Source of the DNA: an uncultured virus (IMG/VR IMGVR_UViG_3300033149_002562)
Lineage: Duplodnaviria > Heunggongvirae > Uroviricota > Caudoviricetes
Virus record (IMG/VR): IMGVR_UViG_3300033149_002562
DNA: 20,000 nucleotides
Reading direction: 5' to 3' (one strand)
Shown here: piece by piece, positions 1 through 20,000 of the stretch
Position numbering within the stretch: position 1 is the first letter of the stretch
Layout: each line of letters starts with the position of its first letter
The notes under the pieces: generated by a model
Told to the model about the DNA's origin: nothing
Databases searched by the model: none
Seen by the model: only the letters and a program-made list of their open reading frames with translations
Program-made: the position numbers and the translations under genes

Positions 1-588
1 CACTTCGATCAAATCGTACTTGCGAATATGCCAGCCGAGAAACTCGCCGTCCTTCGACTCCCGCTCCTCCCACTCGGTCGGCAGAAACCCGTGACTGATC
101 CGCAGAGCGCCGAACTCGACTAGCGTGGCCGCGTCACGACCGAGCGGCGTGTCGGCAATGGCAAAACGGGCCTTCACGCGCTTCTTGTTTTGCTGCGTCA
201 CCTCCAACAGCTTGCCAATGGGCTCCATCATTAGATGCTGCCAGAGCAACGGAGCTTTCGGGTCCACCTCGGCACCATCCGGGTCAAGCACGTCGCCGTC
301 GCGGTCAAGGCGGTTGCTGGTTACGACCGCCTCGAACTCCATGATTGCCCCTTCGGTAAACTCCTTGCCCCGCTTTCGCTTCGTGACGATCTCCATACCG
401 GGATCACAAAACGTCAGCTTGTTCTCGGCCTCCTTGATCGCTTCTGCCAGCTCGTCCGCGTCCAGTCCCGTCTTGCGAAGGCAACCATTAAGCTGCCGAA
501 GATAGACCGCCGCGGTGCCGATACCCCAACGATCTCGACCGAGCCGGTCGAGAATCGCACGCACGTCGTCGCCGATGATCGCTGGCAT
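1..588 (-). CDS. HK97-type prohead (capsid maturation) protease, C-terminal part beyond window edge
   Basis: Not in the ORF track. Hand translation: MPAIIGDDVRAILDR...FEAVVTSNRLDRDGDVLDPDGAEVDPKAPLLWQHLMMEPIGK...LRISHGFLPTEW...IRKYDLIEV. The DRDGD, LWQH..PIG, S.GF and L.EV motifs match Peptidase_S78. Strong SD GGAGGTGA at 591-598; lies downstream of the portal gene. Confidence 0.88.
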   Translation of the reverse strand, partial: MPAIIGDDVRAILDRLGRDRWGIGTAAVYLRQLNGCLRKTGLDADELAEAIKEAENKLTFCDPGMEIVTKRKRGKEFTEGAIMEFEAVVTSNRLDRDGDVLDPDGAEVDPKAPLLWQHLMMEPIGKLLEVTQQNKKRVKARFAIADTPLGRDAATLVEFGALRISHGFLPTEWEERESKDGEFLGWHIRKYDLIEV

Positions 589-604
589 TGTCACCTCCAC
601 TCAT

Positions 605-647
605 AACAAAAAGGGCCTGACGCCGGGATCGTCCCAGCGTCAGGCCC
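605..647 (-). terminator. Intrinsic terminator-like hairpin
   Basis: Minus-strand RNA GGGCCUGACGCUGGGA-CGA-UCCCGGCGUCAGGCCC followed by UUUUUGUU; 16-bp stem with one U-G pair. Confidence 0.75.
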
Positions 648-675
648 AGTTGCATCCGGTACCAATGCGATGTCG

Positions 676-882
676 CTACTCCCGACACCGCTCGATTGCA
701 TCCACAACGGCCGCTACCTGCCCGCGTTTCCAGATCAGCTCGATCCGACTGCGACCGAAGAAATGTCGTCCTTCGATGACCTCAATCTGCCGATCTAGCT
801 GCTCGTGAGCTTCGCGGCAGCGACTCCGCGTGTCGTCTGTTACCTCGTGTACCTTCTGTCCGTACATAGCAGATTCTGGCAC
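676..882 (-). CDS. Small hypothetical protein
   Basis: 68-aa ORF co-oriented between portal and protease; C-terminal FFGRSRIELIWKRGQV loosely resembles YezD/DUF2292-like small proteins; start uncertain. Confidence 0.45.
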   Translation of the reverse strand: MPESAMYGQKVHEVTDDTRSRCREAHEQLDRQIEVIEGRHFFGRSRIELIWKRGQVAAVVDAIERCRE

Positions 883-892
883 CCCGTGTCAA
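863..892 (-). promoter_or_regulatory. Possible sigma70-type promoter
   Basis: TTGACA (892-887), 18-nt spacer ending in TGc, then TATGTA (868-863); overlaps the candidate starts of ORF 676-882. Confidence 0.4.
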
Positions 893-936
893 GCCCTCTT
901 GCGATCACCATCCTTCTGGTGTACGCAACAACCCAT

Positions 937-3153
937 TTACGCACCACCCGGAAGCGGTAGCGGCCCGGTGTCCATCACCGGTAGGCTAGTGCAGCGGCAG
1001 AAACATCGTTCTTGCGCCGGTAGCGAGTAATGACCTGGGTACGGAGCGGGATACCCCCCCACGTCAAAGTCCTGCGAAATGGGGATGGGGGGGCTGGCGT
1101 GCAGCCCCGCGTGAGTGTCTCGCGTGTAGCTGTCAAGCACGGCCTCCCACCGCTTGTGCGTCGCCACGCCGCTTGACTCCAACTCCAACAATTGAGCGTG
1201 ACCGCCAGCGTTCCAAGCTGCCGTAGACTCCGTGCGAGCTATGTTCATCAGACGAAACGTCGCGGTATCACCGCCGAATATGTCGTCGATCCGCGTGCCA
1301 AGCTGATAGCTGTTCTCGCCAGCCAGCAGCCCCTCACTAAGGCTATCGACCATCGCCTGCCTTGTCGTCTGCTGAATCTCGCCCCAGTACGGGCGGCTCA
1401 AAATCGTCTGTATCTCGGCCAGGATGGCGTCAATCACGTATTGCGGGAGCTGCGGCTGCTTGAGCCACGGTGTCGCTGAGCGATCTGTAAACGCGGCCAT
1501 CTGTACGGCCCCAAGTACAGCGGTCTCGACCATCACTGGGCGGAGCGCCGTAGCCCACCGCTCCGTCCAAGTCTCAGTTGGGAACACGGCATCGACCAGG
1601 CTTGACGCGTCGCGGCCCGTGGCCGACCGCAGACGATCCTTCACGTCGTCGCGCTGCTCGTCAAACAGCCGCTGAAGCACGCGGAGCATTGCCCGCTCCC
1701 GCTCGCCGTGTGATTTGAGCCAGACGGATTGCGTGTACGCCAGCCCCTTTGTCTTCGATTGAGCCGACTTGTCGCCGCCAGTCCGAACTGGCTGCGGCAT
1801 GACGTTCGCCGGAGTGAAGATCAGGTCACCGCCAGAATCCAGGTCCGGTAATCCAGCGAGCGATGGGATAATGTCACGAATCTCCTGTCGGCTTACGGCC
1901 GCGTATTTCGCAGCCATGCTTAGCTCGGAGATAGTCGTCAACCGGTCGTCGGGCTCGTAACTGTCCATCCACACGACCAGCCGCTCGCCGGGTCGCGCGA
2001 AATGCGGCGCGACGAACTTCGACATCATCTGCGACAACAATTCGACCTTCGGATTCACACAGAAGTCTGCAAAATGCTTGCGGGCCTCAGCGGCGCTCGC
2101 TCGATTCAGCCCTTCGATCTCGCCGATCACTGCCGGGTTCGTGCCGTAACCCTGAGTGATCCGAGCCTTCGTTGTGCGACCAGAATCGAGCCAATCCATT
2201 TCTCGCATCGTTCGCGTGATAGGCTTCGCGTCCCGAACGAGACGATCAAAGATCAGCGGGTGATTCGCGTTGTCAACGCTCCCGTACCACTGCATGATCC
2301 CGTCGTAAATCTCCTGCCGCTGCTCCTTTTCGAGTAGGGGCAGCTCTCCCTCCTCGCCTTCGCCAGATATGTCGCCGATGTAGATGCCAAGGCCAGGAAA
2401 AATGCCCTGACTGAATCCCTTGTGCTGCGCCTTCTGGATCGCCTCGTCCGAGAGAATTGCACGACTCTGAGCTTGGGTCGGGCCGTAGGCCGACAACGGA
2501 TTGCGAGGATCGACATAATAGAAGGGCGCGACCTCCTCGGGCGGCCGCTCGATTGGTGCGCCAGCTCCGCCTGGCGTAATAAGCCAGGAAGCGAAAGCCT
2601 TGTCCGCCGTATGCCTAGCTGTTACCCACGATGGCGGTAGCGGCCAAATCACTTGCCGCCCGTCGACTTTCGTTATCCACCAGTACGCCCACCCGCTCAA
2701 CTCCAATGAGGTGACGGTGAAGCAGAACAAATGCCAGCCGACCTGCATCGGGTTCGGGTCCGCCAGAGCGTCAAGTAACGGATGCGATTCGTACACCTCA
2801 ACGTTGTCGCTGACCGCCTTGACCAGTCCTGGCGCACGGCGATGCTCCGCCTTGGTCATCGGACGGCTAGCGGTCCCAGCGGACCGCTTGGTTGGCGTGG
2901 AACGCAACCGCCCGACGTGGATGGGCAGCCCAGCTATCGTCTGTGCAATCGGGCGAATCGAGGCGTAGGGCCAGCCGGAGTAGTGTGCTAGCTGGTCCCG
3001 ATCAGCGCCGCCGCTGCCGAATATCGACGGAGACGCGCCCGTGTAGACATGGGGCATCGCGGCCTCAGCCCCCACCTCGGCCTTCGCGGCAAGTTGAATC
3101 GCCATGCTGCGAGACCGGGCAGCCGTGTGGCAATCCACTAACATTGTGCTCAT
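937..3153 (-). CDS. Portal protein (HK97-like) fused to a Mu gpF / SPP1 gp7 head morphogenesis domain
   Basis: N-terminal portal motifs (YASIRPIAQTIAGLP, HPLLDALADPNPMQ, G.AYW, IWPLPPSWV, final EIR...GL..L..GGD). C-terminal gpF motifs (IARTEST.A.NAG, KRWEAVLDSYTRDTH, F.VGG...YPG...LPA.ERCFCRC). ATGA coupling to the upstream ORF; SD GGGAGG. Confidence 0.9.
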   Translation of the reverse strand: MSTMLVDCHTAARSRSMAIQLAAKAEVGAEAAMPHVYTGASPSIFGSGGADRDQLAHYSGWPYASIRPIAQTIAGLPIHVGRLRSTPTKRSAGTASRPMTKAEHRRAPGLVKAVSDNVEVYESHPLLDALADPNPMQVGWHLFCFTVTSLELSGWAYWWITKVDGRQVIWPLPPSWVTARHTADKAFASWLITPGGAGAPIERPPEEVAPFYYVDPRNPLSAYGPTQAQSRAILSDEAIQKAQHKGFSQGIFPGLGIYIGDISGEGEEGELPLLEKEQRQEIYDGIMQWYGSVDNANHPLIFDRLVRDAKPITRTMREMDWLDSGRTTKARITQGYGTNPAVIGEIEGLNRASAAEARKHFADFCVNPKVELLSQMMSKFVAPHFARPGERLVVWMDSYEPDDRLTTISELSMAAKYAAVSRQEIRDIIPSLAGLPDLDSGGDLIFTPANVMPQPVRTGGDKSAQSKTKGLAYTQSVWLKSHGERERAMLRVLQRLFDEQRDDVKDRLRSATGRDASSLVDAVFPTETWTERWATALRPVMVETAVLGAVQMAAFTDRSATPWLKQPQLPQYVIDAILAEIQTILSRPYWGEIQQTTRQAMVDSLSEGLLAGENSYQLGTRIDDIFGGDTATFRLMNIARTESTAAWNAGGHAQLLELESSGVATHKRWEAVLDSYTRDTHAGLHASPPIPISQDFDVGGYPAPYPGHYSLPAQERCFCRCTSLPVMDTGPLPLPGGA

Positions 3154-3479
3154 CGTCGCCCCTCCCTTCGCGGTACTGCTTGTGCGATAGCCGTCGCACG
3201 AGCGAATAACGCCTCGTGTGCCTCGTAGCTCGCTAACACGGCTTGCCTCGCGGCAGCCTCAATCTCCAACTGGCCGCGCGCCGACTCAGCCGCGGCCTCG
3301 GCCTGCTCCGCCCGATACGTCAGCGTGCGGACCTGATCAGTCAGCAGATCGACTTCGCGGCGGAGCGCCGAGTGTGCCGCGCGGGCTCGGGCACCGCCGA
3401 CGAGTCGCAACGACCACGCCAGGCTAACCGACGCCCATCTCCGAAGGGTTCTCATACCCGAGACAATAGCACGCTGCAC
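3150..3479 (-). CDS. Hypothetical coiled-coil protein
   Basis: Fills the TerL-portal gap; its stop overlaps the portal start; Ala/Glu/Arg heptad-like composition. Confidence 0.6.
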   Translation of the reverse strand: MQRAIVSGMRTLRRWASVSLAWSLRLVGGARARAAHSALRREVDLLTDQVRTLTYRAEQAEAAAESARGQLEIEAAARQAVLASYEAHEALFARATAIAQAVPRREGRR

Positions 3480-3510
3480 GAGCTATTGCAAGCTCGATAT
3501 CGGTCAATCG

Positions 3511-5301
3511 CTAAGCGCGACGAATCAACGGCCCTGCCCCAAATAGCCGCTCCGCAAGCGATTCTCTCCCCGCCTCCCGCCTTGCCTTCGCCTGCTTTTC
3601 AGTCTCGCCCGACGTGTAGATCAACGGGCGACCAGCCACCATGCCGTGGCGTCGCATCCGCCACAGAGCCAGGCAGAGCGCGTCGCTGCGGTCAGGCGAG
3701 TGACCGAGCATCTGCCGAAGGTTCATACCGCCTTTCTGCCCAGCCCGCTGGTCCTTGGGCGGCAGGTACATCCGCCCCTCACCGTCCGTCAATCGAGGGA
3801 TGCGAGATAGCTCGTCGATGAGCGCTTGCACCTCGGATCGCAGTCCGGCGTGGTCCGGTAAGGTGAACGCCCGTTGCCATCGCCGCCTACCGTCCGCCGT
3901 CTCAGCCGACACCCATCGCGTTGCCTCACGCGGCCCATTGGGATTCGACGAATCGACCAACTCCAAACCAGGATCGATCCATCGGGCGGCTTCGCCGTAC
4001 AGCGCGGCTCGCAGATTCTGGTATCGGCCTTTCAGCTTCGCGGGTAGCTTGCCGCCGAACCGCAATCCGCCGATACTCTTCAACTCTTTGCGAAGCGGGG
4101 CGACAATTGCGGACAACCCGCTCCCCGCCAAGTCCACCAATACGTTACGCCACGGCACATCCCATCGCTCTTGCATCTCGCGAGTGATATCCAGCAGCCT
4201 GCTCGTTTGCGGGATACCGTCCGAGTCCCGAGGGATGCCAGCACCGCTCAGCATCCGAATGTCAAGCAGCCCGATCCGATCCACCACCACCCAGGCGGCG
4301 TTGTCCGCCCCGCCCTCGAACGAGTCAATCCCCATGAATCGCGGGCACGACTTGCGAAACTCGGCGTCTACCATCGAGTGAGCCTCACGGGCGAACCGGA
4401 GCCACGCCTCGGGTACTATCACCTCCTCCTCTGTCCCTTGCGGCAGCACGCCATGCAGGCACGCCGACACCCAAAACGGCGGCTGCTCTTCTAACCGATG
4501 ACAGTAGCTCGGATAGGTCATCAGCCCAGGTAGTACTGGCTGCGGACACGGGCCCTTGCGGCCCGCCTTGTCCCACGCGAGCCCCAATGCAACGTTCGGC
4601 GTGCGGCGGCCGTCAATCCGAATCACGCGGCGACGATATTTGCCCGGTCTAAACTCGTCCGGTAACGACGGCGAGCGGATGATGTCGGCGTAATACCCCG
4701 ATAGCTTCAGCGGATTGCCGATGCAAAGGATGCGATGGGCTAGCCCTTCAATCGCACGGCACCGCTCTGAATCCACGCCGCTGCTTTCGTCGATCACGAC
4801 CAGCACAGATGGGTTGTCCTCGTCGCCTGGCAGGTGCGTGCCCATCATGTTCTCGACTTGCGTGACCGAGGCGAAACGAATCCAGTCGTCCTCGTAAGGC
4901 TTGCCGTCCGCCCCGATGCGACGGATAAGCAGGTGCTTTTTGTCCAGCCCGAGCGGGATTGCCGTCGTCCGCAACGCACGACCGAACTCCCCCCATATCG
5001 CCTGCTTTATCTGCCCGAGTGACGTAGACGTGACGACCACCTTGCACGGGAACCGGGTGCAATAGAACCACAACGCGGCCCGGGCCGCGATCCAGTCCTT
5101 GCCCGATTCGACGCACGACGACACCGCCGTCAAGTAGTTGTCGCGCACGGACAACAGAATGTCCCGCTGGCCCTCCCAGTAGCGAATGCCAGGCCACACG
5201 GCCGCCAGAAACGCTTCGGGATCGTCTCGCCAACGCTTTAGAATTGCTTGCGGAGCTGGGTCATTCTGCCGCGTCGCTGACGAGTCATTTGCCACCTCCA
5301 T
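3511..5301 (-). CDS. terL: Terminase large subunit
   Basis: Adenine-binding YWEGQ, Walker A variant SCVESGKD, Walker B VLVVIDES, motif C GNP, nuclease MGID...D and SPDRSDAL. Start refined to the ATG at 5301 (GGAG SD upstream), overlapping the end of TerS. Confidence 0.92.
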   Translation of the reverse strand: MEVANDSSATRQNDPAPQAILKRWRDDPEAFLAAVWPGIRYWEGQRDILLSVRDNYLTAVSSCVESGKDWIAARAALWFYCTRFPCKVVVTSTSLGQIKQAIWGEFGRALRTTAIPLGLDKKHLLIRRIGADGKPYEDDWIRFASVTQVENMMGTHLPGDEDNPSVLVVIDESSGVDSERCRAIEGLAHRILCIGNPLKLSGYYADIIRSPSLPDEFRPGKYRRRVIRIDGRRTPNVALGLAWDKAGRKGPCPQPVLPGLMTYPSYCHRLEEQPPFWVSACLHGVLPQGTEEEVIVPEAWLRFAREAHSMVDAEFRKSCPRFMGIDSFEGGADNAAWVVVDRIGLLDIRMLSGAGIPRDSDGIPQTSRLLDITREMQERWDVPWRNVLVDLAGSGLSAIVAPLRKELKSIGGLRFGGKLPAKLKGRYQNLRAALYGEAARWIDPGLELVDSSNPNGPREATRWVSAETADGRRRWQRAFTLPDHAGLRSEVQALIDELSRIPRLTDGEGRMYLPPKDQRAGQKGGMNLRQMLGHSPDRSDALCLALWRMRRHGMVAGRPLIYTSGETEKQAKARREAGRESLAERLFGAGPLIRRA

Positions 5302-5968
5302 CCGTCTGCTCCTGCTCGCCATTCTTGCCGTTCGGCCCAGGTAGCCGAGGTGTGCCGTCCGGCCCACGCACCATCTCGGTGCCGTCCGCCGACAGCACGA
5401 CTGGTAGATTCTCGGGCCTCGCGGCCTCCTGCGCTACCTGGATCAAGTTGAATACGGTCGTCTGCCCACCCTCGGGCTGACGCCCTCCCTCCGGTTCTCT
5501 ATGCAGACCGTACAACTTGTCGTGCTCCGCTAACGCGAGCCGAGCCTCACTCAGATAGCGGGGGTCGCCCAATCGCTCGATCAGCTCCGTGCGAGTCTTC
5601 GTCACCGGCCACTTGTCCGGCGGCAGTCCCTCCACGGCCTCCCGCTCCTGGATCACCTTGCGAGCGGGCTCTTTTGACCGCTCGTACTCTTTCCAACACT
5701 CCTCGACAATCTTGCGCAGTTCGGCCGCCGCTTGTGCCCGAGCCAATTCGACCTTCGCTGGCACGGCGTGACGCCACGCGGCCATCGCCTGAGAGAAATA
5801 CCGCTTGACGCTCCGCAGACTGACGCCAAGCTGCCGAGCGATCTGCGTATCGCTCATGCCGTAGTCGCGCCGAAGATGCACCGCCTCCGCCACCCTGGCC
5901 TCGCGTTGCGCCATCGCATGACGCACGGATGGCGGCAATCGACTCGATCTTTTGGGATACGACGGCAC
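5285..5968 (-). CDS. Probable terminase small subunit (N-terminal HTH)
   Basis: HTH GMSDTQIARQLGVSLRSVKRY, helical body with GDPRYL...KLYGL; directly upstream of TerL. Start GTG 5968 or ATG ~5914, not 6136. Confidence 0.7.
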   Translation of the reverse strand: MPSYPKRSSRLPPSVRHAMAQREARVAEAVHLRRDYGMSDTQIARQLGVSLRSVKRYFSQAMAAWRHAVPAKVELARAQAAAELRKIVEECWKEYERSKEPARKVIQEREAVEGLPPDKWPVTKTRTELIERLGDPRYLSEARLALAEHDKLYGLHREPEGGRQPEGGQTTVFNLIQVAQEAARPENLPVVLSADGTEMVRGPDGTPRLPGPNGKNGEQEQTDGGGK

Positions 5969-6211
5969 AGTTAGTACCACCCACAAGCGGGGGAAATGCC
6001 TGAATCTTACCTGGATTCTAGCGGACTGACCCAGGTATGAGCAACGGCTGCTAGCCTCGCAGGCATATTCTTTTAATATGCCAATGACGTAACTCCCTTG
6101 CCACAAAAGAGTTATGTCAAGGCGATTTGCGGTCAATTGCCTGCGAGAATCGGTTATAATAGGGAGCGTAGTCGGTAATTTGACGCTCTTTTTCGATCAG
6201 GAGAACGTGCG
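5969..6211. promoter_or_regulatory. AT-richer divergent control region
   Basis: Inverted repeat GGCATATT-N5-AATATGCC (6062-6082), plus-strand TATAAT (6155-6160), minus-strand TTGACA (6120-6115); genes diverge on both sides. Confidence 0.6.
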
Positions 6212-6622
6212 ATGAGTGAAAGTCAGAACGCGGCGGCCTCGGCGGCAACCTGTCCTGAATGCGGAGCGGGTCTGGTGAATATCGTGACCGGGGCCGTCTG
6301 CCCGAACGGTCACGCGGGGCTGCACCCGCATGTATCGGCGGAGGACAATCGACGGGCGAAGTGGTCGCTCCGAGTCGCCGCCTTGCCCGCAGCAGCAACG
6401 CTGGGCGAATTGCGGGCAACTGCAGTAAAAGACACCGGTTTCGTCGATAGCTGCATCTACGTCGTCATGGGCGAGCCTGGCGTATTTCGACGTGTGCGAA
6501 GATTCAAGTCTTCGCTGCACCCGGCAGACGGCAACCTGCTGGCGAAAATGGATGATACCGTAGTCGAATTGACCCCGTGGGAGTGGGCGAACACGACGCT
6601 CCGTGAGGCGATGAGAGGTTAG
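6212..6622 (+). CDS. Hypothetical protein with N-terminal zinc ribbon
   Basis: CPECG...CPNGH motif; SD AGGAG at 6199. Confidence 0.7.
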   Translation: MSESQNAAASAATCPECGAGLVNIVTGAVCPNGHAGLHPHVSAEDNRRAKWSLRVAALPAAATLGELRATAVKDTGFVDSCIYVVMGEPGVFRRVRRFKSSLHPADGNLLAKMDDTVVELTPWEWANTTLREAMRG

Positions 6623-6625
6623 GCC

Positions 6626-6850
6626 ATGGAGCGTTACAGATTATTTCAGGGCAAGCTGCGCCCGCACCCGAAAGGCGAGTGGGTCGCTGCGGCTGATGCC
6701 GAGCAATTGTGCCAACGAATCTCGCGGCTCGATTACGCACTCACGTTGGTTTGTACCTCCGCCTGGCCACATGGACTACCACCAGCACAGCCAGGCGAAA
6801 CGCTGAAGCAATACATACTCCGTATCGCAGGAGAGACCGATGCCGATTGA
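6626..6850 (+). CDS. Hypothetical phage protein
   Basis: GAGG SD; 3 nt after the previous stop; contains a GEWV motif typical of small phage proteins. Confidence 0.6.
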   Translation: MERYRLFQGKLRPHPKGEWVAAADAEQLCQRISRLDYALTLVCTSAWPHGLPPAQPGETLKQYILRIAGETDAD

Positions 6851-7250
6851 CCTGACAACCTGCGACCCAGCCGAGCTGGAGCCCAGCGCCGAACTCGACC
6901 AGTTTCTCGCCGAACGGGTCATGGGCTGGCGGCAACGAGACGGGCGGTGGGAGGACAGTCGCCGTGGCTTGACGGGCTTTCGCGTTAGACACGGCGACGA
7001 TCTTCACCCGGACGCCTGGCAGCCGTCGCTCAATCCCGCACACGCTCTCCTGCTACTGTGGGCTGCCAGAGAGACCACGTTGCGGCAGACGACGCGATAC
7101 GTCTACGTGCAGTTGCTTGTCAAGGTGAACGAGTGCGCCGCGCAATGGTATGAGGGAAAAGCCACACACGACGATACGCCGCGGGGAAAGAGCAATGCAA
7201 TGGCATTAGCTATATGTCGAGCGTGGGTAACGGCGCTCAGAGGCTCCTAG
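6840..7250 (+). CDS. Phage ABA-sandwich domain (BC1872-like) protein
   Basis: ELDQFLAERVMGW ... WQPSLNPAHA ... ALAICRA motifs; SD AGGAG. Confidence 0.75.
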   Translation: MPIDLTTCDPAELEPSAELDQFLAERVMGWRQRDGRWEDSRRGLTGFRVRHGDDLHPDAWQPSLNPAHALLLLWAARETTLRQTTRYVYVQLLVKVNECAAQWYEGKATHDDTPRGKSNAMALAICRAWVTALRGS

Positions 7251-7261
7251 CCGACGCCAGA

Positions 7262-7332
7262 GAGTCCGTAGCCCAGCGGTTAGAGCAAGAGACTTATAAT
7301 CCCTTGGCGGGGGGTGACTCCCTCCTGGCCTA
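7262..7332 (+). tRNA. Degenerate tRNA-Ile, anticodon TAT (probably a pseudo-tRNA)
   Basis: TAGCCCAGCGGTTAGAGCA D-arm, AGAGA-CTTATAA-TCCCT anticodon arm, GGGGG-TGACT-CCCTC T-arm (TC missing from TTCGA). Mismatches in the acceptor, D and anticodon stems; no CCA. Confidence 0.65.
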
Positions 7333-7392
7333 CTTACCGTGTAATGGCATTATTGACCGTATCTACGGCCGCACAAGCAATAAGAAACAAAG

Positions 7393-7656
7393 ATGGGATT
7401 AACCGCTAGCTGCGTCGATTGCGGGGCCGAGTTACGGCCCTACGACGACTGGGACGCACAGCCGTGCCGAAAGTGTTTGATCGAGGAGATCGAACAGCTC
7501 AAACGGGCTGTCTCTCTGGCCGTGGGCCTGCTGCACAACAGAAACAGACTGACCTGGAGTCCCGACGGCTGGTGGATCGACCGCAAGTGCTACAGCGCCG
7601 ACATGGAAGAGAGTCTGCTGCAAGCCGCTAGGATGCAAGAGGAACAAGATGGCTAA
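7393..7656 (+). CDS. Hypothetical protein (CxxC...CxxC)
   Basis: CVDCG...CRKC; overlaps the start of the next gene. Confidence 0.55.
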   Translation: MGLTASCVDCGAELRPYDDWDAQPCRKCLIEEIEQLKRAVSLAVGLLHNRNRLTWSPDGWWIDRKCYSADMEESLLQAARMQEEQDG

Positions 7657-8035
7657 GTGCTTACGATGCGGTGCTGGCCCAGAGTGGATCAAGGGTTGTG
7701 CGCCGTCGGTCGCGCGGGACGAAGAGATTGCCGATCTCCGCGCGGAGATCGAGCGGCTTCGCAAGCGGCTGGCGACGTTAGAGGCTGGCGCGAACGACTG
7801 GGCCGATCAGGCGGCGCAGCGGATCGTGCGGTTGTGCGACCAGGTGCTCGATGAGAGCCCCGAGGGCTGGTCGGCCACTCCGAGTGTGGAGCGGGTCGCC
7901 GAGATAATCCGCGAAGCGGCACAACCGCGAATCGGCGATATAGAACAGGCTATCCAGAAGCTCCGAGACGCGGGCCTTAGTGCCTGGGACGAGATCGACG
8001 ATCCAGACGAATACATCCGGGACATGCGATCCTGA
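7649..8035 (+). CDS. Hypothetical protein (CxxC plus coiled coil)
   Basis: SD GAGG; CLRCG, EIADLRAEIERLRKRL. Confidence 0.65.
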   Translation: MAKCLRCGAGPEWIKGCAPSVARDEEIADLRAEIERLRKRLATLEAGANDWADQAAQRIVRLCDQVLDESPEGWSATPSVERVAEIIREAAQPRIGDIEQAIQKLRDAGLSAWDEIDDPDEYIRDMRS

Positions 8036-8093
8036 AAGTTGCTGGATCGGTTACACTTTACGACCGGGCGCTTGAAGGCGAGGATGCAGAGCC

Positions 8094-8798
8094 ATGACTA
8101 GGCGATTTACCTTAGATGAGGTACTGGACTGGAATATATGCACGATATACGAACCGGAGAAGGTGTCTCGCCTCTTCGGGAGGCGAAAGTACATGACGGT
8201 CGAGCGGCTTCTGGCGCTCGACATTCCCGACAAGGACAAGCTCTGCTGTCTCTTGCGTGTCGAGGTAATCCCGGAGCCGGAGTTGCACGAACTGGGGTGC
8301 AAGTTTGCCGAGCGCGCGCTACGGCAGCAGCGCCGTGTCGGCGCAGAACCCGACTCGCGTAGCTGCAGCGCGATTGCAGTTATGCGGCGCTGGATAAGAG
8401 GCAAAGCATCGACTAACGAGTTGAAAGCCGCACGGACGGCGGCACGAGCGGCGACGTTCGCTGTCGCAAAACCACAATGGCCGCTGTGGATGGCACAAAA
8501 TGCCGTACAGGGAGCACGGATCGCGAGATCGATGGCGGCACGGGGCGCGGCAGCAGCGGCATTTGACGCGACGTTTACGGGGGTGAGGTGCGGGGCAGCA
8601 GTGTTCGGGGGAGCAATACGGGCGGCACAGGCGGCGATGTGGAGGAGATGGGCCGCGACGTGGATGGCAAAACCGTGGCTGTGGCAGGCACCCGAGGGAC
8701 TGTACGAAGGACGGGACAAGGGATTCATACGAGAGGTGCGCCTGCAACTCCGTCAAGCTGCTCGGGCAGCGGGAGGAACGAATTACCATGGGAGCTGA
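8094..8798 (+). CDS. Imm5-like domain protein with Ala-rich tail
   Basis: LHELGCKFAERAL...PDSRS..AI...RRWIRGKAS..EL.AAR pattern followed by an Ala/Arg/Trp low-complexity segment. Confidence 0.6.
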   Translation: MTRRFTLDEVLDWNICTIYEPEKVSRLFGRRKYMTVERLLALDIPDKDKLCCLLRVEVIPEPELHELGCKFAERALRQQRRVGAEPDSRSCSAIAVMRRWIRGKASTNELKAARTAARAATFAVAKPQWPLWMAQNAVQGARIARSMAARGAAAAAFDATFTGVRCGAAVFGGAIRAAQAAMWRRWAATWMAKPWLWQAPEGLYEGRDKGFIREVRLQLRQAARAAGGTNYHGS

Positions 8799-9297
8799 AG
8801 CCCGCGTTGAACTAGGTCGCATCAAGGACGGGCTGCACGCCCTCCGCGAGCAGGATCGGCACCGTTACGTCTTCGAGGTTGCGGAGCCCATCGCCGTTGT
8901 CTGGGCCTACGCCGTCCCGTTCGGCCGCACGGTGCGGTATACGACGTGGGAATTGGAGCTAGACGTAGCAATGGAGTTTGCTAGCGCTAAAGACGCCGAC
9001 GCCCTGCCCCTGTGCGCGACGGGTACGAACGAGCCTATGGGTGCCCTCGTCGTGGCTCGGCGGCGCTGGCTGGAGTGGCACGTCAGCGAAGTGTGGGACC
9101 GCTGGCAGAGCGGCCAGACGCCTGACGGCTCGCCCTTGGAGAAGCTGCTGACTCTATGGGACCGGATAGAACCGGGGACGTGGTGCGTGCGTGATTACCA
9201 CGAATCGGGCACCGGGATTGGGCGATGCGATGGATTGAGCTATCGGCCCCCGGAACTCGTGTTTTCTCACCGCGTAACGTGGAAGCTATGGACATAA
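8788..9297 (+). CDS. Hypothetical protein
   Basis: SD GGAGG; overlaps the previous stop; co-oriented. Confidence 0.6.
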   Translation: MGAEARVELGRIKDGLHALREQDRHRYVFEVAEPIAVVWAYAVPFGRTVRYTTWELELDVAMEFASAKDADALPLCATGTNEPMGALVVARRRWLEWHVSEVWDRWQSGQTPDGSPLEKLLTLWDRIEPGTWCVRDYHESGTGIGRCDGLSYRPPELVFSHRVTWKLWT

Positions 9298-9325
9298 CCG
9301 CCGACCGAAACCTCCTGCCGCGATA

Positions 9326-10486
9326 ATGACTGAGCTGCCCTCTTGCTACCGCTGCGGAAAGCAGCCCTGCGAGTGCGGGGACGGCGTGACGCTGTACTAC
9401 GCCGACTGCCGCGACGTGCTCGCCGCTATGCCGGAGTCATCGGTACATGCGATTGTGACCGACCCACCATACGGTCTCGCGTTCATGGGTAAGTCGTGGG
9501 ATGCGTCAATTCCGCAAGTCTGGAAGCCGCTTATGCGCGTCGCCAAGCCCGGCTGCCACCTATTGGCGTTCAGCGGCACCCGAACGTTTCACCGGTTGGC
9601 CTGCGCCCTGGAGGACGCCGGATGGGAAATCAGAGACTGCATCATGTGGGTGTACGGGTCGGGTTTCCCGAAATCGCTGGACGTGAGTAAGGCCATTGAT
9701 AAAGCCGACCCAGTCACGCCCGCCGCTCGGAAATGGCAGGGCTGGGGCACCGCCCTGAAGCCCGCGTGGGAGCCCATCATCGTTGCTCGCAAGCCGCTGG
9801 CCGGGACGGTGGCCGCCAACGTGCTGGAGCACGGTTGCGGCGCGCTAAACATCGACGGCTGCCGCGTGCCCGCAAACGGCGAGACGCCAAGCGCCGATCG
9901 ACGCGCCGCGGCAGCCAAGAGCGGCAAGGCCGGTTGCGATCTGCATTCTGCGATGCGCAAACGTAAGGACCAACCTCCGTGGAACAAAGACCTCGCTCAA
10001 TACACCGCGCCGCGCCCCGGCGAGCAGATCGGCCGTTGGCCCGCCAACCTGGTCCATGACGGCAGCCAAGAAGTCCTGGGGCTGTTTCCGCAAAGCGATC
10101 GCGGCAAGGCGAGGGTGATCAATCGCACCAGCGCCTCCGGAAACGGCGCGGTAGTCATGGGATTCCACGGCGTTGAAGGTCCGGCGGGCTTCGGCTTCGG
10201 CGACTCCGGCTCTGCCGCCCGGTTTTTCTACTGCGCTAAGGCATCCCGCGCCGAACGCGGCCACGGCAATACGCACCCAACCGTCAAACCGCTCGCGCTG
10301 ATGGACTGGCTCTGCCGTCTCGTCTCGCAGCCCGGCGGCCGCGGCGTCCTTTTGGACCCATTCGTTGGCTCCGGCTCCGCTTTACTCGTTGCTACTAAGT
10401 GGTTCGATCACGCCATTGGGATCGAACGTGAGGAGGAGTATTGCGCGATCACTGCCAACCGCCTGGGGCAGGAGATGCTGTTTTGA
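9326..10486 (+). CDS. DNA methyltransferase, N4-C/N6-A, beta class
   Basis: IVTDPPY (motif IV) N-terminal; HPTVKP; LDPFVGSGS (motif I) C-terminal; GFPKS and ARFFYCAKAS typical of phage orphan MTases. Confidence 0.93.
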   Translation: MTELPSCYRCGKQPCECGDGVTLYYADCRDVLAAMPESSVHAIVTDPPYGLAFMGKSWDASIPQVWKPLMRVAKPGCHLLAFSGTRTFHRLACALEDAGWEIRDCIMWVYGSGFPKSLDVSKAIDKADPVTPAARKWQGWGTALKPAWEPIIVARKPLAGTVAANVLEHGCGALNIDGCRVPANGETPSADRRAAAAKSGKAGCDLHSAMRKRKDQPPWNKDLAQYTAPRPGEQIGRWPANLVHDGSQEVLGLFPQSDRGKARVINRTSASGNGAVVMGFHGVEGPAGFGFGDSGSAARFFYCAKASRAERGHGNTHPTVKPLALMDWLCRLVSQPGGRGVLLDPFVGSGSALLVATKWFDHAIGIEREEEYCAITANRLGQEMLF

Positions 10487-10513
10487 CCAACGCAACCCGT
10501 AAGGAGGCACGCA

Positions 10514-10789
10514 ATGCCTGACGAACCAGAACTATCGGCGGCCGATCTTCATAAACTCGCCTCGGAACTCAAGACGATCCGCGAGGAGCTAGAGGACCGG
10601 ATGTTCGACCGAAGTGCCGAAGTCAACCTCCGCATGACCCGAATCATAGCGGCGTCGCGCATCGTAGCGGGGTTCATTCAAGCCCAGGGACTCGATCCAG
10701 AGGCGGACATGCGATACTACACCCAGCGAGCGGTCTACTGGGTTGCGGCTATTGAAGACATGATCGAGCAGGAGCTTGGCGATGACTGA
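10514..10789 (+). CDS. Hypothetical protein
   Basis: Perfect SD AAGGAGG at 10501. Confidence 0.7.
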   Translation: MPDEPELSAADLHKLASELKTIREELEDRMFDRSAEVNLRMTRIIAASRIVAGFIQAQGLDPEADMRYYTQRAVYWVAAIEDMIEQELGDD

Positions 10790-10907
10790 CGACAACATTC
10801 TGCTCACCCACATCCGGGGTTTCATCGTCAAGTCCGGTGGACTGAAACGGACATGGGAGGCAACCCAACAACGCGACACGATAGAGCGAGGAGAACGTAC
10901 CCCATGA
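10782..10907 (+). CDS. Small hypothetical protein (41 aa)
   Basis: Below the ORF-track cutoff: MTDDNILLTHIRGFIVKSGGLKRTWEATQQRDTIERGERTP; AGGAG SD; overlaps both neighbours (ATGA with the next). Confidence 0.45.
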   Translation: MTDDNILLTHIRGFIVKSGGLKRTWEATQQRDTIERGERTP

Positions 10908-11113
10908 GCAAGACGATTACCCTCGAAGACGTTGGCCAACTCGCGGAGAAGGCCGGAAAGCGCAAGGCGCTGTTGTTCTGGTTCGATGACGCTGACGGTT
11001 GCTACGGGGCCATCTCGTGGGGCAAAACCGAGCGGGATCGCCACGAGATGGCCGTCATGCTTGGGGACATCTGCGATATGATCGGCCGAGCTAGCGAACC
11101 GGAGGACTTTTGA
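10904..11113 (+). CDS. Hypothetical protein
   Basis: Start refined to MSKTITLED with SD GAGGAG. Confidence 0.65.
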   Translation: MSKTITLEDVGQLAEKAGKRKALLFWFDDADGCYGAISWGKTERDRHEMAVMLGDICDMIGRASEPEDF

Positions 11114-11134
11114 TGAAAGGAGGCTGACGCGATA

Positions 11135-11848
11135 ATGGCGACTCGAATCGAATGGACCGACGAGACGTGGAATCCGGTCACGGGCTGCTCCCACGCTGGC
11201 ACGCCAGGCTGCGACAAGTGTTACGCGCGGCGAATGGCGCATCGCCTACGGGGGCGCTTCGGCTATCCAGCCGACGAACCTTTTCGAGTGACGTTCCATC
11301 GTGATCGACTCGATCAACCAACGCGATGGCACAAGTCGCGGCGTGTTTTCGTATGCTCAATGGGGGACCTGTGGCATCGAGACGTGAACCCGCGCGACCG
11401 TACCGCCGTGATTCGCGCCACTAACCCGGCACCACAGCACGTCTATTTGTTCTTGACGAAACGGCCCTGCCGATTCCACCTATTCAGCGGAGACTGGACC
11501 GGGCAACCTAACTTCTGGCTCGGCGTGTCCGTCGAAAACAATCGGGCAGCACAACAAAGGGTTCCCGCTTTGCTGGCGGCAAAGGTCGCACATCGGTGTG
11601 TCTCGTGCGAGCCGCTACTCGAAGGCCACGTCGATCTGACACCGTACCTTCACGCGCTGGAATGGGTGATCTGCGGCGCAGAGACCGGACCGGGAGCACG
11701 TCGCATGGACGATGAGTGGACCGTGTCTGTACGAGATCAATGCAAGCGCGCAGGCGTGCCGTTCTTTTTCAAGCGCGACTCCCGCGGGTCGCGGCTCTTA
11801 GATGGCGCGATCTACGAAGGTTTACCACAATTCTTCAGAGGAGAATGA
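11135..11848 (+). CDS. Phage Gp37/Gp68 family protein (DUF5131, radical-SAM-like)
   Basis: IEWTDETWNPVTGC...GCDKCYA, RVFVCSMGDLWH, LTKRP, WLGVSVEN, SCEPLL, WVICGAETGPGAR, PFFFK; SD AAGGAGG. Confidence 0.93.
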   Translation: MATRIEWTDETWNPVTGCSHAGTPGCDKCYARRMAHRLRGRFGYPADEPFRVTFHRDRLDQPTRWHKSRRVFVCSMGDLWHRDVNPRDRTAVIRATNPAPQHVYLFLTKRPCRFHLFSGDWTGQPNFWLGVSVENNRAAQQRVPALLAAKVAHRCVSCEPLLEGHVDLTPYLHALEWVICGAETGPGARRMDDEWTVSVRDQCKRAGVPFFFKRDSRGSRLLDGAIYEGLPQFFRGE

Positions 11849-11849
11849 A

Positions 11850-12305
11850 ATGCTGTTCAATCGCCGCGTCCCGGACGAGGGTGGCTGGTACTGGCGCAAG
11901 TCCAACGACCAGATGTGGCAAATGGCCTACGTCGATGACCACGACGAGCAGGTTACGCTGTTCCACCACGACCAGAACGGCGTGCTGCGCAGGCCCGCGA
12001 CCGTCGATTTCGACAAGATTACGGAGGAATCGGACTGGTACGGCCCGATAGGTTGTCCGGGCGGCGACGTGCCTGCGACGACCGTGCTGCTCAGTGAAGA
12101 CCTCGTAGGCGAGGCTAAAAGAGACGGCAAGGCTATCGTCGTCCGGTATTTCGATTTTCGATTTTGCCGAAACCGCGGCACGAGCGCGCACGTTACGGTA
12201 TACGATGTAATGAGCCGGGGCGAGGCCCAAGACGAGATTCAGTCGCTACTCAATCCATGGCCAGCCAAACAGGTAGACGGCCAGCCAATCACAAAAGCAG
12301 AGTAA
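11850..12305 (+). CDS. Hypothetical protein
   Basis: Start refined to MLFNRR (SD GAGGAG); P..GGWYW motif. Confidence 0.65.
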   Translation: MLFNRRVPDEGGWYWRKSNDQMWQMAYVDDHDEQVTLFHHDQNGVLRRPATVDFDKITEESDWYGPIGCPGGDVPATTVLLSEDLVGEAKRDGKAIVVRYFDFRFCRNRGTSAHVTVYDVMSRGEAQDEIQSLLNPWPAKQVDGQPITKAE

Positions 12306-12308
12306 GCA

Positions 12309-12659
12309 ATGTCGTCTCGACAACATAACGACTACGCTGAAGGATTTTGCCGCCTATGGCGGACAACTTATCCTGACGACATGCCCGAACCGATACGTGA
12401 GTACGTATTCGCGCCACCACGTAAATGGCGGTTTGACTTGTGCTGGCCAGACGCGAAATTGGCCGTCGAGATCGAGGGACACGGCCCTGGCGGCCTCGGC
12501 CGCCATCAGCGACGGGCTGGCTTCACCCGAGACGTGGTGAAGTACCGCGAGGCGGTGAAGTTGGGCTGGCGACTGTTACGCTATACGAGTGATGAAATGC
12601 GGACGCGACCGGTTCAGGTGATCGAGGAGGTGGCGGAGATGTTATGGCAGTTGCTATAG
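12309..12659 (+). CDS. Vsr/DUF559-like PD-(D/E)XK endonuclease
   Basis: REYVFAPPRKWRFDLCWP..KLAVEIEG...GRH.R..GF..D..KY..A..LGWRLLRYT. Confidence 0.85.
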   Translation: MSSRQHNDYAEGFCRLWRTTYPDDMPEPIREYVFAPPRKWRFDLCWPDAKLAVEIEGHGPGGLGRHQRRAGFTRDVVKYREAVKLGWRLLRYTSDEMRTRPVQVIEEVAEMLWQLL

Positions 12660-12671
12660 AAGGGATGCACG

Positions 12672-13175
12672 TCATGGCAGTCGCAGGCGGCGATTACGCC
12701 GATACGTTTCAAGCACCGCCTGAGAAGAATACAGGTCCGGCAGATATGACTGGCGAAGCTCGGCGAGCCGCCGCCAATCGGTAGTCGCCTGATCGGTATG
12801 CCACTTGGCCCATAGCAGCAGGCCGAAGCGTTCGTCACGATCACGGGGCAGATCCGGCAGCCCGTCGGCCCACGAGGATGGAGCCCCCCCGTGCCCCAGC
12901 CACTCGTGGCACTCGACGCATAGCATGATAAGGTTGCACGATTCATCACTGCGACCCGCACCGCCGATGCCGTGCGCGAGGTGGTGTATCTCGCAGCGGA
13001 TCACCCGCTTGGATCGGCCGCACACCTGACAGTGATCCCAAAGGTAATGGAGCTCGACCAGAGTACCAGGCGACTTGATGGGCGGCCTGTGATACTGCCC
13101 GAGCGTAACCGCCGTCCGGTGATCGTCGAAAGCAAGTCGGCTGCGGTCAAGGAATGTGCCTCGCATAAGCCTCAC
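12672..13175 (-). CDS. HNH endonuclease
   Basis: CQVC...EIHH...GRSD...NLIMLCVECH; GTGA overlap with the csrA stop. Confidence 0.8.
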   Translation of the reverse strand: MRLMRGTFLDRSRLAFDDHRTAVTLGQYHRPPIKSPGTLVELHYLWDHCQVCGRSKRVIRCEIHHLAHGIGGAGRSDESCNLIMLCVECHEWLGHGGAPSSWADGLPDLPRDRDERFGLLLWAKWHTDQATTDWRRLAELRQSYLPDLYSSQAVLETYRRNRRLRLP

Positions 13176-13372
13176 TGCTTCTTCGACGATGACGGTGCTT
13201 CACACCCGTGTATTGCCTCGTACACTTCTCGGCGGTGAACCGGGACTTCGTTCGGAGCCTCGATCCCGAGTCGCACTTTGTCTCCTCGGATCGCAAGGAT
13301 GACAACGGTCACGGCCCGGTCACCCTCGTTTATGATGATCGACTCATTCTCTTTTCGTTGCAATACCAACAT
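13172..13372 (-). CDS. csrA: Carbon storage regulator CsrA/RsmA
   Basis: MLVLQRKENESIII...IRGDKVRLGIEAPNEVPVHRREVYEAI; SD AAGGAGG. Confidence 0.95.
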   Translation of the reverse strand: MLVLQRKENESIIINEGDRAVTVVILAIRGDKVRLGIEAPNEVPVHRREVYEAIHGCEAPSSSKKQ

Positions 13373-13499
13373 CGTCAGTCCTCCTTACTGAGAGTACGTA
13401 AAGCAGAAACGCGGCGGCTCGGCGCACCTGTTATCGTGGCCGCACCGCCTGGTCCGGGTCGGTACGGCATTGCCTCTCGTTTCCTCCTCATGGGTTAGT

Positions 13500-13744
13500 G
13501 TTGACGAAACGCAACCGAACCGAGCCGCCGCGAGTGGCCCTGGCCCGACCTAACCGGGCTGTACCCAAACGGTAGCAGAGCCAAAGCCGACGGCGCAAAC
13601 CAAACCATCGGCGATCGCCGTGACGACGAATCACGGCGGAGACCATTTAGCTCAAAGGGAGGTCGGGGGCAAGCGTCCGCCGTGCTCGCCAAGGGTCGCT
13701 CCTGCTGCTCTCCGTCACGCCTCCACTCCATCGGCCCGACCTCT
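13500..13744 (-). ncRNA. Candidate structured RNA (GGA-rich domain plus three-way junction) upstream of csrA
   Basis: Multiple stems with G-U pairs that form only on the minus strand; five GGA motifs; begins about 6 nt after TGTGCTATAAT. Confidence 0.55.
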
Positions 13745-13749
13745 CTGCT

Positions 13750-13760
13750 ATTATAGCACA
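13750..13760 (-). promoter_or_regulatory. Extended -10 promoter
   Basis: TGTGCTATAAT is a perfect TGnTATAAT; it overlaps the stop codon of 13751-14092. Confidence 0.7.
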
Positions 13761-14092
13761 ATCGCATGATACCAGTCGTTATCGCGGAGCCATCGTAACT
13801 CCGCGTCGATTGCGTCCGCTCGCCGCCTACATGGCCCGAGAATCACGGCGGCTACCAACATTCTGGCCTGCCATTCACAGGGCCATCGGCGAGTGAACGC
13901 TGCAAGCCAAGAGTCGTCTCGCACGCGACGACGGATCGCGTGAAATATCCACCGCAGCAGTCGATTGACCGGCTCGACGTGCGACACTCTCCGCTTCGTC
14001 GTCGTGCCGAGATCGTGCAACTCGTGAAGTTCGCCGCTGTCAATGAACTTCAGGCTACCGTCCGGCTCGACAGTGATGGTCAACTCGTGCAC
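13751..14092 (-). CDS. Conserved hypothetical protein of the DUF1257/DUF2997 module
   Basis: ITVEPDGS...LG....RRVSHVEP...W.A....LGP..RRADAIDAE..WL; GTG start with GGGGAG SD. Confidence 0.7.
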   Translation of the reverse strand: MHELTITVEPDGSLKFIDSGELHELHDLGTTTKRRVSHVEPVNRLLRWIFHAIRRRVRDDSWLAAFTRRWPCEWQARMLVAAVILGPCRRRADAIDAELRWLRDNDWYHAIVL

Positions 14093-14096
14093 GGAA

Positions 14097-14279
14097 CTAT
14101 CTCCCCTGTCGCACGTGAGCGTCCTGCCGATAATACTCCGGCGTCAAGCGGTCCTCTACGACCACGCCGAATGCTCGTTCAAGTTCGGCGGTCACGTCCT
14201 TACACGACCGTCCCGCGACGCCCTTGACCTCGATGATCGGGACGCCGTACTTGTCGATTGTGACTATGACCTGCTCCAT
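14097..14279 (-). CDS. DUF2997 family protein
   Basis: MEQVIVTIDKYG...IEVKGVAGRSCKDVTAELERAFG......TPEYY; SD AGGAG. Confidence 0.85.
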   Translation of the reverse strand: MEQVIVTIDKYGVPIIEVKGVAGRSCKDVTAELERAFGVVVEDRLTPEYYRQDAHVRQGR

Positions 14280-14307
14280 GTCTCGGTCTCCTATGCTTGT
14301 GATGATG

Positions 14308-14757
14308 CTACCGCACACAGCGGAGCTTTATCTGATGCGTCTGCGGATCATATTGCTCGCTGACACGCCACCCGCGACGCCGCATGGTCTTTTTCGTGAC
14401 TTCGGCCCCGTATTGCTGCCTCAGCCGCTCGCAACCGGAGCCGAGCAGCTTGCGGATACGCTGCCCCGGGCCATAAAAGTCGTAGATCGGGACGAGACGC
14501 CCCCTGTCGTCGCGAACCAAACCGATCTCATATTCGCAATCGGGCACGCGAATCGCATGTTCGCACTTGCCGTACTGTTCGGGCTTGATACCGTGATGGT
14601 AGGCAGCATCGGCCGCGTGATAGTCGTTCACCCATCGGCCGTACCATGCCCAGGTCTTCTGCGCTTCGCAGAACTCCAACCCGAGCTTTTCGCACGCCCG
14701 TTTGAGAGCGTCGATGTCTTTGACCTCTAGCTCACACTTGGCGACGTGGCTCATCAT
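14308..14757 (-). CDS. DUF1257 (Ycf35-like) protein
   Basis: MSHVAKCELEVKDIDALKRACEKLGLEF...YEIGL...YDFY...LRQQYGAE...GWRV; SD AGGAG. Confidence 0.85.
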   Translation of the reverse strand: MMSHVAKCELEVKDIDALKRACEKLGLEFCEAQKTWAWYGRWVNDYHAADAAYHHGIKPEQYGKCEHAIRVPDCEYEIGLVRDDRGRLVPIYDFYGPGQRIRKLLGSGCERLRQQYGAEVTKKTMRRRGWRVSEQYDPQTHQIKLRCVR

Positions 14758-14826
14758 TTATTCTCCTGCGTTTCGAGAAACGGCCAATAGACCTTCTCCT
14801 ACCTGCTCCATTATAACGCACTCACG

Positions 14827-15771
14827 CTATTCATCGTCGCCGAACGTGATCCGGCGGCTAGGCATCGCAGCGACCAACTCGGTGGCCTTGGCCTCTACCT
14901 CCGCAAGTGCCGCCCCAGCGACGGCCCGTAGATCGTCCTTGTTTTTCTTCAGCGCATCGTAATCGAAGCCGTCCATGACCTCCCGGGCCTTGACGACAAG
15001 CTGCTTCAGTTCGTCATCGTCAAGCACGTTGCGTTTATCGAACGTACTCAGAAACCGCTCTAGCCGCTCGTAGTTGCCTGGATGCAACTTCTTTCGCTTC
15101 CCATCCGCGTCCGGTGTCAATGCCCCGGTGAGCACCCCAAGCAGTTTGCCGAACGCAAACCGCAGCGCAGCTTTCACCTCGTGAGCTTCATTCTCCAAGT
15201 CTTTGCGAATGCGCTCTAAGTTGGCTTGGGCCACAACCGCCCCAACCTTACTCTCGCCAGGCGGCGTAAACTCGATAAGTCGCCTCTCGATCCAGAACTT
15301 CGACCGATATCGCTCGGGGGTGTCGTACACTGACGGATCGTACAACTCTCTGAGTGACTCCCGCTCGGCATCGGCCGAAAGTCGATTCTCGTACAGCACG
15401 GCAGCGGCGTCCGCGTGAGCCATCGCCTGCGACTCCACCTCGTCGAGTCGCTCGAATACCTCCTCGACGGACGTAACCGGAATCGCGTAGCGACCCGGCC
15501 CAAGCCGAAAGTCCACCGCAATGCAATCACGCAACCAACTCTTCGTTTCGATACGAAGCCGATTGTAAGCGTCGTGGTACTCGTTCTCGATGATTTTGCG
15601 GTTGGACCTGACTCGCGATTGATCGGCCTTCTGTTCATCATCGGTCGCCCCGACCCGGCGAACCTCCGCCTCGCCGGGCCGAAACGTGCGCCGCATTCCA
15701 GGCTGATGGAACGTCAGCTCCAAGATCACCGTGTTGTCTAGCAGCTTGTTGTTGTTGACGGCACTATTCAT
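14827..15771 (-). CDS. DUF3150-like protein
   Basis: G.YAIP...VEEV..RL...LYDPSVY...RSKF.IE pattern followed by a long helical region; start refined to MNSAV (SD AGGAG). Confidence 0.6.
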   Translation of the reverse strand: MNSAVNNNKLLDNTVILELTFHQPGMRRTFRPGEAEVRRVGATDDEQKADQSRVRSNRKIIENEYHDAYNRLRIETKSWLRDCIAVDFRLGPGRYAIPVTSVEEVFERLDEVESQAMAHADAAAVLYENRLSADAERESLRELYDPSVYDTPERYRSKFWIERRLIEFTPPGESKVGAVVAQANLERIRKDLENEAHEVKAALRFAFGKLLGVLTGALTPDADGKRKKLHPGNYERLERFLSTFDKRNVLDDDELKQLVVKAREVMDGFDYDALKKNKDDLRAVAGAALAEVEAKATELVAAMPSRRITFGDDE

Positions 15772-15840
15772 TCTCGTTTCTCCTGTGACAAGTGAAAACG
15801 AATGTGAAAACGAACTCGCCTCTTCTTTGTCAGAGGGCAA

Positions 15841-17391
15841 TCAGACAGCTACCGCTCGGCCGGTTCTTTGCATCGGCTGCCGATATACGCCAGGCTCCTG
15901 GGCTGAAAGGTACCGCCCGTCGGCCTGGCGACGCAATCGCTCGATCTCCTCGGCCTCAATCCTGGCCACGGGAATGATATACTTCGCCGCCTCCTTCAGC
16001 GAAATCTGCATCGTCCATGCTTTCTCGACGCACCGCCGCACGTTACGACCGACCCAACCGTCGTCCGCTCCGTCTGGCAACGAACCGATTACGTCTGGGT
16101 AACGGCTAAGCCACACCTGCCAGATAGCCTTCAACTCGTCCGGGCCAGGCAAATCGAAAAAGAACGTATCGACGAACCTAGACCGCATCGCGGCCGACAG
16201 GCCATCGACCGAGTTACTCGTCGCCATCCATACCGTCTCGTTGCCGCCTACGGCTTCGATCACCTTTAACGCCGTTCTGAGCGCTTGTTGCGATTCACCC
16301 ACAAGCGATCCCTGCATCGCGCCGAGGTCCAACCGAATCACGGTGCGGTCGAACTCTGCCGCACACGCTTTGCAATACGCCGATTTGCCAGCCCCCGGCA
16401 CGCCAAGAAGCATCACGCCGTACACGTCGTGATCTTCCATCCAGGTAAGCAGTTGGCCCTCCTGGTCTTGATTTACGCCGCTCGTGTCTTGACGCGCGGC
16501 TAAGCCCGTCTTCTCCACTTCATCTAGCCATACTAATAACCGAACCGGGCGGCGTCCGGCGATAATTCGCCTGCCATACTCTTTGATTGGCTCCAAGCCA
16601 CCGAGATCGGCGAATCGTTCACCACCGCGATAGACCGATAGCCCCCGCGTCTGCTCGATCACGGCCCGATTCGTCGCCCACAAATGGTCTAGGTCGATCC
16701 CCTTCGGCCGCAGGGCCATCGCCACTGCCTGCTCGGCTGCGAACGCTGACAGACCGGTGGTCGCCTCCACGGCCCCAGCCCGCTCAGCCTTCGTGAGCTT
16801 CTTTCGCTTCGACTGGCCGGTGCCACCGCACGACCCGCACTTCAGCCCGCTTTTAACGCCCTGACCGTCGCACTTGCCACACACACGCGCGGCCGCGTCC
16901 AATTCATCGATGATCTCGCCGAGCTGCTCAGCGTCCGGGTAAGGCTCGTCCAATACCACCACGTCGTCCTTAAGCTGCGGCGGCAGCTCGGCCGTGTGCC
17001 CTAGTAAGATCAGCAGCCGCCCGTCCGCCTTGAATTGGTCGCGGAGGTTGGCGATACCCTGCGTCACCATCGGGTCCGGCTTGCCGTCCCGGACAGTCAG
17101 CATATCGGCACCGTGCATGTACGCCACGGTACCCGGCGGCATCCTCACCGCCTCGACCAGAAAGCCCGGCGGCGAAAACGACTCATCAGTAAACTTCTGC
17201 GCAACAGTTTTGCCGCCTTCGTTGACTGGCCGAACGCCAGCTACGATGTCCCACTGAACCGCTGGAGCCTCCGCAAACGCCCCGTTCACGCCTCGGACCA
17301 ACGCCTGTGGGTCGGGCGTGGAAATCCAGATCAACGGAACGCCAGCGCGACGTGCGTGCTTCAATTGGTCCTTGAAAGTCATCACACTCAT
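15841..17391 (-). CDS. Ycf46-like AAA+ ATPase with rearranged Walker motifs and a DnaJ-type zinc finger insert
   Basis: Degenerate N-terminal P-loop domain (RAGVPLIWI.T.D; LPPQLKDD), FADLGGLEPIK, VWLDEVEK, GVPGAGKS, RLDLG...GSLVGES, MATSN, SRF..FFFDLP; start refined to 17391 (SD AGGAG). Confidence 0.9.
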   Translation of the reverse strand: MSVMTFKDQLKHARRAGVPLIWISTPDPQALVRGVNGAFAEAPAVQWDIVAGVRPVNEGGKTVAQKFTDESFSPPGFLVEAVRMPPGTVAYMHGADMLTVRDGKPDPMVTQGIANLRDQFKADGRLLILLGHTAELPPQLKDDVVVLDEPYPDAEQLGEIIDELDAAARVCGKCDGQGVKSGLKCGSCGGTGQSKRKKLTKAERAGAVEATTGLSAFAAEQAVAMALRPKGIDLDHLWATNRAVIEQTRGLSVYRGGERFADLGGLEPIKEYGRRIIAGRRPVRLLVWLDEVEKTGLAARQDTSGVNQDQEGQLLTWMEDHDVYGVMLLGVPGAGKSAYCKACAAEFDRTVIRLDLGAMQGSLVGESQQALRTALKVIEAVGGNETVWMATSNSVDGLSAAMRSRFVDTFFFDLPGPDELKAIWQVWLSRYPDVIGSLPDGADDGWVGRNVRRCVEKAWTMQISLKEAAKYIIPVARIEAEEIERLRRQADGRYLSAQEPGVYRQPMQRTGRAVAV

Positions 17392-17416
17392 CTTCGTTTC
17401 TCCTATAGTCAAGATT

Positions 17417-17758
17417 CTATCGCAATCCGCGCCGCGGACTAATGCGAGCAACCTTCTTCACGACTTTCAGTTCAACGACACCCCAATCCGGTGGCCCCGC
17501 TCTATACAACCGAATCGTTCCCGGCTGCAATTCGTCGTCGGACTCCAACGGCTCGTAATCAAGCAGCAGGTACCAGCCGTGGTCTCTCACGTTGGTAACC
17601 CTTGCCACAAATCGCCGCGGTTCCGCATCGGGCGTAACCTCTAACACCGCGACATGATCGAGCGGCCCAACGCGAGTGTGATAGCTCTCGGCAGGACGGA
17701 TGCCCATATCCCGGAGCTGCCGATTACGAATCTGACGGCTAGTTTTGGTCGCAATCAT
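17417..17758 (-). CDS. Hypothetical protein
   Basis: SD AAGGAG; ATGA coupling with the upstream ORF. Confidence 0.65.
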   Translation of the reverse strand: MIATKTSRQIRNRQLRDMGIRPAESYHTRVGPLDHVAVLEVTPDAEPRRFVARVTNVRDHGWYLLLDYEPLESDDELQPGTIRLYRAGPPDWGVVELKVVKKVARISPRRGLR

Positions 17759-17967
17759 CGCTTCGCTCCTTCCAGTCTAGTAAATACAACAACACCGTGC
17801 CCATCAATGATCCGATGGCAAGGAGTGTTACGGTTTCTACAAAGATAGGATACATAAAGACTACTCCAGTTATTGCATCGTGAGAAAATGCCGTCGCAGC
17901 CCGTGCATACCACCTGGTCGGCGAACCTGCTGATCCGAGGGGTCGTCATGACGCGCAGGTCGCGCAT
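17755..17967 (-). CDS. Small Cys-rich hypothetical protein
   Basis: CTGC...C...C...C; start ATG 17967 (GAGG SD) or 17982. Confidence 0.5.
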   Translation of the reverse strand: MRDLRVMTTPRISRFADQVVCTGCDGIFSRCNNWSSLYVSYLCRNRNTPCHRIIDGHGVVVFTRLEGAKR

Positions 17968-17978
17968 GGTCTCTTTCC

Positions 17979-18666
17979 TCATCGGATCACACCCACGCCA
18001 GGTGGATCGGTCCAACCCGCGGGCAGCTTGGCACCGAAGAGGTAGAGCCACCGCCCGACCTTTCCGACGCGGAATCCTTCTGGCAACTTGCTGCTGCGAA
18101 GATCGAGGTAACCACCTACGTTACCGATGCGGGAGCCCCTGGGCAGCTTGCAGCCGCGTAGATTGAGGTCGCCCCCCACGTCGCCGACGCAAAAGCCGCC
18201 GGAGGGTTTGCAGCCGCCAAGGTAAAGTGAGTCGCGTACATTACCGATGCGAAAGCCCGCGGGCAACTTGGCACGGGTGAGGTAGAGCGATCCGCCCACG
18301 TTCCCGATACGGAAGCCGGCAGGCAGATCGCAGTACGAAAGGTAAAGTGATCCGTTTACGTTCCCGATGCGAAACCCCTCAGGCAGCTTACAACGGTGAC
18401 AATCGAGGGAACCGCCGGAGTGTTTCAGAATCAACTTCAGTTGTGCCGCGGTTGACTCTTTCACGCGCCACCAGCGCAGGACTCGCACTCGCCGGTGACA
18501 ACGAACCCCGGGCACGCCACTTTTGCAGTAGGGTTTGTCAGTCGCGGTCTCGATCTCCGCAACGACGGGCCCCGTCCCGGCAGCGTACAGCCCGCCGGTT
18601 ACTGCAATGTAGGCTCCGTTGCCCGGCACGTCCTGCCAACTGGAGTAGCTTCAGTCCGATCATCAT
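17979..18666 (-). pseudogene. 20-aa-repeat (LRR-like) solenoid protein, copy A, apparently frameshifted at the 5' end
   Basis: Six full LPxGFRIGNVxGxLxLxxxK repeats. The SD-led ATG at 18666 is one base out of frame with the body, whose frame is closed upstream by TGA at 18651-18653. Confidence 0.55.
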
Positions 18667-18715
18667 TCTCTCCTCGGTAAGCCAGAGCATCACATACAGC
18701 TTCGATCCTTTCGTG

Positions 18716-19288
18716 TTATGCCTGTACCATCCTGGCGAGCGGCAAACATGGACAAAACGTCCACCGCGGGTCTTGGAGCAACGTAAGCACTACGTCGCTT
18801 GCGTCGAGGCCCGCCGACCACACCTCGATAGTCACGTGGTCGAATACCGTACCCGGCCCGCCGCCGTCACGATCAACGATCAATTCGGGCCAGTGATCAT
18901 CAATAATCTGCTCGGCAATCGACTGCCACGCGTTCGGTACCTGGAGTAACACGCGGTCGTAATCCGCTGTGAGCCGCTCGGCGAAGTGCCACCCCGCATC
19001 CCATGCCTGTGCGTCCGCGGGATCGAGGTCAGCCTGCACCTGGCCGTAGTATTCGTCAGGAGTAAACCACTGTAGGTCGTCGCGCCGCTCGGGCGACAGG
19101 TATGGGTTGTCTGTATATAACAATCCCTCAGCGTGAGCCTCCTGCCCCTCACTGAACCACCAGGCGTAATTCGCCTCGGATTCAATATACTTCGGGTCAA
19201 GACTGCCCGGCTTGCCGCTCTTGGCGTCGGCATAAGCAGCCTTGATCTCTTCGCCCGTCCACGGGCGTTTCGCGTAGTGACTACTCAT
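18716..19288 (-). CDS. Hypothetical protein with an Rmf/CrpP-like motif
   Basis: WFSEGQEAHAEG....DNPY ... AQAWDAGW; SD AAGGAG. Confidence 0.6.
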   Translation of the reverse strand: MSSHYAKRPWTGEEIKAAYADAKSGKPGSLDPKYIESEANYAWWFSEGQEAHAEGLLYTDNPYLSPERRDDLQWFTPDEYYGQVQADLDPADAQAWDAGWHFAERLTADYDRVLLQVPNAWQSIAEQIIDDHWPELIVDRDGGGPGTVFDHVTIEVWSAGLDASDVVLTLLQDPRWTFCPCLPLARMVQA

Positions 19289-19345
19289 TTTCGTCTCTCC
19301 TTTGCGTTAAGGTTTACCCGGAACCGCCGGGTGCGATCAAAACGG

Positions 19346-20000
19346 TTAGCGAACCACGCGCACGCCAGGAGGATCGGTCCAGCCATCGGGCAGCTTGGCA
19401 CCGGCGAGGTAGAGCGTGCCGCCTACGCCGCCCAGCCGAAAACCCTTGGGCACCGTACTACCGCGAAGGTCAAGCTCGCCACCCACGTTGCCGATGCGGA
19501 ACCCCTCGGGGAGCTTCGCGCCGCGAAGATCGAGCTTGTAGCCCACGTTGCCGATGCGGAAGCCGGCAGGCAGATCGCAGTACGAAAGATCAAGGTTGCC
19601 GCCCACTCTCCCGATGCGGAAACCCTCGGGTAGCTCGCAGCGTTGTAGAAACAATGATCCCCACACGTTCCCGATCCTGAATCCCTCGGGCAGCTTCGTC
19701 TCGCACAAGTCAAGGTTGTTGCCCACGTTCCCGATGCGAAAGCGCTTGGGCAGTTTGGCGCGGCGCAAATCGAGTGAGCCGTCTACGTTCTCGATGCGGA
19801 AACCCTCGGGTAGCTCGCTGTGTTGTAGGAACACTGATCCGTCCACGTTACCAATGCGGAAGCCCTCGGGCACCTTGGCACCGGAAAGGTCGAGATAGCC
19901 GCCGGAGTGCTTGAGAATCACATCGAGTTGCGCCGCGGTCGATTCCTCGACGCGCCACCATCGCAGAACCCGCACGCGCCGGTGACACTGAACGCCGAGC
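19346..20000 (-). CDS. 20-aa-repeat (LRR-like) solenoid protein, copy B, N-terminus beyond window edge
   Basis: Frame is open to the edge (LGVQCHRRVRVLRWW...); eight full 20-aa repeats; same N-flank and WTDPPGV C-cap as copy A. Confidence 0.85.
   Translation of the reverse strand, partial: LGVQCHRRVRVLRWWRVEESTAAQLDVILKHSGGYLDLSGAKVPEGFRIGNVDGSVFLQHSELPEGFRIENVDGSLDLRRAKLPKRFRIGNVGNNLDLCETKLPEGFRIGNVWGSLFLQRCELPEGFRIGRVGGNLDLSYCDLPAGFRIGNVGYKLDLRGAKLPEGFRIGNVGGELDLRGSTVPKGFRLGGVGGTLYLAGAKLPDGWTDPPGVRVVR

Follow-up and report, generated by a model that had tools for sequence, protein, structure and literature searches.

The window, by which we mean the whole stretch of 20,000 nucleotides analysed here, is phage DNA, as indicated by a portal gene, a large terminase gene and matches to PHROG families. 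It also carries genes for a DNA methyltransferase, a DUF5131 protein, an AAA ATPase and a DUF2997 protein. On the minus strand, an operon runs in the order AAA ATPase, 337-codon ORF, 149-codon ORF, DUF2997 and a conserved 113-codon ORF. The last of these is followed by a gap of 378 nt (13373-13750), then by csrA and finally by an HNH gene. The principal features are given below.

937-3153, minus strand, portal protein fused to a Mu F-like domain
3511-5367, minus strand, large terminase
7262-7333, tRNA-Ile
12672-13175, minus strand, HNH endonuclease gene (Pfam HNH, E 4.4e-05), the last gene of the cassette, its start overlapping the csrA stop by 4 nt
13172-13372, minus strand, csrA, 66 codons (Pfam PF02599, E 8.6e-22; phrog_9500, E 1.8e-18)
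13373-13750, minus strand, non-coding gap of 378 nt, larger than any other in the window and read as a putative 5' csrA leader
13751-14092, minus strand, 113-codon ORF, conserved in phages and of no assigned function, which served as anchor in the search for phages related to this one
14097-14318, minus strand, DUF2997 gene
15841-17451, minus strand, AAA ATPase gene, the first gene of the operon

The window is tightly packed. Intergenic DNA makes up approximately 8.6% of it on a crude gene map, most gaps are shorter than 90 nt, and a gap of 378 nt is unusual in this setting. A second sizeable gap, of 220 nt, was observed on the minus strand at 17759-17978, upstream of a 113-codon ORF, and is comparatively AT-rich near 17880-17800. 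The minus-strand genes at 17979-18629 and 19346-19999 consist of 60-nt (20-residue) units in tandem, which number 15 in total and have 63 to 77% identity to a reference copy and no Pfam or PHROG match. Furthermore, a 17-nt ribosome-binding word that ends in ATG, AGGAGAAACGAGAATGA, is common with close variants to three minus-strand genes (15768-15784, 17388-17404 and 19285-19301). This shared word suggests that the likely starts move to 15771 for the 337-codon ORF and to 17391 for the AAA ATPase. Within the 5' part of the 337-codon ORF, on the minus strand at about 15650-15690, we also noted a hairpin of 17 bp, 11 of them G-C, whose loop reads GCGGAGG.

The gene downstream of the gap had been annotated as csrA, and Pfam, PHROG and alignment to solved structures all identify it as a genuine member of the CsrA/RsmA family. 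The PF02599 match covers residues 1 to 54 of the phage protein, which aligns to the solved CsrA/RsmE structures 1Y00 and 2JPP and retains the MLxLxR and VHRxE motifs. Residues L4 and R44 of CsrA have been named as critical (PMC7652899). Among named proteins, those nearest to the phage CsrA are encoded by planctomycete metagenome-assembled genomes (62-75% identity), and these relatives would fit the planctomycete host considered in the initial annotation. We know of no RNA partner of CsrA described in planctomycetes. Two peculiarities of the phage protein were noted. Residues Q5, E8, A27 and N41 differ from all 18 aligned relatives, in which these positions are otherwise invariant, and two of the changes lose a lysine. 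Additionally, it has a 3-residue insertion in common with only four short metagenomic CsrA proteins (P0009-P0011 and P0013), the closest relatives of the phage CsrA.

Promoter-like sequence lies at the upstream edge of the gap and at two other intergenic sites in the window.

13760-13750, minus strand, promoter-like box of the extended -10 type, TGTGCTATAAT, which overlaps the TAA stop codon ending the 113-codon ORF and has a predicted transcript start near 13743
6155-6160, plus strand, TATAAT box in a divergent intergenic gap, facing the next gene
14810-14815, minus strand, TATAAT box in front of the 149-codon ORF

A perfect extended -10 element had been reported over the end of the 113-codon ORF, and its letters are present there as described. 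The sequence TGNTATAAT occurs a single time on the two strands of the window (40 kb of strand sequence) against an expectation of 0.08, and was encountered at least once in 15 of 200 shuffles. Its position coincides exactly with the 5' boundary of the largest non-coding gap, and it is oriented towards csrA. Four TATAAT boxes are found in the window; one is inside the tRNA, and the other three, which have similar flanks, are each intergenic and directed at the following gene, in a window of which only about 8.6% is intergenic. No -35 box was recognisable at any of these three sites. Among the features claimed for the flagged stretch, only the extended -10 box exceeds chance. A promoter at 13760-13750 is thus plausible from its sequence, and the reading of the box as one is reasonable; that it is active, and that transcription starts near 13743, we infer from the box itself. 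Separately, the 55-nt leader that follows the 14810 box contains three GGA, the Shine-Dalgarno sequence among them.

The 90 nt downstream of the predicted start had been flagged in the initial annotation as a CsrA-binding RNA.

13654-13743, minus strand, flagged element, here taken for the 5' portion of the csrA leader, closed by a stem of 9-12 bp and containing four GGA that are mostly unpaired as well as a 7-bp hairpin whose loop includes GCGGAC

The headline claim was of a stand-alone sponge resembling CsrB or RsmZ, that is, an RNA of about 90 nt (13743-13654) that would end after its closing stem and CCUUU and titrate CsrA through five GGA motifs. Sponges of this type expose many ANGGA motifs in the loops of short hairpins, are small transcripts with an intrinsic terminator, and bind several CsrA dimers with high affinity in a GGA-dependent manner. 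The GGA density of the small Rsm RNAs is in a range comparable to that of the flagged element. In favour of the claim, the element has a promoter-like box and adjoins csrA, and its 67 enclosed nucleotides hold five GGA, of which four are mostly unpaired and one is placed in a stable hairpin loop. However, the individual structural elements do not rise above background. The claimed 9-bp stem is present, with GAGGTCGGG (13743-13735) complementary to CCCGACCTC (13667-13659), and it can be extended to 12 nt at 92%, after which comes CCTTT. Perfect 9-mer inverted repeats with loops of up to 100 nt nevertheless number 27 in the window (13.2 ± 5.6 in 100 shuffles), so that a single 9-bp stem is unremarkable. 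Folding of the 96-nt RNA gave -34.9 kcal/mol against -35.6 ± 3.6 kcal/mol in shuffles (z +0.21), with 113 of 200 shuffles as good.

The count of GGA motifs proved similarly ordinary. The five that had been claimed are all present, but their number is at the composition background. Across the whole window, 67-nt windows with at least five GGA form five clusters on the minus strand and two on the plus strand. Five GGA were reached by 585 of 2000 (29%) dinucleotide shuffles of the 85-nt element, and 384 of 2000 shuffles of the 378-nt leader contained a 67-nt window with at least five. The first 100 nt are G-rich (40 G), and this richness by itself yields GGA. The 5' GGA cluster is therefore not distinguishable from composition. 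Two of the motifs had also been assigned to hairpin loops. The 7-bp hairpin GGCGAGC/GCTTGCC, with loop ACGGCGGAC, appears in both the centroid and the MEA structure, whereas the 3-bp CCG/TGG hairpin is not predicted; one of the five GGA therefore lies in a hairpin common to the two structures, against the many loop-exposed GGA of a sponge. The presence of GGA in hairpin loops was also considered as a discriminator and was dropped, as 30% of all minus-strand GGA qualify in DNA of this GC-richness. On stems of at least 5 bp, GGA occurs in loops in 2 of 10 cases in the leader and in 97 of 324 on the whole minus strand. These proportions, together with GGA numbers equal to the composition expectation, give no specific indication of CsrA binding.

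The 3' end of the element was equally unlike that of a discrete small RNA. The stem that closes the 67 nt is followed by CCTTT, which offers three U and does not resemble a terminator, and no intrinsic terminator was found in the leader by a scan of the whole window, or on the minus strand between 12500 and 15000 by a scan of that region. The phage does possess one canonical example, the only strong terminator in the window.

647-613, minus strand, canonical intrinsic terminator of 16 pairs, 12 of them G-C, followed by TTTTTGTT, between two small genes of the structural region

With no terminator in the way, a transcript from 13743 should continue into csrA. From this run-through we infer that the element is a cis-acting leader and no separate RNA of the CsrB/RsmZ type; its location at 13373-13743, directly upstream of csrA, fits a 5' untranslated region. 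An Rfam search, which had been proposed as a check for a CsrB/RsmZ-like RNA, returned no match to such a family: across 13000-14300, cmscan with all 4227 families and a limit of E 10 yielded no more than two matches, both unrelated and ascribed to chance, and at the gathering threshold the whole window yielded only the tRNA. ARAGORN found no tRNA-like match in the region of the element. Taken with the background-level GGA count, loop presentation and fold, these results make a stand-alone sponge unlikely.

The possibility that the stretch is translated was also considered. An automatic gene caller predicts a 78-codon ORF (13731-13495) that spans the element, its ATG at 13731 is preceded by GAGAGG, and an identical 78-residue protein is on record from 3 contigs. 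This frame nevertheless scores -0.04 per codon, below all 16 reference genes, and its GC content by codon position is flat. It has no Pfam or PHROG match, and no homologue among 1.84 billion representatives except two repeat-type matches. More generally, the ORFs of the leader had coding scores between -0.03 and -0.18 per codon, compared with +0.07 to +0.28 in the 16 reference genes, and lack the GC3 excess typical of real genes. The longer, 90-codon version of the 78-codon frame matched only itself and two repeat-type sequences among the 1.84 billion representatives. A decayed gene was sought by tblastx of the leader against all related loci fetched, which returned noise only. That the element belongs to a protein-coding gene is accordingly very unlikely, and the gap is treated as non-coding.

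A shorter frame at the 3' end of the gap deserves separate mention.

13470-13375, minus strand, possible upstream ORF of 31 codons, with a TGA stop 2 nt before the csrA ATG and a negative coding score

It is preceded, near 13488-13468, by a diverged copy of the ribosome-binding word found at three other genes of the phage. Its translation is uncertain because the coding score is negative.

Structure prediction for the full leader gave a fold marginally better than that of shuffled sequences (z -1.43; 8 of 100 as good), and four pairings stand out.

13638-13616, minus strand, hairpin in the leader with no U-tract after it
13684-13676 with 13640-13632, minus strand, alternative 9-nt pairing in the leader, of which 13684-13676 is the loop of the 7-bp hairpin
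13532-13520 with 13422-13410, minus strand, perfect 13-bp helix around the start of the upstream ORF
13389-13373, minus strand, hairpin TCAGT-AAGGAGG-ACTGA, with the csrA Shine-Dalgarno sequence in a 7-nt loop on a 5-bp stem

The 9-nt alternative pairing and the 8-nt hairpin at 13638-13616 are mutually exclusive. Such an arrangement, like the 13-bp helix, might in a long leader with several predicted helices suggest a cis-regulatory switch unrelated to CsrA, such as an attenuator or a ligand- or protein-sensing element. The hairpin at 13638-13616 is not followed by a U-tract, however; the leader has no match to an Rfam riboswitch or leader family and no homologues, and repeats of such length are common in the window. 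A switch of this kind is thus very unlikely. Short internal repeats within the leader were also examined as a possible duplication, and were not read that way as they are not colinear.

The hairpin at the csrA ribosome-binding site bears more directly on CsrA. It resembles a CsrA binding site: the Shine-Dalgarno sequence is displayed in the loop as AAGGAGG with a predicted unpaired probability of about 0.85-0.95, the value for the first GGA being 0.87-0.96. The leader therefore carries, as a look-alike in sequence, the CsrA site over the Shine-Dalgarno that characterises an autoregulatory csrA leader.

We sought relatives of the locus through an alignment built on the 113-codon ORF, whose relatives show 30-56% identity. 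This gave 42 related loci, L002-L043, comprising 2 from genomes, 6 from viral contigs and 34 from metagenomes; one of the genome loci (L003) matches over only 14 residues. Neither csrA nor any similarity to the leader was found in these 42 loci. Among the 41 with a full match to the 113-codon ORF, 36 reach 600 nt or more downstream, and the next gene begins within -86 to +12 nt of the stop in 30 of these 36. The six other, larger gaps listed are at least partly artefacts of the ORF filter; one locus inspected from each of two larger gaps had such an artefact or an earlier start. Because the related loci lack them, the gap, csrA and the HNH gene constitute an insertion specific to this lineage, placed where the operon ends. 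In one related phage (L025, 2430-3676), the gene that follows the homologue of the 113-codon ORF encodes a long array of repeats of approximately 29 residues with a consensus like YVKEQTPEICLAAVQQNG.AL.

No close DNA relative was found among 50,697 phage records, and viral-contig searches with the 113-codon ORF, the 149-codon ORF or the HNH protein, each used singly, gave no relatives. CsrA used singly identified one locus in viral contigs, L001, in which csrA directly follows another gene. A wider set of viral csrA genes was taken as the best 80 of 224 viral-contig relatives. In these best 80 of 224, blastn found no similarity to the leader, and neither an HNH nor a 113-codon neighbour was present. 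The gap upstream of csrA in this same set has a median of 12 nt and is at least 200 nt long in 1 of 79 cases; a long csrA leader is thus not typical of viral csrA genes. Shine-Dalgarno hairpins occur at 13 of 76 distinct start sites of viral csrA genes, which is no enrichment over the background of 24%. A covariance model built from the element alone matched only itself in 636 kb, made up of the 80 viral csrA loci, L001 and the 42 related-phage loci, with a best foreign E of 1.2. The lack of any similar RNA in the best 80 of 224 viral csrA loci, L001 and the 42 related-phage loci argues further against a sponge. The sole other copies of the element on record are identical and are found on 3 contigs. 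A search for sequencing runs that contain the locus found no RNA run; the single DNA run that it gave, with a 0.05 share of sampled words, covers nothing within 12600-16000 except a part of csrA (13093-13314), and so misses the leader.

These comparisons give weight to a plainer explanation, namely that the 378 nt are a spacer or insertion scar carried in with csrA and the HNH gene and have no role at the RNA level. On this account csrA may be read through from the upstream operon, whether or not the TATAAT box is active. All structural and motif statistics stand at chance level, the gap has no relatives, and its G-rich element yields GGA unaided. Conversely, a spacer does not account for a unique extended -10 placed exactly at the edge of the gap, in a pattern matched by the two other intergenic TATAAT boxes. 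It also leaves aside the perfect 13-bp helix and the loop-displayed Shine-Dalgarno sequence, as well as the unusual size of the gap in a phage with so few long ones. We regard a spacer as a serious rival, albeit a rather unlikely one.

The most likely reading, which we hold with moderate confidence, is that a csrA-HNH cassette specific to this lineage has its own promoter and an untranslated leader of about 370 nt, of which the flagged 90 nt form the 5' end. The cassette would stand at the end of the phage operon and would comprise promoter, leader, possibly the 31-codon upstream ORF, csrA and the HNH gene. Transcription would start near 13743 from the extended -10 promoter over the stop codon of the preceding gene, and would proceed into csrA with no terminator intervening. 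The phage CsrA, and probably that of the host, may bind the AAGGAGG displayed at the ribosome-binding site of csrA, and perhaps GGA sites farther upstream as well. By analogy with csrA of Escherichia coli, such binding at the leader would limit the protein's own translation.

The E. coli csrA leader mediates autoregulation and contains several GGA, one of which overlaps the Shine-Dalgarno sequence (Yakhnin et al. 2011, summarised in PMC7652899). The phage leader is like it in being apparently untranslated, in lying directly upstream of csrA and in holding several GGA with one over the Shine-Dalgarno sequence. Furthermore, the SELEX consensus for CsrA has an ARGGA core (PMC7652899), and the phage Shine-Dalgarno GGA is presented in its hairpin loop as A-A-GGA, which fits that core. 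The phage leader, however, has no sequence similarity to that of E. coli, is much longer, may include an upstream ORF coupled to csrA and is not enriched in GGA above composition. A precedent for such coupling is iraD, for which repression by CsrA through a coupled short upstream ORF has been reported (PMC5574718). In both cases a short ORF ends close to where the controlled gene starts, and the leader has GGA sites; translation of the phage ORF is unsupported by codon statistics. Given the match of the Shine-Dalgarno loop to the ARGGA core and the report on iraD, autoregulation of csrA through its leader is plausible and a reasonable hypothesis.

The element may also be compared with CsrB, CsrC, RsmX, RsmY and RsmZ. 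Like these RNAs, the element has a promoter-like box of its own and lies beside a gene of the CsrA family. It differs in having neither a terminator nor an Rfam match, in presenting one GGA in a stable loop, in having no relative among the loci searched and in being contiguous with the csrA coding region. The initial annotation had envisaged a self-contained Csr circuit built on either a sponge or an autoregulatory leader; the latter option fits the position of the element, the former is unlikely. A more elaborate version, in which the GGA-rich 5' domain and the ribosome-binding site both bind CsrA, so that one mRNA would autoregulate phage CsrA and also sequester the CsrA of a planctomycete-like host early in infection, appears improbable.

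Phage-borne csrA genes have already been described. CsrA/RsmA homologues are encoded by many phages in GenBank and IMG/VR (Campa et al. 2021, PMC8450108; Sobrero and Valverde 2020, PMC7366521), with csrA present in 30 of 2517 phage genomes (PMC7366521). The present phage is like those in carrying csrA. It differs in that csrA is preceded by a 378-nt gap, while the accessible parts of those two reports describe no associated RNA partner or leader. A literature search over titles and the opening of abstracts retrieved neither a phage-encoded CsrA-binding RNA nor a planctomycete Csr RNA, which is not proof that none is in print.

The current evidence goes no further than a promoter followed by a long non-coding leader, an arrangement that is in itself ordinary. 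Phage-borne CsrA is known and poorly understood, as is the way in which a phage sets the dose of so global a regulator. Should the leader bind CsrA, this locus would represent a compact case, of particular interest in a host lineage for which we know of no described RNA partner of CsrA, of a phage that brings with it both a regulator and the site of its feedback.

Follow-up and report, generated by a model that had tools for sequence, protein, structure and literature searches.

The window, a 20,000-nucleotide stretch of DNA from an uncultured tailed virus (IMG/VR IMGVR_UViG_3300033149_002562), carries on its minus strand an open reading frame (15841..17451) that extends to a TTG at 17451. The ATG at 17391, with AGGAGAAACGA ahead of it, is the likely start of the gene, and the resulting product of 516 amino acids has the length of the database copy P0002. 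The gene (15841..17391, minus strand) encodes an AAA ATPase of two modules in which the Walker blocks are swapped; it matched phrog_8638 (E 2.5e-40, four stretches) and PF00004 (48.2 bits against a cut-off of 21.2, E 1.9e-12, two stretches); the best PF00004 match covers only profile positions 1–53 of 131. NCBIfam gave sub-threshold matches only (IteA, CDC48, and PAN, E 0.002–0.01), and no Ycf46-specific NCBIfam or Pfam model matched the window ATPase. JGI names its relatives "SpoVK/Ycf46/Vps4 family AAA+-type ATPase".

The features of the product are all encoded on the minus strand. The N-terminal module (residues 1–245; 16657..17391) is an AAA-like alpha/beta domain with a lid, without a P-loop or Walker B, and is collinear in hhalign with the N-module of phage relatives that have the normal motif order. 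Judged by the structural model described below, this module corresponds to the D1 tier of p97/Cdc48. Its lid contains a zinc-ribbon insert (CxxCxGxG-X-CxxCxGxG, residues 171–192; 16816..16881), which occurs in 8 of the 18 rows of our alignment A1 and weakly matches DnaJ_CXXCXGXG (E 0.22). Ahead of the ATPase core lies helix alpha0 with an FxDxGGLxxxK motif (residues 260–277; 16561..16614), which aligns with its equivalent in the normal-order relatives and whose G264, G265, and K270 are invariant in A1. The moved block follows (residues 285–322; 16426..16539), delimited by a block profile and the model and composed of the Walker B strand with Asp290-Glu291 (LLVWLDE), a DxSGV loop at the position of pore loop 2, and the next helix. 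Downstream come beta1, the P-loop, alpha1, beta2, pore loop 1 (SLVGES, 16291–16308), and alpha2 (residues 323–384; 16240..16425), assigned by PF00004 positions 1–53 and by VAT and p97; the Walker A P-loop itself is GVPGAGKS (residues 330–337). The sensor-1 strand, the helix after it, and beta5 (16156..16239) include the sensor-1 Asn393 (16213–16215) and Arg403/Arg405 (16177–16185). The C-terminal helical lid of the ATPase module (residues 413–495, model helices 417–490; 15907..16155) aligns with the p97 D2 lid, and the tail after it has an R-x-V-x-V motif.

Four partner genes lie on the same strand. The first (14827..15771; open reading frame open to 15840, with the ATG at 15771 following AGGAGAAACGA) encodes a DUF3150-family protein. 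PF11348 matched 18 of its 28 homologues and not the window copy itself, the model of the protein matched a viral DUF3150 protein in BFVD (E 1.6e-10), and 74 of 80 loci have a homologue in the same orientation. Comparison of the fold of this protein with the PDB gave no functional lead, since the matches were all generic helical bundles whose best Z, 9.3, falls short of the level considered meaningful for helical proteins. The second gene (14308..14757) encodes a DUF1257 (Ycf35-like) protein, assigned through homologues: PF06868 matched 16 of 26 (best 2.9e-9), and the window copy scored E 0.13. The third (14097..14318), a 73-amino-acid open reading frame, encodes a DUF2997 protein (PF11211 at residues 18–63; E 2.7e-12, 46.8 bits against a cut-off of 24.1). 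The fourth (13751..14092) encodes a small protein without a Pfam match (none among 22 members), which is conserved beside the module, with blastp homologues in 25 of 80 loci. Its profile also matched genes beside the normal-order ATPases of phages RHph_I4 and L338C and one gene of Tunturi_3. The ATPase gene heads a conserved phage module (AAA, DUF3150, DUF1257, DUF2997, and small protein), which is widespread in phages.

Conservation of the swapped order and the catalytic residues

The motif order reported in an earlier note on this DNA (FADLGGL, LLVWLDEVEK...DTSGV...GQLLTWMED, GVMLLGVPGAGKS, RLDLG..GSLVGESQQALRTALKVIEAV, VWMATSN, SRF) is exactly that of the sequence, and the Walker B Asp-Glu and GVPGAGKS lie where the note placed them, at 16519..16524 and 16381..16404, respectively. 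The 38-residue strand-loop-helix block with Walker B is located 40 residues ahead of the P-loop; its usual position in AAA proteins is about 54 residues downstream of the loop. All members examined share the chain order Walker B, Walker A, sensor 1, and the classic order Walker A, Walker B, sensor 1 was absent from them. The swapped order, which recurs far more consistently than chance would allow, was present in 18 of 18 rows of A1, where D290, E291, G330, G333, K336, N393, and R405 are invariant among sequences only 40–57% identical.

A search for homologues with the same order, which the earlier note had called for, found them throughout. All 80 IMG/VR loci showed the swapped order when read by eye (63 by a strict regular expression), and the P-loop expression matched every one of them; Walker B was DE in 76 and EE in four. 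Among 262 database relatives, 256 had the swapped order (237 by regular expression and 19 by eye) and none had the normal order. The remaining six carry inteins, and four of these six also have the block ahead of the P-loop.

Inteins were located inside the P-loop in P0040, P0041, P0089, and P0092, and inside sensor 1 (at ATCN) in P0125 and P0257. In P0225 and P0259, the splice junction (HN/C or HN/S) lies immediately ahead of the P-loop lysine. Inteins favour sites under strong functional constraint. The retained catalytic residues and the inteins at the P-loop and sensor 1 suggest that the protein is an active ATPase. A catalytically dead scaffold, in which rewiring abolished hydrolysis and the motifs were kept for nucleotide binding or folding only, would fit the Leu found at the aromatic position of pore loop 1 (SLVGES) in most members and the EE in place of DE in four of 80 loci. 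However, Leu at this position also occurs in p97 D1, and the invariance of the Walker A Lys, Walker B Asp-Glu, sensor-1 Asn, and Arg405 at such low identity, together with the occupation of the P-loop and sensor 1 by inteins, makes a dead scaffold improbable.

Modelled fold and residue couplings

The AlphaFold2 model of the window ATPase (pLDDT 87.8, pTM 0.78) has an ATPase module of five strands with a C-terminal lid. The block forms a strand at 285–289 and a helix at 306–320, with confidence of about 90 and 88, respectively; its loop (291–310) reached a pLDDT of only 65–70. The whole model superposed on p97 D1-D2 (7lmz_C; model 3–515 on chain 209–775) with Z 17.6 and rmsd 6.9 over 407 aligned residues. 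The ATPase module superposed on p97 D2 (8vls_A) with Z 17.0 and rmsd 2.9 over 203 residues aligned within model 250–494, leaving approximately 42 residues unaligned, roughly the size of the block.

Residue couplings were calculated for the permuted family from 328 sequences (Neff 246; 28240 pairs ranked). The best four coupled strand pairs were Walker B–sensor 1 (rank 20), beta1–beta5 (rank 26), beta2–Walker B (rank 44), and beta1–sensor 1 (rank 57). All eight strand-strand couplings in the top 100 belong to these four, which are the neighbour pairs of a 5-1-4-3-2 sheet, and the Walker B–sensor 1 couplings form a parallel ladder of eight pairs in the top 250. A control with 167 normal-order proteins (Neff 113) was noisy, so single couplings are weak evidence: two of its four strand-strand couplings in the top 100 joined non-neighbour strands (beta2–sensor 1, rank 28; sensor 1–beta5, rank 34), and Walker B–sensor 1 was its only ladder (three pairs in the top 250). 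The model and the couplings suggest that the moved strand keeps its usual place in the fold, flanked by the sensor-1 strand and beta2. The modelled secondary structure, the confidence of the model, and the couplings likewise point to a position of the Asp-Glu pair next to the nucleotide.

The couplings mix contacts within a chain with contacts between chains, and this leaves room for a domain-swapped ring, in which the moved strand-helix unit would complete the core of the neighbouring subunit; the unit also lies at the N-terminal edge of the module, sterically the easiest place for swaps. Against such a swap, only residues 321–323 link the block helix (306–320) to beta1 (324–330) in the model, and this three-residue link ties the helix to the P-loop strand of its own chain. 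The monomer model is also confident in cis, and for rewiring in cis it is enough to connect strands adjacent in the sheet. We consider a domain-swapped ring very unlikely, and a block packed into the core of its own chain is the arrangement we prefer.

Homology and origin of the moved block

The earlier note had proposed that the beta3-alpha3 unit was moved ahead of beta1 with the catalytic residues kept, and had expected a non-collinear match to AAA proteins. The profile matches, hhalign, the model, and the couplings support the former, and the latter was borne out by the alignment of the family profile with solved AAA proteins, which was out of order. For VAT D2, profile positions 300–355, 256–307, and 363–434 aligned with chain residues 321–376, 376–429, and 425–501, respectively, the last with the ATN...R..GRFD region of VAT. 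The best PDB sequence match of the family profile was 5vc7_A (E 1.5e-25). A block profile of 47 columns matched 193 of 196 normal-order relatives (median i-E 3.1e-12), its positions 6–43 matching downstream of their P-loop. The match starts 53–56 residues after the start of the P-loop in all 183 normal-order relatives with a recognisable P-loop. Alignments of the permuted and the normal-order phage proteins were collinear in hhalign except for the block (probability 100, E 2.2e-45, 451 columns). By these sequence comparisons, we regard the block as homologous to the Walker B region of the normal-order relatives. Circular permutation was considered and rejected as a description of the change: alpha0 and the lid stay in place, and only two internal blocks are exchanged.

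Short acidic motifs are common after hydrophobic strands, and the hhhhDE block could in principle be a look-alike that arose independently, with no relocated Walker B. However, the similarity spans 38 positions, including the strand, the DxSGV loop, and the LLTWMQD helix, at the i-E values given above, and the permuted proteins have nothing at the usual Walker B place; an independent origin is thus scarcely credible, and we retain relocation of the Walker B unit.

The swapped order was also found in four contigs of metagenome-assembled genomes and in gp103 of the cultured Tunturiibacter phage Tunturi_3, which belongs to a phage–host pair in culture. In the search of genome contigs, the query was alignment A7, which is smaller than A1; the single window protein used as the query of these contigs gave no match. 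Roughly 3000 clusters matched the profile at E 1e-30. The top 150 cluster representatives aligned collinearly with the permuted profile, either as a single stretch or, where an intein or another large insert intervenes, as two. Among the sequencing runs, one DNA run contained 0.05 of the sampled words, too small a share for a test of the junctions, and no RNA run was listed. An artefact in the assembly of this contig or in its gene calls, which has nothing in its favour beyond being a general possibility in metagenome assemblies, retains next to no probability given the same order in all 80 IMG/VR contigs, the four genome contigs, gp103, and the top 150 representatives, and misassembly is refuted by this recurrence across independent contigs and a cultured phage.

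An intermediate of the kind expected from duplication, with one Walker B block before the P-loop and another after it, was found neither by regular expression in 262, 120, and 80 classified sequences nor by a looser motif and reading by eye in the 80 IMG/VR loci. In an unrooted tree of 43 permuted and 37 normal-order proteins, built by a quick search from 428 collinear columns after removal of the columns of the block, one branch (SH-aLRT 100) separated the two orders, corresponding to one change. Since the two sets came from two separate profile searches, intermediate lineages may be unsampled. The permuted order appears to have arisen once, from normal-order two-module AAA ATPases of phages.

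Interpretation and comparison with known systems

Most probably, this tailed phage encodes a functional AAA ATPase of the classic type whose core has been permuted naturally and not circularly, with a retained fold and a single origin of the new order. The 38-residue unit of beta3 (Walker B), the pore-loop-2 position, and alpha3 is encoded between alpha0 and beta1 rather than between alpha2 and beta4. The three-dimensional core would most likely be unchanged, with the sheet order 5-1-4-3-2 and the Asp-Glu pair beside sensor 1 and the P-loop, and only three connections (alpha0-beta3, alpha3-beta1, and alpha2-beta4) would be rewired. The protein has two tiers, a degenerate D1-like module and a probably active permuted module; it would be expected to form rings and may remodel or unfold a protein substrate at the expense of ATP. 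The permuted ATPase would serve the same five-gene module as its normal-order relatives.

The helix after Walker B carries an inter-subunit signalling position in classic AAA proteins. A further-reaching proposal, which we consider rather doubtful, is that the swap is not neutral: the three-residue tie between this helix and the P-loop strand would alter signalling of the nucleotide state to the pore loops and the neighbouring subunit. The protein would then be an AAA motor with a mechanism of its own, at the head of a five-protein phage machine not described before, in which the ATPase and its DUF3150 partner share a C-terminal R-x-[IV]-x-[FL] tag for docking or recognition.

To our knowledge, the AAA+ core has always been described with one fixed chain order. 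Our literature searches found no description of the swapped order or of the module; in the parts of PMC7824862 and PMC10853773 concerned, the permuted proteins are methylases, not ATPases. A large natural family that keeps all catalytic residues after the exchange of two blocks indicates that the AAA+ fold tolerates rewiring. Because collinear profiles see half of the permuted domain, such proteins are under-described in annotation. The permuted ATPases and their normal-order sisters occur in the same gene module and so provide a natural comparison of chain connectivity, which could address its effects on folding, ATP hydrolysis, and the coupling of the nucleotide site to the pore loops.

The normal-order two-module AAA ATPases include RcTiptonus gp60 (Rhodobacter phage), Corndog gp96 (Mycobacterium phage), L338C_050 and RHph_I4 EVC24_084 (Rhizobium phages), and JP1_048 (Agrobacterium phage). 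They share with the permuted proteins the degenerate N-module, the FxDxGGLxxxK helix, the P-loop block, sensor 1, the Arg helix, and the lid, and P-loop inteins occur in both. They differ in the Walker B block, which in these relatives lies 53–56 residues past the start of the P-loop and in the window protein 40 residues before it. The DUF1257, DUF2997, and small-protein genes come after the ATPase gene, as in the permuted module, whereas the protein encoded next after the normal-order ATPases (212–266 amino acids) had no DUF3150-family profile match at E 1e-3.

A further comparison is with Ycf46 of cyanobacteria and plastids, together with Ycf35 (DUF1257) and DUF2997. Ycf46 has the normal order. 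The DUF1257–DUF2997 pairing is shared by cyanobacteria and the window module; the part of PMC4284462 on "Cluster g" describes adjoining DUF1257 and DUF2997 genes in cyanobacteria. The tandem D1-D2 unfoldases p97/VCP, Cdc48, and archaeal VAT were the best structural matches over both tiers and the best PDB sequence matches. In these unfoldases, ATP binding and the normal order are found in each of the two tiers, whereas in the window protein tier 1 has no P-loop and tier 2 is permuted; identity to these structural matches is 14–20%, and the p97-type N-terminal substrate-adaptor domain is not shared. The circularly permuted GTPases of the YlqF/YjeQ type, with the motif order G4-G1-G3, are a precedent for a P-loop NTPase that keeps its fold with an unusual motif order. 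Unlike in these GTPases, the chain ends of the window ATPase are in place, and two adjacent internal blocks of the AAA+ core are exchanged.

Motif order of the ATPase and its distribution

The AAA ATPase ORF occupies 15841..17451 on the minus strand of the window, and its translation matches exactly the sequence read in the earlier note. The gene likely starts at the ATG at 17391, which lies eight bases behind AGGAGAAACGA; from there it encodes 516 residues, the same length as the identical database protein P0002, whose numbering is used for the motifs. The Walker B pair D290-E291 (16519-16524), the P-loop GVPGAGKS (330-337; 16381-16404), pore loop 1, SLVGES (16291-16308), sensor-1 Asn393 (16213-16215), and Arg403 and Arg405 (16177-16185) follow in this order on the minus strand. 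Walker A lies 40 residues behind Walker B, in the permuted order that the earlier note had described, and sensor 1 comes straight after the post-GES helix.

The ribosome-site-like word AGGAGAAACGA precedes both the ATPase (17394-17404, -) and the DUF3150-family gene (15774-15784, -), and with one mismatch it stands at 19291-19301 (-), ahead of a 190-aa ORF (18716-19288). The window holds 4 matches in all versus 0.32 expected, the fourth lying elsewhere (4869-4879, + strand). The lid of the N-terminal module carries an inserted double CxxCxGxG zinc ribbon of DnaJ type (16816-16881, -), which 8 of the 18 aligned relatives have and the others lack.

We scored 8000 candidates in a word-indexed protein search and obtained 507 proteins at E up to 1e-3, the best 120 of which had 39-57% identity to the query over the BLASTP-aligned part. 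In an alignment drawn from these 120, all 18 rows showed the permuted order. D290, E291, G330, G333, K336, N393, and R405 were invariant in 18/18 rows, as expected from the claim that the catalytic residues had been preserved despite the move, among sequences otherwise only 40-57% identical. Among 262 database relatives classed by regex and eye, 237 were permuted by regex and 19 by eye, and none had the normal order (Walker A, Walker B, sensor 1); the six left unclassed carry inteins, and the permuted order is visible in four of them. We also scanned IMG/VR (279 pattern matches, 150 encoding a relative, best 80 of 150 retained). The permuted order was found in 63 of these 80 loci by strict regex and in 80/80 when the alignment was read by eye (DE in 76, EE in 4). 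Homologues with the same order, a search for which had been proposed, thus comprised 256/262 database relatives and 80/80 loci. When 1.84 billion cluster representatives were searched exhaustively with a profile, 24223 matched at E 1e-3 and 3083 at 1e-30, counts that take in normal-order relatives as well. Each of the best 150 representatives aligns over the full length of the permuted profile, as a single stretch or, if split by an intein or other large insert, as two; even the 150th had E 2.6e-159. gp103 of the cultured Tunturiibacter phage Tunturi_3 (34% identity) is also permuted. Recurrence across relatives, IMG/VR loci, and this cultured phage rules out chance or artefact as the source of the order. 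On one-genome-per-species contigs (287 pattern matches, 174 encoding relatives), the best 80 of 174 comprised 4 permuted, 73 normal-order, and 3 without clear class; the four permuted MAG contigs were from Pyrinomonadaceae, Nitrospira (two), and Opitutaceae.

Identity of the moved block and predicted fold

Alignment of the family profile to solved AAA proteins gave the non-collinear matches that the earlier note had expected. On VAT (5vc7) D2, profile 300-355 matched chain 321-376 (P-loop to GES), profile 256-307 matched chain 376-429 (Walker B and helix), and profile 363-434 matched chain 425-501 (sensor 1 to lid); the same pattern was obtained with VAT D1, 5g4g, 5g4f, and 6chs. Taken singly, the matches of the Walker B piece were weak (conditional E 2.8e-6 to 5e-4), and comparison with the closest relatives is a much stronger test of block homology. 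When permuted and normal-order phage ATPases were compared by hhalign (probability 100, E 2.2e-45, 451 columns), they were collinear throughout except for the Walker B block, which the normal-order proteins carry between alpha2 and sensor 1, where it appears as an insertion. A 47-column profile of the permuted block found a match in 193 of the 196 normal-order proteins (best-domain i-E no higher than 1e-3, with a median of 3.1e-12), the match beginning 53-56 residues after the P-loop in 183/183 with a recognisable P-loop; in the remaining ten, inteins interrupt the P-loop. Since profile positions 6-43 were matched, the moved unit corresponds to residues 285-322 (16426-16539). These sequence comparisons identify the block as a relocated Walker B unit, and the proposal that beta3-alpha3 had moved ahead of beta1 is supported.

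AlphaFold2, run on the 18-row alignment, gave a model with mean pLDDT 87.8 and pTM 0.78. It predicts the Walker B strand at residues 285-289, the helix of the block at 306-320, beta1 at 324-330, a helix at 336-346, beta2 at 350-354, a helix at 366-382, the sensor-1 strand at 386-392, a helix at 400-405, and beta5 at 406-412, followed by the helical lid; loop 291-310 is less certain (pLDDT 65-70). The whole model superposed on p97/Cdc48 D1-D2 (7lmz_C, Z 17.6, rmsd 6.9, 407 aligned), which makes the first 245 residues a degenerate D1-like tier. On its own, the ATPase module matched p97 D2 (8vls_A, Z 17.0, rmsd 2.9, 203 aligned within model 250-494), with about 42 residues unaligned, as expected if a sequential aligner has to skip the moved block.

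Sheet order was probed by mean-field direct-coupling analysis of 328 family members (Neff 246, 243 columns, 28240 pairs). The best strand couplings were Walker B/sensor 1 (rank 20, 287-388), beta1/beta5 (rank 26), beta2/Walker B (rank 44, 288-353), and beta1/sensor 1 (rank 57), exactly the neighbours of a 5-1-4-3-2 sheet, and these four pairs account for every one of the 8 strand-strand couplings in the top 100. Within the top 250, 8 Walker B/sensor 1 pairs, D290-T391 among them, line up as a parallel ladder. The control of 167 normal-order proteins (Neff 113) was noisy: 2 of 4 strand-strand couplings in the top 100 joined non-neighbour strands, and only Walker B/sensor 1 gave a ladder (3 pairs in the top 250). 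Therefore, we count the ladder as support and single couplings as weak. Model and ladder support an AAA fold in the permuted core.

Origin of the permuted order

A maximum-likelihood tree was built from 428 columns occupied in permuted and normal-order proteins alike, those of the block itself being excluded, using 43 permuted rows (P0002 and every sixth protein of 470-600 aa) and 37 normal-order rows (every third protein of 500-660 aa). One branch split the two orders (SH-aLRT 100, one change), and 0/500 label shuffles were as low. To our knowledge, every other AAA protein has the normal order; we therefore infer that the permuted order is derived. It may have arisen by duplication and loss or by illegitimate recombination; a search of 262, 120, and 80 sequences by regex, and of the 80 IMG/VR loci by eye, gave no sequence carrying the block both before and after the P-loop.

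Inteins interrupt two different catalytic motifs of permuted ATPases. P-loop inteins (GVPG|C...HN|[CS]GKS) occur in the database relatives P0040, P0041, P0089, and P0092, whose splice junction recurs in P0225 and P0259; sensor-1 inteins (AT|...HN|CNS) occur in P0125 and P0257. P-loop inteins occur in the normal-order family too. Like the invariance of the catalytic residues, these insertion sites are a sign that the ATPase is functional.

Gene module, putative function, and known systems

The window is phage DNA, encoding prohead protease/major head, portal, and large terminase proteins, besides N6/N4 methylase, DUF5131, and HNH genes. The portal protein (937-3153, -) carries a fused Mu-F-like head morphogenesis domain, and an ORF cut by the window start (1-600, -) matches prohead protease and major head protein families alike. 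A 216-aa ORF (17979-18629, -) with repeats of about 20 residues of the form KLPxGFRIGNVGGSLYL had no match in Pfam or PHROG.

The ATPase is the first gene of a co-directional module on the minus strand. It is followed by a DUF3150-family gene (14827-15771; homologue profile and model), a DUF1257 gene (14308-14757; PF06868 matched by 16/26 homologues), a DUF2997 gene (14097-14318; E 2.7e-12), and a small protein without family (13751-14092), homologues of which lie beside the module. A DUF3150-family homologue is on the ATPase strand in 74/80 loci, beginning within 4 kb downstream in 70. PF11348 was matched by 18/28 homologues, not by the window's own copy, the model of which (pLDDT 83.3) matches a viral DUF3150 protein (E 1.6e-10). 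A 66-aa CsrA homologue (13172-13372, -; PF02599, E 8.6e-22) is encoded just downstream of the module.

The C-termini of the ATPase (15844-15885) and of the DUF3150-family protein (14830-14871) tend to carry the same peptide, R-x-[ILVM]-x-[ILVMFY], behind which the DUF3150-family protein often has acidic residues. It was present in the last 14 residues of 43/80 ATPases and 54/74 DUF3150 partners of the IMG/VR loci, versus 330/4093 background ORFs, 2/36 DUF1257 proteins, and 1/25 small proteins.

By family membership, the protein would form a p97-like ring of two tiers, the first structural and the second active. Its ATP-hydrolysing site would combine the P-loop, D290/E291, and N393 with Arg405 from the adjacent subunit. 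Through its pore loops, SLVGES and DxSGV, it would pull or remodel a protein substrate, presumably acting together with the four partner proteins.

Our full-text literature search, made largely in journals other than subscription ones, found no account of an AAA+ protein in which Walker B precedes Walker A, or of the five-gene phage module. The whole ATPase model resembles the D1-D2 arrangement of p97/Cdc48, and its ATPase module resembles D2. RcTiptonus gp60, Corndog gp96, L338C_050, JP1_048, and RHph_I4 EVC24_084 are two-module phage AAA ATPases with the normal order. Tunturi_3 gp96 (8702-9661 of its own locus) is deposited as an 'HNH endonuclease', probably wrongly, since the DUF3150-family profile matches it at E 4.4e-77. 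After the normal-order ATPase of RHph_I4 come a hypothetical protein, genes annotated as DUF1257 and DUF2997, and a gene matched by the small-protein profile. In Tunturi_3, DUF3150, DUF1257, and small-protein genes lie near the permuted gp103. Thus, the same gene module is served by ATPases of both orders.
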